Source of the DNA: a virus
UHGV virus genome: UHGV-1887975
Direction: 5' to 3' (one strand)
Length of the DNA: 11,593 bases
Below are positions 1 through 11,593 of this stretch, piece by piece. The position numbers and the translations under genes were made by a program. The notes beneath the pieces are model-generated. The model ran no database searches and was not told the origin of the DNA. It worked only from the letters and a program-made list of their open reading frames with translations. Positions within the stretch are counted from its first letter, which is position 1, and each line of letters opens with the position of its first letter.

Positions 1-62
1 CATAAAGTAAGGTCAATTACGCCAAAAATGACATTTTCACTGATCCTGATCGTCTTGCCTTA

Positions 63-92
63 TTGAATATGATTGCTATTTGCATTTAAAAT
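63..92 (+). promoter_or_regulatory. tonB: Host tonB promoter: -35 TTGAAT (63-68), -10 TAAAAT (87-92), overlapping an AT-rich Fur-box-like segment (about 65-83, GAATATGATTGCTATTTGC)
   Basis: The hexamers are read directly, with an 18-nt spacer. I recognise the surrounding sequence as the E. coli tonB upstream region. The left flank joined to the right flank across the 13-bp core restores a contiguous tonB 5' region. Confidence 0.6.
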
Positions 93-128
93 CGAGACCT
101 GGTTTTTCTACTGAAATGATTATGACTT

Positions 129-141
129 CAATGACCCTTGA
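129..141. repeat. attL core, CAATGACCCTTGA
   Basis: It is identical to 11514-11526. It contains the tonB-derived ATG at 131-133, which here opens only a 4-codon mini-ORF (ATG ACC CTT GAA TAA, 131-145). Confidence 0.75.
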
Positions 142-148
142 ATAAAGT

Positions 149-156
149 CTATTCGG
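149..156. repeat. attP' arm inverted repeat CTATTCGG, partner of 11498-11505
   Basis: It is the perfect reverse complement of CCGAATAG at 11498-11505. The two arms lie 7 and 8 nt from the core, so they are symmetric about TGA|CCC in the core. Confidence 0.65.
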
Positions 157-258
157 TTTTCTTTAGATGTTCGCCTCACATAATCTTCAAGTGATGTTCC
201 TTACATCTCCCTAGAGCGTTAAGATAGTTAACTGATTGAGTTTTCAGGGTATGAAAGG

Positions 259-924
259 ATGAGCAACACTACTGATTGGGGAAGCATGATAGCCAACATA
301 GTTATGGCTACTACCGCTGTCTGGGCTGCATTCAAAGCTAATGACTGGTTTAAAACCAAGCGTCTTGAGAGTGCTGAAAACTTCTATAAAGAAGTACACA
401 ATCTCCATAAACGTTACTATTCAGCTATCCAATACGTTGAGGATTCAAGAAGAATATTTGATAGTCAGTATGGGTTGCATTCGCCAATATCTGAACCTAA
501 AGACAAGTCATTGCAATGGGAGGTTAAATCGAACTCTTACAAAATCATCGCTGAACTAGATTATCTGGCATCGTCACTACAAATGATGGATGCAATGGGT
601 AACAAACTTAGCCCTAAATCGGCTTCACTGGTTAGTGATATGATGGAAGCACATGGACGATTCTGTAATGATGTGATGAACTTCAATGACTCAGTTTGGA
701 AGGTTATAAGGGCAGGTATAACTGAAGAGAACATCCCACATACGCGAGGCTATGTGAACGGCGATTACATGGCTATCCTTACCAGTATGGATGAACCTGT
801 AAGAATATCTTTTAAGTTAAAAGAAATCAGTTTTAAAGATTTTTACTTACATGAAACTACTATGCAGTCAGTAATAACGAGGCTGAAATCGCTTATCGCC
901 AGAACAGGTAAAAACAGGACATAA
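259..924 (+). CDS. Hypothetical membrane-anchored protein, 221 aa, with one N-terminal TM helix (about residues 9-25) and a helical soluble domain
   Basis: It is a long ORF and the first gene inside attL, on the same strand as the tonB promoter. The hydrophobic segment is MIANIVMATTAVWAAF. The SD (GAAAGG) abuts the ATG, so the exact start is uncertain. Confidence 0.7.
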   Translation: MSNTTDWGSMIANIVMATTAVWAAFKANDWFKTKRLESAENFYKEVHNLHKRYYSAIQYVEDSRRIFDSQYGLHSPISEPKDKSLQWEVKSNSYKIIAELDYLASSLQMMDAMGNKLSPKSASLVSDMMEAHGRFCNDVMNFNDSVWKVIRAGITEENIPHTRGYVNGDYMAILTSMDEPVRISFKLKEISFKDFYLHETTMQSVITRLKSLIARTGKNRT

Positions 925-1112
925 ACAGGTTAGTACCTATGCAATTTAACGGTATTTTTCCAAGTATCTATGCAATCCTACACAGATTCTATACAGTATC
1001 GACATAGTTTCCTTTTGGTATAACTTATTGAAATATATAAAGAATCTGTGAAGCCCCTTTTCAGGGTAAACTGTATCGTGTTAGTCGTCCCTCTCTCGAC
1101 TCCTAGAAAAGT

Positions 1113-1142
1113 GCTATATACAGGGCTATATAATGCTATATA
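1113..1142. repeat. Three tandem GCTATATA units (1113-1120, 1125-1132, 1135-1142), including a perfect TATAAT at 1129-1134
   Basis: Read directly, with a period of 10-12 bp. This could be a promoter cluster or an easily melted AT-rich element. Confidence 0.5.
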
Positions 1143-2591
1143 GATAGTTGGTCACATGGTGTAACTATCAAACTACTTAACAGTTTCCTACGTGAAAGTT
1201 AGAAAGTGATAGTTATAGTTACCTTGTCAAATCTTCGTAGTCCATTCTTAAAAAATCACTTACAGACACCTTAATATCTATACAGATTTCATGTAGAACA
1301 CGATTAGTGCGTAGAAGAGTCATTATGTTAAAAACGAACTGTATACGTATCAGTACTGATTTATAAGGGTTTTGTGTATTTGAAGATAAGAGGCTATACA
1401 GCACCTTGAGAGCATGTCTTCTAAGTCATTGATACATAAGGTCACAGAAGTTTGTGTCTGTTACAGAGAAAACTGGATAGGACTTCACAGAACTACAAAA
1501 TGTTACAGCTATTGATAGGTGAAATCTTCTTGATAGATGCCTTGAAGTGTGGTGAAGGTTTCTTGAGGTGGAGCTAAACAGATGCTATGAAGAAAGTCAA
1601 TAGTTGGTTATAGATATTTTAACTGCTTTTGCAAAGGGGGTGCTGTATCGTGAATCTGGGGTACTTAACAGCCATCAATCATGAGGTAGATTCTACCGAA
1701 TCAACTGTGTAGATATTTTTTAAGATTATCGGTGAAGGGGGAATGCAGAGGGGGGTACTACGATTTTTATAAAAATTTTCAGAAGCCAAATAACTACTGT
1801 GTATATTTTGCACAATCCTGCCAAACCTCATAGAAAGCTCTGTAGCGAGTTTTAACCCCATTTTTAGGGGTAACCTGTAGGGATGTACCACCCACCTTAA
1901 AATAAAGGGGTAAAATCGCTTAGAATGCGTTACAGAGCGTCTGAGAAGCTATATTCACAGATTTTACTAAAGTCTCAGACTTCTAAGTAGTCTTTTTAAC
2001 GGGAGGGTTCTTTCTCATGTATCACCCTCTCTTCCCGCTAAGTAAGCTACACAGACCTAGAGAACATGCCTTCACAGCATCTATATCAGGTCAGATTTAG
2101 AGGGTTTTGATAGAATTTTCAAAGGTACTTGACAGATAACTATGAAGTTGTTAGGAAGAATTGTTTAACGGGAGGAAAGATACGATATAACCCGAAGGGA
2201 AAGTATCATCTTAACAGTGATTGTAAGAGATACCTGAAAAGCTCCTCTTAACAGAACTACCAAGAAGAGAGGGAACGATAAGACCAGAGGTAGTGACCTG
2301 TTAAATAGTTCGTTTCAAAGCTCTTAAGAGTCTGTTAAGTAAGGGCTATGTGAACAATCTTACCATTTTGTCAATGCTCTTGTCTTTGACCTAAATCAAT
2401 AAAATGTATCGTTTGATATGGTTTTAAGCAAGATGGCTAAAAATCTTTTTAGAGGGGCGCTTCGCTTGTGTCACTATGTTCTTTCTCTCCCTGTCTAAGA
2501 GGGGGGTTACAGAGGTCTTTCAAGTCTCAATAGACAAACCGAGGAACGCAGGAAACCGAGGGAAGAAAAACTATTGTGATTACCCTGAACA

Positions 2592-2625
2592 AGGTCTGTA
2601 AAGGTCGTTTAAGAGGTCGGTTAAG
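2592..2625. repeat. Three tandem iteron-like units: AGGTCTGTAA, AGGTCGTTTAAG, AGGTCGGTTAAG
   Basis: Read directly. The units are contiguous with a period of 10-12 bp. Confidence 0.6.
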
Positions 2626-2749
2626 AAAGGAGCTTCCCTCTCTGGGGTTGTCGCTCTTCTCTCGCTTGGTGGATTGATTAGGGGGTATGTTATACAAGCC
2701 CAACTAAGAAGACCTCTGAAGCTTACCTGTGAAGAAGCTGAACAGCTAT

Positions 2750-2802
2750 TATATTGGGTGATTACAACTCATTGAAAAATAAGCATTTTTAGAAATCACT
2801 GT
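2750..2802. repeat. 53-bp direct repeat, copy 1
   Basis: 49 of 53 positions match 2844-2896, at an offset of 94 bp. Confidence 0.85.
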
Positions 2803-2843
2803 TAAGGTTGCAGAGTTGTCTGTGAGGAGACTTGTCTGCTCTC

Positions 2844-2896
2844 TATATTGGGTGGTTACAACTTATTGAAAAATAAGAACTTTTAGAAATCACTGT
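2844..2896. repeat. 53-bp direct repeat, copy 2
   Basis: 49 of 53 positions match 2750-2802. Confidence 0.85.
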
Positions 2897-2998
2897 CAGA
2901 GAGGTGAATACTTGATAGATACAGCTTTCCGGTTCTGTCAAGTCATTTTTTAATAGATAGCATAAAATGCTAAAGATACCCCTATACCATCACGTACA

Positions 2999-3026
2999 GG
3001 GGGTTTTGAAGGGGGTTTAACGGGGG
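2999..3026 (+). repeat. Three G5 tracts at 11-12-nt spacing: AGGGGGTTTTGA, AGGGGGTTTAAC, GGGGG
   Basis: G5 runs at 2999-3003, 3011-3015 and 3022-3026. The third run overlaps the last codons of the minus-strand small ORF. Confidence 0.6.
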
Positions 3027-3193
3027 TCTGTGTGGTCATTATCCTTAAGGTCAAGCGTCCATGTACGACCGAACAGTTTAAAGACAACAAGCACTCTGAC
3101 GAGGACGTAGCGAAGTAGCAGGCCTGCAATAAGTCCAATACCTCCACCAGCCCATACATCAGGTGACCCCAATTCTGGAGGGAGATTTACCAT
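3017..3193 (-). CDS. Small single-pass membrane protein, 58 aa (MVNLPPELGSPDVWAGGGIGLIAGLLLRYVLVRVLVVFKLFGRTWTLDLKDNDHTDPR)
   Basis: The ATG at 3193 is preceded by AAGGA with a 6-nt spacer on the minus strand. The protein has a clear hydrophobic helix, and the segment is locally GC-richer than its surroundings. The track's longer version (to 3235) begins at a TTG with no SD. Confidence 0.4.
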   Translation of the reverse strand: MVNLPPELGSPDVWAGGGIGLIAGLLLRYVLVRVLVVFKLFGRTWTLDLKDNDHTDPR

Positions 3194-3410
3194 TAAATTT
3201 CCTTGTAAGACGCTCTCAATCGCATTCTGACACAAAAAAGTACCTGACCTTATAGTTGACCTGAAGAGGCCATTTAACTCGTTACAGAGCGATTGAAGAG
3301 GTCTGTGTGCAATGCAATAACCATGTGACCACTCTCATAGCCACGCCTCATATTTTACTCTCCCCATAGAACCATTATACCACAGATGTTAATGAAATGT
3401 TAAAAAGTGC

Positions 3411-3439
3411 TTGACATTAGTCTTTGAAAATGCTAGTAT
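3411..3439 (+). promoter_or_regulatory. Strong sigma70 promoter for the rightward operon: TTGACA (3411-3416), 17-nt spacer, extended -10 TGcTAGTAT (3431-3439)
   Basis: Hexamers and spacing are read directly. It is followed by two TTAACA boxes (3450-3455, 3461-3466) one helical turn apart, in an operator position. Confidence 0.65.
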
Positions 3440-3487
3440 TGTATATAAGTTAACAGAGGATTAACAATTATAAGGACTAGCTTATGA

Positions 3488-4042
3488 ATGAACGACAGAG
3501 AATTTAGAGCGATGCTTCAGGCATCAAGAGAACGCAACAAGCACAACTCCTACGCTTACACAAACAACCCCACCAGCTACGAACTACCAGCCTTTTCCAA
3601 ATCCGAACGTAAAAGCATTGAAGCGGTCATTCGTAGCATTACGCCACGAGGCAGATATATGCCAACACGCAAAACAACAAAGAATAACTTAAAAACTTTC
3701 TTGATGAGTTTTGACAGCTACGAACAATTACCGTCACGAATTGAAGATGTAATTATCGGCACTTGTCGCAGCTTTGGAAGGGATAACTATCACCGGAAAG
3801 TTTTCTATTTGCTTCGAAGCCTTGATGAGATTAACTCAAGCACAGTGACGAGCCATCTTCAAAGACAAGCAACCAGACTTAGCCACGAGCTACCATCTGA
3901 TAAGTATTGCGCTAATTTAACCACCATTTGCAATAAAGTTATCGAGACAATCAATCATCATGTTGGGGTTGGTAATATCAGCCTTACGACCAGTGAGCCA
4001 GACTTTGAATTTGACGTATACGCACAAGCAGAGGAATTTTAA
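3488..4042 (+). CDS. Hypothetical protein, 184 aa
   Basis: It is the first ORF downstream of the 3411 promoter. Its stop lies 1 nt before the next start. The SD is weak or distant. Confidence 0.7.
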   Translation: MNDREFRAMLQASRERNKHNSYAYTNNPTSYELPAFSKSERKSIEAVIRSITPRGRYMPTRKTTKNNLKTFLMSFDSYEQLPSRIEDVIIGTCRSFGRDNYHRKVFYLLRSLDEINSSTVTSHLQRQATRLSHELPSDKYCANLTTICNKVIETINHHVGVGNISLTTSEPDFEFDVYAQAEEF

Positions 4043-4043
4043 A

Positions 4044-4325
4044 ATGGGAAATAAACACACACTAACCAGAGTTACAAAGACAGCCTTTGAAGAACTTAAC
4101 CGAATCAAAAACATTACAGGTCTGCCACACTCAGCAGTGATGAAGCTTGCAATTAACCGTGATATTAACGAGCAGGATTTGCTTAATAGTCGTTTAGAGG
4201 CAGCAAGACACCATATCAGGATTAAGCAAGATGACCTTGATAGTCTGAAATCTTTAAATGCTTTTGGACTGGATTTAGCAAGGTTACTAAGTATCAAAAT
4301 TCACAAATTAGCGATGGAGGTTTAA
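4044..4325 (+). CDS. Putative ribbon-helix-helix (CopG/Arc-like) DNA-binding protein, 93 aa
   Basis: The ATG at 4044 is preceded by GAGGA with an 8-nt spacer. The N-terminus HTLTRVTKTAFEELNRIKNITGLPHSAVMKLAINR follows the strand-helix-turn-helix pattern of CopG-type RHH proteins. The track's 3960 start overlaps the upstream gene. Confidence 0.7.
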   Translation: MGNKHTLTRVTKTAFEELNRIKNITGLPHSAVMKLAINRDINEQDLLNSRLEAARHHIRIKQDDLDSLKSLNAFGLDLARLLSIKIHKLAMEV

Positions 4326-4711
4326 TGTATGACTTTTATAAACATCGTGACCATTTGGTAAGATTTGACGGTAAAGTCTGGAAAGACGTAACACAAACCA
4401 ATAAGCCCAAGTTTACCCACCAGCAATTAGCCTCAAGATTTGATATCTGGGCTGAAGCACAAAAAGATAATGGTGATTTCGAGTTTATCAGAGGTTTTGA
4501 TTATGCTTACGAAAGCGACCTTAAAGACGCCATTGAATTAATGGAGAACTTCAACTCTATTAAAAATAGTGACAAGCACAAAGCCAACGGTAACAGATAC
4601 GATAAAGATTTAATCATTGATGCAATCACCAAAGGACAATCACAAAGTTATATTTCTGAGAAATACGGCTTATCACGTAGTCAATACTACAAGATTAAAG
4701 CGTCTGTGTAA
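4325..4711 (+). CDS. Hypothetical protein with a C-terminal helix-turn-helix, 128 aa
   Basis: TAATG overlap with the upstream gene and a GGAGG SD. The C-terminus ITKGQSQSYISEKYGLSRSQYYKIK resembles resolvase/terminase-small-type HTH motifs. Confidence 0.75.
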   Translation: MYDFYKHRDHLVRFDGKVWKDVTQTNKPKFTHQQLASRFDIWAEAQKDNGDFEFIRGFDYAYESDLKDAIELMENFNSIKNSDKHKANGNRYDKDLIIDAITKGQSQSYISEKYGLSRSQYYKIKASV

Positions 4712-4849
4712 GTCTGTGAGAATGAGTGAGACTCAAAGATGAGCTACCCTATTACTAAGGTGTCTCACTCCCTCTGTAACCCGCATGGTTACTGGCCTCA
4801 GAATGGCTATTTTGGCAGATTTAAGATGTGTTTTTATAGGATTTTAAAA

Positions 4850-5173
4850 ATGAATAATTTCCCACTACAGATTTTTATTGATACCGACACCGCCATGATG
4901 ATTCAGGCTTTCACTGATGTAGGTGTTAGCATTGACTTTGATAAGTTGTTAGAGTTAATGGCTGATNATNCNGANANCATCTNTGACTTTATTCACTCGG
5001 TGGAGTTTAACGAGCCTCGAATGATGTTACCAATTACAGACAGTAATATGAAAAGATTGGTTATTGAGCAAACGAACAAATACAGTATTTCCCCAGAGCA
5101 ATTTTTGAAAGGTGCTGTGACAATCCTGTACAGCGATAATATTTTGGTTACGGATTCCGTGAGGGTTCACTAA
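4850..5173 (+). CDS. Hypothetical protein, 107 aa, containing 6 ambiguous bases
   Basis: The ORF is in the frame of the track's 4739..5173 entry. The ATG at 4850 (MNNFPLQ...) is preferred because 4739-4849 holds two hairpins and encodes an atypical Cys/Trp/His-rich peptide. The start remains uncertain. Confidence 0.6.
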   Translation: MNNFPLQIFIDTDTAMMIQAFTDVGVSIDFDKLLELMADXXXXIXDFIHSVEFNEPRMMLPITDSNMKRLVIEQTNKYSISPEQFLKGAVTILYSDNILVTDSVRVH

Positions 5174-5250
5174 TGGGCTTAATAATTGCTTGGACGTTGC
5201 TTGGCTTATTTGTTGGTTGCTGGGTGGGTAACACAGTAAATAAGAATTGA
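5173..5250 (+). CDS. Tiny hydrophobic peptide, 25 aa (MGLIIAWTLLGLFVGCWVGNTVNKN)
   Basis: TAATG start/stop overlap with the upstream gene. GAGGG SD at 5161-5165 with a 7-nt spacer. The sequence is TM-like. It falls below the ORF-track length cut-off. Confidence 0.45.
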   Translation: MGLIIAWTLLGLFVGCWVGNTVNKN

Positions 5251-5273
5251 TGTTATCAATCTGTTAAAAGCTG

Positions 5274-5302
5274 TTGACAAATAACCTTAAGCATGAGATG
5301 AT
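5274..5302 (+). promoter_or_regulatory. Candidate sigma70 promoter: TTGACA (5274-5279), 17-nt spacer, GATGAT (5297-5302)
   Basis: The -35 is perfect but the -10 is mediocre. It lies in a 495-nt intergenic gap. Confidence 0.3.
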
Positions 5303-5308
5303 GGTAAT

Positions 5309-5496
5309 AGGGGGCAACTCTTCCTGAATTAAACTATTAATCATTCTACATCAATGATAGTTATTCTGAGTTGGAAAGGTGCAATGCTTTTCGTCATGGC
5401 CTATTTAGCCCACACTAGATAGGCTATCTCAAAAAGTCTTTGTTTATTCATTGAATCCTTTACAGATTGCCCTAATCATGAGTTAGGGCGTTTTTT
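5309..5496 (+). ncRNA. Candidate sRNA of about 190 nt, between the 5274 promoter and the 5469-5496 terminator
   Basis: This rests only on the promoter-terminator pairing in an intergenic region. It contains an internal stem GCCTAT/ATAGGC and a 22-aa hydrophobic mini-ORF (5354-5422) that has no SD. Confidence 0.25.
5469..5496 (+). terminator. Rho-independent terminator: GCCCTAA / TTAGGGC stem, 7-nt loop, then GTTTTTT
   Basis: The 7-bp perfect stem (5469-5475 / 5483-5489) and the T-run (5491-5496) are read directly. Confidence 0.65.
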
Positions 5497-5667
5497 AAGA
5501 GTTTTTAAAGAAATTTCTTCACCAGCCCTTTATAGCGTTTTAGTTATCTAGGGCTTTTTCAGCTTTTAAAAAGCATACTTGGCAAACGCTTTTAAGTCTC
5601 TTCTAAGTTCGTAGGCTGTCAGGTGTGCTTTTTAAAAACTGAATATTACTTAGAAGAGGAAAAAACA

Positions 5668-6378
5668 ATGACAAACGATTTATATATTAACGGCAGAAAG
5701 ATTGATAGCTTCGGGGACTGGTCACCACAGGGTGAACATCCGCTACATACTATTCAGCGTAAAGAACACGATGAAAGAATTAAGCTTGAGCAAGAGTTAA
5801 AGATGTCACCAAAGGTAATTTCCTTTGTGTCTCCTGAGCCTCAAGAAATGCCTGATGTATGCAAAACTGAAGCACTATTTAATCTTGAGCGTGAATATTA
5901 CCCACTGCTAAAAGCACAGCGTATTAAACTAGATGACGCTTACAGCAAAGTTACCCTGATGCAATCAGCTATTGAGCCATCAGAATTTGAGATTCAGGAT
6001 GAATTGTCACAGAAACCATTTGTCTATTACAAATATGAAGACAATGATGGTTTTGGTACTTTTCCTGAGAATATCCCAGACGTGATTAATAATCTTCCTG
6101 ATGGATATCGAATTGTGAAGATGGTTAAAGCTTCAAGAGGTGCTGGTCAGTTTATTTTCATGACCGATAGGAGCGATGAAGAACTCTGTGAAATTGCTAA
6201 ACAGAACATCTTAGCATCACGTAACAAGCAACTTGAAAATGTTAAGTTGTATCTCTCAAGAGAGCTTCAGGCTATGAAAGAGCTTGTTAGTGAATATGAA
6301 TCACAGAAGAAGATTGCTATGCAGGCTGATATTGAGCAGTTAGTGAAGATTTCTCAGAAATATGCAAAGGCACTTTAA
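5668..6378 (+). CDS. Hypothetical protein, 236 aa, with a coiled-coil-like C-terminus
   Basis: The ATG at 5668 is preceded by AGAGGA with a 7-nt spacer. The track's 5623 start is a GTG inside the GTGTGCT motif. Confidence 0.75.
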   Translation: MTNDLYINGRKIDSFGDWSPQGEHPLHTIQRKEHDERIKLEQELKMSPKVISFVSPEPQEMPDVCKTEALFNLEREYYPLLKAQRIKLDDAYSKVTLMQSAIEPSEFEIQDELSQKPFVYYKYEDNDGFGTFPENIPDVINNLPDGYRIVKMVKASRGAGQFIFMTDRSDEELCEIAKQNILASRNKQLENVKLYLSRELQAMKELVSEYESQKKIAMQADIEQLVKISQKYAKAL

Positions 6379-6402
6379 CTATGAATTAAAAGGAGGTGGT
6401 GA

Positions 6403-6606
6403 ATGATTGATTTAACAGAACGCTATGAGCTTATTAAAGCAATTAGTGAACGATTGAAAGAACAACCCAACAAACCAAAACGAATCAAATCATCCACCTC
6501 TAAGCAAAAGAATAGAATCAGAAGAATCGCTAAATGGTGTCTTGATAAATTACCAAGTGATTGTCAGATTGTCGGTGAAGATGGTAATTATTATCTGGTT
6601 AGGTAA
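6403..6606 (+). CDS. Small basic hypothetical protein, 67 aa
   Basis: Strong SD (AAAGGAGGTGGTGA then ATG). Lys/Arg-rich centre. Followed by a terminator. Confidence 0.7.
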   Translation: MIDLTERYELIKAISERLKEQPNKPKRIKSSTSKQKNRIRRIAKWCLDKLPSDCQIVGEDGNYYLVR

Positions 6607-6631
6607 AAAGATTGGTTGGGTAAAAATCAAC

Positions 6632-6672
6632 GGGAGAGATTATCGAGTGACATCGGTAGCTCTCCCTTTTTT
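6632..6672 (+). terminator. Rho-independent terminator: GGGAGAG / CTCTCCC stem followed by TTTTTT
   Basis: Stem arms at 6632-6638 and 6660-6666, and the T-run at 6667-6672, are read directly. Confidence 0.7.
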
Positions 6673-6700
6673 GTATATGAGATAGTCTTCTATCGAATCC

Positions 6701-6802
6701 TGTGTGCTACGTGATGATTCGGATAAGAATTATCCTCATGAAATCTGTAAAACTAATACCCACACTGAAAAATAGAATTTACGTACAACACGCTTAAAGA
6801 GG
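6701..6802 (+). promoter_or_regulatory. Conserved GTGTGCT-box intergenic element, copy A, upstream of the tape-measure gene
   Basis: It shares GTGTGCTACGTGA (6702-6714) and the block TACCCACACTGAAAAATAGAATTTACGTACAACACGCTTAAAGAGG (6757-6802) with copy B. The two ends can pair (6701-6714 with 6779-6792, with 2 internal mismatches). Confidence 0.55.
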
Positions 6803-6812
6803 TGAAACATGA

Positions 6813-8936
6813 ATGAGCAAATTCACAGTTGATAGTTTTATCGTTGAGCTAGGCTTCAATGAAAACGTTATTAAGGGACTGCAAAGAGTTGAAAAGGCAG
6901 CTTTGCAGTCAGCACAAAGAATTGAAAAGAACCTAAATAAAGGTTTCAGGATTAATACAAAGCAGCTTGATAGTAATTTAACGGCTTCTTTAGGGCAGCT
7001 TGAAAGGAAGTTTAATAAGGCCTTTGACAAGATTGAACAGAGAGCAAGAAATACTAAAGCTTTCCAGTTTACCACCAGATTTAATGACACTGTTAATCCT
7101 CCAAAACAACCAAGACAGCCACGAATTAGCGGAAACAGAGCAATCACAGCAGCTTACTCAGCGAATATGAGCAAGCTAAAAGGCCTTAACCCAATTGTCG
7201 AGAAATACATTAAGAGTCAGTTTTACGGGCTATCTGCTAAAGCCGGGTCAATGGATTCTTCAAAATTCAATGAGAAGTTAGCTCAGTTAAACGCTTCAGT
7301 CAGAGAAGCAATTGCTAAAGCCAGAGGTCATACATCCACCAGCATTAATGGTGACAGAGCAGCTAATAGTCTTGATAACCTGTCTTCAGCAGCAGTTAAA
7401 ACAGCAGGTGCATTTATCTCAATGCAGGCTGTATTAGCCAGTTATCAGAAGATTATGGAAATTGGTTTACAGCGTGCAAGTGCTGAACGTTCAATTGATT
7501 TCGTATTTGATAAAGATGCAGGTCAGGTAAAAGAGTTCACAAAGTCATTAGCTCAAACAACGGGTTTAGATATCGCTGAACTGCAATCACAGTTTGCTGG
7601 TTTTGGTGCTTCAGCTAAAGAGTCTATGGGTATTCAAGGTTCTGAAGAACTTTTTAAAAATATGATTGGCTATGCTCGTCTGATGGGGAGAAGTGAAGAA
7701 GAGATTAAGCGAGCACTGACAGCATTATCACAGATGGCTGGTAAGGGTCAGATTATGGCTGAAGAGCTTAAGGGGCAACTGGCTGAAGCTGTTCCTGGTA
7801 TGGTTCAGGTATTCGCTAAAGCAACCGGAAAGACTGAACAGGAATTATTTGATGCCATGAAGAAGGGGGCTTTAAAATCTGCCGATACTCTTCAGAAGGT
7901 CACTCAGGAACTGAATAAACAAATCACCGCTAAAGGTGGCTGGAAAGCCATTTCAGAAAGTACTCAGGCACAACTAGGGAACTTGAAAAACTCTTGGAAT
8001 ACCACGCTTGATAGTATCTTCAGAGGTTCTGAAAATGGTCTGCAAGATTTTACACGAAGCCTAACAACGCTTTTAAACGCTCTTGGTGGAAGTGGTAAAA
8101 GTCTTGGTGAATCTCTTGGTAGTCTCATGACTTCTATGTCACATGGTGTCGATAGTCTGACCGATATTAGTTACAAGGTGCGAGCGTTCTTTGATGAGGT
8201 GACATTAGCTTACCGTTCACTAAATGACACTCAGAGGAAAATTGTTGATGGTTTATCTGATGGGTTAATTGATGGTTTGAAGATGCTTGCTGTGGCTGTT
8301 ACTGCTCAAAAGGCTGCAAATGTAGCTGGAGGCTTGTTAAACCTTGCAAATGCTGTTACTTCATTCGGTGATGCTGTTAATAAAGCTAAAGCTGGCAAGG
8401 CTGGTTCTTCAGGTGGTGCGCTAAGTAAAGTCGGTAGAGTTGTCCTTTATGCTGAGTTGGTAAACTTTGCTCTTGATAATTTAAACCCTGAAGCAGCTAA
8501 GAATCCGAACTTACACCAATCAGGTATTGGTACAGAAACAAACTTCAATCCTGAATACAAAGGCGATTCTAAACCAAACCAAATTAATGAGGGGTGGGCT
8601 AAGATTGGTAGTTCTATCGCTGACTGGTTTAATGGTGCAGCTAATAAAATTGCTAACTTACAAGAACCGATGAATAACTTCGTAAATAACACACAATCAA
8701 CTCCACCAGCTATCGACACGGTGAATATCAATGCTCAATTAGCTATGGCTGTATCAGAGTTAGGAAGAAAGGTTGATGCTTTAACAGTAGAAGCTCGGAA
8801 GCCTTTATCAGTTAATATCAAAGGTGAAGCAATTGTTAGGCCGGATGAGCCATCTTTCTTTAATTTCAATCAATCAGCTAATGACCAGTTCACGCAGGAT
8901 ATGCTCTTAAGTTCAAGCTATCCAGAGGAAGAATGA
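6813..8936 (+). CDS. Tail tape measure-like protein, 707 aa
   Basis: The central segment ALSQMAGKGQIMAEELKGQLAEAVPGMVQVFAKATGKTEQELFDAMKKGALKSAD matches the conserved tape-measure core motif known from lambda H/TP901-type TMPs. The protein is long, helical and Ala/Gly/Ser-rich. GAGGTG SD with an 8-nt spacer. Confidence 0.85.
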   Translation: MSKFTVDSFIVELGFNENVIKGLQRVEKAALQSAQRIEKNLNKGFRINTKQLDSNLTASLGQLERKFNKAFDKIEQRARNTKAFQFTTRFNDTVNPPKQPRQPRISGNRAITAAYSANMSKLKGLNPIVEKYIKSQFYGLSAKAGSMDSSKFNEKLAQLNASVREAIAKARGHTSTSINGDRAANSLDNLSSAAVKTAGAFISMQAVLASYQKIMEIGLQRASAERSIDFVFDKDAGQVKEFTKSLAQTTGLDIAELQSQFAGFGASAKESMGIQGSEELFKNMIGYARLMGRSEEEIKRALTALSQMAGKGQIMAEELKGQLAEAVPGMVQVFAKATGKTEQELFDAMKKGALKSADTLQKVTQELNKQITAKGGWKAISESTQAQLGNLKNSWNTTLDSIFRGSENGLQDFTRSLTTLLNALGGSGKSLGESLGSLMTSMSHGVDSLTDISYKVRAFFDEVTLAYRSLNDTQRKIVDGLSDGLIDGLKMLAVAVTAQKAANVAGGLLNLANAVTSFGDAVNKAKAGKAGSSGGALSKVGRVVLYAELVNFALDNLNPEAAKNPNLHQSGIGTETNFNPEYKGDSKPNQINEGWAKIGSSIADWFNGAANKIANLQEPMNNFVNNTQSTPPAIDTVNINAQLAMAVSELGRKVDALTVEARKPLSVNIKGEAIVRPDEPSFFNFNQSANDQFTQDMLLSSSYPEEE

Positions 8937-8950
8937 TTTCTTATATATAT

Positions 8951-9026
8951 CCGTGTGCTACGTGAAATCTTCTGAACGGATATACCCACTAAAAATTATT
9001 TTTTACGTAGCTCACGCTTAACAGAG
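8951..9026 (+). promoter_or_regulatory. Conserved GTGTGCT-box intergenic element, copy B, upstream of the 9102 gene
   Basis: GTGTGCTACGTGA at 8953-8965 and TACCCACTAAAAATTATTTTTTACGTAGCTCACGCTTAACAGAG at 8983-9026. The ends form a 16-bp stem with one mismatch (8952-8967 with 9001-9016). Confidence 0.55.
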
Positions 9027-9101
9027 AAAATACTTATATATCAAAGGTTTGGTTAAAAATGATTAAAATACACTAAGCCTTTGAAATCAAAGGAGAATTT
9101 A

Positions 9102-9872
9102 ATGATTTACACTAATCAGCTTCGTTACAGTGGCAAAGATGGTGTTTACTTCCATCTACAAGGCCAACCAGATAATTTCTTGTCACTATCAGCAACTGAG
9201 AACATGGAATATGACAGCCCTATGATGGTGACCACTCAAAATATGCAATCAGGGCAGACTGTAACAGATAATGTAATGCGTTCACCAAGAACTATTTCAA
9301 TCAGTGGTGTGGTTGTGGTTGGTGAATCCGGTAGTATCCTTATCTCAAGAGATAATAAGCTGGTGGAAAACTTCATAGACACTCTTGAAAACTGGCGTGA
9401 CCAGAAGCAAATTATCTCAGTTGTCTGTAAAGATGGTATTAAGATTGACGACTCAATTATTACAAGCTTTAAAGCCTCTAAAGATGTTGGTATTTCAAAC
9501 GGCCTAAGAATCCAGCTAACTTTTCAGGAAATCAACTTTAAAGCTATCGTAGGGCAAACTGATATTTCGACTGCTACTGGCAAGACCGCTACCACGAATG
9601 ATGGTGGTGCTACTTCTAAGAAGAATACAGGGAATACTACGACAAGTCTTGGAAGCCCTATGCTGACCTGTAAAGAGCTTTTTAGCTATTCGGCAAGTAA
9701 GTTATCAGATGAAGCGCTAAAAGCCCGTGTAACGTGCTCTAAGAGCGTTAGCGTTAAAAATGGTGAGAGCACCTTCACAGCCTCAGCTAATGAGCAAGCT
9801 TCAAAGGTGCTTAAGTCGGGTAATGCTTTACGGAAGTACTCTGTGAATCCGAATAAGAAGGGCACTTATTGA
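9102..9872 (+). CDS. Hypothetical tail-associated protein, 256 aa, named by position downstream of the TMP; the C-terminal half is Thr/Ser/Gly-rich
   Basis: The ATG at 9102 is preceded by AAGGAG with a 6-nt spacer. The track's 9081 start is a TTG. The function is inferred only from synteny with the TMP. Confidence 0.7.
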
Positions 9873-9881
9873 GACATAAAA

Positions 9882-9899
9882 AGGGGCTTCATAGCCCCT
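9882..9899 (-). terminator. Hairpin AGGGGCT / AGCCCCT between convergent genes, followed by a T-run on the minus strand; terminator for the integrase gene
   Basis: 7-bp perfect stem and 4-nt loop. The minus strand reads AGGGGCTATGAAGCCCCTTTTTAT. Confidence 0.65.
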
Positions 9900-9904
9900 G
9901 AAAA

Positions 9905-11425
9905 TTACAGTTGATAAGCGTCAATATCCAGTAGCTCTTTATCAGCAATTTCAAAGATTGGTGACCCATCATTTAGCGGTAACGGGTTTGTAGGTATGGT
10001 TATTTCAGTGTCGTTCTGTAGCGTTACAGTTACCGAATCCTTACCCAATGTCAGCCCCTTTAGATGCTTGGACAAAATCAACTGACACTCGACACGACCC
10101 GCTTTAGTTGTCAGGTCAATATCTTTAAGCTGGGGTAGTTCCTTATCAGTGAGTGAAGCCTTACGCCTCATGTTATCAATCGTGGTCTGTAGCTCTGTGC
10201 GCTTCTGGTTCAGTTCCTTAAGCTGAATTTTTAGTTCATCAATATCATCCATCTCAAGAAGTAGGGCGGTAGCTTTCTTGATTCTGGTTGTGACAATTTC
10301 AACCTCATGCTGTAGAGATGCAATCTTCCCCTCTGCTTCTCCATCATTCCCCACGTCAATCATCCCCAGAAAATTATCAATCATCCACTTATCAAACGGT
10401 TTACGCTTCAACGGAGGAACATCACAGCGACCATCAAGATGGTTATTGCACCGATAAACGCCCTGATACTTATTCTTAGTCCCTGTAGGGTGAACACTAG
10501 CCCCGCACTGACACCTAAACAGACCTTTGAAGATGTTAATCGTTAATGGATTATCACTTGCAGGTGTACGGCCTATACGGTTCTTACCAAGAATCTCTTG
10601 AGCTTTATTGAACGTTGAAGCATCTATAGCGGCTTCGTAGTAGTTCGGTATAGCGGGGCGGTCATTACGTTGTGATGCTGGTAACGTGCCTATCGTTGTC
10701 TCTGACCTTAAGATGGTGCGTACAGAGTGAACACTAAACCCGTTAGCATCTTTACGGCGACTAAACGACTTTATACCGTTGCTTTGAAGGTGACGGGCGA
10801 TGTTATGCAGACTTTCACCACTTAGCAGCAGCTTGAAAATCAGTCTTACAGTCTCAGCGTGTTCATTGAGTTTAAAAGTATCGGGGTCAATCCATCCGGG
10901 AACCATCTTTGTTAAACGTTGTTCACCAGCAAGGGCAAGTTTTGCACGTTGCTCCCATTTCTGAGAAACACGGAAAGACTTCTGCTTAGATTCCTGATGC
11001 GCTATGTAGGCTTTGACACGCTGGATGATTGAGATTCCTAAATCATCGGCTAAAGCATCCTTTGTGTAGATAAGACCATCTTGTAGCGTGTGAATCTCTA
11101 ACCCGTTGCCTAAGATGCGATTCATCAAGGCTTCTGTTTCAAGGTGTTCTAAGCGGCCTATACGGTCGATACTCTCAACAAGCAAAATCGTACCTTCTGG
11201 AAACTCCCCAGACTCAATACGGGCTAACATGTCACCAAACTGACCAGTAAGATGCTTACCTTTGTAACCGGATAGGCCTTCATCACTGAAAGACGCTACT
11301 ACTTGAGCATCGCTATTCTTCTTCAGCCACTGCTTGAACAGGTCGTTTTGTCGTCTGGTTGAATCTGCACCTTCAGCGCCTTGTATAGCTGAACTGTACC
11401 GAAGGTATGTAATTACGCTCCTCAT
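9905..11425 (-). CDS. Large serine recombinase (integrase), 506 aa
   Basis: N-terminal catalytic motif YLRYSSAIQ with downstream VESIDRIGR. Cys-rich zinc-ribbon segment CQCGASVHPTGTKNKYQGVYRCNNHLDGRC. C-terminal coiled coil. The gene lies adjacent to attR. Confidence 0.9.
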   Translation of the reverse strand: MRSVITYLRYSSAIQGAEGADSTRRQNDLFKQWLKKNSDAQVVASFSDEGLSGYKGKHLTGQFGDMLARIESGEFPEGTILLVESIDRIGRLEHLETEALMNRILGNGLEIHTLQDGLIYTKDALADDLGISIIQRVKAYIAHQESKQKSFRVSQKWEQRAKLALAGEQRLTKMVPGWIDPDTFKLNEHAETVRLIFKLLLSGESLHNIARHLQSNGIKSFSRRKDANGFSVHSVRTILRSETTIGTLPASQRNDRPAIPNYYEAAIDASTFNKAQEILGKNRIGRTPASDNPLTINIFKGLFRCQCGASVHPTGTKNKYQGVYRCNNHLDGRCDVPPLKRKPFDKWMIDNFLGMIDVGNDGEAEGKIASLQHEVEIVTTRIKKATALLLEMDDIDELKIQLKELNQKRTELQTTIDNMRRKASLTDKELPQLKDIDLTTKAGRVECQLILSKHLKGLTLGKDSVTVTLQNDTEITIPTNPLPLNDGSPIFEIADKELLDIDAYQL

Positions 11426-11467
11426 GGTGATAAACTCCCATGCAATTGATTCTCATTTAAAGATAAG

Positions 11468-11495
11468 CTTATAACCATTATGGCTAATGCTACAA
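11468..11495 (-). promoter_or_regulatory. Candidate integrase promoter on the minus strand: TTGTAG (-35, plus-strand coordinates 11490-11495), 16-nt spacer, TATAAG (-10, 11468-11473)
   Basis: Hexamers read from the reverse complement. It would give a leader of about 36 nt before the int ATG. Confidence 0.35.
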
Positions 11496-11496
11496 T
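11469..11496 (+). promoter_or_regulatory. Candidate island-borne outward promoter facing tonB: TTATAA (11469-11474), 16-nt spacer, extended -10 TGcTACAAT (11488-11496)
   Basis: Read directly. GCTACAAT recurs at 11505-11512. This is the only promoter-like sequence between the integrase gene and the tonB ATG. Confidence 0.35.
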
Positions 11497-11497
11497 G

Positions 11498-11505
11498 CCG
11501 AATAG
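11498..11505. repeat. attP arm inverted repeat CCGAATAG, partner of 149-156
   Basis: It is the perfect reverse complement of 149-156 and lies 8 nt from the core. Confidence 0.65.
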
Positions 11506-11513
11506 CTACAATA

Positions 11514-11526
11514 CAATGACCCTTGA
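11514..11526. repeat. attR core, CAATGACCCTTGA
   Basis: It is identical to 129-141 and contains the functional tonB ATG (11516-11518). Confidence 0.75.
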
Positions 11527-11593
11527 TTTACCTCGCCGCTTCCCCTGGCCGACGTTACTTTCGGTCTGCATTCATGGTGCTGTTGTGGCGGGG
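11516..11593 (+). CDS. tonB: TonB energy-transducer, 5' partial (first 26 codons; continues beyond the window)
   Basis: The translation MTLDLPRRFPWPTLLSVCIHGAVVAG matches the E. coli TonB N-terminus as I remember it. The reading frame is open to the window edge. Confidence 0.85.
   Translation, partial: MTLDLPRRFPWPTLLSVCIHGAVVAG

Follow-up and report, generated by a model that had tools for sequence, protein, structure and literature searches.

On balance, we favor a model in which a small island that integrates within the first codons of tonB in Escherichia coli exchanges 5′ control regions with its host, so that the tonB promoter would serve the first gene of the island (ORF1) and a promoter carried by the island would serve tonB. 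The island would recombine with the chromosome inside tonB codons 1 to 4 by means of a large serine recombinase, and since this crossover falls between the promoter and the first coding sequence of each partner, integration would swap their 5′ control regions. Such a promoter swap is a plausible form of regulatory rewiring, proposed here from sequence comparisons and motif scores.

Judging from its flanks, the window (the whole stretch of 11,593 nucleotides analyzed here, UHGV virus genome UHGV-1887975) is a segment of the E. coli chromosome whose ends are the two halves of the K-12 yciI-tonB region. Its first 1,200 bases are 100% identical to UTAK-18. The yciI-tonB intergenic region of K-12 matches positions 1 to 141 at 139 of 141 bases, and the right flank (11516-11593) matches K-12 at 77 of 78. 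An island of 11,385 bp (~11.4 kb) separates these two host flanks. It is a site-specific island, integrated by a large serine recombinase that carries Resolvase, Recombinase, and Zn_ribbon_recom domains (Pfam) and is an integrase by PHROG 95. The core CAATGACCCTTGA at attL has its second copy, the attR core, at 11514-11526, and the crossover falls within these 13 bp. We rebuilt attP by joining the left arm, taken from the right junction, to the right arm, taken from the left junction. In the rebuilt site, two 8-bp arms separated by 28 nt (CCGAATAG and CTATTCGG) form a perfect inverted repeat centered on the core, in which CTATTCGG (149-156, attP right arm) is the inverted partner of CCGAATAG (11498-11505). 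The center of symmetry lies between A134 and C135, within tonB codon 2. At the right junction, the host reading frame of tonB is restored intact, and RefSeq annotates a full-length TonB of 239 aa in the carriers. K-12 and most of the 5,426 complete E. coli genomes have an empty (uninterrupted) site, while a query covering the integrase-tonB junction was at least 80% present in 157 of the 5,426. About 3% of complete E. coli genomes carry the island between tonB and the tonB promoter, and UTAK-18, FORC_069, and UMNK88 are among the carriers. No excised attP junction was found in viral and metagenome contig collections, a result with which excision is still compatible. The features of the window are collected in Table 1.

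Table 1. Features at the two junctions of the tonB island and in their surroundings (window coordinates)
Feature	Position	Strand	Remarks
Fur operator of the native tonB promoter	58-90		Published footprint mapped to the window
tonB sigma-70 promoter	63-92	+	-35 TTGAAT (63-68), 18-nt spacer, -10 TAAAAT (87-92)
attL core CAATGACCCTTGA, 13 bp	129-141		Identical to attR core
Four-codon mini-ORF MTLE*, ATG ACC CTT GAA TAA	131-145	+	tonB start codon fused to island sequence
attP right arm	142-163		Conserved in islands with and without ORF1
ORF1 cassette leader, 76 nt	183-258	+	Conserved; contains a weak promoter-like site
ORF1, 221 aa	259-924	+	Hypothetical protein in RefSeq; variable cargo
Large serine recombinase (integrase), 506 aa	9905-11425	-	At the right end of the island
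Fur-like box GCAATTGATTCTCATTTAA	11442-11460		Just upstream of the integrase start codon
Extended -10 TGcTACAAT	11488-11496	+	Best tonB promoter candidate in carriers
attP left arm (CCGAATAG, 11498-11505) and attR core (11514-11526)	11498-11526		
Intact 5′ end of tonB (MTLDLPRRFPW...)	11516-11593	+	Continues past the window end

The native tonB promoter and a Fur-box-like region had been placed at 63-92 in a preliminary description of this DNA, and this was borne out by a consensus scan, by weight matrices, and by identity with the published footprint. The scan detected TTGAAT-18-TAAAAT, which a sigma-70 weight matrix, used as a heuristic, ranked 15th among the 115,620 placements in the window. 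The operator was scored with a Fur matrix trained on ten K-12 promoters (fepA, entS, entC, fecA, fecI, fhuF, cirA, ryhB, fhuA, and exbB), from which tonB was excluded. This matrix reproduced the classical Fur consensus and gave 10.3 bits at 65-83, rank 2 of the 11,575 window positions. It replaced the counting of matches to the 19-bp Fur consensus, which was dropped since the genuine operator reached 12 of 19 matches, a count equalled at 25 other places in the window. The Fur footprint on tonB has been mapped to NC_000913.2 1309040-1309072 (PMC2189734, Table 3), which, with the tonB start at 1309113 (PMC1807945, Fig. 5 legend), corresponds to window positions 58-90, a stretch identical to K-12 at 33 of 33 bases. 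tonB is a member of the Fur regulon (PMC4676285), and an 11.7-bit sigma-70 site located 8 nt upstream of its proven transcription start has two Fur sites lying across its -35 (PMC1807945). Native promoter and operator are also conserved in the Citrobacter koseri island locus. The control of tonB by Fur may be only modest, and Young and Postle are said to have found in 1994 that repression is only about threefold.

Downstream of this promoter, the left junction places ORF1 on the same strand. The tonB ATG lies 128 nt from ORF1 in every ORF1-bearing island examined, so the geometry of promoter capture put forward earlier is real and recurrent, and the coordinates and strand given then for the first island gene hold. 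What did not hold is the description of 131-145 as a truncated four-codon remnant: the sequence and position were right, and the reading as a truncated gene is incorrect, since a complete tonB follows at attR (11516 onward). The first 11 nt of this mini-ORF are common to both junctions, and in sister islands it reads MTLE* with a TGA stop, MPLE*, or MTLDLSLFGFL* (11 codons). The untranslated gap between the mini-ORF and ORF1 is short, as had been noted, and measures 113 nt (146-258) rather than about 115.

Positions 130-262 hold no terminator and no sigma-70 site better than rank 283 (5.6 bits), which makes the tonB promoter the nearest credible promoter. The preliminary description had also seen no convincing terminator here, and indeed the plus strand of 1-1300 contains no intrinsic-terminator-like site. 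This is a weak test of the co-oriented host promoter and ORF1, since about 0.5 terminator-like sites per 1,300 nt are expected by chance on both strands and zero in 113 nt therefore says little; the absence permits read-through and does not argue for selection. Given the weak leader site and the lack of a terminator, some read-through of the tonB promoter into ORF1 is likely, whereas a biologically meaningful iron response of ORF1 has an about even chance. In the model that we favor, a transcript that we infer to start near position 99, from the host promoter and Fur operator (58-92), would cross the attL half-site, the four-codon mini-ORF would be translated, and the transcript would continue through 113 untranslated nucleotides into ORF1. 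ORF1 would in this way receive iron- and Fur-responsive read-through, plus any weak promoter activity of its own leader. In the excised circle, the island promoter would instead read across attP into the mini-ORF and ORF1.

The leader itself, when folded and compared with shuffled sequence, showed nothing unusual (z = 0.1-0.2), and an Rfam search gave no relevant match. A hairpin masking the ribosome-binding region of ORF1 (198-258) was discarded, since its energy does not surpass that of shuffles (z 0.1-0.2) and the substitutions between alleles are not compensatory. The ends of assembly contigs were likewise discarded as a signal of the tonB transcription start, because short public contigs end at branch points of the assembly graph.

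ORF1 itself had no match in Pfam, PHROGs, or PADLOC, nor in a tblastn search against phage genomes. In the structure predicted by AlphaFold2 (pLDDT 69.6), a hydrophobic helix at the N terminus precedes a bundle of five helices, and two fold searches with this model returned only generic helical bundles, without functional assignment. Its earlier description as membrane anchored is tentative at best, the best 19-residue Kyte-Doolittle mean being 1.32, below the usual cut-off of 1.6, and the AlphaFold2 confidence being <40 for residues 1-31. The family is narrow (23 clusters) and occurs in Escherichia, C. koseri, Salmonella, and Hafnia. ORF1 is carried by 54 of the 5,426 complete E. coli genomes, at a single chromosomal place in each. 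It is the first gene after attL in all 7 E. coli loci fetched, and it also follows attL directly in the C. koseri and metagenome loci. An allele of 225 aa, present in 8 of the 54 E. coli genomes, shares the leader and residues 1 to 30 and is thereafter only ~45% identical, a pattern of divergence typical of cargo under diversifying selection.

The occurrence of ORF1 outside the island bears on whether it needs the tonB promoter at all. In Hafnia, the segment corresponding to 183-929 (leader and ORF1) is found at 88% identity outside any tonB context, where its neighbors are a gene of 260 aa and a small serine recombinase. In islands without ORF1, the core and 22 nt are followed directly by sequence homologous to window positions 901-1251. 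The Hafnia copies and the ORF1-less islands together indicate that ORF1 is a mobile cassette with its own 76-nt leader, and its presence away from tonB in Hafnia implies that it can be expressed without the tonB promoter. A tentative alternative, which we consider possible if not probable, is thus that ORF1 is transcribed mainly from a cassette promoter, TTCCTT-17-TAAGAT (197-225), maybe with the aid of an activator or of phage infection and without a useful iron response, while most transcription from the tonB promoter would cease before 259, e.g., by the action of Rho on the untranslated leader. The leader accompanies ORF1 into non-tonB contexts at ~88% identity, and its candidate -10, TA[A/G][G/A]AT, keeps T1, A2, A5, and T6 in all 8 variants, only positions 3 and 4 being variable (TAAGAT, TAAAAT, or TAGGAT). 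This hexamer lies 33 nt before the ATG, a typical distance, and its conservation suggests a promoter of ORF1 that is weak or activator dependent; with the Hafnia cassette, it means that ORF1 may be self-sufficient. Nevertheless, the site scores only 5.2 bits (rank ~380) and matches the -35 at 2 of 6 positions, and the Hafnia loci, too, show nothing stronger immediately upstream. As for the loss of tonB-promoter transcripts, the stretch 133-210 is mildly richer in C than in G (C/G 1.7), and Rho-dependent termination could occur in this untranslated gap, against which stands the lack of any terminator found before 259.

The other half of the favored model, an island-supplied promoter for tonB, was missed in the preliminary description. 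Because the integrase is transcribed in the direction opposite to tonB, and the single terminator-like hairpin nearby serves the minus strand, the tonB promoter of carriers must lie in 11426-11515. The best candidate for this substitute promoter is the extended -10 TGcTACAAT (8.0 bits, rank 53 in the sigma-70 matrix). TGnTACAAT is invariant in 40 loci representing 11 distinct sequences, where only the free n varies (c or t). The arrangement thus looks reciprocal in its motifs, with the island giving tonB a new promoter while the host promoter faces ORF1: TGnTACAAT would drive the intact tonB, with a Fur-like box adjoining. Use of this promoter would leave tonB a leader of only ~13 nt, which we counted against the swap model.

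The Fur-like box starts 74 nt upstream of the tonB ATG, close to the -66 of the native box, and scores 8.9 bits, rank 3 in the window. It is found at -74 in 40 of 40 related loci (11 distinct sequences), with 8.9 to 10.8 bits, and only 1 of 125 island tiles scores as high. Dinucleotide shuffles reached the box score in 3.6% of cases for the island intergenic region, 1.8% for its majority variant, and 2.9% for the genuine tonB region; the similarity of these values (P = 0.036 and 0.018 versus 0.029) makes the island box as good as the genuine operator. The conservation extends to a metagenome contig (OLJR01000968.1, locus L041) from a host other than E. coli, with a TonB that is not that of E. 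coli. Its integrase, which targets the same tonB site, is only 54% identical over the first 190 residues, and 35 of the last 36 nt are kept, with a 10.5-bit box at -74. A search of genome contigs with the integrase returned one locus only. As a Fur site, the box is only suggestive. In comparison with Fur-repressed promoters of E. coli, the genuine tonB operator, known from footprinting, is at the left junction and the box at the right junction scores similarly, whereas this candidate, instead of covering the -35 position of TGnTACAAT, lies ~8 nt upstream of it and overlaps the likely integrase promoter. It may therefore control int rather than tonB, or it may be a chance match (P about 0.02-0.04). 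A box picked by eye at 11464-11482 was dropped, as it scores only 4.5 bits and varies among islands. The pair TTGATT-18-TATAAC (11446-11475) copies the spacing and ATG distance of the native promoter and is a weak alternative only; none of the variants has the last T of its -10, and the divergent locus does not retain its -35.

A more ambitious version of the swap, in which the surrogate tonB promoter comes with its own Fur operator, is in our view unlikely. Two iron-responsive promoters would then be exchanged, tonB would stay in the Fur regulon, and the host tonB promoter would turn ORF1 on under iron starvation. TonB energizes the uptake of iron, and several phages and colicins depend on it for entry. 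If this version were true, ORF1, as a candidate phage-exclusion or defense factor, would be on just when the TonB-dependent receptors that serve phages and colicins reach their highest abundance, and a Fur box overlapping the integrase promoter could tie excision to iron status.

It is similarly doubtful that the orientation of the island is a mere by-product of the integrase cut, selection keeping only tonB expressed and read-through having no functional consequence. The left-end cargo does vary, some islands having ORF1, some a small recombinase (on one strand or the other), and some a gene of 245 aa, and the right-end block from -36 to -1 stays identical at 35 of 36 positions even beside the 54%-identical integrase. 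Moreover, one cassette insertion may have given rise to all ORF1 islands, and their common layout therefore does not count as independent evidence. In some sister islands the first gene is that of a recombinase on the minus strand, and co-orientation is hence not a rule of the family; by this comparison, the island family has not been selected for read-through into a gene of matching orientation. Against the by-product explanation, every other gene of the island, with the exception of int, runs in the direction of the tonB promoter, and a promoter this strong, facing an open reading frame without a barrier, normally transcribes it.

Integration at the 5′ end of a host gene is known from SXT, which, as Hochhut and Waldor reportedly described in 1999, gives prfC a new promoter and first codons, so that the host gene stays functional. 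The repair of prfC by SXT/R391 matches the attR side of the tonB island. In contrast, SXT is a conjugative element of ~100 kb with a tyrosine integrase, and the island described here has ~11.4 kb and a large serine recombinase. For SXT, we know of no description of the capture of the displaced host promoter or of a regulator box mimicking that of the host. Integration state also sets expression in lambda sib retroregulation and in the integration-dependent immunity of mycobacteriophage BPs. In these systems, as here, the att crossover changes which control sequences are joined, and expression differs between the integrated and excised states. However, they rewire their own int or repressor at the 3′ end, whereas here 5′ promoter regions of host and element are exchanged. 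The PLE satellites of Vibrio cholerae are small islands with a large serine recombinase, tied to a virulent myophage (PMC7145576 and PMC9638900). The tonB island resembles them as a small serine-recombinase island with tail genes closest to Felixounavirus and differs in that PLEs integrate in repeats while this island lies in the 5′ end of a gene. Our literature searches gave no description of an island at tonB. Integration at 5′ ends is known (SXT at prfC) and rewiring by integration state is classical, and the proposed promoter swap at the tonB site would be a variation on such integration.

If the swap works as proposed, carriers run tonB from foreign control DNA, and an island gene is expressed from a host iron-starvation promoter. 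The island would then illustrate, on a small scale, how a mobile element can plug into a host regulon in both directions, and it would be a simple case in which the choice of integration site sets the regulation of cargo.

Some further observations concern the rest of the island. Its tape-measure and Dit-like (baseplate) genes, within 6813-9872, are closest to adjacent tail genes of virulent Felix O1-like phages (Felixounavirus), with 80 to 84% nucleotide identity for the Dit-like gene and ~32% amino acid identity for the tape measure. This likeness hints at a satellite of Felix O1-like phages or at a tail-interference or decoy element. We recognized no replication or packaging genes in the island, only the integrase and the Felixounavirus tail-gene homologs. 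The strongest Fur-matrix score of the window (17.0 bits) falls at 6577-6595, GAAGATGGTAATTATTATC, inside a small ORF (6403-6606), with the tape-measure gene following ~220 nt further on; the corresponding place in sister islands has a Fur-matrix site of 13.9 bits.

Behind ORF1, positions 925-3487 form a stretch of 2.5 kb without any ORF longer than 72 aa, in which tblastn detected no remnants of the small recombinase, methyltransferase, and HTH genes that sister islands have there. A direct repeat of 53 nt lies here (2750-2802 and 2844-2896), together with an inverted repeat (978-993 and 1038-1053) and, around 1113-1146, three GCTATATA motifs; an origin, a packaging site, or a noncoding RNA region is possible. 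In sister islands, the small serine recombinase adjoining attL lies on opposite strands (L002, L004, and L049 versus L035 and L044), and island sizes are 4.4, 6.0, and 11.4 to 12.0 kb. This variability in strand and size suggests a left end that is invertible or exchanges cassettes.

The best plus-strand sigma-70-like site of the window, at 3411-3439 (TTGACA-17-TAGTAT with an upstream TG, 14.1 bits), and the second best, at 5274-5302 (TTGACA-17-GATGAT, 12.5 bits), precede the genes at 3488 and 5623 and are probably the operon promoters of the island itself. The 251-aa ORF at 5623-6378 has a counterpart annotated as "transposase" in RefSeq and no Pfam, PHROG, or PADLOC match. Finally, the window has six ambiguous bases (N) at 4967-4983, inside the ORF 4739-5173, and the RefSeq counterpart of the island exceeds that of the window by 2 bp.

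Follow-up and report, generated by a model that had tools for sequence, protein, structure and literature searches.

Positions 142-11513 of the window (the whole 11,593-nt stretch of DNA that was analysed) are very probably a mobile genomic island that its own large serine recombinase integrated through recombination of attP with attB, the latter spanning the start codon of the E. coli iron-uptake gene tonB. In the proposed mechanism, the 13-bp direct repeat that frames the island would be the identity common to attP and attB, a staggered cut would be made at the AC dinucleotide of tonB codon 2, and after integration tonB would be read from a candidate TGnTACAAT element at the right end of the island. 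The features of the window are listed in Table 1. In the literature that we searched, tonB is not reported as an attB, and no paper describes the site.

Table 1. Features of the window, with their positions, strands and supporting remarks
Feature	Position	Strand	Remark
Host yciI-tonB intergenic DNA	1..128	+	Matches K-12 MG1655
attL core CAATGACCCTTGA	129..141	+	Predicted crossover AC at 134-135
P' arm of attP	142..163	+	Inverted-repeat arm CTATTCGG at 149-156; arm conserved in 61% clade
Variable left-end cargo gene, 221 aa, N-terminal hydrophobic segment	259..924	+	In some islands only, replaced in others
ORF-poor 2.1-kb region, without annotated gene	925..3019	.	Two phage-like blocks
Conserved element, ~125 nt	1821..1948	+	Inverted copy at 3202-3305
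Small conserved hydrophobic protein, ~58-62 aa	3020..3193	-	Unannotated in near-identical RefSeq record
Four small genes without assigned function	3488-4042, ~4012-4325, 4325-4711, 4739-5173	+	Within 3488..5173
Conserved backbone protein, 236 aa	5668..6378	+	NCBI label 'transposase'
Conserved 67-aa protein	6403..6606	+	Synteny in all sister islands
Tail tape-measure protein, 707 aa	6813..8936	+	PF20155, phrog_4036
Dit-like tail/baseplate protein	9081..9872	+	PF21821
Large serine recombinase (integrase), 506 aa	9905..11425	-	Resolvase, Recombinase and Zn_ribbon_recom domains; phrog_95
P arm of attP and divergent control region	11426..11513	+	Arm CCGAATAG at 11498-11505; conserved in 94%, 74% and 61% integrase clades
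attR core CAATGACCCTTGA	11514..11526	+	Predicted crossover AC at 11519-11520; functional tonB ATG at 11516-11518
Intact tonB coding sequence, start (MTLDLPRRFPWPTLLSVCIHGAVVAG...)	11516..11593	+	RefSeq annotation of near-identical locus; K-12 comparison

The direct repeat and the empty tonB site

An earlier note on this DNA had reported exact copies of a 13-mer at both ends of the island, and both are present. The bases beside the two copies differ (t or a before, a or t after), and hence the repeat is exactly 13 bp long. It is the sole repeat of at least 13 bp common to both 300-nt ends of the window. Within the window as a whole, 13-mers recur at four separate loci, in agreement with the chance expectation (~1) plus one real 53-nt duplication.

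Joining the outer flanks of the island gives the empty yciI-tonB site, as had been proposed. The joined sequence equals the K-12 MG1655 region with three mismatches over 208 nt, all of them far from the junction, and 5193 of 5426 complete E. coli genomes contain the reconstructed attB as an uninterrupted sequence. On the left, the similarity of the empty-site genomes to the window ends precisely at position 141, and on the right it resumes precisely at 11514. A further 225 genomes have the integrase-tonB junction, and the integrase gene is present in 224 genomes.

As about one repeated 13-mer is expected in 11.6 kb, the two copies might be a fortuitous match, with the low-GC segment having arrived by an unrelated route. 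However, among 2000 shuffles of the 300-nt ends, only four reached a shared match of 13 bp, as anticipated by the claim that the terminal repeat exceeds chance. The exact coincidence of the similarity breakpoints with the repeat boundaries, relative to 5193 empty genomes, refutes a chance match, whose probability is practically nil.

Architecture of attP and the predicted crossover

Large serine recombinases act on an attP of ~50 bp with dyad symmetry and on a shorter, less symmetric attB, and they need identity only at the central dinucleotide. The reconstructed attP, of ~44-50 bp, has the perfect 8-bp inverted arms described earlier, located 8 and 7 nt from the core and 15-22 bp from the centre. 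The TCAA/TTGA dyad was likewise seen in the host context (128-131 with 138-141). Self-complementarity extends to 17 of 30 half-site positions in attP versus 8 of 30 in attB, which agrees with the large-serine-recombinase architecture that the earlier note had recognized.

The symmetry centre that it had placed at TGA|CCC is backed by the clade with 61% integrase identity. Its islands occupy the same site with different cargo and keep the 8-bp arms and their spacing, with varying spacer bases, and CAATGAC is all that their attL and attR have in common. This short shared core bounds the crossover and is consistent with the dyad centre. The predicted crossover dinucleotide is AC, which ends this core and forms bases 1 and 2 of tonB codon 2. 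Strain KV7 has other left cargo, yet it retains the end of the island as far as position 162, and strain 21KM1392 harbours a core variant at position 9, in attL only. The att cores and arms are both intact in five of the six islands examined.

The RefSeq label 'transposase' on the 236-aa protein would suggest another origin of the repeat, namely a target-site duplication generated by a transposase. However, the label is unsupported, as this protein matches no transposase family or fold, and the same insertion site is used throughout 225 genomes and several genera. The ends of the island bear a serine-recombinase attP dyad rather than terminal inverted repeats. Furthermore, the 'duplication' of the 61% clade would be just 7 bp long and followed by attP-specific bases, which is consistent with attP/attB identity rather than a duplication. 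A target-site duplication is thus extremely unlikely. A transposon or insertion sequence was rejected for want of a transposase family or fold match and because of the single insertion site.

The integrase and its site specificity

The integrase gene adjoins attP, as claimed, and codes for a protein with the three domains of large serine recombinases. The Resolvase domain (PF00239, residues 4-162, E = 8e-16) is followed by PF07508 at 187-281 and PF13408 at 298-345, and the N terminus, YLRYSS...Q, corresponds to the usual serine motif. The length of the protein fits the expected ~450-700 residues, and its PHROG match, annotated 'integrase', has an E-value of 2e-77. Its sequence is distant from every solved structure and from CcrA.

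The integrase gene is likewise located directly next to the tonB ATG in a genome of Citrobacter and in two more clades (74% and 61% identity). Insertion at tonB is compatible with the existence of related islands whose ends lie elsewhere: those found at yecE have the same backbone as the tonB islands and a different integrase, only 33% identical to the tonB type. This is what integrase-determined specificity predicts. These observations support the serine-integrase island at the tonB start codon that the earlier note had proposed.

Excision by serine integrases requires a directionality factor. Searches of Pfam, PHROG, PADLOC and NCBIfam revealed no gene for a recombination directionality factor, replication, packaging or a capsid. 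Similarly, no excised attP junction, whether circular or concatemeric, was found in the IMG/VR or JGI metagenome contigs, and the IMG/VR matches are to proviruses predicted in the genomes of isolates rather than to DNA from virions.

The integrase gene and the backbone genes have remained intact, and their dN/dS values of 0.11-0.39 (0.11-0.15 for the integrase, 0.33-0.39 for the 236-aa protein, 0.23-0.34 for the tape-measure protein and 0.11-0.13 for the Dit-like protein) denote purifying selection. We infer that the island is currently mobile. An immobile relic, i.e. a decaying prophage fragment whose repeats would be the fossil of an old integration, would fit with the lack of an excised form in public contigs and with the presence of two structural genes only. 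Decay has indeed occurred in O111:H8 strains, which have a truncated integrase and a locus invaded by IS elements and effector genes. However, the selection on the genes, the intact att sites of most islands and the occurrence of the element in E. coli, Shigella, Citrobacter and other hosts argue against a relic. In addition, the backbone is joined to at least two integrase/att modules, and a constant gene set is unlike random decay. We consider a relic improbable.

Displacement of the tonB promoter and its candidate replacement

The predicted crossover lies in codon 2, and thus the tonB coding sequence survives integration, with the exchange confined to the promoter and the 5' leader. The ATG of the intact tonB gene is now supplied by the island, and the host ATG (131-133) opens a mini-ORF of four codons (MTLE-stop). 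The tonB promoter is controlled by Fur. The native promoter, a promoter-like site found by scan (TTGAAT-18-TAAAAT at 63-92), and the Fur-box region (~66-84) are now separated from tonB. This Fur-regulated promoter is displaced by 11.4 kb and directed into the first cargo gene of the island, which has the same direction.

With its native promoter displaced, tonB must be transcribed from the right end of the island. A standard -35/-10 scan of the island right end upstream of tonB revealed no canonical promoter. An extended -10-like element, TGcTACAAT, is found at 11488-11496 and directed into tonB, and the TGnTACAAT motif is conserved across the 94%, 74% and 61% clades. This island-borne element may replace the tonB promoter.

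Gene content of the island family

The islands form a mosaic family. Their conserved backbone comprises the 236-aa coiled-coil protein, the 67-aa protein, the tape-measure and Dit-like proteins and the integrase, with variable cargo at the left end and integrase/att-site modules that are interchangeable between tonB and yecE. The AlphaFold model of the 236-aa protein (mean pLDDT 76) consists of a coiled coil and a small alpha/beta domain; it has no significant fold match in the PDB or BFVD. This protein matched no family in the searches and has >3000 homologues. The gene of the 67-aa protein lies directly upstream of the tape-measure gene, which is the position of tape-measure chaperones in phages, but a sequence similarity was not detected.

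The 221-aa cargo protein has no match in Pfam, PHROG, PADLOC or NCBIfam. The small hydrophobic protein encoded at 3020..3193 is 74-77% identical to annotated proteins of 61-62 residues in sister islands (tblastn). Among the four small genes that follow, the third codes for a protein with a weak C-terminal HTH. Six N bases are present at 4967-4983.

Relationship with Felix O1-like phages

According to Pfam and PHROGs, the phage content of the 11.4 kb is limited to the two tail genes, and the island thus lacks the bulk of the genes that a phage has for its virion, lysis and replication. In this respect it resembles phage satellites in general, which are integrated elements with an integrase and att sites of their own. 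The nearest phage relatives of the tape-measure protein are those of Felixounavirus. Compared with its counterpart in phage HK3, its N-terminal 45 residues are 73% identical and its last 11 residues are identical, with 20-30% identity in the centre. The Dit-like gene is 81% identical in nucleotides and 70% in amino acids to its Felixounavirus counterpart, and the homologue in Felix O1-like phages lies directly downstream of the tape-measure gene. Judged from these sequences, both tail genes are clearly of phage origin.

The ORF-poor region also resembles these phages. Two blocks (1596-1730 and 2259-2320) are similar to an ORF-free TGTTAA-repeat region of Felix O1-like phages, and TGTTAA occurs 12 times in the ORF-poor region, against 2.8 +/- 1.75 in shuffles. 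The similar stretches are short (60-135 nt at 73-83%), and only some island variants have them. The conserved ~125-nt element is present as one copy in distant sister islands. It has a fold z-score of -3.8, with compensatory changes in 7 of 29 predicted pairs among five sequences.

We tentatively propose that the island might parasitize virulent Felix O1-like phages or be their satellite. The phage-like termini would let both tail proteins fit into the tails of the helper, and the ORF-poor region would mimic a cis-acting phage region. The Dit-like gene, the tape-measure termini and the short non-coding blocks make this link suggestive, but gene capture alone could explain them.

Alternatively, the island might be a mobile defence island that spreads by other means and whose tape-measure and Dit-like proteins are decoys that poison the assembly of Felix O1-like tails. 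Phage-like termini with a divergent centre are what a decoy could look like, the left-end cargo varies as it does at defence hotspots, and Pfam and PHROGs recognized no packaging or replication genes. However, no protein matches a PADLOC defence model, and the blocks and repeat motif in common with the non-coding phage region would be superfluous for a pure decoy. We regard decoys as less likely than not.

A satellite lifestyle could have a broader meaning, which we put forward with considerable doubt: the island would be the first member of an undescribed enterobacterial satellite family that exploits strictly virulent Felix O1-like myoviruses (Ounavirinae). Such satellites would use interchangeable large serine recombinases at tonB or yecE, provide their own tape-measure and hub-proximal tail proteins with termini that fit the helper tail, and mimic a cis-acting region of the helper genome with a non-coding region. 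The island would also replace the Fur-controlled tonB promoter for as long as it is integrated. If so, excision of the island would restore the native regulation of tonB.

Comparison with known mobile elements

Large-serine-recombinase elements that reside in host genes include A118 in comK, SPbeta in spsM and Bxb1 in groEL1; phiC31 and CcrAB of SCCmec also belong to the known systems. The island resembles them in its three-domain integrase gene beside attP, its strict site specificity within a gene, its imperfect-dyad attP with a shorter, less symmetric attB, and the short identity around the central dinucleotide. In contrast with them, its predicted crossover lies in codon 2 and the coding sequence survives.

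PLE of Vibrio cholerae, the satellite of the virulent myovirus ICP1, is similarly a small island (11-18 kb) with a large serine recombinase and homology to a strictly virulent myovirus, without a full set of virion genes. However, PLE has its integration sites in V. cholerae repeats, and its products include RepA, a capsid-remodelling scaffold and nucleases, whereas the island encodes tape-measure and Dit-like proteins and is integrated at tonB. Family searches with Pfam and PHROGs detected no genes in common with PLE, whose set includes RepA, TcaP and NixI, and no replication-initiator or scaffold family.

With the PICI, cf-PICI, P4-like and PICMI satellites that are known from Enterobacteria and Vibrionaceae, the island has in common its size, a fixed chromosomal site and membership in a mosaic family, with cargo that varies at one end and integrases that can be interchanged. 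Among its 10 proteins, Pfam and PHROGs identified none of the hallmarks of PICI, cf-PICI and P4-like elements, i.e. a tyrosine integrase, AlpA, a primase or replicase, a small terminase, capsid or capsid-size genes, or psu/delta/sid. cf-PICIs make capsids and steal tails, whereas the island has genes for two components of the tail and none for the capsid.

Finally, phi80 is another mobile element of the yciI-tonB neighbourhood. It is reported to use a tyrosine integrase and to integrate within yciI (PMC5727415, PMC13449921). The site of the island, at the tonB start codon, is ~220 bp away.

Empty tonB site and direct repeat

Joining the outer flanks of the island restores an uninterrupted tonB locus, as had been proposed in the earlier note. 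Window positions 1-141 followed by 11527-11593 correspond to the yciI-tonB region of Escherichia coli K-12 MG1655 with three mismatches, all of them distant from the junction. Of 5426 complete E. coli genomes, 5193 have the joined flanks without interruption, and in one O157:H7 strain the identity is 100%. Similarity to empty genomes stops exactly at 141 at the left junction and begins exactly at 11514 at the right one, and the segment between the junctions has a G+C content of 35-45%.

The repeat CAATGACCCTTGA is exact at both ends and measures exactly 13 bp, the bases beside the two copies being different. A few other 13-mers are repeated in the window, in a number that chance predicts. CAATGACCCTTGA is the sole match of at least 13 bp between the two 300-nt window ends, a length reached in 4 of 2000 shuffles of these ends. 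The two inverted arms and the TCAA/TTGA dyad were also found as described earlier from the sequence alone, and the observation of repeat, arms and dyad is confirmed. The reconstructed attP junction reads ...CCGAATAGCTACAATACAATGACCCTTGAATAAAGTCTATTCGG... (coordinates are collected in the table).

Features of the island and its junctions (window positions unless stated otherwise)
Feature	Position	Strand	Remarks
Native tonB promoter	63-92		left at attL
TCAA/TTGA dyad	128-131 and 138-141
Core repeat CAATGACCCTTGA	129-141 and 11514-11526		attL and attR copies
Central dinucleotide AC (predicted)	134-135 and 11519-11520
Arm CTATTCGG	149-156
Arm CCGAATAG	11498-11505
First cargo gene	259-924
ORF-poor region	925-3019		2.1 kb; two short blocks and TGTTAA enrichment in common with the ORF-free, repeat-packed region of phage HK3 (HK3 positions 20258-21927)
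Stretches similar to Ounavirinae	1596-1730 and 2259-2320		73-83% identity
Sequences including GTGTGCTACGTGA	6702-6797 and 8953-9021		upstream of tape-measure and Dit-like genes
Partial inverted copy of the GTGTGCTACGTGA-type sequence	1284-1301	minus	in ORF-poor region
~125-nt element	1821-1948 and 3202-3305		inverted pair
53-nt direct repeat	2750-2802 and 2844-2896		92% identity; 94-nt spacing
Small hydrophobic protein	3020-3193	minus	74-77% identity in sister islands
Single N bases	4967, 4970, 4972, 4975, 4977, 4983		inside 144-aa ORF
236-aa protein	5668-6378
Large serine recombinase	9905-11425	minus	506 aa; Resolvase, Recombinase and Zn_ribbon_recom domains; PHROG integrase family 95
TGcTACAAT element	11488-11496		candidate replacement tonB promoter

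Integrase distribution and predicted crossover site

The integrase gene occurs in 224 E. coli genomes, in each case on the chromosome, and the integrase-tonB junction was detected in 225. Strain UTAK-18 (NZ_CP157132) is one of the carriers. The association with this site extends to more distant integrases. In a Citrobacter genome, an integrase with 94% identity adjoins the tonB ATG of that genome, and an assembly contig that shares the backbone and encodes an integrase of 74% identity likewise ends at a tonB ATG. A third integrase clade (61% identity, 518 aa) belongs to a 5.8-kb island with unrelated cargo that separates tonB from yciI in another enterobacterium.

We compared the att sites of these elements. 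In the 61% clade, both 8-bp arms are kept at the same spacing (8 + 13 + 7), while the spacer bases vary. The attL (gacttCAATGACtattggttgtagtCTATTCGG) and attR (CCGAATAGctcaaataCAATGACCCTTGAtttacc) of that clade have only CAATGAC in common, which places the crossover inside this heptamer. In both attP versions the dyad is centred between the final A and C of CAATGAC, and AC is therefore predicted to be the central dinucleotide. In one E. coli island, a variant at core position 9 is present in attL only (CAATGACCATTGA), which fits an attP origin of the right half of attL. Among half-site positions, 17 of 30 are self-complementary in attP and 8 of 30 in attB; a more self-complementary attP is the usual asymmetry of serine integrases.

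The comparison of the att sites, together with the integrase and empty-site results, supports the interpretation that this is a serine-integrase island at tonB with reconstructable attP and attB. Judged on the defining features testable in silico, which were all found, the predicted mechanism is that of a standard large-serine-recombinase integrative element. No relatives of the integrase were found in IMG/VR, and a degenerate 44-nt pattern spanning all observed variants of the excised attP gave no matches in IMG/VR and JGI metagenome contigs.

Consequence for tonB

The tonB ATG occupies core positions 3-5, with codon 2 containing the predicted crossover. At attR the gene keeps a complete TonB coding sequence, and tonB is annotated in a near-identical RefSeq locus. 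Island DNA has taken the place of all host sequence upstream of the ATG, and the native promoter and the Fur site are left at attL, where they face a four-codon mini-ORF and the first cargo gene. In ~4% of complete E. coli genomes, tonB is separated from its Fur-regulated promoter.

Read-through is unlikely, given a hairpin between the Dit-like and integrase genes and the opposite orientation of the integrase gene. A TGcTACAAT element at the right end is a candidate replacement promoter. Transcription from it would be predicted to start about 7 nt downstream of 11496 and to escape Fur repression. It is kept in the clade of the island itself and in the 61% clade, and the 74% clade has TACTAT instead of TACAAT. 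A standard promoter scan of the right end returned no -35/-10 pair at this element.

TonB is central to iron uptake, to colicin entry and to infection by TonB-dependent phages. Promoter displacement could alter iron-dependent regulation and sensitivity to TonB-dependent agents. The attachment-site result adds tonB to the list of integration targets and provides a serine integrase with defined attP and attB, ready to test.

Island family and cargo

Six further E. coli tonB islands are mosaics that have the right-hand backbone in common and a variable left side, the latter coding for small invertase-type recombinases, a Dam methylase, AP2/HNH proteins or an HTH protein. The same backbone also adjoins yecE, there with a 33%-identical large serine recombinase. 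Such exchange of integrase and target site among islands is modular, as is typical of mobile families. The 5.8-kb island of the 61% clade, at the same tonB site, codes for a DUF4145 protein, a small resolvase and unknown proteins and has no tail genes, so that at least two cargos unrelated to each other go with the tonB integrase module.

A search of IMG/VR with the backbone protein gave seven provirus predictions from isolate genomes. These matches proved to be yecE sister islands and not virion DNA. The yecE islands include the IMG/VR predictions L014-L018 and L020 and an island of E. coli O111:H8 99.1145. The yecE locus is also used by prophages with tyrosine integrases. At tonB, the copy in O111:H8 strains (as in NZ_CP077588.1) is decayed: only a truncated part of the integrase is left, and after it come IS elements and two type III effector genes, nleG and espM1; this decayed island at the tonB attB has become an effector locus.

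Besides hypothetical proteins, PGAP annotates a 'transposase', a 'tape measure protein' and a 'phage baseplate protein'. Family matches identify a 707-aa tape-measure protein (PF20155, phrog_4036) and a 263-aa Dit-like protein (PF21821). The nearest phage relatives of both belong to Felix O1-like virulent myoviruses (Felixounavirus), in which the two genes are adjacent and in the same order as in the island. The Dit-like gene has 70% amino acid and 81% nucleotide identity with its phage counterpart. In the tape-measure protein, the N-terminal 45 residues are 73% identical to those of the phage protein and the last 11 are identical, with just 20-30% identity in the centre. Between island variants, dN/dS values are 0.11-0.15 for the integrase, 0.11-0.13 for the Dit-like, 0.23-0.34 for the tape-measure and 0.33-0.39 for the 236-aa gene, indicating that all four are maintained by selection.

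The 236-aa family is called 'transposase' by NCBI in thousands of records, a label supported by neither family, structure nor fold evidence. The protein had no significant match in Pfam, NCBIfam or PDB sequence searches, and a confident partial AlphaFold model (pLDDT 76) gave no significant Foldseek match against PDB and BFVD. PADLOC matched no defence model among the island proteins.

Relation to known systems

Compared with known large-serine-recombinase elements, the island inserts at codon 2 of an important gene that survives the insertion, and exchanges the promoter of that gene. Its cargo does not match the gene sets of PICIs, cf-PICIs and P4-like satellites, none of whose hallmark genes was found in Pfam and PHROG searches. 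In function, the island would come closest to the Vibrio PLE, where a virulent myovirus helper is likewise combined with a serine integrase; the island cargo is unlike the described PLE gene set, with no common genes detected at the level of Pfam and PHROG families.

The earlier remark that tonB was not known as an attachment site holds in the full-text literature searched, where no description of the site or island was found, core and arm sequences included; subscription journals and integrase-survey supplements were mostly outside the scope of this search, and a prior listing is possible. Phage phi80 integrates near tonB, in yciI, by a different mechanism, according to two reports (PMC5727415, PMC13449921). 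The tonB attachment site is a new example of a well-known class, and the island family stands out as a variant by its tail-gene cargo and the displacement of a promoter. Should the satellite reading of the cargo be right, the island would parallel the Vibrio PLE/ICP1 system in Enterobacteria, with a virulent phage group as its helper, and be the first known satellite to bring tail-interior instead of capsid parts. That phage group, the Felix O1-like phages, is used in Salmonella diagnostics and phage therapy.

ORF-poor region and non-coding elements

In the near-identical RefSeq record, no gene is annotated in the ORF-poor region. A comparison with the variable-region proteins of sister islands revealed no pseudogene remnants of their genes in it, the sole match being the small ORF at 3020-3193. 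That ORF codes for a small hydrophobic protein and is unannotated in the same record.

Two stretches of the region resemble an ORF-free region of Ounavirinae genomes, which lies between converging transcription units and contains 15.6 TGTTAA-type repeats per kb versus 1.3 per kb elsewhere. In the phage it may hold an origin, termini or regulator sites. The ORF-poor region of the island contains 12 copies of TGTTAA, versus 2.8 +/- 1.75 in shuffles. Phage-like similarity is present in some island variants only. [quoted passage not shown] With low confidence, the ORF-poor region may mimic a cis-acting phage region for replication or packaging.

We considered GTGTGCTACGTGAAATCT (6702, 8953 and, on the minus strand, 1284) as a helper-phage promoter, a candidate dropped after it proved absent from phage HK3. 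Related sequences of ~60-95 nt that include GTGTGCTACGTGA precede the tape-measure and Dit-like genes, and a third copy is inverted and partial; they could serve as promoters or regulator sites specific to the island. Nothing was found in the window by Rfam and tRNA scans.

The ~125-nt element forms an inverted pair around 1.25 kb and is present as a single copy in distant sister islands (L013, L014, L017 and L020). Its fold z-score, -3.8, is the lowest of the region, and 7 of 29 predicted pairs have compensatory changes in a five-sequence alignment. The element may be a structured RNA or the edge of an invertible segment; a small invertase-type recombinase is encoded in this region of several sister islands. 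A 53-nt direct repeat also lies within the ORF-poor region. Finally, six single N bases fall within 17 nt; near-identical islands have A, G, G, A, G and C at these positions, and the N bases may stem from mixed alleles or a low-quality consensus of the source assembly.

Follow-up and report, generated by a model that had tools for sequence, protein, structure and literature searches.

A conserved non-coding region in a probable phage satellite of Escherichia coli shares a short repeat word with the genome ends of Ounavirinae phages

Background

Integration of PLE, a phage satellite of Vibrio cholerae, relies on a large serine recombinase. Short repeat arrays are carried by T7-type terminal repeats, and arrays bound by the terminase small subunit are located in pac/cos regions. 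PLE needs a mimic of part of the pac site of ICP1, which lies in its non-coding region and comprises 89 bp that are 71% identical and include a perfectly matching core of 14 bp, and P4, SaPIbov5 and EfCIV583 also mimic the packaging signals of their helpers (bioRxiv 10.1101/2024.04.22.590561). Because satellites of the P4/SaPIbov5 type carry the packaging recognition sequence, the helper terminase takes them for phage DNA (bioRxiv 10.1101/2024.04.22.590561).

The window analysed here (UHGV virus genome UHGV-1887975, 11,593 nucleotides) is made up of an 11.3-kb island between yciI and tonB. Since it codes for a serine recombinase together with a tape-measure (TMP) gene and a Dit-like gene of Felixounavirus type, the island is probably a phage satellite of E. 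coli, apparently undescribed so far, with a conserved non-coding control region. The TMP and Dit-like genes match gp067 and gp068 of phage HY02; the Dit-like protein is 71% identical with its counterpart and the TMP shows 70% identity across its N-terminal 47 and C-terminal 17 amino acids. From this we infer a Felixounavirus as the helper. None of the island proteins gave a capsid or terminase match. The two ends of the island are joined in one metagenome contig and are never contiguous in complete genomes.

Results

The left end of the island is formed by a conserved, mosaic non-coding region (NCR, 925-3487), at least part of which is matched in 544 of 5,426 complete E. coli genomes and at least 80% of which is covered in 66. 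RefSeq annotation of a near-identical genome places no gene within it, and tRNA and Rfam searches (E <=1) gave no match. A 58-aa ORF on the minus strand (3020-3193) is annotated in relatives; its product would be membrane-like, judging from a hydrophobic stretch, and matched no protein family. Cassette slots are found at ~1247, ~1815 and ~2474, and inserted homing-endonuclease, methylase and resolvase genes add to the mosaic make-up of the NCR. Conservation was profiled across 49 distinct relatives, with counts varying from site to site.

The preliminary description of this DNA reported a family of ACAG-centred words scattered through the region. Measured against 1,000 dinucleotide-preserving shuffles of 925-3487 this enrichment persists: the NCR contains 29 ACAG as compared to 12.0 +/- 3.1 (z 5.5, a number reached by 0 of 1000 shuffles), 20 CTGT as compared to 10.5 (z 3.2; 3/1000), 14 T.ACAG[AC] as compared to 1.6 (z 9.9) and 9 TT.ACAG as compared to 1.1. 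Per kb, the NCR contains 11.3 ACAG and the coding remainder of the window 5.8. The earlier hand counts of 31 ACAG and 20 CTGT in 902-3466 were exact, and so were the positions given for GTTACAGAG (plus strand, 1460, 1929, 2506 and 3281), for CTTAACAG (1176, 1664, 2210, 2247 and 9017) and for GTTAACAGAG at 3449 followed by TTAACA at 3461. Reverse-complement copies add to these, of GTTACAGAG at 4772 and of CTTAACAG at 2332 and 2799; the commonest 9-mer of any shuffle reaches at most three copies, versus four for GTTACAGAG in the NCR. TTCACAG was correctly placed at 1484, 1954 and 2071, but its description as occurring three times is incomplete, since it is also found outside the region at 6822 and 9774. 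A threefold AAACAGG does not hold: this word has only two copies (912, 923), and the word present three times, 10-11 bp apart on the plus strand where ORF221 stops and the NCR begins (902-929), is (G/A)AACAGG at 902, 912 and 923. Only the last two of these lie inside sequence common to relatives, and the third reads ATCAGG in 14 of 32 of them. The lone CTTAACAG at 9017-9024 (plus strand) is located upstream of the Dit-like gene; as the equivalent place upstream of the TMP gene (~6791-6802) reads CGCTTAAAGAGG, the word is not common to the two upstream regions.

The proposed bipartite sites are non-random in that each of the three TTCACAG words has an ACAG 23-25 nt upstream (P ~2.5e-4 under a uniform-placement null, in a test chosen post hoc). 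All are on the plus strand, at 1460-1491, at 1929-1961 (GTTACAGAG-N16-TTCACAG) and at 2047-2077 (CTACACAGAC-N14-TTCACAG, with CTACACAGA retained in 28 of 33 relatives). No inverted spacing is preferred among the ACAG words, the LexA-type arrangement CTGT-N8-ACAG is absent, and the flanks of most sites are unrelated to one another.

In the 49 relatives conservation of the ACAG core is somewhat higher than that of its +/-15-nt flanks, as seen at 21 of 29 sites (Wilcoxon p 0.002). The clearest footprint is that of the GTTACAGAG copy at 2506-2514 (plus strand; core at 2509, 1.00 versus 0.76 for the flanks in 43 relatives), the TTACAG of which is retained in Citrobacter islands, and the cores at 2251 (0.91 versus 0.71) and 1282 (0.97 versus 0.81) also exceed their flanks. 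In core-minus-flank conservation ACAG nevertheless ranks 6th of 65 frequent 4-mers, after TTAA and GTTA. Conservation of the motif in related islands holds for the E. coli lineage; in Citrobacter islands it holds for the TAACA class (TAACA/TGTTA, 0.876 versus a background of 0.760, P 0.014), while generic ACAG words show no conservation above background (0.743 versus 0.760, P 0.64) and are only slightly enriched (z 0.6, 2.3 and -0.3). The notion of one protein and one motif family is not supported, as the ACAG excess comprises a TAACA(A/G) class and a set of lineage-specific ACAG words. The latter make up most of the excess, with TAACA[AG] occurring 6 times on the plus strand (z 2.3) and 5 times on the minus strand (z 1.7) across 2.5 kb.

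The lineage-specific words GTTACAGAG, TTCACAG, CTATACAG and CTACACAG belong to an E. coli-lineage cassette and to the inverted ends of a duplicated element, which contain most copies of the first three. The cassette (1250-1600, plus strand) carries 8 of the 29 ACAG words (1262, 1282, 1398, 1444, 1463, 1487, 1505, 1578), including the bipartite site at 1460-1491; it is present in ~24 of 49 relatives with identities of up to 99% and absent in L007, L010, L011 and every Citrobacter island. The duplicated element X, identified from inverted repeats and alignment, has one copy on the minus strand (1822-1948), which bears inverted G(T/C)TACAGAGC words at both ends and contains the GTTACAGAG at 1929, and a second on the plus strand (3202-3305) with the GTTACAGAG at 3281, where 25 of 30 relatives retain CGTTACAGA and none of the 30 lacks the ACAG core; L002 and L005 have an extra copy upstream of a 107-aa gene. 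A 77-nt direct repeat (2727-2802 and 2820-2896, plus strand) ends in a CTGT word in each copy, and CTGTTAAG at 2799 is 99% conserved. Tandem repeats of 11-12 bp are found at 1110-1142, 2602-2626 and 2998-3027. In the first of these regions, GCTATATA(C/G) is repeated with a period of 12 bp according to TRF (1113-1148, plus strand); their homolog in Mooglevirus HP1 is a CTATATA block adjacent to the terminal repeat (83% identity to HP1 1001-1035), and their ACAG at 1120 is 99% conserved. In the second, TCTTAAC-like repeats on the minus strand (TTCTTAACCGACC, TCTTAAACGACC, TTTACAGACC; 2596-2630, TRF period 12) vary in copy number, with extra tandem copies in L003 and L007.

The core word of the candidate control region, (C)TTAACAG or TAACA(A/G), is identical to the end repeat of Ounavirinae phages. 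Felix-O1-type phages carry a mostly 11-bp-phased TAACA(A/G) array in and around a direct terminal repeat (DTR) of ~0.55 kb; HY02 14155-15850 contains 27 TAACA[AG] on one strand as compared to 1.7 in shuffles (z 20), spaced mainly by 9-13, 20 or 22 bp. The position of the DTR follows from several records: MET-P1-301 has identical 544 bp at both ends, corresponding to HY02 ~14642-15188, the H12 and CRP22 records begin at HY02 14621, HP1 has an annotated repeat_region at 1-570, and PhageTerm gave DTRs for the H12 set (PMC11737134). In the literature searched we found no published role for the array.

Homology to this part of the phage genome is not confined to the word itself. Altogether 308 phage records, mainly of Ounavirinae, match NCR 1596-1730 and 2245-2320 with E-values down to 1e-11. 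On the plus strand, 1596-1720 is the homolog of the right DTR junction, 1596-1650 corresponding to the final ~55 bp of the DTR and 1650-1720 to the unique sequence just past it; this block shows 74% identity to JLBYU28 over 128 nt (E 2e-15), the relative L011 aligns over 178 nt (E 1.8e-22), and TTTTGCAAAGGGGG (1627-1640) is 100% conserved in 30 relatives. A further block (1765-1797, plus strand) is colinear with phage sequence past the junction and includes a 15-nt exact match to HY02 15275-15289. The homolog of the DTR interior (2245-2320, plus strand) aligns over 79 nt with HP1 241-317, a part of the annotated repeat_region, at 80% identity, reaches 86.5% identity to JLBYU28 and is found again in other satellites with up to 94% identity. 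Two CTTAACAG sites are found in 2210-2264 (plus strand), where 2246-2264 (TCTTAACAGAACTACCAAG) matches two adjacent 11-bp-phased DTR repeats at 18 of 19 positions; at 2214, 22 relatives read CTTAACAGT and 21 read CTTAACAAT, so that A and G alternate here as they do in the phage repeat. When windows across the 86-kb phage genome are ranked by 9- to 12-mers in common with the NCR, the DTR region comes first (z 3.9-4.7), a peak not seen there with two satellite coding regions as controls. A weight matrix derived from the phage sites has 13 matches in the NCR versus ~3.8 expected, and it matches the repeats at 2596-2630.

No homolog of the left DTR boundary was found in the satellite and the homologous blocks are ordered differently from the phage, so that a satellite 'terminal repeat' cannot be drawn. 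Some CTTAACAG sites inside homologous blocks are not aligned to phage repeats (at 1664 the phage reads CTACCAAGCAG), and the satellite TAACA sites are far sparser than those of the phage array and runs in both orientations. Part of the junction homology depends on a cassette of ~27 nt (ATGAGGTAGATTCTACCGAATCAACTG, 1678-1707) with the perfect palindrome GGTAGA-T-TCTACC, which is identical at 26 of 26 nt in JLBYU28 and is present, absent or inverted in satellites and in phages alike.

Two nearly invariant pairs of TAACA sites flank predicted divergent promoters (3374-3439), the hexamers of which are 94-100% conserved in 42 relatives. The leftward promoter (TTAACA-18-TATAAT, 3403-3374) agrees with the consensus at 11 of 12 positions, and its transcript would meet a terminator (3002-2979) beyond the 58-aa ORF; the rightward one (TTGACA-17-TAGTAT, 3411-3439) is of the sigma-70 type with 10 of 12. 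An inverted TTAACA pair, 11 bp apart on the minus strand (3387-3403), overlaps the leftward -35, adjoins the rightward -35 on its upstream side and matches HP1 DTR 7-23 at 16 of 17 positions, its words being 94% and 98% conserved. The second pair (GTTAACAGAGGATTAACAA, 3449-3467, plus strand), again 11 bp apart, matches the phage DTR sequence TAACAGAGGTTTAACAA at 16 of 17 positions and H12 at 16 of 18; in both pairs the match extends to the spacing. As described before, it lies just downstream of the rightward -10, and it is nearly invariant (3450-3466): 3450-3455 are 100% conserved in 42 relatives and GTTAACAGA is retained in all Citrobacter islands.

Which protein would recognize these sites? 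Two island products, of 128 aa (HTH) and 93 aa (RHH), had been proposed. The 128-aa gene is accessory, being present in L004, L008 and L024 among relatives whose examined DNA covers its slot and absent in L009, L010, L011 and L022, which keep the NCR; as relatives keeping the NCR mostly lack it, its product is not a general binder. The 93-aa gene is universal among relatives, but its assignment as RHH finds only sub-threshold Pfam/NCBIfam matches and an AlphaFold2 pLDDT of 50. By eye its N-terminal sequence looks beta-alpha-alpha, with weak matches to DndE and to the P27 small terminase (E 0.02-0.03). Since the conserved word class is the repeat of the helper terminal repeat, a helper-encoded binder is at least as likely as a satellite-encoded one.

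Discussion

We tentatively favour the view that the NCR is a control region of a phage satellite, putatively protein-bound, which reuses the end repeats of its helper for packaging and/or induction and is not one operator family. Pairs of TAACA sites spaced by 11-12 bp flank the divergent promoters (3387-3403 and 3450-3466), a small array is found at 2596-2630, single sites are located at 1664, 2210, 2247, 2332 and 2799, and sites also adjoin phage homology, to the interior of the DTR (2245-2320) as well as to its junction with unique sequence (1596-1797). Their likeness to the helper genome ends points to a hijack of helper packaging or regulation. A protein that recognizes the helper genome ends would also bind the satellite sites; it could be a terminase-associated, end-binding or regulatory protein of the helper, or a satellite protein with matching specificity. 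Its binding would single out satellite DNA for the helper packaging machinery and/or switch the main satellite promoters upon helper infection. The lineage-specific ACAG words probably serve a second, satellite-specific binder.

Could a single satellite repressor, either the RHH-like product of 93 aa or the HTH product of 128 aa, instead bind all ACAG words, autoregulate at 3449-3466 and coat the NCR? The nearly invariant paired sites around the promoters, the conservation of ACAG cores above their flanks in E. coli relatives, the constant 23-25-nt spacing of the bipartite sites and the universal 93-aa gene with its beta-alpha-alpha look and weak DndE/P27 matches would agree with this. We consider it unlikely all the same, because TTAACAG, TATACAG, TTCACAG and GTTACAGAG differ at positions that would matter, the words have no common spacing or symmetry, and five other 4-mers stand before ACAG in core-minus-flank conservation. 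Moreover, the four relatives without the 128-aa gene retain the sites, Citrobacter islands possess the 93-aa and 184-aa genes and yet show neither conservation nor clear enrichment of generic ACAG, and analyses of the island proteins established none as DNA-binding. Somewhat less probable still is that the excess is largely a matter of history, segmental duplications and exchanged cassettes having multiplied the words and recent recombination rather than selection accounting for their identity. Two GTTACAGAG copies do lie in the element X copies, the 77-nt direct repeat contains CTGT at 2799 and 2893, and eight ACAG belong to a presence/absence cassette that, being up to 99% identical, looks like a recently spread module of a mosaic region with inserted genes. 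Then again, duplications account for few copies, most sites having unrelated flanks; the cores at 2509, 2251 and 1282 are footprints amid variable flanks, and this reading accounts neither for the pairs beside the promoters nor for the match to the phage repeat. Co-conversion by a helper-derived homing endonuclease is likewise unsupported, because any Felix-type relatives of the satellite AP2-HNH gene are distant (at most 41% identity) and its best matches are in T4-like phages.

The NCR might also be the satellite replication origin, its phased repeats being iterons for a satellite or helper initiator as in PLE, whose origin lies in the non-coding region beside the pac mimic (bioRxiv 10.1101/2024.04.22.590561). 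A large conserved non-coding region adjoining the first operon, 11-12-bp tandem repeats, one of variable copy number, and RNA folding no better than shuffled, which is consistent with a role at the DNA level, would fit. This is quite improbable, however: domain searches found no Rep-, primase- or helicase-type domain in any island protein, each repeat is short, with 2-3 copies, and the repeats differ in kind, the ACAG words are scattered across 2.5 kb instead of clustering as a compact array of iterons, and the homology is to a phage terminal repeat and not to a demonstrated phage origin. Most remote is transcription of the NCR into a structured or regulatory RNA with ACAG as a processing or binding signal. 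The strand imbalance (29 ACAG to 20 CTGT), the strong predicted leftward promoter directed into the NCR and the small RNA that PLE is reported to use speak for it; against it, 1330-1730 folds worse than shuffles (z = +1.06), Rfam gave no match, the leftward transcript would terminate after the 58-aa ORF, CTGT is enriched too and TAACA sites occur in both orientations. The folding and Rfam results support the idea that ACAG-type sites act as putative protein-binding sites in double-stranded DNA and not in RNA.

With reuse of helper end repeats as the preferred reading, the closest parallel is PLE/ICP1. Both satellites have a virulent myovirus as helper (probably so in our case), a large serine recombinase and a large non-coding region with a stretch that can be aligned to the helper packaging region; compared to the PLE mimic, the putative mimic of the island extends over 128 bp at 74% identity, includes a core of 26 identical bp and has a second block of 80-94%. 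Different from PLE, whose helper packages from a pac site, the helper of the island packages from a direct terminal repeat, and the mimicked sequence would therefore be the DTR interior and the DTR junction. The island further differs in reusing the short phased DTR repeat at its own promoters and in carrying tail genes (TMP, Dit-like); in a comparison by family matches, no Pfam, PHROG or NCBIfam family links its proteins to those of PLE. The two hexamer pairs, 11 bp apart and almost invariant, that bracket back-to-back promoters resemble RHH/HTH operators, yet the hexamer is common to the helper genome ends, a repressor search in the island found none and members of the family can do without the candidate HTH gene. 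With T7-type terminal repeats and terminase-binding arrays the system has in common many helically phased copies of a short word at or beside genome cut sites, whereas their sequences are unrelated to the Ounavirinae TAACA(A/G). Like P4 with its helper P2 and cos-type PICIs such as SaPIbov5, the island would copy a packaging recognition sequence of its helper; theirs, however, are single compact cos sites of temperate helpers, while the similarity of the island is patchy over ~700 bp with reordered blocks and involves a multi-copy 11-bp-phased repeat with a putative binder. If true, this suggests that packaging-signal mimicry by satellites extends beyond pac/cos sites to the interior and junction of a helper DTR.

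Results

Direct recounting bore out all coordinates that the preliminary description had given for a family of ACAG-centred words, the one exception being the copy number of AAACAGG, which occurs twice and not three times (the threefold word is (G/A)AACAGG); the hand count of 31 ACAG and 20 CTGT within 902-3466 was matched exactly. GTTACAGAG lies at 1460, 1929, 2506 and 3281 and once in reverse complement (4772), CTTAACAG at 1176, 1664, 2210, 2247 and 9017 and twice in reverse complement (2332, 2799), and TTCACAG at 1484, 1954 and 2071, with further copies at 6822 and 9774. The excess of such words in the conserved non-coding region at the left end of the island (NCR, 925-3487) persists against a dinucleotide-shuffled null, the check that had been named for it. 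ACAG was observed 29 times vs 12.0 +/- 3.1 in 1,000 dinucleotide-preserving shuffles of 925-3487, CTGT 20 times vs 10.5 and T.ACAG[AC] 14 times vs 1.6, and a 9-mer in four copies, the number that GTTACAGAG has here, arose in 0/1,000 shuffles. A second ACAG is located 23-25 nt upstream of each TTCACAG (P about 2.5e-4, a post hoc value), and the inverted ACAG spacings in 900-3500 are all different, with none preferred.

The proposal that these words form a single family did not survive comparison with related islands. When each core was set against its own flanks (+/-15 nt) in 49 distinct relatives, ACAG cores exceeded these by 5 points on average (higher at 21 of 29 sites; Wilcoxon p 0.002), with footprint-like cores at 2509 (1.00 vs 0.76), 2251 (0.91 vs 0.71) and 1282 (0.97 vs 0.81). 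By this measure ACAG ranks 6th of 65 frequent 4-mers, with TTAA and GTTA ahead of it. In the Citrobacter islands, in which the identity of the NCR is about 76%, TAACA/TGTTA is preferentially kept (0.876 vs 0.760, P 0.014), in contrast to generic ACAG (0.743, P 0.64); there is scarcely any enrichment of ACAG there (z 0.6, 2.3 and -0.3), and TAACA[AG] is mildly enriched (z 1.9-3.0). A conservation test over 9 relatives (P about 0.001) is regarded as inflated because many of its sites lie within one very conserved cassette, and it is superseded by the 49-relative and Citrobacter tests. The cassette at 1250-1600, which contains 8 ACAG words, is present in about half of the relatives and absent from the Citrobacter islands. 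The GTTACAGAG copies at 1929 and 3281 belong to the two copies of an element of roughly 105-130 nt (element X), the ends of which are inverted G(T/C)TACAGAGC words; some relatives have a third copy of it, located upstream of the 107-aa gene. At position 2214 the relatives are divided between CTTAACAGT (22) and CTTAACAAT (21), the same A/G choice as is found in the phage repeat described below. The Citrobacter test indicates that the supposed family is a mixture of one conserved helper-derived word and lineage-specific words. The original observation is thus confirmed and its interpretation stands in part only, as neither the single family nor the 128-aa binder discussed below could be upheld.

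The 1.7-kb non-coding region 14155-15850 of the Felix-O1-type (Ounavirinae) phage HY02 (L012) carries TAACA[AG] 27 times on one strand (z 20 vs shuffles), mostly as CTAACAAG, CTTAACAG or CTTAACAA and at spacings mostly of 9-13, 20 or 22 bp. Three agreeing kinds of record evidence support the position of the phage direct terminal repeat (DTR) within this region. MET-P1-301 carries an identical 544 bp at both ends, equivalent to HY02 ~14642-15188; the H12 and CRP22 records start at HY02 14621, and direct terminal repeats were detected with PhageTerm according to the announcement of H12 (PMC11737134); and Mooglevirus HP1 has an annotated repeat_region 1-570 that aligns to the same HY02 interval. 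The densest repeat clusters lie directly inside both DTR boundaries. Homologs of HY02 14155-15850 occur in 267 phage records, and we found no paper describing the 11-bp-phased CT(T)AACA(A/G) array of Ounavirinae. Several GenBank records are cut inside the Ounavirinae terminal-repeat region, and some annotate spurious small ORFs there.

The NCR proved to be a non-coding stretch of the putative satellite similar to this terminal region of the putative helper. Among 50,697 phage records searched by blastn with the NCR, 308 were matched, mostly Ounavirinae, and almost all of these matches fall in unannotated DNA, often at record ends. Window 1596-1650 corresponds to the last ~55 bp of the DTR and 1650-1720 to the unique sequence directly beyond it (alignment across the DTR junction of 128 nt, 74%, E 2e-15; 178 nt, E 1.8e-22 for the related island L011). 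Further on, 1765-1797 corresponds to the next phage block, 2245-2320 to the DTR interior (80-94% identity) and 1113-1148 to a CTATATA block beside the DTR. In a comparison that needs no alignment, the DTR region ranks first among all windows of the 86-kb phage in 9- to 12-mers shared with the NCR (z 3.9-4.7), a signal that satellite coding controls do not give, and scanning with a weight matrix derived from the 32 phage sites gives 13 NCR matches at >=8 bits vs about 3.8 in shuffles. The most telling likeness to the DTR is that of the two 11-bp-spaced pairs at the promoters, which are almost invariant in 42 relatives: GTTAACAGAGGATTAACAA (3449-3467) is identical to the phage DTR at 16/17 or 16/18 positions, spacer included, and TGTTAATGAAATGTTAA (3387-3403) to HP1 DTR 7-23 at 16/17 positions.

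For the mechanism proposed below, this likeness has its weak points. TAACA(A/G) sites are sparse in the satellite and occur in both orientations, some have no aligned counterpart among the phage repeats, and the homologous blocks follow an order unlike that of the phage. The left DTR boundary of the phage has only word-level matches and no homolog in the satellite. Moreover, a cassette of 27 nt that contains the perfect palindrome GGTAGA-T-TCTACC (window 1678-1707; 2349-2375 in L020; 7582-7608, inverted, in L025) adds to the junction match, yet is mobile or variable in both partners: certain satellites and certain Felixounaviruses carry it in identical form, others of both lack it, and in the Citrobacter islands it is inverted.

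The island (~11.3 kb, window 163-11430) lies between yciI and tonB in E. coli. It encodes a large serine recombinase of 506 aa, a tape-measure protein (TMP) of 707 aa (6813-8936), a Dit-like protein encoded by a gene with ~81% DNA identity to Felixounavirus gp068, which follows the TMP gene in those phages, and several small proteins without family matches. Family searches found no capsid or terminase domains in the 10 ORFs, 6 of which have no significant match at all. The TMP is phage-like at its ends, the N-terminal 47 aa and C-terminal 17 aa being 70% identical to HY02 gp067, as opposed to only 35% in its middle, so that it looks as though the interaction ends had been kept and the ruler swapped. 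GTGTGCTACGTGA boxes are located at 6702-6714 and 8953-8965 (and 5623), upstream of the TMP and Dit-like genes; since their 12-mer was not found in HY02, they were not simply copied with the genes from this phage. In metagenome contig L049 (ERZ506742 NODE_633, 11,233 bp, 55-bp terminal overlap) the integrase end is joined directly to the NCR end at about 5462/5463. These ends are contiguous in no complete E. coli genome, where the integrase half adjoins wrbA, which suggests that such an island also exists in excised form, circular or tandem. This contig, the serine recombinase, and the TMP and Dit-like genes pointing to Felixounavirus lead us to read the island as a putative satellite of Felix-O1-type phages, whose dependence on this helper we infer. 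Scattered N bases at 4967-4983 within the 107-aa ORF are a sign of a draft-quality source sequence.

Virion-derived linear satellite contigs with ends that would mark cut sites were sought in IMG/VR, which gave only four contigs, 25-55 kb long; chromosomal flank is present on at least two of them, and the approach was rejected. Metagenome contigs end at variable places, one that begins at window 1652 being uninterpretable, and loci L064 and L072, considered as a tandem dimer, look like a chunk-boundary duplicate instead.

A common gene order is found in islands of E. coli, E. albertii and Citrobacter, which occupy several integration sites and carry different recombinases (L001, L022, L024, L025-L030). 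At least part of the NCR is matched in 544 of 5,426 complete E. coli genomes (about 10%), usually at 80-90% identity, and 66 of these genomes cover >=80% of it; related islands are present in E. albertii and Citrobacter, and among GTDB species representatives E. albertii was the only match. A literature search found no description of such an element, and the islands appear to constitute a common, previously undescribed satellite family.

The region 925-3487 is without annotation in RefSeq and in most relatives begins directly at the left end of the island. ORF221 (221 aa, 259-924), which separates the left attachment site from the NCR, is present in near-identical islands such as that of E. 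coli UTAK-18, NZ_CP157132, and in 0/11 relatives examined; searches of Pfam, PHROG, NCBIfam and PADLOC gave no match for it, and it may be lineage-specific cargo. The NCR is a mosaic of conserved blocks alternating with gene slots at about 1247, 1815 and 2474, which depending on the relative hold an AP2-HNH homing endonuclease, a Dam-like methylase and HTH protein, a small resolvase or small ORFs (slot genes at L004 2457-2981, L005 3041-3707 and L025 6929-7480), and some relatives have an HNH_3 gene and a 59-71-aa gene in place of the 128-aa gene. A 12-bp-phased TCTTAAC-like array at 2596-2630 differs in copy number among relatives, its 12-bp unit AGGTCGGTTAAG (2602-2626) having extra tandem copies in L003 and most in L007. 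Within the NCR only a 58-aa minus-strand ORF (3020-3193) looks like a real gene, with a predicted 11/12 promoter at 3403-3374 and a terminator at 3002-2979. This promoter lies back to back with a 10/12 promoter at 3411-3439 that is assigned to the main operon, from which the 58-aa ORF is divergent. The ORF is conserved and has no family match; its product, which by eye reads as membrane-like, might act as a toxin, in exclusion or in the manner of a holin.

Discussion

Several other explanations of the NCR have to be weighed against its likeness to the phage DTR. A known structured RNA is contradicted by Rfam (E<=1), which returned no NCR match and a lone chance-level miRNA hit outside the NCR, by a tRNA search that found none, and by the folding of 1330-1730, which is no more stable than shuffled sequence (z = +1.06); in view of the folding and the Rfam blank a role at the DNA level is more likely. 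Hidden coding, for which the 33-aa ORF at 1414-1515 might have stood, is contradicted by second-position changes in relatives. An iteron-type origin would require a single 17-22-bp unit, directly repeated >=3 times in compact and phased fashion beside an AT-rich stretch, and an initiator gene. The tandem repeats found consist only of 11-12-bp units in 2.1-2.9 copies and are of three different kinds, and Pfam, PHROG and NCBIfam searches found no Rep-type domain among the island proteins. As to the ACAG words themselves, a LexA (SOS) box or palindromic operator is rejected, as 0 CTGT-N8-ACAG occur in 900-3500. Their reading as sigma-70 -35 variants (TTNACA) finds a passable -10 only at 1665-1692 and is rejected as a general explanation. 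Finally, co-conversion by a homing endonuclease was considered as a source of the homology to phage DNA and is not supported, since the AP2-HNH gene of the satellite has no close Felix-type relative.

But which protein would bind these words? It had been proposed that one DNA-binding protein, perhaps the 93-aa RHH or the 128-aa HTH product, both autoregulates and coats the NCR. With their 11-bp spacing, the pairs at 3387-3403 and 3450-3466 have the site geometry of an RHH/HTH operator; the candidate HTH gene, that of the 128-aa protein, is accessory and its HTH matches are sub-threshold only. Since the gene is missing in four relatives that keep the NCR and have DNA over its slot (L009, L010, L011 and L022), the 128-aa protein does not qualify as the general binder. 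Both the 93-aa and the 184-aa protein are universal and have family hints that are sub-threshold; their AlphaFold2 models have a pLDDT of 50, which makes the 93-aa model unusable, and 61, respectively, and Foldseek against the PDB gave nothing at E<=0.001 for either. A search for the binder in Pfam, NCBIfam, PHROGs, PADLOC and PDB sequences gave only sub-threshold hints, and tblastn of the satellite proteins against HY02 found the TMP and Dit-like genes only. With the 128-aa protein excluded, the 93-aa and 184-aa proteins unclassifiable and the HY02 homologs confined to TMP and Dit-like genes, a helper-encoded protein that recognises the DTR repeats is at least as plausible a binder as any encoded by the satellite.

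We suggest that the TAACA(A/G) sites and DTR-derived blocks would cause the satellite to be recognised by whatever recognises the genome ends of the helper, and that this recognition could lead to packaging by the helper machinery and/or to switching of the divergent promoters upon infection. The other ACAG words would probably serve a lineage-specific second binder. Binding, packaging and promoter switching are all functions that we infer from sequence comparison. A tentative and on balance rather doubtful reading is that the NCR is the "genome-end module" of an undescribed, widespread satellite family of PLE-like strategy that parasitises virulent Felix-O1-type phages, and that the satellite is both switched on and packaged by a helper-genome-end-recognising protein through copied terminal-repeat words and the copied junction.

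If true, this would be the first case in which packaging mimicry targets a helper of the DTR-packaging kind, and enterobacteria would join the hosts of satellites that, like PLE, live at the expense of a virulent phage. Typing, biocontrol and therapy directed at Salmonella and E. coli make wide use of Felix-O1-type phages; a common chromosomal element with copied genome-end sequences and replacement tail genes would be a factor in resistance and interference for which target strains ought to be screened. The search for the protein by which Ounavirinae genome ends are recognised would gain short, concrete DNA targets in the TAACA pairs (3387-3403 and 3450-3466), the junction homolog 1596-1797 and the DTR-interior homolog 2245-2320. 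Moreover, the analysis illustrates that a "motif family" recognised by eye can be a mixture.

Hallmarks of PLE, the Vibrio cholerae satellite of helper phage ICP1, are its Vibrio/ICP1 context and core proteins such as RepA, TcaP, Gpi/GpsA/GpsB and CapR. Host and helper are different here, and searches of Pfam, PHROG and NCBIfam gave no shared families; the likeness is one of architecture and strategy only. PLE requires a partial mimic of the ICP1 pac site in its non-coding region (bioRxiv 10.1101/2024.04.22.590561). Mimicry of helper packaging or terminal sequences by a satellite is already known; a target of the DTR type would be new. Like PLE, P4 and cos-type PICIs, the island carries sequence that resembles a packaging or terminal signal of its putative helper. 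Unlike in these systems, however, the helper signal is a DTR with a multi-copy phased word, and this word appears to be re-used at the satellite's own promoters.

Follow-up and report, generated by a model that had tools for sequence, protein, structure and literature searches.

A putative packaging or DNA-end mimic of Felix O1-type phages in the gene-free block of an enterobacterial chromosomal island

The island at tonB and its gene-free block

The window, which is the whole stretch of 11,593 nt that was analysed, contains a complete chromosomal island of approximately 11.4 kb inserted at the start codon of tonB. The island proper begins after the attL core, and the tonB flanks present in the window are the upstream region (60-130) and the 5' end of tonB (11516-11593). 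The layout of the island and of its repeat-rich part is as follows.

131-141, no strand assigned: attL core ATGACCCTTGA, equal to the start of tonB (11-mer repeated at 11516-11526)
903-932, + strand: three AACAGG words spaced by 10-11 bp, a weak patch (tandem repeat call and direct reading, no statistics)
925-3016, no strand assigned: gene-free, repeat-saturated block, putatively cis-acting (no conserved ORF; excess of words and repeats; conservation)
1444-1511, + strand: two iteron-like units of ~43 nt, CACAGAA and then GTTACAG 18-19 nt on (word map)
1837-1848, - strand, and 1927-1939, + strand: inverted pair of a 12-13-nt motif, C(T/G)CG(T/C)TACAGAGC (repeat search)
2750-2802 and 2844-2896, + strand: 53-nt direct repeat, two copies, 92% identical (repeat search)
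2998-3027, + strand: tandem G-run units AGGGGGTTTTGA / AGGGGGTTTAAC / GGGGGTCTGTG with a period of 11-12 (tandem repeat search)
3017-3193, - strand: real gene for a 58-aa single-pass membrane protein (conservation; annotated in some genomes)
3210-3222, - strand, and 3279-3291, + strand: second inverted pair of the motif C(T/G)CG(T/C)TACAGAGC (repeat search)
3374-3439, both strands: divergent promoters (promoter search)
6775-9872, + strand: tail genes tying the island to its putative helper phage (homology)
9905-11425, - strand: large serine recombinase, the integrase (protein family searches)
11516-11526, no strand assigned: attR core ATGACCCTTGA, the actual start of tonB (sequence reading)

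The only recognisable virion genes in the island are those for a tape measure protein (TMP) and a Dit-like baseplate protein. Searches with Pfam, PHROGs and NCBIfam revealed no capsid, terminase, portal or replication genes and gave no known-family match for island proteins other than TMP, Dit and the recombinase. An integrase of its own, here the large serine recombinase, in an element that lacks a full virion, packaging and replication set is the generic pattern of a satellite. The block is present in approximately 10% of the complete genomes of E. coli, and E. albertii and Salmonella have it too. The relatives belong to three species, namely E. coli, E. albertii and Salmonella enterica, and between genera the island is more similar than its flanks. 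The window represents a previously undescribed E. coli/Salmonella chromosomal island, which would be satellite-like and phage-dependent. Stand-alone contigs of 11.4-11.5 kb were integrated copies; no attP junction was found in the virome or metagenome contigs searched, and no free or packaged form of the island among the contigs examined. SpLE2 of E. coli O157:H7 Sakai was considered as the same element and ruled out, being of the CP4-44 type and carrying yeeS, yeeT and cbeA.

The initial annotation described 925-3410 as free of genes, with short ORFs only. No ORF of at least 73 aa is present between 925 and 3487, and the description holds for 925-3016, whereas 3017-3410 contains the gene for the 58-aa membrane protein and divergent promoters. 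This protein is intact in 11 of 11 relatives with 93-98% aa identity, and the start of its gene could be fixed because one relative (L011) has a stop codon upstream. Its promoter is strong (TTAACA-18-TGnTATAAT, 3403-3374, - strand), and the operon of the 184-aa protein has a sigma-70 promoter (TTGACA-17-TAGTAT, 3411-3439, + strand). The motif pair at 3210-3291, situated between the 58-aa gene and its promoter, is a candidate operator.

The block at 925-3016 lies between convergent genes, p221 on the + strand and the 58-aa gene on the - strand. Its conservation among the relatives is 80-95%, equal to or above that of coding genes, and is highest for non-coding DNA at 1325-1525 (0.93-0.97), the stretch that contains the units at 1444-1511; the motif pair at 1837-1939 sits in a further stretch, 1875-2025, that is 90-100% conserved. 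A decayed coding region was considered and rejected, as tblastn detected none of the relatives' cargo genes in the block and the short ORFs, other than the 58-aa gene, are not conserved as proteins, being truncated or stop-containing in most relatives. Frameshifted gene remnants and a loss of the region or its motifs in homologous islands had both been named initially as contrary outcomes; neither was seen, remnants having been looked for among the relatives' cargo genes, and the relatives keep both the region and its words.

The excess of exact repeats was borne out, with 32 direct and 24 inverted 10-mer pairs compared with ~5 and 5.6 in shuffled sequences (0 of 300 shuffles) and with 12 direct and 2 inverted pairs in a coding control of equal length. 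The pyrimidine tract CCCTCTCT is likewise present at 1089, 2025 and 2636. Two complementary 10-mer pairs that had been singled out are located correctly and pair exactly, yet they are not special, belonging to an excess of short words that is general and orientation-symmetric. The dominant repeat, absent from the initial annotation, is the word family YTnACAG (cTTaACAG, gTTACAG, cTAtACAG), with ~29 copies on the + strand and ~20 on the - strand (~9 expected per strand), and the top 7-mer of the block is CTGTTAA (8 observed, 0.8 expected). The words are better conserved than the spacers between them (0.90 vs 0.81, p = 2e-6), and this holds block-wide, not just near the promoters.

The strand bias of G runs was also reproduced: the + strand has 13 runs of G4 or longer and 5 of C4 or longer, and 0 of 500 dinucleotide shuffles reached 13 G runs (5.5 +/- 1.8). 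This bias, together with 12 promoter-like matches compared with 6.9 +/- 2.8 in shuffles, could reflect one or more long structured non-coding RNAs encoded on the + strand, as had been proposed. Such RNAs are very improbable here, as the fold z-scores are at background on both strands (averages of 0.0 on + and -0.25 on -, the same as in the coding control), the G runs are not preferentially conserved (0.80, against a background of 0.82), direct and inverted words are equally enriched, and the quoted 10-nt pairs belong to the general word excess. A search of Rfam with the region returned no match.

Similarity to the end of the putative helper phage genome

The features of the block that resemble the ends of the phage genome are listed below.

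1596-1800, + strand: patch homologous to the helper genome end (BLAST; alignment with phage)
1678-1706, no strand assigned: 29-nt core shared exactly with Felixounavirus (ATCATGAGGTAGATTCTACCGAATCAACT); the palindrome GGTAGAtTCTACC occupies 1685-1697 (alignment)
2259-2320, no strand assigned: hairpin patch CTACC...AGGGAACGATAAGA...GGTAG, whose phage homolog lies inside the direct terminal repeat (DTR; D4 255-318) (alignment)

The link to this phage group is also seen in the tail genes. The tape measure gene (6813-8936) has phage-like ends and a body with 28% aa identity, the Dit-like baseplate protein (9102-9872) has 70% aa and 79-84% nt identity to Felixounavirus, and the two are related to the adjacent TMP-Dit pair of the phage. 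No helper homologs were found among the island proteins beyond TMP and Dit.

Within the block, 1596-1730 matches unannotated DNA in 43 Ounavirinae genomes, the homology to the terminus having E values of 2e-9 to 4e-11 (BLAST, 2.3 Gb of phage DNA). The helper DTR is 581-611 bp long, and its boundaries were defined from two independent records: D4, which carries an exact 581-bp DTR, and ST56, in which a duplicated block has D4's two boundaries, GCTA|GCCCCCTTAACA and GGGCTACC|AAGCAG. The Felixounavirus DTR of 581 bp determined by PhageTerm (PMC8303462) agrees with D4. The alignment of 1596-1800 crosses the equivalent of the right DTR boundary at ~1665/1666 (island ...CTGGGGTACT|TAACAG...), and the homology continues for ~130 bp beyond it. 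The patch includes AGATATTTTT and an AT-rich palindrome, TTTTATAAAAATTTT (1763-1779), which is common to island and phage, and overall the similarity comprises 29 identical bp within ~200 bp at ~74% identity. The island is thus significantly similar to the helper segment where virion genome ends form, as expected of a packaging-signal mimic.

The boundary patch occurs as two variants, one or the other of which is found in the window and in L001, L008-L012, L017, L018, L020, L021, L023 and L024; in L013 and L014 a recombinase gene has taken the place of its left half. In 9 relatives, which elsewhere share 80-90% identity, a boundary-like 42-mer is nearly invariant. The variants follow helper lineages, the window type matching Felixounavirus and the type of L024, L010 and L020 matching Suspvirus and Mooglevirus-type phages. 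Among phages as well as among islands, the 29-nt core comes and goes like a small insert; some phages (D4) and some islands do without it, and in L023 it lies elsewhere. Most relatives, among them the one from Salmonella, retain the hairpin patch.

The word family of the block overlaps (C)TGTTAA, the word that is concentrated in the phage terminal repeat. In D4, the density of TGTTAA/TTAACA is 14 and 12 per 500 nt in the two DTR copies (genome mean 0.89), and CTGTTAA itself is enriched in the phage block (7 vs 0.5 expected). The arrangement differs, with 11-bp phased tandem arrays in the phage and dispersed, unphased words in both orientations in the island; CACAGA, ATACAG and GGGGGT, which are among the top words of the island, show no enrichment in the phage. 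Two further resemblances were noted by inspection: the weak patch at 913-932 resembles D4 707-726 (ACAGGcATAAACAGGcTTA), and the units at 2998-3027 resemble the DTR-end units GGGGATGTTAc / aGGGATGTTAA / GGG. Only the right DTR boundary could be matched, as a candidate for the left one was not conserved among the relatives; a DTR cut in the style of T7 is therefore not simply transposable to the island. The order of the phage-derived patches also differs between island and phage. Convergent genes flank the phage terminal region just as they flank the island block, a setting that speaks against a promoter role.

The block could alternatively be a regulatory region and a landing pad for cargo, in which the words are operators for RHH/HTH regulators of the island, accessory genes are gained and lost at a hot spot and the phage-like patches are incidental recombination scars. 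In relatives, three insertion points of this stretch carry cargo (a Dam-like methyltransferase, an AP2/HNH protein or a small recombinase), further phage-derived scraps are found at cargo sites (L018), the 29-nt core looks like a mobile insert, and of the two inverted pairs formed by the 12-13-nt motif, one is at the candidate operator. We regard this as quite unlikely, because the boundary patch is far better conserved than its surroundings across E. coli, E. albertii and Salmonella enterica, and its variants match different helper lineages. Moreover, the convergent flanking genes leave nothing to regulate over ~2 kb, and the words exceed the spacers in conservation across the whole block.

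Another possibility is that the block is mainly an origin of replication, with the words and the 43-nt units binding an initiator of the island or the helper and the phage-like patches being secondary. The iteron-like paired words, including the two ~43-nt units in the best-conserved stretch, the shared AT-rich palindrome at 1763-1779 and the orphan small, possibly DNA-binding, proteins encoded directly downstream could all be explained by an origin, and in the Vibrio satellite PLE the ori adjoins the pac site in a non-coding region (10.1101/2024.04.22.590561). As a yardstick, an iteron origin was taken to have direct repeats of 17-22 bp in tandem and in phase, adjoined by an initiator gene and an AT-rich element for unwinding. 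Word pairs at a spacing of 18-25 bp are in excess (8 vs ~3.5 expected), but overall phasing is absent and the words run in both orientations; there is one DnaA-box-like site, a weak one. No initiator, primase or helicase was recognisable in the island with Pfam, PHROGs and NCBIfam, a model of p184 gave no structural match, and, phage homologs being limited to TMP and Dit, none of the island proteins mimics a helper initiator. A block that is mainly an origin is therefore rather unlikely. An origin would be compatible with a packaging mimic in the same block.

Absence of GATC and polarity of Chi sites

Two properties extend over the whole island. GATC is absent, with 0 sites compared with about 40-49 expected, and it is also absent from D4 (0 in 89 kb, ~300 expected) and from all other island and phage fragments tested, while the flanks are normal. 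The second property is an array of Chi sites.

3144, 3570, 4417, 7336 and 8703 (3144-8710), listed on the - strand: oriented Chi array, read as CCACCAGC on the + strand (site count)

These five sites, which are active for RecBCD moving from left to right, compare with 0.05-0.17 expected, and a single Chi of the opposite orientation is located at 9359. The first (3144-3151) lies inside the 58-aa gene, and the sites are distributed over different genes and reading frames. The ratio is 5:1 in the near-identical UTAK-18 copy (L001) and 3:1, 5:1, 5:0 and 5:1 in other full-length members, whereas the flanking chromosome has the opposite polarity (6:3 and 6:2) and the helper phage has no Chi at all. 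The Chi-free arc of 5.8 kb is of a length to be expected when 5 points are placed on a circle. According to published work, which Chi orientation is active depends on how the packaging site is oriented, and lambdoid phages lacking a recombinase carry many oriented Chi (PMC12315714). The Chi polarity shows a polar linear DNA phase, the position of the end not being given by the polarity, and the zero GATC count and the oriented Chi array together are genome-wide signatures of a phage-like linear DNA phase.

These signatures bear on a decoy or sponge, a role also suggested in the initial annotation, in which the block titrates the helper terminal-repeat-binding protein or terminase, or provokes abortive cutting, and so hinders phage packaging as a defence not needed for transfer. 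The ~50 copies of words overlapping the DTR word and the boundary mimic would suit a decoy, the altered tape-measure and Dit genes could poison tail assembly, and parasitism and interference are commonly combined in satellites of virulent phages, as described in the PLE papers. However, a single-copy chromosomal locus titrates little unless it is amplified, the word architecture is unlike the phage array, and the oriented Chi and zero GATC point to selection for island DNA that survives as a replicating or linear molecule. A purely defensive decoy fits the same data but is improbable.

A proposed packaging or DNA-end mimic and its relation to known systems

Within the replication, partition or packaging field that was initially proposed, the packaging or DNA-end version is favoured because of the terminus homologs, the shared DTR word, the zero GATC and the oriented Chi; a replication initiator is not recognisable in the island. 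Most likely, with a probability of about 0.5, the block at 925-3016 is a cis-acting DNA module of a satellite-like island that exploits virulent Felix O1-type myoviruses (Ounavirinae), acting as double-stranded DNA and not as RNA. It contains diverged copies of pieces of the helper terminus, namely the right DTR boundary, the interior hairpin and ~45-50 dispersed words.

We infer excision, replication, cutting and packaging of the island as follows. Upon infection, the island would excise by its serine recombinase and be copied by the helper replisome into concatemers. The helper terminase or terminal-repeat-binding machinery could then recognise and cut at the boundary mimic, placing island DNA in helper virions. 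Cutting would leave an open DNA end exposed to RecBCD, from which the one-directional Chi array could protect the genes to the right of the block and perhaps favour re-circularisation by way of RecA. The end-binding protein of the helper may be titrated by the word field as well, and the block may contain an origin. More tentatively, and with somewhat less than even confidence, the window may represent a PLE-like satellite of virulent Felix O1-type phages from a widespread undescribed family, in which the block is a packaging or end-processing module of the DTR-junction type, GATC has been purged and the Chi array co-opts RecBCD to protect or re-circularise the linear form.

Phages of the Felix O1 type are a classic tool for typing Salmonella and find use against both E. 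coli and Salmonella in biocontrol and therapy. If this explanation is true, a common island parasitising or blocking them would affect the outcomes of phage therapy and host-range testing, as well as gene transfer between Escherichia and Salmonella. The family would be the first one of satellites that exploit a virulent coliphage/Salmonella typing phage, and its packaging mimic the first to imitate a direct-terminal-repeat boundary, extending mimicry beyond cos and pac. It would also offer a genetically tractable E. coli counterpart of the Vibrio PLE-ICP1 system. The absence of GATC together with a Chi array opposing the chromosomal polarity is a simple computational signature for islands with a phage-like linear phase, and the unstudied DTR word array of Ounavirinae is pointed to as a functional element.

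In T7, the terminal repeat at the concatemer junction is reportedly flanked by short-repeat arrays, and plasmids with the junction and an origin are said to be packaged as concatemers. The short-repeat arrays around the DTR and the boundary-proximal recognition site are similar here, and a small replicon with a junction fragment could be packageable as a multimer, 7-8 island units being approximately one phage genome of 86-89 kb. T7 differs in belonging to another phage family, and the island has one boundary counterpart only.

PLE mimics the pac of ICP1 with a 14-bp core within 89 bp, in a non-coding region beside its ori, and this is required for transduction (10.1101/2024.04.22.590561). The island is like PLE in having a large serine recombinase and no capsid or terminase genes, in its putative helper being a virulent myovirus, in a non-coding stretch of several kb with a short segment resembling the helper packaging site (14 identical bp in 89 in PLE), and in orphan small genes adjoining this stretch. 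The likeness is in layout only, as the island has no sequence or protein homology to PLE, family searches found no island homologs of the PLE core genes (RepA, CapR, TcaP, NixI, LidI and others), and its hosts are enterobacteria and not Vibrio. The putative helper of the island packages by direct terminal repeats instead of headful pac, the mimic spanning the DTR boundary, and no RepA-like initiator is recognisable in the island, whereas PLE has a RepA-bound iteron ori. The island further differs in its tape-measure and Dit genes, its oriented Chi array and the lack of GATC that it shares with the helper.

In P4 (P2 cos), SaPIbov5 and EfCIV583, a satellite copy of the helper packaging sequence leads the helper terminase to package the satellite, as outlined in 10.1101/2024.04.22.590561. 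The island carries sequence that resembles the packaging region of its putative helper. Theirs are near-exact cos or pac copies and the helpers are temperate, whereas the similarity in the island is partial (~74%), rearranged and embedded in a 2-kb field of dispersed words.

The PICMI of Vibrionaceae are small islands that lack capsid-remodelling genes and rely on a virulent helper, their DNA being packaged into full-size capsids as concatemers (PMC10803314), a format that is plausible for the island. PICMI differ in encoding AlpA, a primase and a tyrosine integrase, in integrating beside fis and in lacking tail genes, and no packaging site has been identified in them.

Finally, lambdoid phages with no Rec module (LLS and relatives) depend on host RecBCD/RecA and carry many Chi in one orientation, which is set by the open end generated on packaging (PMC12315714). 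These are autonomous cos phages, whereas the present element is an 11-kb island with a Chi-free helper; what the two have in common is many Chi in a single orientation.

The island, its genes and its relatives

The gene-free block of the island is most likely its cis-acting DNA module for exploiting a helper phage of the Ounavirinae, presumably a Felix O1-type phage such as Felixounavirus D4. The window is a complete mobile island, which carries the following features from left to right.

259-924, plus strand: orphan gene of 221 aa
925-3016: gene-free block
3017-3193, minus strand: 58-aa membrane protein
3488-6606, plus strand: six small orphan genes
6813-8936, plus strand: tape-measure protein
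9102-9872, plus strand: Dit-like baseplate protein
9905-11425, minus strand: large serine recombinase

The insertion is exactly at the tonB start codon (window 60-141 and 11516-11593), and the 11-mer ATGACCCTTGA of the tonB start is present in two copies, at 131-141 and 11516-11526. In E. coli UTAK-18, a 99.8% identical copy of the island is located between yciI and tonB. As the upstream region of tonB is displaced by 11.4 kb, tonB must be expressed from sequence at the end of the island. No capsid, terminase, replication or defence families were detected among the island proteins by using Pfam, PHROGs, NCBIfam and PADLOC.

The ORF at 4739-5173 contains ambiguous bases (N) at 4967-4983, and the CDS annotated in UTAK-18 is shorter (window-equivalent 4851-5174). 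A second gene-free stretch of ~490 nt (5174-5667) has a promoter-like TTGACA site as well as two or three hairpins resembling terminators; its only Rfam match, mir-75 (E = 0.69), was judged to be noise. Upstream of both the tape-measure and the Dit genes (6700-6800 and 8950-9025) there is a repeated element (GTGTGCTACGTGA, ~60 nt, TTACGTAnnnCACGCTTAA), which is island-specific, being absent from phage D4, and could be a regulated promoter pair.

The initial annotation had described 925-3410 as free of genes. This holds for 925-3016 and fails at the right end, where the 58-aa ORF is a real gene, intact in 11 of 11 relatives with 93-98% amino acid identity. All other short ORFs are broken in most relatives. 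The 58-aa product is a conserved single-pass membrane protein with its own strong, near-consensus promoter (3403-3374, minus strand), adjacent to and divergent from that of the 184-aa operon (3411-3439, plus strand). The 27 nt just upstream of its start (3202-3228) are an 81% inverted repeat of 1922-1948, and the two may serve as paired operators or as an antisense arrangement acting in trans.

The block is kept in homologous islands, contrary to the possibility that they might lack it, with matches in 551 of 5,426 complete E. coli genomes. The E. coli islands occupy several attachment sites (yciI-tonB, yecE and near ymdF), and the family is also found in E. albertii and in one Salmonella assembly (GCA_010244255.1), the latter at the same yciI-tonB site. 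Identity to the E. coli copy is 84-86% in the Salmonella island and only 76-81% in its flanks, which indicates transfer between genera.

The block is always upstream of the 58-aa and 184-aa genes. In eight relatives (L009-L014, L020 and L024) the cargo is, depending on the strain, a Dam-like methyltransferase, a small serine recombinase or an AP2/HNH protein, and three cargo insertion points lie in the block (window-equivalent ~1251-1711, ~1810-2028 and ~2474-2727). It is curious that a Dam-like enzyme is carried by an element with no GATC. A reading of the block as decayed genes was rejected, as a tblastn search of the window with the cargo genes of relatives detected no traces of them and only the 58-aa ORF is conserved among the short ORFs.

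Repeats and phage-like patches in the block

The excess of exact repeats claimed in the initial annotation was confirmed, with 32 direct and 24 inverted 10-mer pairs in the block compared to ~5 of each in shuffles and no such excess in the coding control. The 10-mers and CCCTCTCT tracts that it quoted were found in place, and the G-run bias of the plus strand was also upheld (13 G4+ runs vs 5.5 +/- 1.8 in shuffles; five C4+ runs). However, neither the G runs, which are no better conserved across relatives than the surrounding DNA, nor the long-range complementary pairs are the main repeat. This is instead a family of short words, YTnACAG (cTTaACAG, gTTACAG, cTAtACAG), with ~29 copies on the plus and ~20 on the minus strand, where ~9 per strand are expected. 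Conservation across relatives is higher in the words (0.90) than in the intervening DNA (0.81; p = 2e-6).

It had also been proposed that the block encodes structured RNA. In 120-nt sliding windows, the fold z averaged 0.0 on the plus and -0.25 on the minus strand, which is the level of the coding control, and no relevant RNA family or tRNA was found in the block with Rfam (E <= 1) and ARAGORN. The enrichment is the same for direct and inverted word pairs, a symmetry that is expected of double-stranded DNA sites and not of RNA helices.

CTGTTAA ranks first among the 7-mers of the block (8 vs 0.8 expected) and is equally enriched in a gene-free phage zone of ~1.7 kb between convergent gene blocks (7 vs 0.5). 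Within this zone lies the unannotated DNA of 43 Ounavirinae genomes that window 1596-1730 matches (E down to 4e-11), and many GenBank phage records begin or end inside it. The D4 genome has an exact direct terminal repeat (DTR) of 581 bp, the same length as the PhageTerm DTR of Felixounavirus Pr103Blw (PMC8303462), and the density of TGTTAA/TTAACA per 500 nt is 14 in one repeat copy and 12 in the other, compared with 0.89 as the mean of the genome. Phage ST56 has a duplicated block with both of the D4 boundaries, ...AAATGCTA/GCCCCCTTAACA... and ...GTTAAGGGCTACC/AAGCAG... (slash, boundary).

The island alignment crosses the right DTR boundary, running from ~60 nt inside the repeat to ~130 nt past it, and the boundary equivalent in the island is ...CTGGGGTACT/TAACAG... 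at ~1665/1666. A boundary-like 42-mer is near-invariant in nine relatives whose identity is 80-90% elsewhere; in two relatives, half of the boundary patch is replaced by a recombinase gene. The variant of the window matches Felixounavirus, and those of the Salmonella, E. albertii and L010 islands are closest to other Ounavirinae (Suspvirus, Mooglevirus-type). A second patch (window 2259-2320), kept in most relatives, corresponds to a hairpin within the phage repeat (D4 255-318). The island has a counterpart of the right DTR boundary only. A candidate for the left one, AGCCCCTTTT at 1052, is situated 613 nt upstream of that counterpart and was rejected, as it is not conserved in relatives.

The 29-nt identical core of the boundary match is mostly a small palindromic insert, which is missing from some phages and islands. 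This insert, GGTAGAtTCTACC or, extended, GGTwGATTAGGGGTTGGTACAAGmCCAACTA, is found at window 1678-1706 and in two relatives (L008 at ~2260-2310 and L023 at ~50-100), in L023 at another site, beside att. Judged from this distribution, it behaves like a possible miniature mobile element or homing scar. At a cargo site of another relative (L018, 426-504), a 79-nt patch is 80% identical to D4 45928-46006, which appears to show that DNA exchange between islands and Ounavirinae phages continues.

The block does not simply copy the DTR array. In the phage, the words follow each other in tandem with a spacing of exactly 11 bp (14 neighbour pairs; periodicity z = 7.8 at 10.5 bp), whereas the island words are dispersed (mean gap ~48 bp) in both orientations with no helical phasing, and the island words CACAGA, ATACAG and GGGGGT are not enriched in the phage. 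The phage-like patches are also ordered differently in island and phage. On sequence comparison, the block is better described as a rearranged relative of the phage repeat, with extra sites of its own, as follows.

1444-1511: two ~43-nt iteron-like units
1837-1939 and 3210-3291: a 12-13-nt motif in two inverted pairs

No candidate word-binding protein was identified among all the small island proteins in Pfam, PHROGs, NCBIfam, PADLOC and PDB sequence searches, in which the sole match was a weak C-terminal HTH in the 128-aa protein. An AlphaFold model of the 184-aa protein (pLDDT 64.6) gave no PDB match with Foldseek (best E = 0.64).

Helper genes, GATC absence and Chi polarity

At the DNA level, the Dit gene is 79-84% identical to Felixounavirus phages that infect E. 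coli and Salmonella. When the complete D4 genome was compared with the island, only the tape-measure (28% aa) and Dit (70% aa) proteins had homologs, and these adjoin each other in the phage too. The tape-measure gene is a mosaic (6775-8937), with 75% nucleotide identity at its 5' end and upstream (6775-6925), 97% over the last 30 nt and 28% amino acid identity in the body. This suggests a tape measure that has been altered, yet may still dock to helper tail parts.

The island and the phage also share the absence of GATC. There is none in the island proper (142-11515), where 40-49 are expected, none in the 89,439 bp of D4 (~300 expected), and none in any of the further island and phage fragments checked; GATC frequency is normal in the chromosomal flanks.

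Five Chi sites (CCACCAGC) lie on the plus strand of the island, at 3144, 3570, 4417, 7336 and 8703, spread over different genes and reading frames, and one is in the opposite orientation, at 9359 (expected, 0.05-0.17 per strand). Polarity in the other full-length members is 3:1, 5:1, 5:0 and 5:1, and cargo genes inserted in the block carry Chi in the island polarity irrespective of gene strand. Phage D4 has no Chi. A replichore origin of the polarity was rejected, since the flanks at two attachment sites are polarised oppositely to the island (6:3 and 6:2); it is therefore not inherited from the chromosome.

The island Chi sites are active for RecBCD moving from left to right, i.e. entering from the block side. 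Packaging-site orientation sets the active Chi orientation, and lambdoid phages that lack a recombinase are rich in Chi sites pointing to the open end (PMC12315714). Together with this published link, the Chi polarity indicates a polar, linear DNA phase of the island. Only the polarity was used, as locating the DNA end by Chi spacing was rejected: the largest arc without Chi, 5.8 kb, does not exceed what chance would give.

Proposed mechanism and known precedents

From the observed homology, statistics, conservation and signatures, we infer every step of the mechanism as follows. The helper terminase or end-processing machinery would recognise the boundary mimic (window ~1596-1800) and cut it, allowing concatemers of the island to be packaged. 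The word field may bind a terminal-repeat-binding protein of the helper, and perhaps island proteins too. The Chi array could then protect the exposed DNA end or help to re-circularise it, and an origin may share the same block.

Contigs from viromes and metagenomes did not contain the attP junction pattern, and a conserved island 32-mer was absent from IMG/VR. Two IMG/VR matches and two stand-alone contigs of ~11.5 kb were considered as free forms and rejected, as all are integrated copies. None of these sources yielded the island as a free, circular or packaged molecule.

In the literature searched, we found no account of satellites of Felix O1-type (Felixounavirus) phages, nor of this island family or the DTR word array of the phage. 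Identity with SpLE2 of O157 Sakai was considered and rejected, as it is a different element. The closest precedent is PLE, in which the non-coding region has an ori beside an 89-bp mimic (14-bp core) of the ICP1 pac site that is required for transduction (10.1101/2024.04.22.590561). As to size, PICMI provides an example of small virulent-phage satellites that are packaged into full-size capsids in the form of concatemers (PMC10803314), and 7-8 units of our island correspond to about one phage genome. Packaging-signal mimicry and PLE-like non-coding ori/pac regions are already known; what is new is a DTR-boundary mimic in an enterobacterial island that shares the GATC absence of its helper and carries an oriented Chi array.

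Follow-up and report, generated by a model that had tools for sequence, protein, structure and literature searches.

A conserved, repeat-rich non-coding region related in parts to the terminal region of Felix O1-like phages in an integrative island at tonB of Escherichia coli

Described satellites and the island at tonB

P4, with the P2 cos site, and the cos-type and pac-type PICIs and SaPIs contain a helper-derived cis site, which lets the helper packaging enzyme act on the satellite. PLE, an 18-kb satellite of a virulent myovirus, encodes a large serine recombinase; its 2.7-kb non-coding region contains four repeats and the origin, to which RepA binds, and PLE replicates during phage infection only (PMC7145576). 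The PICMI of Vibrionaceae are reported as small satellites of virulent phages without capsid-remodelling genes, the DNA of which is packaged as a concatemer (PMC10803314). The Felix O1-like phages package by direct terminal repeats (DTRs) of 581-591 bp (PMC8303462), and no published account of the function of these repeats was found in the literature searched.

The window analysed here, the whole stretch of 11,593 nucleotides of virus genome UHGV-1887975, was found to be made up of an 11.4-kb island, inserted where tonB begins, with flanks matching the E. coli yciI-tonB region. The left attachment core, the 11-bp ATGACCCTTGA (131-141, no strand assigned), was followed by island DNA from about 142, and a second copy of this 11-mer (11516-11526) was found to open the coding sequence of tonB as its first 11 nt. 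An integrase and defined attachment sites, as looked for in a phage satellite, were both present, ATGACCCTTGA being duplicated at both junctions. The same island architecture was also found at a second chromosomal site. The tonB gene was found to be cut off from its native promoter by the island.

The integrase was a large serine recombinase (9905-11425, minus strand) containing Resolvase, Recombinase and Zn_ribbon_recom domains. The structural genes recognisable in the island were a tape-measure gene (6813-8936) and a Dit-like baseplate gene (9102-9872) only, which together occupied 6813-9872 on the plus strand and matched PF20155 and PF21821, followed by matches to phrog_4036 (E=8e-81) and phrog_3721 (E=6e-126) in the PHROG search. 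The Dit-like protein was about 71% identical to an Ounavirinae protein whose gene adjoins the phage tape-measure gene, and the two tail genes tie the island to Felix O1-like (Ounavirinae) phages. No capsid, terminase or polymerase gene was found among the island proteins by Pfam and PHROG searches, and neither a small terminase nor a recognisable size-redirection gene was found in the island. The full virion and replication gene set was absent, as is expected of a phage satellite, and the island would depend on a helper. PADLOC gave no match for eight island proteins, a 128-aa island protein gave a weak helix-turn-helix match, and a repeated element preceding the tape-measure gene and the Dit-like gene had no match in the phages compared.

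Of 5426 complete E. coli genomes, 551 (about 10%) contained relatives of the non-coding region, often at several places per genome. Strain UTAK-18 is among the island carriers, and the probiotic strain A0 34/86 has a related island. The records of the island family came from Escherichia, Shigella and Salmonella, with none in Vibrio, and a genome-collection scan with an invariant anchor returned Escherichia albertii only. Metagenome contigs of 11-12 kb were considered as packaged monomers and set aside, the breaks at the island borders being equally explained by strain mixtures.

The non-coding region and the phage terminal region

The region annotated as non-coding (925-3487, 2.56 kb, no strand assigned) contained no RefSeq CDS, and one small unannotated gene was found inside it on the minus strand. 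In nearly all 20-nt bins of the core at about 2160-3460, between 73 and 100% of 52 distinct islands were aligned, with an identity of mostly 80-97%, except for 2665-2705, which was aligned in 28-53% of islands; the stretch 1245-2160 was variable among islands. The most invariant non-coding block (2349-2470, plus strand), with long invariant column runs in eight islands, was aligned in 83-96% of islands at 85-98% identity, and its 3' end contained the box-like TTTTTAGAGGGGCGCTTCGC (2446-2465) with a GCG-CTT-CGC mini-hairpin. The identity of the adjacent 184-aa protein was found to go down to 58-70% across islands, against about 85-95% in the non-coding core, which is conserved as well as this neighbouring protein, or better. 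As judged from these alignments, 925-3487 is a conserved cis-acting region of the island family.

Block A (1580-1797, plus strand) was found by nhmmer and BLAST to be a homologue of the right junction of the DTR of the presumed helper phages. With a phage terminal-region profile, nhmmer matched 1580-1722 (E=6e-15), followed by a weaker co-linear match on to 1797, and BLAST matched 39 Ounavirinae records. The right boundary of the phage DTR (GGGCTACC / AAGCAGATATACATC) was given by two independent records, the Pr103Blw annotation and ZX4221, the latter containing an exact 591-bp repeat at both genome ends, and its equivalent in block A was placed at about 1667/1668 (GGGGTACTT / AACAG). The sequence TTGCAAAGGGG was present once in 42 of 46 distinct islands and the junction motif once in 44. 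Inside block A, a 29-nt hairpin mini-insert, ATCATGAGGTAGATTCTACCGAATCAACT (1678-1706, plus strand), was identical in some phages and some islands; 10 of 46 islands contained it, and phages Pr103Blw, H12 and ZX4221 were without it. The 14-bp all-AT sequence ATTTTTATAAAAAT (1763-1776, no strand assigned) was a perfect palindrome and part of block A, and TTTTATAAAAA was found once in 45 of 46 islands and, in the phages, about 75 nt right of the DTR boundary.

Block B (2248-2339, plus strand; GGGAACGATAAGA ... TAGTGACC) was found to be a homologue of the phage DTR interior (nhmmer E=9e-8; BLAST identity 82% over 55 nt), and the reciprocal search with an island-core profile matched phage DTR positions of about 226-358 (E about 1e-6). 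These matches relate parts of the island non-coding region, at the level of sequence, to the terminal non-coding region of the phages. The block order was reversed, B being followed by A in the phages and A by B in the island. The left end of the phage DTR, GCCCCCTTAACA, gave nothing above chance in the window or in 77 island loci, and the idea that minus-strand C5 runs mimic the left terminus was therefore dropped. As a candidate cis signal for helper packaging, the DTR right-junction homologue was present in single copy, with its left-end counterpart absent.

The phage region contained 26 TGTTA[AG] hexamers against 1.8 expected. The island contained 8 and 6 on the two strands against about 2.5 expected on each, and 11 T[TA]ACAG against 2.3 expected. 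The island excess of the phage TGTTA[AG] / CTGT[TA]A hexamers is moderate, and the hexamer was far sparser in the island than in the phage and mostly in the opposite orientation. Among the other phage records, the start of KMM2 was rejected as a physical phage end because the two ends of that record overlap, an assembly artefact; the small repeat_region features in phage ekra were not terminal repeats, and in the H12 and BPS15Q2 records the repeat was not found at both ends.

Repeats, box-hairpins and promoters

The initial annotation had described several helically phased iteron-like clusters at 1995-3026, with further repeats outside this span, and every repeat was found at the position it had given. 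The sequences AGGTCTGTAAAG, AGGTCGTTTAAG and AGGTCGGTTAAG begin at 2592, 2602 and 2614, AAACCGAGG at 2536 and 2553, and the G5 tracts at 2999, 3011 and 3022; TTTAACGGGAGG was found at 1995 and 2164 with its variant TTTAACGGGGG at 3016, GGTCTGTGTG at 3025 and 3300, the 14-mers at 932 and 963, and GCTATATA at 1113, 1125 and 1135. The helical phasing held for three clusters with a spacing of 10-12 nt and failed for AAACCGAGG, the copies of which are 17 nt apart; the conserved tandem unit in related islands was 13 nt long and variable in copy number. Lack of conservation in related elements had been named as a sign against the proposal, and most clusters were found to be conserved there. The largest repeat of 1995-3026, absent from the original list, was a 53-nt unit present twice on the plus strand (2750-2802 and 2844-2896, 94 nt apart, 92% identical), with one copy in 22 of 46 islands and two copies in 23.

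Dispersed exact repeats of 8-10 nt in 925-3487 were 2-4 times commoner than in dinucleotide shuffles, the observed count being reached in none of 300 shuffles, and the excess persisted with one copy of the 94-nt-spaced duplication removed. Repeats within 40 nt numbered 14 against 2.1 expected, the same as in the tape-measure coding control; local repeats are not commoner than in that control. Since chance alone would give about five repeated 10-mer pairs, the two copies of GGTCTGTGTG, previously listed as an iteron class, are indistinguishable from chance.

The AGGTC tandem was found to be an array of GTAAAG / GTTAAG / GGTCGGTTAAGAA units (2592-2630, plus strand). It had been held separate from the ACAG family, but it is not, since both CTGTAAAG and GTTAAG, the same motif on the opposite strand, occur within it. 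The 13-nt GGTCGGTTAAGAA unit was conserved, with GGTTAAGAA in 1-4 copies in the 35 of 46 islands that carry it. The array had a weak likeness to the DTR tandem of the phages, GGGGCTATAAAGGGCTTTTAAGAGGGCTGTTTAAAAG (E=0.044, 3.6-kb target), and also resembled the phage sequence ATTAAGAAGGTTGTTAAGAAGGA; the 13-mer AAGGTCTGTAAAG was common, exactly, to the island and phage SP116, and the motif GTTAAGAAGG to the island and phages. The triple GCTATATA (1113-1142, plus strand), the third copy of which was unconserved among islands, gave a weak match to the phage sequence ACTATATAGTACTATATAACTATATA (E=0.027, 3.6-kb target). Both resemblances to phage repeats, that of the GTTAAGAAGG-type tandem and that of the CTATATA triple (E 0.03-0.04), are only suggestive. 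The pair of AAACCGAGG (2536-2561, plus strand) was found in module type I only, one of three alternative modules; the other modules were present in about half of the islands, with different purine-rich sequences bearing two AAAC(N)GAG-like elements in types II and III.

Box 1 (TTTAACGGGAGG) and its hairpin, formed by GAGGGT (2003-2008) and ACCCTC (2024-2029), occupied 1995-2029 on the plus strand. The box was invariant in all eight aligned islands and its hairpin contained one compensatory change (GAGGGT/ACCCTC against GAGGGG/CCCCTC); it was located in a variable module, BLAST-aligned in only about a third of 52 islands. Box 2, also TTTAACGGGAGG, occupied 2164-2207 on the plus strand at the left edge of the conserved core, followed by a two-tier hairpin at 2179-2207. 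A box was present in 44 of 46 islands, and the hairpin was kept, with compensatory changes, in 51 of 51 variants, the outer stem in four versions (GATAC/GTATC, AGAACC/GGTTCT, GTAAC/GTTAC and AATAC/GTATT) and the inner stem as CCC-GAA-GGG or ACC-GAA-GGT. These stems were counted sequence by sequence because the MAFFT alignment was out of structural register. The hairpin energies were weak (-3 to -11 kcal/mol, z about -2), and an Rfam scan of the whole window gave nothing credible. The sequence TTTAACGGGAGG resembled the box ATCAACGGGGAGG of phage early-gene cassettes, which is also accompanied by a hairpin. Upstream of box 2, a promoter-like TTGACA-N17-TAGGAA (2129-2157, plus strand) was found in only one of three upstream variants, and TAGGAAG or TGTGAAG was present at a constant distance from the box. 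The phage cassettes were found to have the same layout, TTGCAA or TTGACA followed by N17, TAAATT, N7 and AACGGGG.

The three G5 tracts, previously taken for an iteron cluster, were found to be the 3' end and terminator of the small minus-strand gene, and the pattern was unconserved, tract 2 being CTCCC in most relatives. The presumed third copy of TTTAACGGG was the stop-codon region of the same gene, the last codons of which, D-P-R-stop, are the reverse complement of TTTAACGGGGG (3016-3026). The gene (3017-3193, minus strand) codes for 58 aa with one predicted hydrophobic helix. At least 46 of 51 distinct island variants had the ORF intact, the substitutions being conservative and the length changing in frame (58-62 aa), and the gene was annotated in three relatives. 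The terminator scan returned a terminator-like hairpin, CCCCTGTAC...GTATAGGGG with a T-rich tail behind it (2979-3002, minus strand), which contained G5 tract 1 and survived an in-place inversion in two variants and a loop insertion in three sequences. A predicted divergent promoter pair (3374-3439, no single strand; promoter scan scores 11/12 and 10/12) was aligned in 100% of islands at 91-97% identity. Its minus-strand promoter (3403-3374, TTAACA-18-TATAAT with an upstream TG) faces the small gene and its plus-strand promoter (3411-3439, TTGACA-17-TAGTAT) faces the operon of the 184-aa protein. The listed clusters are a mixed set in one functional unit and not one helically phased iteron class.

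Candidate roles of the region and comparison with known systems

The 2.56-kb region is read here, at a little under even confidence, as a set of helper-phage cis sites in an island resembling a satellite of the virulent Felix O1-like phages, the sites serving helper-phage proteins, probably in packaging. During infection, helper-encoded DNA-binding proteins would recognise the phage-like island sites, and at block A the helper packaging enzyme would recognise and cut the satellite DNA. The tandem arrays and box-hairpins of 1995-3026 would be accessory binding or bending sites in the same nucleoprotein complex, and may additionally prime replication. The strongest likeness to the phages indicates the genome-end (packaging) junction, in a block that lies outside 1995-3026. 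The island of 11.4 kb is mismatched in size with a helper capsid built for about 88 kb, for which concatemer packaging as in PICMI is a possible answer. A broader reading, offered slightly more tentatively, is that of an undescribed and widespread E. coli satellite family of Felix O1-like phages with the non-coding region as a composite hijack site. The DTR-junction copy would then be for packaging, the repeat arrays and box-hairpins would recruit helper proteins for replication, and the island would supply its own tape-measure and baseplate-hub proteins. No description of a satellite of Felix O1-like phages was found in the literature searched. Dependence on a helper, one option raised in the initial annotation, is backed by the likeness to the Felix O1-like terminal non-coding region and by the phage-type tail genes.

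The main rival to the packaging-site reading is a PLE-like origin, and a replication origin is considered unlikely here. The repeats at about 2160-2700 would be bound by an unrecognised island initiator, or the box-hairpins would be transcription-primed starts; both versions would involve recruitment of the helper replisome and leave room for block A as the packaging site. The precedent of PLE, whose non-coding region holds the origin (PMC7145576), argues for it, as do the variable copy number of the tandem repeats, the promoter-like boxes without an ORF after them, and the strongly conserved core adjoining an operon of orphan proteins, one of them with a weak helix-turn-helix match. However, no initiator, helicase or primase was recognisable in the island by Pfam, PHROG and NCBIfam, as had been noted from the start, and neither RepA_N nor another initiator domain was found in any island protein. 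The 184-aa or 236-aa protein had been suggested as an unrecognised initiator, but their AlphaFold models match no initiator or Rep fold; because the confidence of these models was only moderate, an orphan initiator may still be present. Iteron origins are expected to contain at least three direct repeats of one 17-22-bp unit at regular spacing, a cognate initiator (Rep) gene in the element, and an AT-rich unwinding element with DnaA boxes. The units found here were short (9-13 nt) and few (2-3 copies, or 1-4 for the conserved 13-nt tandem unit), with spacings of 10-17 nt, and about half of the islands had other modules in place of the AAACCGAGG pair; the element contained no cognate initiator gene. 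Easily melted AT tracts had been supposed, but the GC content in 400-nt windows was 34-45% against about 37-41% in the flanking coding sequence, and at about 2000-3000 it was 39-43%, not lower than in the coding parts. No AT-rich unwinding element adjoined the clusters in these windows, no DnaA box was found in 925-3487, and the AT palindrome was located 230-800 nt away from the clusters. What stands of the earlier interpretation is a conserved, repeat-rich non-coding cis region, and the results do not support several helically phased iteron classes beside easily melted AT tracts.

Transcription or RNA control, slightly more doubtful than an origin, would make the box-hairpins promoters, 5' leaders or small RNAs and the repeats operators for the island's small DNA-binding proteins, all of them together switching between silence and induction, with no direct role in replication or packaging. 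The likeness of the boxes to the promoter-proximal box of the phage early cassettes, TTGACA-N17-TAGGAA upstream of box 2, the compensatory hairpin changes expected of a structured RNA, the strong divergent promoter pair with the terminator-bearing small gene in the same region, and the weak helix-turn-helix match of the 128-aa protein are all consistent with such control. Yet no Rfam family was matched, the -35 and -10 elements of box 2 were unconserved across the three upstream variants, the weak hairpin energies suit DNA hairpins equally, and the single-copy DTR-junction homologue would be left unexplained. That the region holds chance repeats, or is captured phage DNA in decay and now without function, is already disfavoured and is regarded as very improbable. 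Single items at chance level such as the two copies of GGTCTGTGTG, a local repeat density equal to that of the coding control, and the variability of 1245-2160 among islands would fit it; the core conserved as much as the neighbouring protein or more, the phage-like elements in single copy in 42-45 of 46 islands, and the hairpins preserved by compensatory changes argue against it.

If the reading as helper-phage cis sites is true, Felix O1-type phages have a parasite in about a tenth of complete E. coli genomes; these virulent phages are widely used for typing and have been proposed for therapy and biocontrol. The island would then affect phage efficacy and could move genes by transduction, and it would be an E. 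coli counterpart to the Vibrio PLE for studying satellites of phages that never lysogenise. The phage-like blocks predict that island DNA in virions ends at about 1667/1668 and that transfer is lost on deletion of block A or the tandem arrays, and these predictions bear also on the role of the repeat-filled terminal region in Felix O1-like phages.

Like the iteron origins of plasmids and lambdoid phages, the non-coding DNA here was found to contain short direct repeats spaced about 10-13 nt apart. It differs in its shorter and fewer units, in clusters of heterogeneous origin, and in having no adjacent initiator gene, AT-rich unwinding element or DnaA boxes. As in P4, the PICIs and the SaPIs, a candidate copied helper packaging site is present, namely block A; unlike in those systems, the helper is a DTR phage, and only the right boundary and an interior piece were copied, with no left end.

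The likeness to PLE lies in the small integrative island, the large serine recombinase, several repeat families within about 2.6-2.7 kb of non-coding DNA, and the tie to a virulent myovirus, which for this island is indicated by sequence similarity. The large serine recombinase, paired with about 2.7 kb of repeat-rich non-coding DNA, was shared as architecture and not as sequence homology, and family searches of the island proteins found no protein homology to PLE. A RepA_N initiator binding iterons in the non-coding region was not found; this island is without RepA_N or any recognisable initiator, and in contrast to PLE it contains helper-homologous tail genes and a copy of the helper terminal-repeat junction. 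To our knowledge, neither such tail genes nor such a junction copy has been reported for PLE. Set beside PICMI by description, the island differs by its tape-measure and Dit-like genes and by its large non-coding region.

Similarity of the non-coding region to the genome end of the putative helper phages

Judged from its sequence, the non-coding region (925-3487) of the 11.4-kb island at the start of tonB, a putative satellite of Felix O1-like (Ounavirinae) phages, is conserved and partly built of helper-type modules, with a single copy of the right junction of the phage direct terminal repeat (DTR). The stretch was found by BLAST to match Ounavirinae only, the matches lying in about 1.7 kb of phage DNA that is full of repeats, lacks annotated features and contains the DTR (placed at 1-581 in the Pr103Blw record). 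Phage ZX4221 was found to contain an exact 591-bp repeat at both ends, starting with GCCCCCTTAAC and ending with GGGCTACC, and the same left end begins four other phage records. A phage-terminal-region profile matched 1580-1722 (E=6e-15), spanning the right boundary between GGGCTACC and AAGCAGATATACATC; the island counterpart was GGGGTACTT followed by AACAG, with the boundary at 1667/1668, and beyond 1722 island and phage stay co-linear as far as the AT palindrome (1763-1776). A second match of the profile, at 2248-2339 (E=9e-8), was to the DTR interior. Among 46 distinct islands, a single occurrence was found for TTGCAAAGGGG in 42, for the junction motif in 44 and for TTTTATAAAAA in 45, and no counterpart of the DTR left end was found in any island searched.

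Hairpin inserts of about 28-55 nt (core AGTTGATTCGGT(T)AG ... CTCAT; 1678-1706 here) were found at differing places across islands, sometimes nested. Of the 39 Felix O1-like records matched, some contained the 29-mer insert of 1678-1706 at the equivalent position and others lacked it. By their sequence, the inserts look like a miniature mobile element common to phage and island.

Of 5426 complete E. coli genomes, 551 were found to contain relatives of the non-coding stretch, the median number of matching places in a genome being three; gene order was the same in the relatives examined, the site being tonB or another. Conservation was followed in a sample of 7 E. coli, 2 E. albertii, 4 IMG/VR and 63 metagenome loci. 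The segment 2160-3460 aligned in most of 52 distinct islands at about 85-95% identity, the adjoining 184-aa protein was down to 58-70% identity across the same 52 islands, and 1245-2160 was present in 30-50% of islands only. The ten G5 runs in 925-3487 were all on the plus strand, the minus strand containing none, and GC skew was strongly positive at 1200-3000 (peak 0.28 in the 1401-1800 window). Cargo genes found in relatives inside or beside the stretch encode a Dam-like methylase, an AP2/HNH protein and a small serine recombinase (about 190 aa, either orientation). The gene adjoining the left junction differs between islands, encoding 221 aa here and 277 aa in one relative and being absent from another, and the region or left junction may be a hotspot for cargo or defence genes; PADLOC returned no match for the 221-aa protein.

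Boxes, repeats and the small minus-strand gene

Felix O1-like phages were found to contain a repeated cassette upstream of the small genes flanking the terminal region, with TTGCAA or TTGACA, N17, TAAATT, N7 and hairpin-forming AACGGGGAGG followed by a ribosome-binding site and ATG. Both island boxes (TTTAACGGGAGG at 1995, box 1, and at 2164, box 2) were of the phage-cassette box form, and TTGACA-N17-TAGGAA was present upstream of box 2 in one of three variants. The two-tier hairpin 3′ of box 2 was found in 51 of 51 variants with four compensatory stem versions, and the box 1 hairpin had one compensatory change; no ORF was found 3′ of either box.

All motif coordinates of the initial annotation were exact. 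Dispersed 8-10-nt repeats in 925-3487 outnumbered those in dinucleotide shuffles by a factor of 2-4. The excess persisted with one copy of the largest duplication removed. Chance alone would give about five repeated 10-mer pairs; single repeat items were weaker, and local repeats were equally frequent in a tape-measure coding control. The two copies of GGTCTGTGTG, listed as an iteron-like cluster, were a chance-level repeat, one copy lying within the small minus-strand gene and the second in the interval that separates the gene from its predicted promoter. The region was not AT-rich.

The AGGTC tandem (2592-2625), for which the conserved unit across islands was GGTCGGTTAAGAA (13 nt, 1-4 copies), had been set apart from the ACAG repeat family; it contains CTGT[TA]A / GTTAAG and therefore belongs to that family on the other strand. 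The tandem aligned weakly (E=0.044) with the phage DTR tandem GGGGCTATAAAG-GGCTTTTAAGA-GGGCTGTTTAAAAG, also resembled ATTAAGAAGG-TTGTTAAGAAGG close to the first phage gene, and contained AAGGTCTGTAAAG, an exact match in phage SP116. TGTTA[AG] was observed 26 times in the phage region against 1.8 expected, and was moderately enriched in the island. The three copies of GCTATATA were weakly similar to the phage CTATATA triple (E=0.027), the third copy not being conserved among islands, and the two copies of AAACCGAGG were limited to one module out of three alternatives, with different purine-rich sequences in the other two. A 53-nt unit was present twice (2750-2802 and 2844-2896; 92% identical, 94 nt apart), relatives containing one or two copies, and AATCACTGTTAAG (2794-2806) was a perfect inverted repeat of CTTAACAGTGATT (2210-2222).

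In at least 46 of 51 variants the minus-strand gene of 58-62 aa (3017-3193) had an intact reading frame, with length differences that kept the frame, and TTTAACGGGGG read on the opposite strand gives its last codons (D-P-R-stop). One side of the gene's terminator hairpin is formed by G5 tract 1, and the hairpin persists among island variants despite inversion in place or insertion into the loop. G5 tract 2 was CTCCC in most relatives, and therefore the phased G5 pattern proposed earlier is not a conserved feature. The terminator hairpin (2979-3002, minus strand) was inverted in place in two variants (CCCCTATACCATCTCGTACAGGGG) with the stem kept.

Insertion site and gene content

Positions 1-141 and from 11516 were found to be E. 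coli core DNA of the yciI-tonB interval, the 11.4 kb between them being the island. The 11-mer ATGACCCTTGA, the opening 11 nt of the tonB coding sequence, was present at both junctions (131-141 and 11516-11526). The island cuts tonB off from its native promoter, which remains with the first 11 nt at the left junction (131-141). At the right junction (11440-11526) the coding sequence was intact, preceded by island DNA with two GCTACAAT motifs (11489 and 11505) that may be replacement -10 elements, and Fur (iron) control of tonB may be altered.

The island was found to encode an orphan protein of 221 aa (259-924), followed by 2.56 kb without annotated genes (925-3487), an operon of orphan proteins (184, 93, 128, 107, 236 and 67 aa), a tape-measure protein (PF20155), a Dit-like baseplate protein (PF21821) and, on the minus strand, a large serine recombinase. 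The Dit-like protein matched phrog_3721 end to end (E=6e-126) and was about 71% identical to the gene after the tape-measure gene in about 250 Felix O1-like phages. The 236-aa protein (5668-6378) is labelled 'transposase' in many NCBI records, a name that looks unfounded; no Pfam, NCBIfam or PHROG match was found, and a structural or scaffold-like role is possible. Several N bases at 4967-4983, within the 107-aa gene, are a quality problem of the source record.

An intergenic element, ATCC(T)GTGTGCTACGTGA ... CCCAC(A)CT.AAAA.TA ... TTTACGTA ... CACGCTTAA, was repeated upstream of the tape-measure gene (6697-6801) and the Dit-like gene (8949-9026); it had no phage match by BLAST and may be a shared regulated promoter. 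The segment 6629-6672, 3′ of the 67-aa gene, reads ATCAACGGGAGAG ... CTCTCCCTTTTTT and looks like an intrinsic terminator; it opens with ATCAACGGGAG, the same box as in the phage early cassettes.

Packaging, replication and known satellites

On infection, the island would be excised by its own serine recombinase, helper proteins acting on the phage terminal region would bind its mimic sites, and the helper packaging enzyme would cut at or near 1667/1668. Within 1995-3026, the tandem arrays and box-hairpins would aid assembly of the packaging complex and may also start replication. Packaging of phage T7 DNA can start from the junction sequences of a single side of the terminal repeat alone, which by analogy would fit the missing left-end copy in islands. 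Concatemers would be one option for placing 11.4 kb in a capsid built for about 88 kb, and concatemer packaging is reported for the PICMIs, Vibrionaceae phage satellites (PMC10803314).

A replication origin in the non-coding region is a live rival, for which the Vibrio satellite PLE offers a precedent, its origin lying in a 2.7-kb repeat-bearing non-coding region (PMC7145576). That origin functions only with the helper, via a RepA_N protein (PMC7145576), whereas family searches detected no initiator, helicase or primase families in the island proteins, in agreement with the initial annotation, and direct evidence for an origin was not found. DnaA boxes were also absent from the region. The AlphaFold model of the 184-aa protein was all helical (pLDDT 69) and that of the 236-aa protein contained mostly long coiled helices and a small beta domain (pLDDT 67), and no significant structural relatives were found for either.

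The literature searched, the coverage of which was incomplete, yielded no account of a Felix O1-like phage satellite. The island would be a variant of known satellite strategies, combining helper packaging-signal copying with a PLE-like architecture, and Vibrio PLE is the closest known system, its repeat-bearing non-coding region being 2.7 kb against 2.56 kb here.

Follow-up and report, generated by a model that had tools for sequence, protein, structure and literature searches.

The window, the whole 11,593-nt stretch of DNA analysed here (UHGV virus genome UHGV-1887975), carries an E. coli island whose only phage-derived genes are those for a tape-measure protein (TMP) and a Dit-like tail or baseplate protein (Table 1). 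Residues 1-45 of the TMP are about 80% identical to a Felixounavirus TMP as read by eye from the alignment, with 30% identity over the whole protein, and a BLAST alignment with a Felixounavirus begins at about 6775 and continues into the TMP gene. The Dit-like protein has 63% amino-acid identity to the product of the Felixounavirus gene immediately after its TMP gene. A different E. coli satellite family likewise with TMP and baseplate genes was described by Barth et al. (PMC10055350). The sole recombinase of the window is a serine recombinase, with an att core AATGACCCTTGA at 129-141 and 11514-11527. The island also encodes a 236-aa "transposase" with no match in Pfam, PHROG, NCBIfam or PADLOC and no meaningful match in the PDB; its homologues among the matches listed were all more than 87% identical.

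Table 1 Features of the island around the two copies of the 55-bp element.
Feature	Position	Strand	Remarks
Degenerate relic of the element	1249-1303	+	3' arm CAGATTTCATGTAG; 12.5 bits, E 0.014 (profile)
"Third GTGTGCT" of the sequence-only reading	5623-5650	+	not an element copy
Intrinsic terminator	6632-6672	+	closes upstream operon, directly ahead of copy A; hairpin 6632-6666 and T-run
Copy A, interrupted 55-bp unit	6706-6787	+	36.7 bits, E 3.8e-10 for 6739-6794 (profile)
Copy A, start of 5' arm	6706-6714	+	GCTACGTGA
Copy A, insertion	6715-6741	+	27 nt, includes TGA duplication
Copy A, remainder of unit	6742-6787	+	TACCCAC box 6757-6763; TAGAAT 6773-6778
Copy A, degenerate 3' arm	within 6742-6787	+	TTTACGTACA
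Conserved leader	6788-6812	+	CACGCTTAAAGAGGTGAAAC; holds Shine-Dalgarno sequence of TMP gene (start codon 6813)
TMP gene	6813-8936	+	between copies A and B
Copy B, canonical 55-bp unit	8957-9011	+	53.9 bits, E 1.7e-15 (profile), in gene orientation vs 20.5 bits reversed
Copy B, arms	within 8957-9011	+	5' arm GCTACGTGAAATCT; 3' arm TTTTACGTAGC
Copy B, TACCCAC box	8984-8990	+
Copy B, TATTTT	8997-9002	+	preceded by A/T tract
Conserved 3' flank of copy B	9012-9026	+	TCACGCTTAACAGAG
Dit-like tail/baseplate gene	9102-9872	+	3' of copy B

The 55-bp element and its copies in the island

The "GTGTGCT box" that the sequence-only reading had placed before the structural genes is a real 55-bp DNA element with palindromic ends, located ahead of both phage-tail genes. 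The unit has two arms, GCTACGTGAAWTCTG and CAGAWTTYACGTAGC, a C-rich box and an A/T tract, and its length is nearly always exactly 55 bp by pattern scan. The two shared blocks read as described, with 14-mers at 6701-6714 and 8952-8965 and a second block at 6757-6802 and 8983-9026, and the gaps between blocks of 42 nt in copy A and 17 nt in copy B were confirmed. The two gaps differ because of the insertion in copy A. This insertion is missing from most relatives, and an uninterrupted 55-bp copy A is present in islands L006, L008, L010, L012 and L014-L016. GTGTGCTACGTGA occurs exactly twice in the window; with up to three mismatches it has nine matches versus 1.9 expected, a count reached by none of 200 shuffles.

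The relic has no gene after it and is also found in L006, L009, L010 and L012. The third GTGTGCT turned out not to be a copy, as it gave no match at E<=10 to a profile of 47 family members; the site is not conserved in type-2 islands, and it reads GGTGCTCT in about half of the related islands. The 8-mer CTTAACAG from the flank of copy B is repeated six more times at 1176-2806.

Related islands and other carriers of the element

About 8% of complete E. coli genomes carry related islands. In these, the element has been kept ahead of the TMP and Dit-like genes, always in gene orientation, and each island has two strong copies, with island copies scoring 50-60 bits forward versus 13-20 bits in reverse. 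The terminator before copy A is also kept. All related islands examined had copy B, with the sequence to either side of it replaced. Flanks of the element are swapped among islands, sequences diverge at its edges, and A/B hybrid copies occur in L008, L015, L086 and L030. Judging from these sequences, copies A and B apparently convert each other. There is no copy A ahead of the TMP gene in the islands of L009 and L004, and copy A is thus dispensable for persistence. These two absences, the interrupted copy A of the window and the IS insertions in the TMP gene or the element itself in many islands are what would be expected if the element were a decaying relic without present function in this island. 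This explanation is highly improbable in our view: none of the islands examined has lost copy B, despite its replaced flanks, and the unit keeps its length and orientation on replicons of very different kinds. Sequence-string and keyword searches of the literature turned up no account of either the element or the island family.

A pattern scan also found the 55-bp unit on many integrative elements, on a plasmid of the IncX type and, reduced to its 3' part, on pOXA-48. In this census, which is biased by the seed pattern used for the search, 56 of 69 distinct pattern matches and nearly all profile-supported members were 55 bp long. The profile and the covariation alignment were built on 47 family members. 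Outside the positions of the search seed, position 42 is A in 45 and position 14 is T in 41 of the 47; the C-box is C in 31-34 members, and the hexamer at unit positions 41-46 is CAGAAT, CAGATT, TAGAAT or TATTTT.

Elements outside the island often lie 17-40 nt ahead of tyrosine-recombinase genes, and a homologous tyrosine recombinase of about 345 aa adjoins the element in 12 of 29 non-island loci. On pOXA-48 and the IncX-type plasmid, copies reduced to the C-box, A/T tract and 3' arm are found just ahead of a recombinase gene, so these three parts can stand alone. The element occupies nearly the entire gap between two co-directional genes on the IncX-type plasmid, and L224 has three co-oriented copies, each preceding its own gene or gene pair; the elements of L043, L121 and L144 are oriented away from the nearest gene. 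In 5,426 E. coli genomes, one non-island member was placed 13 times on chromosomes and 301 times on plasmids. Overall, the element is confined to mobile elements, with 1-3 copies in each, and its different contexts have nothing in common except the element. A tblastn search with all island proteins against the 29 non-island loci and the whole plasmid L261 found no trans-acting protein common to the carriers, and no conserved RNA or gene adjoins the element across contexts beyond pairs of closely related loci. RefSeq plasmid recombinase ORFs start inside the element; a coding origin of the 3' arm was considered and rejected, as the variable positions are second codon positions.

The element is portable, its arms resemble terminal inverted repeats (TIRs), and its presence is polymorphic, as for copy A. 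We weighed whether a site-specific recombinase acts on it or whether it is itself a miniature mobile cassette bounded by TIRs (a "mobile promoter"), such that its position in front of genes reflects module exchange rather than regulation. Tyrosine-recombinase genes beside the element, including those that plasmid copies abut, would fit such a role, as would the direct copies flanking the TMP gene exactly, the divergence at element edges, the A/B hybrids, the missing copies A and the lack of anything else common to the different contexts. However, strand exchange by a tyrosine recombinase does not allow a central region as long as 21-25 bp, and full palindromes remain intact beside int genes in long chromosomal contigs and so are not the att crossover. 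pOXA-48 has the 3' part only. The serine recombinase is the only one encoded in the window, and the element is unrelated to AATGACCCTTGA, the repeat shared by the island ends, and hence is not its attachment site. In addition, no target-site duplications were seen at the element edges and no transposase with matching ends was found, and homologous gene conversion explains the A/B hybrids equally well. We consider a role in recombination or mobility doubtful.

Comparison with known repeats leads in the same area to partial likenesses. Integron attC sites are also imperfect palindromes of about 55-60 bp between gene-sized units, sometimes beside a tyrosine recombinase. They differ in having RYYYAAC / GTTRRRY ends and in conserving structure rather than sequence, whereas the element has conserved arm sequences and no covariation; attC cores were absent from the 47-member alignment, in which the ends are GCTACGT / ACGTAGC, the inverted repeat that the sequence-only reading had noted. 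REP/BIME units resemble the element as sequence-conserved intergenic palindromes in operons and are bound by host proteins. REP units, however, are about 35 nt long and number hundreds per chromosome, unlike an element restricted to a few copies on mobile DNA. Among mobile regulatory cassettes, the PeSL promoter-stem-loop units of T4-type phages and bacterial "putative mobile promoters" combine a small intergenic promoter-like core with inverted repeats. Like the element, they are small intergenic units ahead of unrelated genes and at module junctions, but their sequences and hosts are different, and the promoter activity of the element is a prediction.

Folding and covariation of the arms

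The arms could act as an RNA hairpin or as two sites in DNA. Copy B folds into a stem of about 15 pairs with one mismatch, as claimed (-19.4 kcal/mol, z -3.5). The stem of the window's copy A is weaker, as also claimed (z -1.9), and the uninterrupted copy A of L006 has a z of -3.3. The sequence-only reading had seen no covariation between the two copies, and this was borne out across the 47 members, in which compensatory changes were not found. In the arms, 80.1% of cells were paired versus 79.5% after shuffling (a value reached by 105 of 500 shuffles), and the covariation score was 0.103 versus 0.099 (reached by 168 of 500). A.C and A.A mismatches are common; pair 16/56 has 13 mismatches, mostly A.C, with only one A-U, and pair 19/53 is unpaired in 20 of the 47 members. 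In the variants of L028, L013 and L004, AAA is flipped to TTT in one arm only. A search of Rfam at E<=1 gave for the window only a chance mir-75 match, elsewhere in the window, and 15 family loci gave only a tRNA at gathering thresholds; no score came near threshold for put, nut, ribozymes, int-alpA or any other family.

The unit might function in read-through or leader transcripts, where its arms would form a hairpin that stabilises the transcript, gates translation of the gene behind it, signals antitermination or serves as an RNase III-like processing site. This is in line with the better-than-shuffled folds of copy B and the L006 copy A, the fixed orientation relative to genes and the element filling nearly the whole intergenic gap on the IncX-type plasmid. 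Several integrase loci also have, by eye, a -10-like box 9-25 nt upstream of the element, which would make the element the 5' end of the mRNA. Set against these are the lack of covariation, the mismatches at 16/56 and 19/53 and the one-arm flip, the weak fold of the interrupted copy A, arm sequences conserved far beyond structural need, the lack of any matching Rfam family, and the 3'-only plasmid copies, which are unable to form the hairpin. HK022 put and lambda nut share the element's position, with a terminator directly upstream and late genes following, but the element lacks an Rfam match and covariation, and its island copies lack the boxA/boxB arrangement. The put-like or processing RNA suggested earlier is thereby weakened, and we regard an RNA element as unlikely. 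A lambda/rrn boxA was also tried and rejected: TGCTCTTT is present in some non-island members and absent from the island copies.

That the two arms vary independently speaks against selection for a hairpin and in favour of two half-sites that are each sequence-specific. The element thus appears to behave like a protein-binding control site, not a folded RNA, and we regard it as a candidate site of this kind. The sequence-specific arms, their fixed spacing and the absent covariation suggest a putative operator pair bound by protein.

A candidate promoter/operator cassette

No sigma-70 site (-35 and -10 spaced 16-18 nt, at least 9 of 12 matches) was found at either copy. The only promoter-like feature conserved is a -10-like YA(G/T)WWT at unit positions 41-46, with no -35, as the sequence-only reading had noted. 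It was also correct that copy A follows a strong terminator: the hairpin folds at -21.1 kcal/mol (z -4.0), and none of 200 shuffles folded equally well. Transcription must therefore restart after the terminator or bypass it to reach the TMP gene. The element itself does not resemble an intrinsic terminator, having a loop of about 34 nt and no T-run after the 3' arm. Other known motifs were compared and rejected. The key -35 T and -10 A/T positions mismatch sigma-32 promoters (CGTGAAA -35, CCCCTGC -10), as judged against the consensus rather than by a computed score, and a T4 MotA box (TGCTT) would be about 11 nt from the hexamer, not about 21. The element has resemblances to the R6K iteron (TACGTGAAA) and the P1 ParB box A (ATTTCAC); there was no profile match at the origin of plasmid L261.

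Among the roles suggested earlier, an activator-dependent promoter fits best, since the elements are oriented, copy A follows a terminator, and they end 17-90 nt upstream of start codons with good Shine-Dalgarno sequences and contain a -10-like hexamer but no -35. Late promoters of the P2/P4 Ogr/Delta type and the P1 Lpa type have no -35 and a dyad near a -10-like hexamer; they are repeated ahead of structural-gene units and are silent until their factor appears. The element shares with them the missing -35, the dyad and the repetition before structural genes. It differs in that the hexamer lies between half-sites spaced by about 40 bp, and the signature dyad of P2/P4, TGT-N12-ACA with its centre near -55, is absent from this sequence. 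A search of the island with Pfam, PHROGs and NCBIfam found no protein like Ogr, Delta or Lpa.

The factor could have been that of a helper phage, if the element copied a Felixounavirus promoter so that the phage programme switched on the island's tail genes. The genes behind the copies are the only phage-derived ones of the island, and many phage late promoters also lack a -35. Yet the best profile match in a complete 86-kb Felixounavirus genome had 8.8 bits (E 0.2) and covered one arm only, the box motifs were not found in Felixounavirus intergenic regions, and no credible match was found in 50,697 deposited phage records at the sensitivity of BLAST. Moreover, the TMP and Dit genes of Felixounavirus overlap, without a promoter between them, and the same element is on conjugative plasmids and integrative elements. 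Such mimicry of a helper promoter therefore seems very unlikely, and on sequence grounds it is largely refuted for Felixounavirus.

We tentatively interpret the 55-bp unit as a portable promoter/operator cassette in DNA that may restart transcription after a strong terminator when read by some factor. The two half-sites (GCTACGTGAAWTCTG and its complement), inverted and sequence-specific, would lie about four turns of the helix apart and bracket an asymmetric core with the C-rich box, the A/T tract and the -10-like hexamer without a -35. Each copy would start or gate transcription of the gene behind it, with a predicted start near the 3' arm, and both phage-derived tail genes would stay silent as long as no DNA-binding factor engages the arms. 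The putative arm-binding protein may come from the host, the island or an infecting phage; we lean towards a host factor, because the island and the other carriers have no protein in common by BLAST. Points against the cassette are the lack of a -35 and of a sigma-70 consensus match, the lack of a nameable activator, the orientation in L043, L121 and L144, the dispensability of copy A and the seed bias of the family census. Where a -10-like box precedes the element, as in the integrase loci, the element would be transcribed or would act as an operator, not as a promoter.

A broader version of this proposal, which we offer as speculation and think improbable as a whole, is that the unit, as a hitherto undescribed portable control cassette, is read by a factor that Enterobacterales hosts encode in common. 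Such a factor would put unrelated mobile elements under one signal: on IncX-type and pOXA-48 plasmids the recombinase and partition region, in genomic islands the integrases, and in a Felixounavirus-related island the tail genes. IncX-type and pOXA-48 plasmids spread mcr-1 and OXA-48. If the element is a switch, it controls when the island produces a chimeric TMP and a Dit-like protein taken from virulent phages of the Felix O1 type, which is the step where the island would either hijack or poison phage tail assembly. The 55-bp unit provides a concrete bait to identify the reader protein, and a shared reader, if true, would give mobile DNA of several kinds one control point in common.

A 55-bp unit ahead of the two tail genes

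The sequence-only reading described two shared blocks, with different spacings, upstream of the tape-measure protein (TMP) gene and of a gene for a Dit-like tail or baseplate protein. Both blocks lie as described, and their similarity is far beyond chance. Comparison with 25 related islands put the length of the true unit at 55 bp. Its arms are GCTACGTGAAATCT(G) on the 5' side and (Y)AGAWTTYACGTAGC on the 3' side, and its asymmetric centre contains a TACCCAC box together with an A/T tract. Copy B, ahead of the Dit-like gene, is the canonical unit and scored 53.9 bits with a sequence profile built from 47 family members. Copy A, ahead of the TMP gene, is the unit with a 27-nt insertion that is missing in most relatives, which explains the gap of 42 nt between its blocks versus 17 nt in copy B. 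With the same profile, copy A matched over its 3' two-thirds only (36.7 bits) and a degenerate relic scored 12.5 bits. A third GTGTGCT, noted at 5623, does not match this profile and is not conserved; half of the islands have GGTGCTCT at that place.

TGA...TCA marks the ends of the insertion in copy A, and TGA is duplicated at its flanks. With 6690-6700 the insertion forms a local inverted repeat (TATCGAATCC / GATTCGGATA) on either side of the 5' arm, and copy B has an analogous repeat (ATATCCGT / ACGGATAT).

Intact islands carry two strong copies, one ahead of each tail gene, always in the gene orientation (50-60 bits forward versus 13-20 bits reverse). The 5' edge of copy B is abutted by at least three unrelated sequences and its 3' flank is followed by either of two different leaders, with the unit itself retained throughout. 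Sequence has been exchanged between the two copies, as the hybrids in islands L008, L015 and L086 show; in L030, L049, L050 and L072 the whole of copy A is B-like. Copy A is absent from the L004 and L009 islands, and IS3-family elements are inserted within copy B in L003 and L014.

The island and its other signals

The window is an island of 11.3 kb inserted between E. coli yciI and tonB; strain UTAK-18 shows 99.8% identity to it. Relatives of the two intergenic regions were found in 400 and 467 of 5,426 complete E. coli genomes, and the islands use at least three insertion sites. TMP and the Dit-like protein are the only phage-derived genes. The latter shares 80-84% DNA identity and 63% protein identity with Felixounavirus, while TMP is 30% identical at the protein level overall and about 80% identical, judged by eye from the alignment, over its first 45 residues. 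The phage counterparts of the two genes overlap without a spacer. The island has no capsid gene and no other tail genes, its TMP is chimeric, and the TMP gene is split by IS2, IS3 or IS21 elements in many islands (L006, L007, L008). The island resembles a satellite of virulent Felix O1-type phages or a system that defends against them. A different E. coli satellite family likewise carries TMP and baseplate genes (Barth et al., PMC10055350). The direct repeat at both island ends is likely the crossover core of the serine recombinase att sites.

A 2.5-kb stretch is almost without credible ORFs, and its slot in other islands holds accessory genes (an AP2/ERF-domain protein, an adenine methylase, a small serine recombinase). 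GTTACAGAG-like motifs recur in it, and the 8-mer CTTAACAG is found seven times across the window (0.56 expected), six of them at 1176-2806. Of two back-to-back sigma-70-like promoters, TTGACA-17-TAGTAT (with TG) is directed at the small operon and TTAACA-18-TATAAT (11/12 matches) faces left, so the ORF-poor region may be transcribed on the - strand. Several ambiguous bases (N) within one ORF are a blemish of sequencing or assembly.

Upstream of the 236-aa gene, type-2 islands match a Felixounavirus intergenic region at 19 of 20 positions (TTAAGTYATCTTCTAAGTGT), and the window has a diverged form. A helper-related signal may lie at this site instead of at the GTGTGCT box. A conserved inverted repeat has its 3' arm against the Shine-Dalgarno of the 5668 gene; its retention in both sequence types of that intergenic region suggests a translational or leader hairpin. 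A 13-bp hairpin (z -2.7) between copy B and the Shine-Dalgarno of the Dit-like gene is absent in short-leader islands (L013 type). The terminator after the Dit-like gene closely resembles several Felixounavirus terminators, for example at 18 of 19 positions at 51,890.

Features of the island and of the comparison loci (positions in the window unless a locus is named)
Feature	Position	Strand	Sequence or remark
Direct repeat at island ends	129-141; 11514-11527		AATGACCCTTGA
ORF-poor stretch	930-3480		
Relic of the unit	1249-1303		
53-nt direct repeat	2750-2802; 2844-2896		92% identical
Small hydrophobic ORF	2950-3235	-	
Back-to-back promoters	3374-3467		
Small operon	start 3488	+	
ORF with ambiguous bases	4739-5173		N at 4967-4984
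Diverged phage-like site	5589-5610		GCTTTTAAGTCTCTTCTAAGT
Inverted repeat	5601-5658		TCTTCTAAGT ... ACTTAGAAGA
236-aa and 67-aa genes		+	
Copy A	6706-6787		insertion at 6715-6741
TMP gene	6813-8936	+	707 aa
Local repeat at copy B	8946-8953; 8976-8983		
Copy B	8957-9011		
13-bp hairpin	9041-9085		CAAAGGTTTGGTT ... ACTAAGCCTTTG
Dit-like gene	9102-9872	+	
Terminator	9877-9899		GGGGCTTCATAGCCCC
Large serine recombinase gene	9905-11425	-	
Phage-like site before 236-aa gene	L006 6168-6190; L010 6346-6368		
Felixounavirus counterpart	OQ845957.1 near 77,986	-	between divergent operons
Paired units, L144	1531-1595; 2667-2733		
Paired units, L191	4074-4139; 5226-5293		

Arms and centre of the unit

An earlier caution that covariation does not support an RNA model was borne out by the 47-member alignment, where the score is that of shuffled arms. 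Over 18 arm-arm pairs, 80.1% of cells were paired versus 79.5% with partners shuffled, and 105 of 500 shuffles reached the observed pairing. The arms vary independently: pair 16/56 is mismatched in 13 members, mostly as A.C, and is A-U in just one, pair 19/53 is unpaired in 20 of the 47 members, and one island lineage has an AAA to TTT flip in one arm only. The arm sequence is nevertheless nearly invariant across replicons with completely different centres. Near-invariance combined with uncorrelated changes is the signature of two sequence-specific half-sites, which would be recognised in double-stranded DNA or, by a protein that reads sequence, in a stem. This pattern does not point to a structure conserved for its shape alone. 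The reading as an RNA leader or a processing hairpin is unlikely: the covariation result, the interruption of copy A and the plasmid copies without full arms all weaken it. The unit matched no Rfam family.

In every island copy and in most other members, the asymmetric centre takes its orientation from the gene downstream (exceptions are L043, L121 and L144). At unit position 42, 45 of 47 members have A, and the hexamer at positions 41-46 (CAGAAT, CAGATT, TAGAAT or TATTTT) retains the two most important -10 positions. The -35 is absent, in agreement with the sequence-only reading, which was also right about a strong terminator ahead of copy A; neither copy has a sigma-70-like site. As this terminator directly precedes the copy, the TMP gene needs a restart or bypass. 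If transcription began about 7 nt past the hexamer, the TMP leader would be about 27 nt long and would include the Shine-Dalgarno of the gene. Orientation, -10-like hexamer, leader length and preceding terminator lead us to favour, tentatively, a promoter/operator cassette with arms bound by a putative factor. Some integrase loci have a -10-like box upstream of the unit, which may there be an operator or leader instead.

The results do not support a promoter copied from a helper phage. In the complete Felixounavirus genome no match was credible (at best 8.8 bits, over one arm), its intergenic regions lack the box motifs, and 50,697 phage records gave no credible match. Nor is the unit an attC site, a terminator or a P2/P4-type late promoter, and it is distinct from the attachment site used by the serine recombinase of the island, the likely core of which is AATGACCCTTGA.

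Carriers outside the island

A scan of IMG/VR and metagenomes with the seed GCTACGTGA-N20-50-ACGTAGC returned chance matches for the most part, plus one coherent set of exactly 55 bp. Its members have extended arms (GCTACGTRAAWTCTG / CAGAWTTYACGTAGC), often GGCRKC-flanked, a T-tract, and a C-rich box CCCCTGC where the islands have TACCCAC; one member, L032, has the island-type centre ATACCCGCGAAAAAT and 3' flank GCACGCTTA. The seed biases this census and is partly responsible for the conservation at positions 1-10 and 46-55, but not for that at positions 11-45 or for the fixed length of 55 bp. The profile also found one full and one 3'-only copy in a 33.8-kb E. coli plasmid with an IncX-type backbone (taxB/taxC, hns, hha, topB), and one 3'-only copy in pOXA-48. 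All three lie in the maintenance region, just before tyrosine-recombinase or neighbouring genes. Among 29 non-island loci, 12 have the unit 17-40 nt ahead of a homologous tyrosine recombinase of about 345 aa, and locus L224 has three co-oriented copies, each ahead of a different gene or gene pair. We found no flanking sequence common to different contexts of the unit and no protein common to the island and other carriers. Two metagenomic loci, L144 and L191, have two units about 1.14 kb apart; L144 has no ORF of at least 70 aa between them, and its units are followed, after 200 nt, by a P4-size integrase.

The tyrosine-recombinase neighbours, the exact flanking of the TMP gene by direct copies, the junction position of the unit and its presence/absence polymorphism are consistent with recombination or a mobile cassette. 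We consider this less likely than a promoter/operator cassette. The length of the centre exceeds what tyrosine-recombinase exchange allows, the palindromes beside int genes are intact, and neither target duplications nor a transposase was found.

Neither the element nor the island family turned up in the searchable literature. We would class the element among cis-acting palindromic control or mobile-promoter cassettes, and its putative reader would be a protein.

Follow-up and report, generated by a model that had tools for sequence, protein, structure and literature searches.

Phage satellites that carry tail genes of their own are already known. The PLEs of V. cholerae encode a tape measure protein (TMP), a tail assembly chaperone and a baseplate protein, with which chimeric, shorter tails are built (PMC12987554); these tail-gene findings date from 2025-26. 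The PLE11 TMP is 20% identical to that of the helper phage ICP1 and BhuB 41% identical, a chaperone is also encoded, and the PLE11 proteins are incorporated into tails 10 nm shorter than those of the helper. Excision, replication and transduction of PLEs are triggered by helper infection, the helper is fully restricted, and homologues of NixI define an expanded PLE-like family. Putative tmp genes are further reported from PLE-like elements, PICIs and cf-PICIs (PMC12987554, Extended Data Fig. 10), and in E. coli Barth et al. 2023 described 224 putative satellites that encode a TMP together with a baseplate component (PMC10055350). An initial annotation of the DNA studied here had supposed that no described satellite family is defined by a TMP, a view that these reports do not support. 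No published description of the island family reported below was found in the literature; by analogy, the island looks like an apparently undescribed E. coli counterpart of the PLEs.

The analyzed window, 11,593 nucleotides listed as virus genome UHGV-1887975, holds a complete integrative island of a widespread, mosaic family found in E. coli, Shigella and Citrobacter. The island is a discrete unit of 11,385 bp positioned exactly on the tonB start codon (11516-11518). Its attL core, CAATGACCCTTGA (129-141, + strand), has the native tonB promoter region on the left and the island on the right; an identical copy forms the attR core (11514-11526, +), and the uninterrupted attB in E. coli K-12 reads ...gacttcaATGACCCTTGAtttacc. 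Both core copies are thus present and K-12 carries the empty site, in agreement with the intact att arms first annotated. At the right end, a large serine recombinase of 506 aa (9905-11425, - strand) serves as the integrase, with Resolvase, Recombinase and Zn_ribbon_recom domains (PF00239, PF07508, PF13408) and a match to PHROG 95 at 2e-77. It is convergent with a tail tube initiator (TI) gene, and a hairpin terminator (9882-9899) lies between the two. The left end holds a variable cargo ORF of 221 aa (259-924, +) with no match in Pfam, PHROGs, NCBIfam or PADLOC, and related islands have other genes there. The island has a G+C content of 39.6%, that of Felix O1 being 39% (PMC3185647). The whole window has no Rfam match.

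The adjacent TMP and TI genes gave a blastn match in 503 of 5,426 complete E. coli genomes, with at least 80% of the pair covered in 122 of the 503. We examined seven related islands, six from E. coli and one from Citrobacter. The family occupies two att sites, tonB and yecE, and the integrase type follows the site (tonB-type and yecE-type enzymes are 36% identical), while the types of integrase, TMP and small genes occur in differing combinations from island to island. All seven share a compact architecture of 11-13 kb, and no further virion genes were found in any of them at tonB or yecE. Related islands carry an HTH_36 protein or small HNH genes, and the copy in an O157 strain encodes a homing endonuclease of the HNH-AP2 type with 47% identity to ORF95 of Felix O1. 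The candidate identification of the O157:H7 copy in yecE with the “prophage-like element” SpLE2 of strain Sakai was rejected, since yecE is intact in Sakai.

The 707-aa product of 6813-8936 (+) had been called a TMP from its sequence, and the matches to Pfam PF20155 TMP_3 (7e-20, 71.9 bits, cut-off 41), TIGR02675 (2e-13, 50.5 bits), PHROG 4036 “tail length tape measure protein” (8e-81) and the solved TMP of phage Bas63, gp017 (PDB 9ndy_F, 1e-66), agree on this assignment. The protein represents an island-specific lineage related to Ounavirinae gp17. Its overall identity to phage TMPs is only 28-30%, and none of the phage proteins among 50,697 records is more than 60% identical to it. Three parts are retained: the N-terminal 40 residues, with 70% identity to phage TMPs across the first 40 columns of the alignment; a block in the center; and the hub-docking peptide at the C terminus, whose last 10 residues, LLSSSYPEEE, are identical to those of the phage. 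Island TMPs measure 682-708 aa and phage TMPs 742-747 aa, so that the former are 35-65 aa shorter; they fall into two subfamilies, 43-50% identical to each other, and their body evolves fast. Homology to the phage chaperone gene persists over about 38 nt ahead of the island TMP, corresponding to the 3' end of that gene, and searches with Pfam, PHROGs, PDB sequences and tblastn against Felix O1 found no chaperone gene before the TMP. The TMP gene has IS elements inside it in several lineages, one of them a large human-associated clone, and is therefore dispensable for island carriage. The TMP matches in IMG/VR are, by their contig names, apparently prophage-style calls in isolate genomes and not virion DNA.

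The single 256-aa gene originally placed between TMP and integrase is indeed there: it is the Dit-like TI (9102-9872, +), a homologue of Bas63 gp18 and Felix O1 ORF68. We took ATG 9102, which has a good ribosome-binding site, as its start; the program-made ORF begins at TTG 9081 and has 263 aa. The protein matches PF21821 Dit_like (1e-19, 71.2 bits, cut-off 24.2), PHROG 3721 (6e-126) and the Bas63 tube initiator gp018 (PDB 9ndy_A, 5e-112). Its amino-acid identity to the Felixounavirus protein is about 71% over 259 residues, and the gene is 80-84% identical in nucleotides to 160+ Felixounavirus genomes. The protein also has a C-terminal extension that only the islands possess and that is conserved across them. 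The initial annotation also saw no other virion gene, baseplate genes included. This stands insofar as no such family matches were found beyond TMP and TI; since TI is a component of the baseplate hub, the absence of a baseplate gene is not strictly true.

TMP and TI are homologues of the adjacent Felixounavirus genes Bas63 gp17 and gp18, in the same order, and the proposed search for coliphage TMP homologues thereby nominates Felix-O1-like phages as helper. The Bas63 virion has been solved by cryo-EM (PDB 9NDY; PMC12609058): the C-terminal 25 residues of its TMP touch the hub and puncture apparatus, and its TI mediates the transition from the threefold hub to the sixfold tube. Exactly this hub-contacting C-terminus is kept in the island TMP. 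In the Felixounavirus module the pair is flanked by the chaperones on one side and by the spacer, hub and spike genes on the other, whereas the island has the pair alone; the TMP body is about 30% identical between the two, and the TI extension occurs only in the islands. Among islands, dN/dS is 0.13-0.30 for TMP and 0.06-0.29 for TI, and by these sequence comparisons both tail genes are under purifying selection. A defective prophage was rejected, given seven islands with the same gene set, dN/dS well below 1 and a virulent source lineage; Felixounavirus being strictly virulent, there is no full-length prophage of that kind from which to decay. The original view that the element is not a decayed prophage is supported by this selection, by the conserved compact family and by the intact att sites and integrase.

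We mildly favor, as just on the probable side, the reading that these islands are satellites of virulent Felix-O1-like (Ounavirinae) myoviruses and build chimeric tails. Infection by such a phage would induce the island, which would then be excised and replicated; it integrates through the large serine recombinase, and the excision factor may come from the phage. Island TMP and TI would substitute for helper gp17 and gp18 on the hub and spike made by the helper, and helper chaperone, tube and sheath would complete the tail; TI is the hexamer through which the TMP threads. Because island TMPs have 682-708 aa and phage TMPs 742-747 aa, the chimeric tail is predicted to be 5-10 nm, or 1-3 discs, shorter than that of the helper. 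Island DNA would be packaged by the helper terminase through a terminal-repeat-like signal. PLE11 with Rta blocks helper tail assembly or escapes interference and keeps its own transmission. A private TMP and TI could likewise allow the island to block helper tail assembly without losing its own transmission, or alternatively to escape TMP-directed interference.

The fast-evolving TMP body, with its two subfamilies 43-50% identical, would also suit a role in delivery or sensing, in which the TMP acts as an ejection conduit, evades TMP-directed exclusion or sensing, or decoys sensors in the carrier. TMPs are ejected and form part of genome delivery, the step that HK97-type exclusion hits (cited in PMC11364771). 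However, PADLOC found no defense-system sensor beside TMP and TI, and such a role leaves the co-inheritance of TI in every island unexplained; we consider it improbable.

Independent support for the satellite reading, beyond what was originally proposed, comes from non-coding DNA. A 2.5-kb region without any ORF of at least 75 aa (925-3487), which has no annotated ORF in a 99.8%-identical genome either, is 70-88% identical to that of other variant-a islands and may house a signal for replication or packaging. Two blocks within it match non-coding DNA only in blastn against 86 Ounavirinae genomes (E down to 1e-11), and the phage DNA they match lies within and across the annotated 570-bp terminal repeat. 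The first (1587-1807, +), aligned to JLBYU28, Felix O1 and HP1, is colinear with Ounavirinae DNA around the right boundary of the direct terminal repeat: about 67 nt fall within the phage repeat and about 150 nt past it, with the boundary near window position 1660. A sub-block at 1708-1809 is kept in every island variant. The second block (2245-2365, +) is homologous to a conserved internal part of the terminal repeat and corresponds to HP1 positions 241-317 within the annotated repeat_region 1-570. A 24-nt insert is common to the island and JLBYU28. A comparison for the left boundary of the phage repeat revealed no counterpart in the island. The blocks are permuted relative to the phage, the boundary block coming first and the internal block about 580 nt later, so that a simple packaging model does not follow. 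They could instead be promoters, regulatory sites or relics.

The terminal-repeat homology bears on a pure defense island as well, in which TMP and TI would act as poison or competitor subunits against Felix-O1-like tail assembly and so shield the bacterial population, while the island would not be packaged and would spread in some other way. Interference with tail assembly is established for mobile elements (Tai systems, Rta), and docking termini that are kept while the TMP body diverges are what a dominant-negative subunit would show. No packaging or capsid genes were found, and an exact-pattern scan of IMG/VR and JGI metagenome contigs revealed no attP junction and hence no circular junction in viromes. 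Yet known tail-interference proteins are small inhibitors and not full-length structural homologues, and TMP and TI are conserved along their entire length with dN/dS of 0.1-0.3. The narrow TMP length of 682-708 aa matters only if a tail is still measured, and defense leaves both the terminal-repeat homology and the uniform size of 11-13 kb unexplained. We therefore regard a purely defensive role as rather unlikely.

Further elements in the island may be regulatory. Two 53-nt direct repeats (2750-2896, +), 92% identical and 94 nt apart, lie upstream of the first island operon and are possible iterons or operators. A terminator-like hairpin, GGGAGAG...CTCTCCC followed by T6 (6632-6672, +), separates a 67-aa gene from the TMP, and all islands retain it immediately before the TMP. 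Between this hairpin and the TMP lies a copy of a conserved regulatory element, GTGTGCTACGTGA ... TTACGTAC...ACGCTTAA (6700-6795, +), that is specific to the island in the window. The exact 13-mer GTGTGCTACGTGA is common to this copy and to position 8953, and the motif has five matches at two or fewer mismatches against 0.14 expected. Upstream of TI, an inverted-repeat element, GCTACGTGA-N~45-T(T/C)ACGTAGC (8951-9027, +), is present in all island variants. Felix O1 has neither the 13-mer nor related motifs in its genome, so that the motif does not obviously derive from a phage promoter. Such a dedicated element, conserved upstream of TI, is hard to reconcile with an inert leftover, that is, a tail-module fragment captured once by an integrative element and passively carried. 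The IS insertions in the TMP of several lineages would fit passive carriage, as would the lack of recognizable function in the other island genes. Both tail genes are nevertheless under purifying selection across lineages with dS above 1, the TI extension is conserved in all islands, and the TMP has kept exactly those termini that contact other tail parts; we judge an inert leftover to be very improbable.

Six small genes, all in the same orientation (+), fill 3488-6606. They encode proteins of 184 aa (3488-4042), 104 aa (4011-4325), 128 aa with a weak HTH (4325-4711), 107 aa (4850-5173), 236 aa with a coiled coil (5668-6378) and 67 aa (6403-6606), the last three being present in every island variant. 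The 236-aa protein is annotated as a “transposase”, a label we found unsupported: its AlphaFold2 model (pLDDT 73) consists of a coiled coil and a small alpha/beta domain, and Foldseek gave no match with E <=0.001 against BFVD and PDB. Its family comprises 3,121 homologues; the labels in a listing of 120 of these include Escherichia, Shigella and, once, Salmonella Typhi. Pfam, PHROGs, NCBIfam, PADLOC and PDB sequence searches, together with tblastn against Felix O1, found no chaperone, terminase, capsid or replication function among the small genes. Across the island, no family match to capsid, portal, terminase, tube, sheath, chaperone, fiber or lysis proteins appeared in Pfam, PHROGs, NCBIfam or PADLOC, and tblastn against the whole Felix O1 genome gave no virion-gene match for the other island ORFs. 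Nor did these sequence searches recognize a replication initiator, a small terminase, a capsid-size factor or a tail chaperone.

Compared with PLE descriptions, the satellite reading of the island finds its nearest likeness. Both elements are chromosomal islands that encode a large serine recombinase and contain an extensive ORF-free region, and both combine a strongly diverged TMP with a less diverged Dit-like protein. The PLE helper ICP1 and the candidate helper of the island are virulent myoviruses, and the ICP1 tail module is laid out like that of Felix O1. A Dit-like gene stands just after the TMP in both phages and in the island: ICP1 gp78, the BhuB counterpart, is a PF21821 Dit-like protein in the same position as TI. 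Profile-profile comparison of TI with gp78 was not significant, and the link is drawn because Pfam family and gene position are shared. In both systems the satellite TMP is shorter than that of the helper and the satellite is about 1/7 of the helper genome size, PLEs measuring about 18 kb and the island 11.4 kb. The two differ in host and helper lineages, the island is known from sequence alone, and a PLE has a chaperone, whereas none was found in the island. The PLE markers RepA_N initiator, nuclease and TcaP-like protein were not recognized in the island either, and a domain search found no RepA_N or HNH/nuclease domain in the window ORFs. That the island belongs to the first PLE-like system outside vibrios, a very common and independently evolved family that replaces only TMP and TI to make private chimeric tails and is packaged by a copied helper terminal-repeat boundary, is a tentative proposal to which we give slightly less than even credence.

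The putative satellites of Barth et al. 2023 resemble the island as E. coli integrative elements with a putative TMP and a baseplate component but most tail genes missing, and a subset has a serine recombinase as well. In contrast to the island, they add a major capsid protein, a decoration protein and RepA_N, and mostly use tyrosine integrases beside tRNA genes. They are linked to muut (Justusliebigvirus), inny and Mt1B1_P17, thus to Stephanstirmvirinae, whereas the tail genes of the island are of Ounavirinae type. PICIs and cf-PICIs have a tyrosine integrase in place of the serine recombinase, and Pfam and PHROGs found none of their alpA, pri-rep, terS/redirecting, capsid, protease, portal, terminase or head-tail adaptor genes. 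Likewise, no Pfam or PHROG match was found to the P4-like alpha primase-helicase, sid/psu/delta or tyrosine integrase.

Should the satellite reading hold, about 9% of complete E. coli genomes harbor a parasite specific to Felix-O1-like phages, and the islands are probably a restriction factor against them. Felix-O1-like phages serve in typing, biocontrol and therapy, and the islands could thus explain strain-specific failures. The satellite reading, if true, would provide a second, independent case of PLE-type tail piracy, in a genetically easy host and with the atomic virion model of Bas63 at hand, and tail piracy would be a recurrent satellite strategy. Selective incorporation of the satellite TMP, and the reason why TMP and TI are replaced together, would then become testable. 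For the carrier, insertion uncouples tonB from its native promoter, which may alter how the cell takes up iron and how sensitive it is to TonB-dependent phages and colicins.

Ten sizeable ORFs are present in the window, and two of them encode tail proteins related to those of Felix-O1-like phages. The first (6813-8936, + strand, 707 aa) is assigned as a tape measure protein (TMP) by profile (PF20155, 7e-20; TIGR02675, 2e-13; PHROG 4036, 8e-81) and by its match at 1e-66 to TMP gp017 of the solved virion of the Felixounavirus phage Bas63 (PDB 9ndy_F). The single gene between it and the integrase, itself a large serine recombinase (9905-11425, - strand), encodes a 256-aa Dit-like tail tube initiator (TI; 9102-9872, + strand; PF21821 Dit_like, 1e-19; PHROG 3721, 6e-126), whose PDB hit at 5e-112 is chain 9ndy_A, named "Tube initiator protein (gp018)". 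Among the remaining ORFs, searches of Pfam, PHROGs, NCBIfam and PADLOC returned no virion, lysis or packaging families, and tblastn returned no match to the Felix O1 genome. Because these profile, PDB and tblastn searches recognize a TMP, a TI and a recombinase with no virion match elsewhere, the initial annotation was correct in describing an orphan tape measure gene with a single partner and no other virion genes; the one refinement needed is that this partner is a baseplate-hub component in its own right. The 236-aa protein (5668-6378) bears the NCBI label "transposase" yet has no transposase domain. Its AlphaFold2 model, a long coiled coil with a small alpha/beta domain, gave no match in a fold search. 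The protein belongs to a family of over 3,000, of which the listed members come from Escherichia and Shigella, apart from one labelled Salmonella Typhi. Six isolated N bases lie at 4967-4983, inside the 107-aa gene (4850-5173), and the window differs in length by 1-2 nt in places from a 99.8%-identical complete genome; these are blemishes of sequence quality, not biology.

The two tail genes have a common phage source and have diverged from it to different degrees. The TI gene has 80-84% nucleotide identity to more than 160 Felixounavirus genomes, and its protein is 71% identical to the Felixounavirus counterpart. The TMP is 28-30% identical to phage TMPs overall, with 70% identity in the first 40 alignment columns, 46-62% in a central block, and a last ten residues (LLSSSYPEEE) identical to those of the phages; none of 50,697 phage records holds a TMP more than 60% identical to that of the island. 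Felix-O1-like tail modules run from sheath and tube through two chaperones to TMP and TI, and then to spacer, hub and spike, which in Bas63 are gp19, gp20 and gp21. Of this module the island has exactly the TMP-TI segment, plus roughly 38 nt of homology to the chaperone gene's 3' end. In the cryo-EM structure of Bas63, the TI forms a hexamer that bridges the symmetry mismatch between threefold hub and sixfold tube, and its C-terminal extension of roughly 100 residues passes through the baseplate, while the C-terminal 25 residues of the TMP touch the hub and puncture apparatus (PMC12609058). Given these contacts and the conserved termini, divergence of the island TMP has affected its body and spared its docking ends. 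A specialization of the TMP for delivery or as a decoy, which the initial annotation had also raised, appears improbable.

In E. coli UTAK-18, which matches the window at 99.8% identity, the segment sits between yciI and tonB. Strains UMNK88 and KSC9 are likewise island-positive. Comparison with K-12 places a 13-bp att core, CAATGACCCTTGA, at 129-141 and 11514-11526, giving an island of 11,385 bp with a predicted attP junction that contains …CTACAATACAATGACCCTTGAATAAAGTC…. The tonB start codon (ATG, 11516) falls inside this core. The island regenerates the tonB reading frame, and the native tonB promoter region (1-128) now lies 11.4 kb upstream. Expression of tonB must now rely on island DNA lying divergently to the integrase gene, and TGCTACAAT-like sequences are found at about 11489-11512. 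Displacement of the promoter may change iron regulation as well as the sensitivity to phages and colicins that depends on TonB. The G+C content of the island is 39.6%, far lower than the approximately 51% of the E. coli chromosome. Felix O1, at 39%, has the same composition as the island (PMC3185647).

The island is one of a common family. Of 5,426 complete E. coli genomes, 503 match the TMP-TI pair in blastn at 70-100% identity, always on the chromosome, and when a single genome was sampled from each species, the family also turned up in a Citrobacter species, E. albertii and S. flexneri. Seven further islands (six from E. coli and one from Citrobacter) use the tonB start or a site inside yecE as their att site, and none carries additional virion genes. 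All islands examined span 11-13 kb, with a constant right arm comprising genes of about 105, 235 and 70 aa followed by TMP, TI and integrase. The left arm comes in two types: one has a cargo gene, a 2.5-kb ORF-free region and three small genes, the other a Dam methylase, an HTH_36 protein and a small recombinase of the resolvase type. Integrase type tracks the att site (tonB-type and yecE-type are 36% identical), and the types of the TMP, 236-aa and 67-aa genes are shuffled between islands; the family is mosaic. Island TMPs form two subfamilies, 43-50% identical to one another, and each has about 30% identity to the phage proteins; their lengths, 682-708 aa, all fall below the 742-747 aa of phage TMPs. 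All island TIs have in common a C-terminal extension unlike the phage version. The Citrobacter copy sits at tonB with its TMP split by an IS, and since IS insertions interrupt the TMP in several lineages, this gene can be lost without loss of the island. Values of dN/dS of 0.13-0.30 for TMP and 0.06-0.29 for TI indicate purifying selection, and it is very improbable that the islands are inert relics. Nor is the segment the terminal fragment of an ordinary prophage, which would have refuted the initial annotation: no relative shows a full prophage ending in the TMP-TI segment, and the donor phage lineage is virulent. The yecE island of E. coli O157:H7 Vac_07.1 (locus L007), in which IS1203 interrupts the TMP, encodes at 3153-3677 (- strand) an HNH_3-AP2 homing endonuclease with 47% identity to Felix O1 ORF95, a further link between island and phage, and has another small HNH gene at 6199-6486 (+ strand).

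Another connection to these phages lies outside the genes. Positions 925-3487 of the window (2.5 kb) contain no ORF of at least 75 aa, and this region is 70-88% identical among variant-a islands, to which that of the window belongs. Two blocks within it have matches in 86 Ounavirinae genomes, confined to non-coding DNA and reaching E values of 1e-11 against 2.3 Gb. Citrobacter phage HP1 is annotated with a 570-bp terminal repeat, whose right boundary falls between ...GTTAAGGGCTACC and AAGCAGATATACA in an alignment of HP1, ECP2307, JLBYU28 and Felix O1. Colinearity of the block at 1587-1807 with the phage begins ~67 nt inside the repeat and ends ~150 nt past it, with the repeat boundary near window position 1660. 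The block includes a 28/28-nt identical stretch common only to a phage subgroup such as JLBYU28, and JLBYU28-like phages share a 24-nt insert with the island; the distal part of the block (1708-1809) is the sole piece of the ORF-free region retained in all island variants. The block at 2245-2365 corresponds to a conserved segment from within the repeat, and other islands retain overlapping parts of the same phage region. We infer that these blocks may be a packaging or replication signal copied from the helper, and say so with reserve because their order is permuted relative to the phage and no homologue of the left boundary of the repeat was found in the island; an early promoter or regulatory role is equally possible. 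The ORF-free region also holds two 53-nt direct repeats (2750-2802 and 2844-2896). A 120-160-nt segment of it (1821-1982) recurs elsewhere in other islands, inverted and between small genes (L004, 8928-9013; L005, 8973-9091; L007, 6461-6622), and could be an invertible or mobile mini-element; some islands with the inverted segment carry a small resolvase/invertase-type recombinase. The phage terminal repeat (Felix O1 locus, 12770-13340; HP1, 1-570) contains about 19 same-strand copies of TGTTA(A/G), usually reading (C/T)TGTTA(A/G), which looks like a candidate array of protein-binding sites; the ORF-free region of the island is only mildly enriched for this motif.

The closest parallel is with the PLEs of V. 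cholerae, islands that parasitize the virulent myovirus ICP1 and combine a large serine recombinase with a large ORF-free region. PLEs encode their own TMP (20% identical to that of ICP1), a chaperone and the Dit-like baseplate protein BhuB (41% identical), which take the place of the ICP1 proteins in PLE virions, whose tails are 10 nm shorter; owing to these tail parts, PLE11 can block the ICP1 TMP through its factor Rta without self-harm (PMC12987554). Our island resembles PLEs in its large ORF-free region, conserved among related islands. The ICP1 tail module has the same order as that of Felix O1, and gp78, the ICP1 counterpart of BhuB directly after the TMP (L021, 5448-6062, - strand), is a PF21821 Dit-like protein (1.2e-17) of the same family as the island TI; thus PLE and the E. 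coli island have substituted proteins of their own at the same pair of structural positions. RefSeq labels gp78 "endolysin", and PHROGs 1517 and 380, which carry that label, also match the TI; given the Dit-like assignment, this looks like a propagated misannotation. The island differs from PLEs in host and helper and in having no recognizable chaperone, RepA_N, nuclease or capsid-remodelling gene, and although it may function like a PLE, its recognizable genes do not place it in the PLE family. Putative tmp genes also occur in PLE-like elements and cf-PICIs (PMC12987554), and Barth et al. (2023) described 224 putative satellites of E. coli that encode a TMP together with a baseplate component, and which additionally carry capsid and decoration genes and RepA_N and mostly use tyrosine integrases (PMC10055350). 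The latter are a different family, linked to Justusliebigvirus phages. The initial annotation's view that none of the described satellite families is defined by a TMP has been overtaken by the PLE work and by Barth et al., and with it the claimed conceptual novelty, so that its interpretation is supported only in part. The satellite idea itself is strengthened, and Felix-O1-like phages are identified as the candidate helper. Full-text literature searches, most of them aimed at phage satellites, gave no description of a Felix-O1-linked family. The new element is thus the family itself, common in E. coli and undescribed in those searches, in which a TMP is paired with a TI, the integrase is a serine recombinase, the insertion lies on the tonB start codon and the terminal-repeat region of the candidate helper has been copied.

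On balance, analogy and the anatomy of the island make it more probable than not that it is a satellite of Felix-O1-like phages that builds chimeric tails. Infection by such a phage would induce the island, which the serine recombinase would excise, possibly with a phage-supplied directionality factor. Island TMP and TI would then assemble on the helper hub and spike, with helper chaperone, tube and sheath completing the tail, and island DNA would be packaged through the copied terminal-repeat signal. Such tails are predicted to fall short of the 26 discs of the helper tail by 1-3 discs, or 5-10 nm, based on a deficit of 35-65 residues at 1.5 Å per residue and a disc rise of 38 Å, as in Bas63 (PMC12609058). 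Helper tail assembly would suffer interference in the process; that the island is instead a tail-poisoning defence which is not itself transmitted seems unlikely.

Expression of the two tail genes may involve a conserved element of ~75 nt, containing the inverted repeat GCTACGTGA-N~45-TCACGTAGC, that lies upstream of TI in every island. No sigma-70-like promoter was detected upstream of TMP or TI in a simple scan, and the motif was not found in the Felix O1 genome. In the window, GCTACGTGA/TCACGTAGC half-sites 45-95 nt apart occur at 8951-9027 (TI), 6700-6795 (TMP) and, as a degenerate third copy, 1183-1301. The TMP-upstream copy is confined to the window island and has an exact 13-mer in common with the TI copy; five matches at no more than 2 mismatches were counted, versus 0.14 expected.

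Follow-up and report, generated by a model that had tools for sequence, protein, structure and literature searches.

A serine-recombinase island inserted at codon 2 of Escherichia coli tonB separates the gene from its Fur-regulated promoter and probably brings a replacement

Large serine recombinases place mobile elements within host genes, as with A118 in comK, SPbeta in spsM, skin in sigK and SCCmec (Ccr) at the 3′ end of rlmH, and these elements either split the gene, whose function then returns only with excision, or rebuild its 3′ end. Phage 21 and e14, which occupy icd, and the elements of tRNA-targeting integrases rebuild their target from element-borne sequence; all of these use tyrosine integrases, duplicate the 3′ end of the gene and leave its promoter untouched. 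In SpyCIM1, a chromosomal island of Streptococcus pyogenes, and in other "regulatory-switch" prophages (active lysogeny), a mobile element sits between a host gene and its promoter; SpyCIM1 occupies the 5′ end of mutL and silences it when integrated. Here, we describe a locus that shares traits with these systems at tonB. Every high-affinity uptake route for iron, haem and vitamin B12 in E. coli is energized by TonB, several phages, colicins and sideromycin antibiotics need it to enter the cell, and tonB expression is textbook Fur-regulated. Codon 2 of tonB is the insertion point of an 11.4-kb mobile island in E. coli, and the native Fur-regulated promoter is stranded at attL, 11.4 kb from tonB, where it now faces an island ORF (259-924). 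The window, by which we mean the whole 11,593-nt stretch of DNA that was analyzed, has the order kch/yciI–island–tonB and contains the following features.

63..92, plus strand: native tonB promoter, TTGAAT-18 nt-TAAAAT, with a Fur-box match GAATATGATTGCTATTTGC at 65-83
129..141: attL core copy, CAATGACCCTTGA
142..11513: island-specific DNA, about 11.4 kb, 35-45% GC
149..156: outer inverted-repeat element of the attP right arm, CTATTCGG, with its partner CCGAATAG at 11498-11505
259..924, plus strand: first island ORF, 221 aa, enterobacterial hypothetical protein
9905..11425, minus strand: large serine recombinase (int) of 506 aa; domains Resolvase, Recombinase and Zn_ribbon_recom; N-terminal motif YLRYSS
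11428..11436, plus strand: extended -10-like TGaTAAACT, overlapping the int ribosome-binding region; predicted start near 11444
11445..11457: Fur-box-like palindrome ATTGATTCTCATT, matching the core AATGATAATCATT at 11/13
11469..11474, plus strand: weak -35 TTATAA (3/6), 16 nt upstream of TACAAT at 11491-11496
11480..11482, plus strand: ATG lying 12 codons before that of tonB and in its frame, predicting MANATMPNSYNT-MTLD...
11487..11492, minus strand: candidate int -10 TAGCAT, with a -35 TTGTAT at 11516-11511
11488..11496, plus strand: extended -10 TGcTACAAT, TGCTACAAT; predicted start near 11503, giving a leader of about 13 nt that lacks a Shine-Dalgarno sequence
11498..11519: attP left arm, CCGAATAG plus CTACAATACAATGA, holding GCTACAAT (11505-11512) and TACAAT (11512-11517)
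11514..11526: attR core copy, 13 bp, with the predicted crossover dinucleotide AC (11519-11520) in tonB codon 2
11516..11593, plus strand: tonB codons 1-26, MTLDLPRRFPW..., of which the ATG plus the first base of codon 2 come from the island

The tonB start codon (11516) lies inside the attR copy of the 13-bp core, and the corresponding ATG at attL (131-133) opens an ORF of only four codons (ATG ACC CTT GAA TAA, MTLE*, 131-145). All DNA upstream of 11514 is island DNA, and the K-12 tonB promoter region instead aligns to window positions 1-141. Island-free genomes match the window as two pieces (total 207 nt, 100% identity, zero added bases); since they join the flanks without an extra base, the insertion is clean and site-specific. 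The DNA left of attL, the core and the DNA right of attR together make up the empty site, so that precise excision would bring back the native arrangement, in line with the reversal by excision that the earlier note envisaged. The attP is an imperfect dyad (16/26 symmetric positions, p=0.026 against shuffles) centered on AC 11519|11520, which we predict to be the crossover dinucleotide. A degenerate junction pattern run on metagenomes and viral contigs gave mostly chance matches; after filtering only attR junctions remained, the circular attP junction being found neither in the viral contigs nor among the metagenome matches listed. No candidate for a recombination directionality factor emerged.

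The enzyme predicted to carry out this reaction has the N-terminus MRSVITYLRYSS and matches PF00239 (8e-16), PF07508 (6e-16), PF13408 (2e-6) and the phrog_95 integrase family (2e-77). It joins a Y-x-R-x-S catalytic motif to recombinase and zinc-ribbon domains in a protein within the range of roughly 450-700 aa of large serine recombinases, and its attachment sites likewise show the traits of that group, namely a dyad-type attP, short identity with attB and insertion without added bases. The island resembles A118, SPbeta, skin and SCCmec in the class of its enzyme as judged by domains, in its dyad attP with a central dinucleotide, in a target within coding sequence and in a clean insertion whose excision is reversible in principle. 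Unlike these elements, it regenerates the 5′ end of its target, carrying the start codon and about 3.7 codons in the 13-bp core; the ORF is left whole, whereas promoter, operator and leader are all swapped. As with phage 21 and e14, one end of the target gene is present in copy on the element, which leaves the product unchanged after insertion, but here a serine recombinase is involved and the 5′ end is duplicated. With SpyCIM1 the island shares the position of a mobile element between a host gene and its promoter, with native control restored by excision; SpyCIM1 silences mutL, however, and intact tonB in carriers argues that tonB stays on. Active lysogeny leaves its target inactive while the element is integrated, whereas the tonB ORF is reconstituted and is intact in carriers, two lineages with a truncated recombinase among them.

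Among the three full islands examined, the attL-proximal cargo differs from island to island, and a backbone of small ORFs and of tape-measure, Dit-like and recombinase genes is kept. The Dit-like protein is about 69% identical to a Felixounavirus homologue, the tape measure has its best matches (27-32% identity) in Ounavirinae, and a stretch at about 1596-1730 is 73-75% identical to a non-coding stretch of these FelixO1-like phages; by sequence, the structural genes of the island resemble those of Ounavirinae. Like PICI, PLE and P4-like satellites, the island is small (11.4 kb) and integrase-bearing, with a few phage-structural homologues and a stretch like the non-coding DNA of a helper-type phage. 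Unlike in those families, its structural homologues are tail genes of virulent Ounavirinae, and Pfam and PHROGs searches of the island found no match to the satellite hallmark genes (primase-replicase, capsid, terminase small subunit). Rfam gave no match anywhere in the window, and PADLOC gave none for six island ORFs.

The earlier note had held that tonB is cut off from its own promoter, and this is borne out: promoter and Fur box remain together at attL. The promoter is the sole promoter-like site in 1-1200, with a weight-matrix score of 12.5, its Fur box agrees with the Fur consensus at 12/19 positions, and the region equals the K-12 version except for two bases far upstream, near window positions 13-14. 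The island ORF at 259-924 begins 114 nt past the stop codon of MTLE*, on the strand of the captured promoter and with no terminator-like site in between; a homology search with it returned only unnamed enterobacterial hypothetical proteins.

At the other end, tonB matches K-12 tonB from the core onward. The window covers 26 codons, and the full 239-aa ORF was checked in genomes with the same junction, including L001; TonB is full length and identical to K-12 at 235-239 of 239 positions in all nine carriers sampled, which comprise six TonB alleles. Two carriers each gave a single match to the tonB segment of the window. The int–tonB junction occurs in 229 of 5426 complete E. coli genomes (about 4%) from varied hosts, and also in Citrobacter and Shigella sonnei assemblies; a query of the genome collection with the recombinase gave a single locus, in Citrobacter. 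Among the carriers are O111 enterohaemorrhagic strains and A0 34/86, a strain deposited as a probiotic product; A0 34/86, UTAK-18 and MRE162 have an intact island. Only about 290-320 nt of int remain next to an IS3-family element in O111:H- strain 110512 and in strain 90-3040, both with intact tonB, and many O111:H8 genomes show the same 93.7% junction match. The earlier note described an intact tonB ORF preceded by island DNA; both points hold, with the amendment that the junction falls inside codon 2, so that the start codon is itself island-borne.

We propose that the serine recombinase moves an island whose attachment site holds the tonB start codon and first codons. Recombination at the predicted AC of codon 2 would swap all upstream DNA and keep the tonB frame intact, with start codon, leader and promoter region supplied by the island. 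An element that rebuilds its target from the start codon has to bring a working promoter, and we consider it likely that an island-borne promoter within roughly 240-380 bp upstream drives tonB. Presumably tonB stays on, its transcription being directed by sigma-70 signals within the 90-bp spacer between int and tonB. In the present island, the likeliest arrangement is TTATAA (11469-11474), 16 nt and TG-c-TACAAT (11488-11496), with the back-to-back minus-strand TAGCAT probably serving int; transcription from near 11503 would produce the A/U-rich leader of about 13 nt, which, as in the native leader, has no Shine-Dalgarno sequence. Promoter calls being pattern matches, we put the chance that TGcTACAAT is the main tonB promoter at somewhat below even.

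The positions given in the earlier note for TGCTACAAT (11488-11496), GCTACAAT (11505-11512) and the tonB start (11516) are right, as is its observation that the island DNA ahead of tonB carries a good extended -10 overlapping a divergent int promoter candidate (TAGCAT, minus strand, 11492-11487). TGcTACAAT has the top plus-strand score in the window under a sigma-70 weight matrix (9.8, 99.88th percentile, against 12.5 for the native promoter); the matrix was built from approximate frequencies in published promoter compilations, and its scores are relative only. Both TGcTACAAT (5/6) and TGaTAAACT at 11428-11436 (4/6) have the sequence of a sigma-70 extended -10. An extended -10 with a 5/6 hexamer occurs four times in 23 kb (both window strands), and shuffling the 90-nt spacer yields one in 2.7% of cases; three 5/6 hexamers fall within 93 nt in 6.7% of shuffles. 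A consensus promoter scan of 9800-11593 called no site; the scan demands a -35 match, and the -35 here is poor. In the close clade, variable columns amount to 4.5-13% of the spacer versus 31.6% of the int coding sequence.

Across 52 loci, which reduce to 24 distinct junctions, the pattern T-A-n-n-n-T is kept at the TACAAT position in 20, and TAGCAT on the opposite strand, which overlaps TACAAT in a back-to-back bidirectional layout, is kept in every relative scanned. The other four have lost the invariant last T (TACCTC, TACATC, TACAAC), the TACCTC type being carried by E. coli FG92-1 and at least six metagenome contigs, five of these with diverged tonB sequence. A -10 at TACAAT hence cannot be the family-wide solution. 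That TGCTA is conserved could equally reflect the minus-strand TAGCAT that overlaps it or the nearby attP arm, which confounds the comparison.

Neither 30S initiation nor initiation of the leaderless type is well served by a leader of 13 nt that lacks a Shine-Dalgarno sequence. Anti-Shine-Dalgarno pairing is about 0 kcal/mol for the native and the island tonB leader alike (the GGGAG of int pairs at -6.8 kcal/mol), indicating that translation is Shine-Dalgarno-independent in both contexts; folding of the two leaders gave similar start-codon accessibility and did not discriminate between them.

Two further hexamers close to the gene were considered as tonB promoters and rejected. The second -10 of the earlier note, GCTACAAT at 11505-11512, lies in the recombinase-binding attP arm, is too close to the ATG for use by tonB, since transcription would begin at or after it, and is not conserved as a -10, relatives having TTCAAT, TCAAAT, TTAAAT or TCAGAT. 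The third TACAAT (11512-11517), which overlaps the ATG, is likewise in the attP arm, unconserved as a -10 and placed to start at or after the ATG.

The choice offered earlier, between a very short leader from a Fur-independent promoter and silencing, is incomplete: it leaves aside the conserved TGaTAAACT at 11428-11436, a second extended -10, and the ATGs at 11480 and 11495 that are in frame with tonB. tonB might instead be transcribed from TG-a-TAAACT (11428-11436), starting near 11444, with a leader of about 72 nt that begins with the Fur-like palindrome, such that tonB and perhaps int would be iron- and Fur-responsive and some or all TonB would bear a 12- or 7-residue extension; this promoter, which may act alongside TGcTACAAT, we regard as possible though rather unlikely. 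Its sequence TG-n-TA-n-A-[C/A]-T is found at this place in 23 of the 24 distinct junctions (the outlier, L024, has GGTACAAT), including variants without TACAAT at -25, and no other plus-strand promoter-like element is so widely shared; it is kept even where the recombinases are only 57-61% identical and scores 7.9-9.7 (at or above the 99.5th percentile). On the other hand, TAAACT matches the consensus at only 4/6, its -35 is poor, and its last two bases complement the int Shine-Dalgarno sequence, such that int translation signals explain part of the conservation. A leader of about 72 nt would also include an out-of-frame ATG at 11487.

Calling tonB expression Fur-independent is an unsupported assumption in view of the palindrome at 11445-11457. 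This palindrome matches the Fur core at 11/13 here and at 12/13 in most relatives, among them the commonest E. coli variant and a distant clade in which it holds the same position between diverged flanks; a core of at least 11/13 arises in 1% of shuffled spacers (p about 0.01) and three times per 40-kb E. coli chromosome stretch examined, one of these being in the native tonB leader. Against the 19-bp consensus GATAATGATAATCATTATC, the palindrome scores 12/19, its relatives 13/19 and the native box 12/19, but 18% of shuffled spacers also reach at least 12/19. The palindrome overlaps the +1 of the 11428-11436 candidate but ends some 50 bp before transcription from TGcTACAAT would begin. It can alternatively be read as a minus-strand int -10 (GAGAAT here, GATAAT in most relatives), in which case the apparent Fur box could simply belong to the int promoter.

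As to the N-terminal extension, all relatives examined have an upstream in-frame ATG with no stop before tonB (in L024 it lies at -30). Another such ATG is present here at 11495-11497, and automated gene callers choose a TonB form of 250-255 aa in several contigs. A coding test of the 12-codon extension was uninformative, as substitutions were not concentrated at third positions and another frame was often open. An N-terminal GFP–TonB fusion was reported to have normal TonB activity (PMC5147803), and a short N-terminal extension should hence be tolerated.

More doubtful still is that the spacer holds no dedicated promoter, with tonB expressed by read-through, either from the plus-strand tape-measure/Dit-like operon (ending at 9872) antisense across int or, in truncated islands, from IS3; we consider this improbable. 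Between 9872 and 11516 there is no plus-strand terminator-like site, the hairpin at 9882-9899 having a T-run on the minus strand only, and in the two IS-truncated islands examined the transposase gene of IS3 is oriented toward tonB. Read-through from the operon, however, needs transcripts that run 1.6 kb antisense to int, expression of the structural genes probably depends on a helper phage, tonB is intact in the two truncated islands although the upstream operon is gone, and the stronger conservation of the spacer than of the int coding sequence suggests local signals.

Silencing of tonB in carriers, the other outcome offered in the earlier note, is very improbable. On this reading tonB would be silent or strongly under-expressed, and carriers would be reversibly TonB-minus, resisting the phages and colicins that depend on TonB but taking up siderophores and B12 poorly. 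Only the physical loss of the native promoter and the lack of a canonical -35/-10 pair in the consensus scan speak for it. Lesions would be expected to accumulate in a dead gene, but TonB is full length and near-identical to K-12 in nine of nine carriers, two carriers each have a single match to the tonB segment, the insertion is spread over 4% of complete genomes and many hosts, and tonB is intact even in the two lineages with the recombinase truncated next to IS3, among them pathogenic strains such as O111:H- 110512 in which excision is presumably impossible. TonB-less E. coli are unfit in iron-poor hosts. As to the suggested link with phage resistance, nothing ties the island to TonB-dependent phages; its structural genes are Ounavirinae-like.

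In about 4% of complete E. coli genomes, then, the textbook Fur-regulated promoter is not upstream of tonB. Should the island promoter be stronger or weaker than the native one, or respond otherwise to iron, carriers could depart from reference strains in iron acquisition in the host and in their sensitivity to TonB-dependent colicins and phages and to siderophore-conjugated antibiotics, and findings from K-12 tonB promoter reporters and Fur regulon maps would not transfer to them. Site-specific integration that rebuilds the 5′ end of the target, start codon included, is unusual, and full-text literature searches found no description of a tonB-targeting recombinase or island, or of an int–tonB junction. 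We speculate that the island family, whose members may be satellites of FelixO1-like phages, evolved an attachment site encoding the tonB start together with its own bidirectional, Fur-box-containing control region, and that integration would amount to a reciprocal promoter swap, placing TonB, possibly with a 12-residue extension, under iron-responsive island control and the attL cargo under the host's iron-starvation promoter; taken as a whole, this scenario is unlikely.

The spacer and the native tonB promoter resemble one another in layout. In the island, TTGATT within the Fur-like palindrome is followed by an 18-nt spacer and an A/T-rich hexamer, much as TTGAAT-18-TAAAAT is combined with a Fur box in the native promoter, and both leaders lack a Shine-Dalgarno sequence; the likeness consists of layout and short stretches, with no continuous homologous alignment, and the island Fur site is a predicted one. 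Unlike the native TAAAAT, the island hexamer (TATAAC or TATAAA) lacks the critical last T in every relative. The hexamer of TTGATT-18-TATAAC (11446-11475) was hence rejected as a -10, its last base being C or A, never T, in 24 of 24 variants, and TTATAA at 11469-11474 fits better as the -35 of the putative TACAAT promoter than within a TATAAC -10. A leaderless mRNA from the ATG at 11480 would be unfavorable, as its A lies just 5 nt past TATAAC; in L024 the geometry for a leaderless start is better, the order there being TACAAT-TTCAA-ATG.

The island sits at codon 2 of tonB, where a serine recombinase inserted it site-specifically and reciprocally exchanged the upstream regions. At its right end the window reads TTATGGCTAATGCTACAATGCCGAATAGCTACAATACAATGACCCTTGATTTACCTCGC, with identity to E. 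coli tonB (a segment matched in 5423 of 5426 complete genomes) beginning at CAATG; at its left end, positions 1–141 are the K-12 yciI–tonB intergenic region except for two bases near 13–14, and the match continues through ATGACCCTTGA before diverging. A 13-bp core, CAATGACCCTTGA, belongs to both the left-end K-12 match and the tonB start and is therefore directly repeated, at 129–141 (attL) and 11514–11526 (attR). Insert-free genomes contain the two window pieces, 207 nt in total, at up to 100% identity and with zero bases gained or lost. The elements at the two junctions are as follows.

63–92, plus strand: native tonB promoter, TTGAAT-18-TAAAAT, within the left-end K-12 match
11428–11436, plus strand: TGaTAAACT, overlapping the int ribosome-binding region (relative scores 7.9–9.7)
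11445–11457, no strand assigned: Fur-box-like palindrome ATTGATTCTCATT, 11/13 against the Fur-box core AATGATAATCATT
11488–11496, plus strand: extended -10 TGcTACAAT, with a weak -35, TTATAA, 16 nt upstream
11495, plus strand: second in-frame upstream ATG
11516–11518, plus strand: tonB ATG

Of 5426 complete E. coli genomes, 229 have the int–tonB junction, chromosomal in every case and 74% to 100% identical to the window, so that about 4% of these genomes have tonB separated from its textbook promoter and provided with a start codon by an element. This arrangement is apparently new to the literature, where full-text searching turned up no account of a recombinase that targets tonB. The entire window island occurs in only 11 genomes. 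The junction was also found in one Citrobacter genome (with a Citrobacter-type tonB), in Shigella sonnei assemblies and, as further attR junctions, in at least 24 filtered metagenome contigs, and other enterobacterial contigs place recombinases of just 57–75% identity divergently beside tonB; no attP form was among the filtered metagenome matches listed. Three assembled contigs (L021, L023, L026) stop 117–118 nt upstream of int, about 27 nt into tonB and just beyond the att core, which suggests assembly-graph branching at this point, caused by mixed occupied and empty sites, by excised forms or by a sample with several hosts.

The recombinase itself (9905–11425, minus strand, 506 aa) is of the large serine type, with Resolvase, Recombinase and Zn-ribbon domains and a match to a PHROG integrase family. 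Joining the island right end, the core and the island left end reconstructs an attP that forms an imperfect dyad (16/26 positions symmetric; outer elements CCGAATAG ... CTATTCGG) of a quality reached in 2.6% of shuffles. Its centre lies between 11519 and 11520, which puts the predicted crossover dinucleotide at the AC in codon 2 of tonB; the start codon, entire leader and promoter region of tonB in carriers are accordingly island DNA. Changes in the core or early tonB codons (ATGCCC, Thr2Pro, in strain 90-3040 at L003 1267–1275; ATGACCATTGAT in L093; an additional codon, ATGACCTTTGATGATTTA, in L127) would probably impair later excision. The island works like other gene-targeting serine-recombinase elements (A118 in comK, SPbeta in spsM, SCCmec in rlmH). 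Phage 21 and e14 likewise rebuild their target, icd, but at its 3' end, whereas the island rebuilds a 5' end; and SpyCIM1 at mutL is a regulatory switch, in contrast to the island, whose carriers apparently keep tonB active.

On the attL side, what now follows the native promoter, Fur box and leader is a 4-codon stub, ATG ACC CTT GAA TAA (MTLE*, 131–145). An island ORF (259–924) in the same orientation starts 114 nt past this stub, no terminator-like site intervening, and the host's Fur-regulated tonB promoter may thus render island cargo iron-starvation-inducible. Its product, a 221-aa enterobacterial hypothetical protein, has no match in Pfam, PHROG or PADLOC.

On the attR side, the earlier note had pointed to TGcTACAAT and a second element, GCTACAAT (11505–11512), as a possible Fur-independent replacement promoter acting through a very short leader, with silencing of tonB as the alternative; its observation was confirmed, with exact positions, and its interpretation is partly supported. 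On a sigma-70 weight matrix applied to both strands, whose frequencies approximate published compilations so that scores are relative only, TGcTACAAT reaches 9.8 (99.88th percentile of window positions) and the native tonB promoter 12.5. Of shuffled spacers, 2.7% contain an extended -10 as good as this one, and the window, with both strands counted (23 kb), has only four. On the minus strand TGcTACAAT is overlapped by TAGCAT (11492–11487), with a -35, TTGTAT, at 11516–11511; the two elements lie back to back and probably serve int (TAGCAT) and tonB. The 52 loci compared yield 24 distinct junction sequences, of which 20 retain T-A-n-n-n-T at this position and four lose it (TACCTC twice, TACATC, TACAAC); TACCTC is seen again in E. 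coli FG92-1 and in six metagenome contigs, of which five have a diverged tonB sequence. TGcTACAAT is our leading candidate for the main tonB promoter of the window island, at somewhat less than even chances.

Rather less probable is that TGaTAAACT at 11428–11436 drives tonB, with a Fur-like operator at +1. Its predicted start near 11444 would give a 72-nt leader, and TG-n-TA-n-A-[C/A]-T persists in 23 of the 24 junction variants (in the outlier, L024, the corresponding sequence is GGTACAAT), a conservation due in part to the complementary int Shine-Dalgarno. Both promoters may be active. The share of variable columns among 22 distinct close-clade sequences is 31.6% in int codons, 13% at -91 to -46, 8.7% at -45 to -23 and 4.5% in the attP arm; by this measure the entire spacer is constrained, as would be expected from overlapping att, int and tonB signals, and constraint of this extent does not discriminate among promoter candidates. 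In the excised circle, transcription from the plus-strand spacer promoters would cross attP and enter ORF 259–924, which, speculatively, is why the island has them. The second element of the earlier note is rejected as a tonB promoter, as is a third TACAAT (11512–11517) overlapping the tonB ATG: both lie inside the attP arm with predicted starts at or past the ATG, and both vary in relatives (TTCAAT, TCAAAT, TTAAAT and TCAGAT). TATAAC (11470–75) was also discarded as a -10, its critical final T being absent from every variant.

Carrier genomes bear on whether tonB is expressed at all. TonB is full length in nine carriers (238–239 aa, 235–239/239 identical to K-12, six alleles), and the tonB segment of the window has a single match in each of two carriers. 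In O111:H- strain 110512 and in 90-3040 the recombinase is reduced to about 290–320 nt next to an IS3-family element, leaving islands presumably unable to excise, and tonB is intact; the same 93.7% junction match occurs in many O111:H8 genomes. Among the matches listed, the shortest high-identity junction match keeps about 235 nt of island DNA beside tonB. From the intact genes and short retained DNA we infer a working promoter within about 240–380 bp upstream of the ATG. It is quite likely that tonB stays on, transcribed from island DNA. Read-through into tonB seems improbable, some other source taking up the remaining probability, and silencing is very improbable given full-length TonB in nine carriers and intact tonB beside truncated int. 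The int truncations differ in position between the two strains (L003 856–1176 in 90-3040; L004 883–1173 in O111:H-), the IS transposase gene is oriented toward tonB in both, and the O111 island also has a DUF1076-domain gene.

Nor is Fur independence established, given the palindrome at 11445–11457. The E. coli variant seen most often (ATTGATTATCATT) and a distant clade (AATGATTATCAAT) each have a 12/13 core match, on one of the two strands, at this same position, the block being kept despite diverged flanks. Matches of at least 11/13 arise in 1% of shuffled spacers and number only three per 40-kb chromosomal stretch examined, including the native tonB leader and this palindrome. Against the full 19-mer consensus the palindrome scores 12–13 and the native tonB box 12, a value that alone is not significant because 18% of shuffles reach it. 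Fur binding to the island spacer is a serious possibility, though at clearly less than even chances. The block also includes a minus-strand GATAAT, a possible int -10. The native leader match (115–127, AATGATTATGACT, 11/13) is distinct from the Fur box at 65–83.

A stop-free in-frame ATG at 11480, 12 codons 5' of the tonB ATG, is present in all relatives (10 codons 5' in L024), and transcription starting anywhere 5' of 11480 would still yield TonB. Several metagenome or Logan contigs (L012, L013, L015, L017, L022, L152) have tonB called at 250–255 aa from an island ATG, and RefSeq/NCBI annotates carrier tonB (L001, L153) at 239 aa; substitution patterns across relatives give no sign of coding constraint on this putative extension. 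A short N-terminal extension should be harmless, since TonB fused at its N terminus to GFP is reported to be normally active (PMC5147803). Pairing with the anti-SD comes to about 0 kcal/mol for the native leader as for all three island ATGs (int, -6.8); a Shine-Dalgarno is absent from native and island leaders alike, and the island leader therefore removes no ribosome-binding site.

The earlier note's link to phage resistance finds no support in this analysis. The structural region (6813–9872) encodes a Dit-like protein about 69% identical, and a tape measure 27–32% identical, to proteins of virulent Ounavirinae (FelixO1-like) phages, which are also the best tape-measure matches. A non-coding stretch of about 130 nt (~1596–1730) is 73–75% identical to an unannotated Ounavirinae region that lies close to the termini of several deposited sequences and, in phage SFPB, inside a 1.6-kb gene-free gap. 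The island (GC 35–45%) may parasitize FelixO1-like phages or be their satellite; literature searches turned up no such satellite family. Window 925–3487 (~2.5 kb) lacks any plus-strand ORF of at least 60 aa and any Rfam match, is likewise unannotated in related islands (L001 2674–5216, L019 10239–12268), contains a 53-nt direct repeat (2750–2802 and 2844–2896, 92% identical) and several shorter repeat families, and may function in replication or packaging.

The three full islands examined share a backbone of small ORFs, tape-measure gene, Dit-like gene and recombinase, and vary in the cargo adjoining attL. In A0 34/86 this cargo is a minus-strand small serine recombinase (L019 9196–10239), and in MRE162 (L020 8775–10862) a plus-strand small serine recombinase, a DNA adenine methyltransferase and an HTH protein; a hairpin, CCTGTTAATAACAGG, lies just inside attL in both and is absent from the window island. 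Six isolated N (4967, 4970, 4972, 4975, 4977, 4983) in ORF 4739–5173 produce X residues in its translation.
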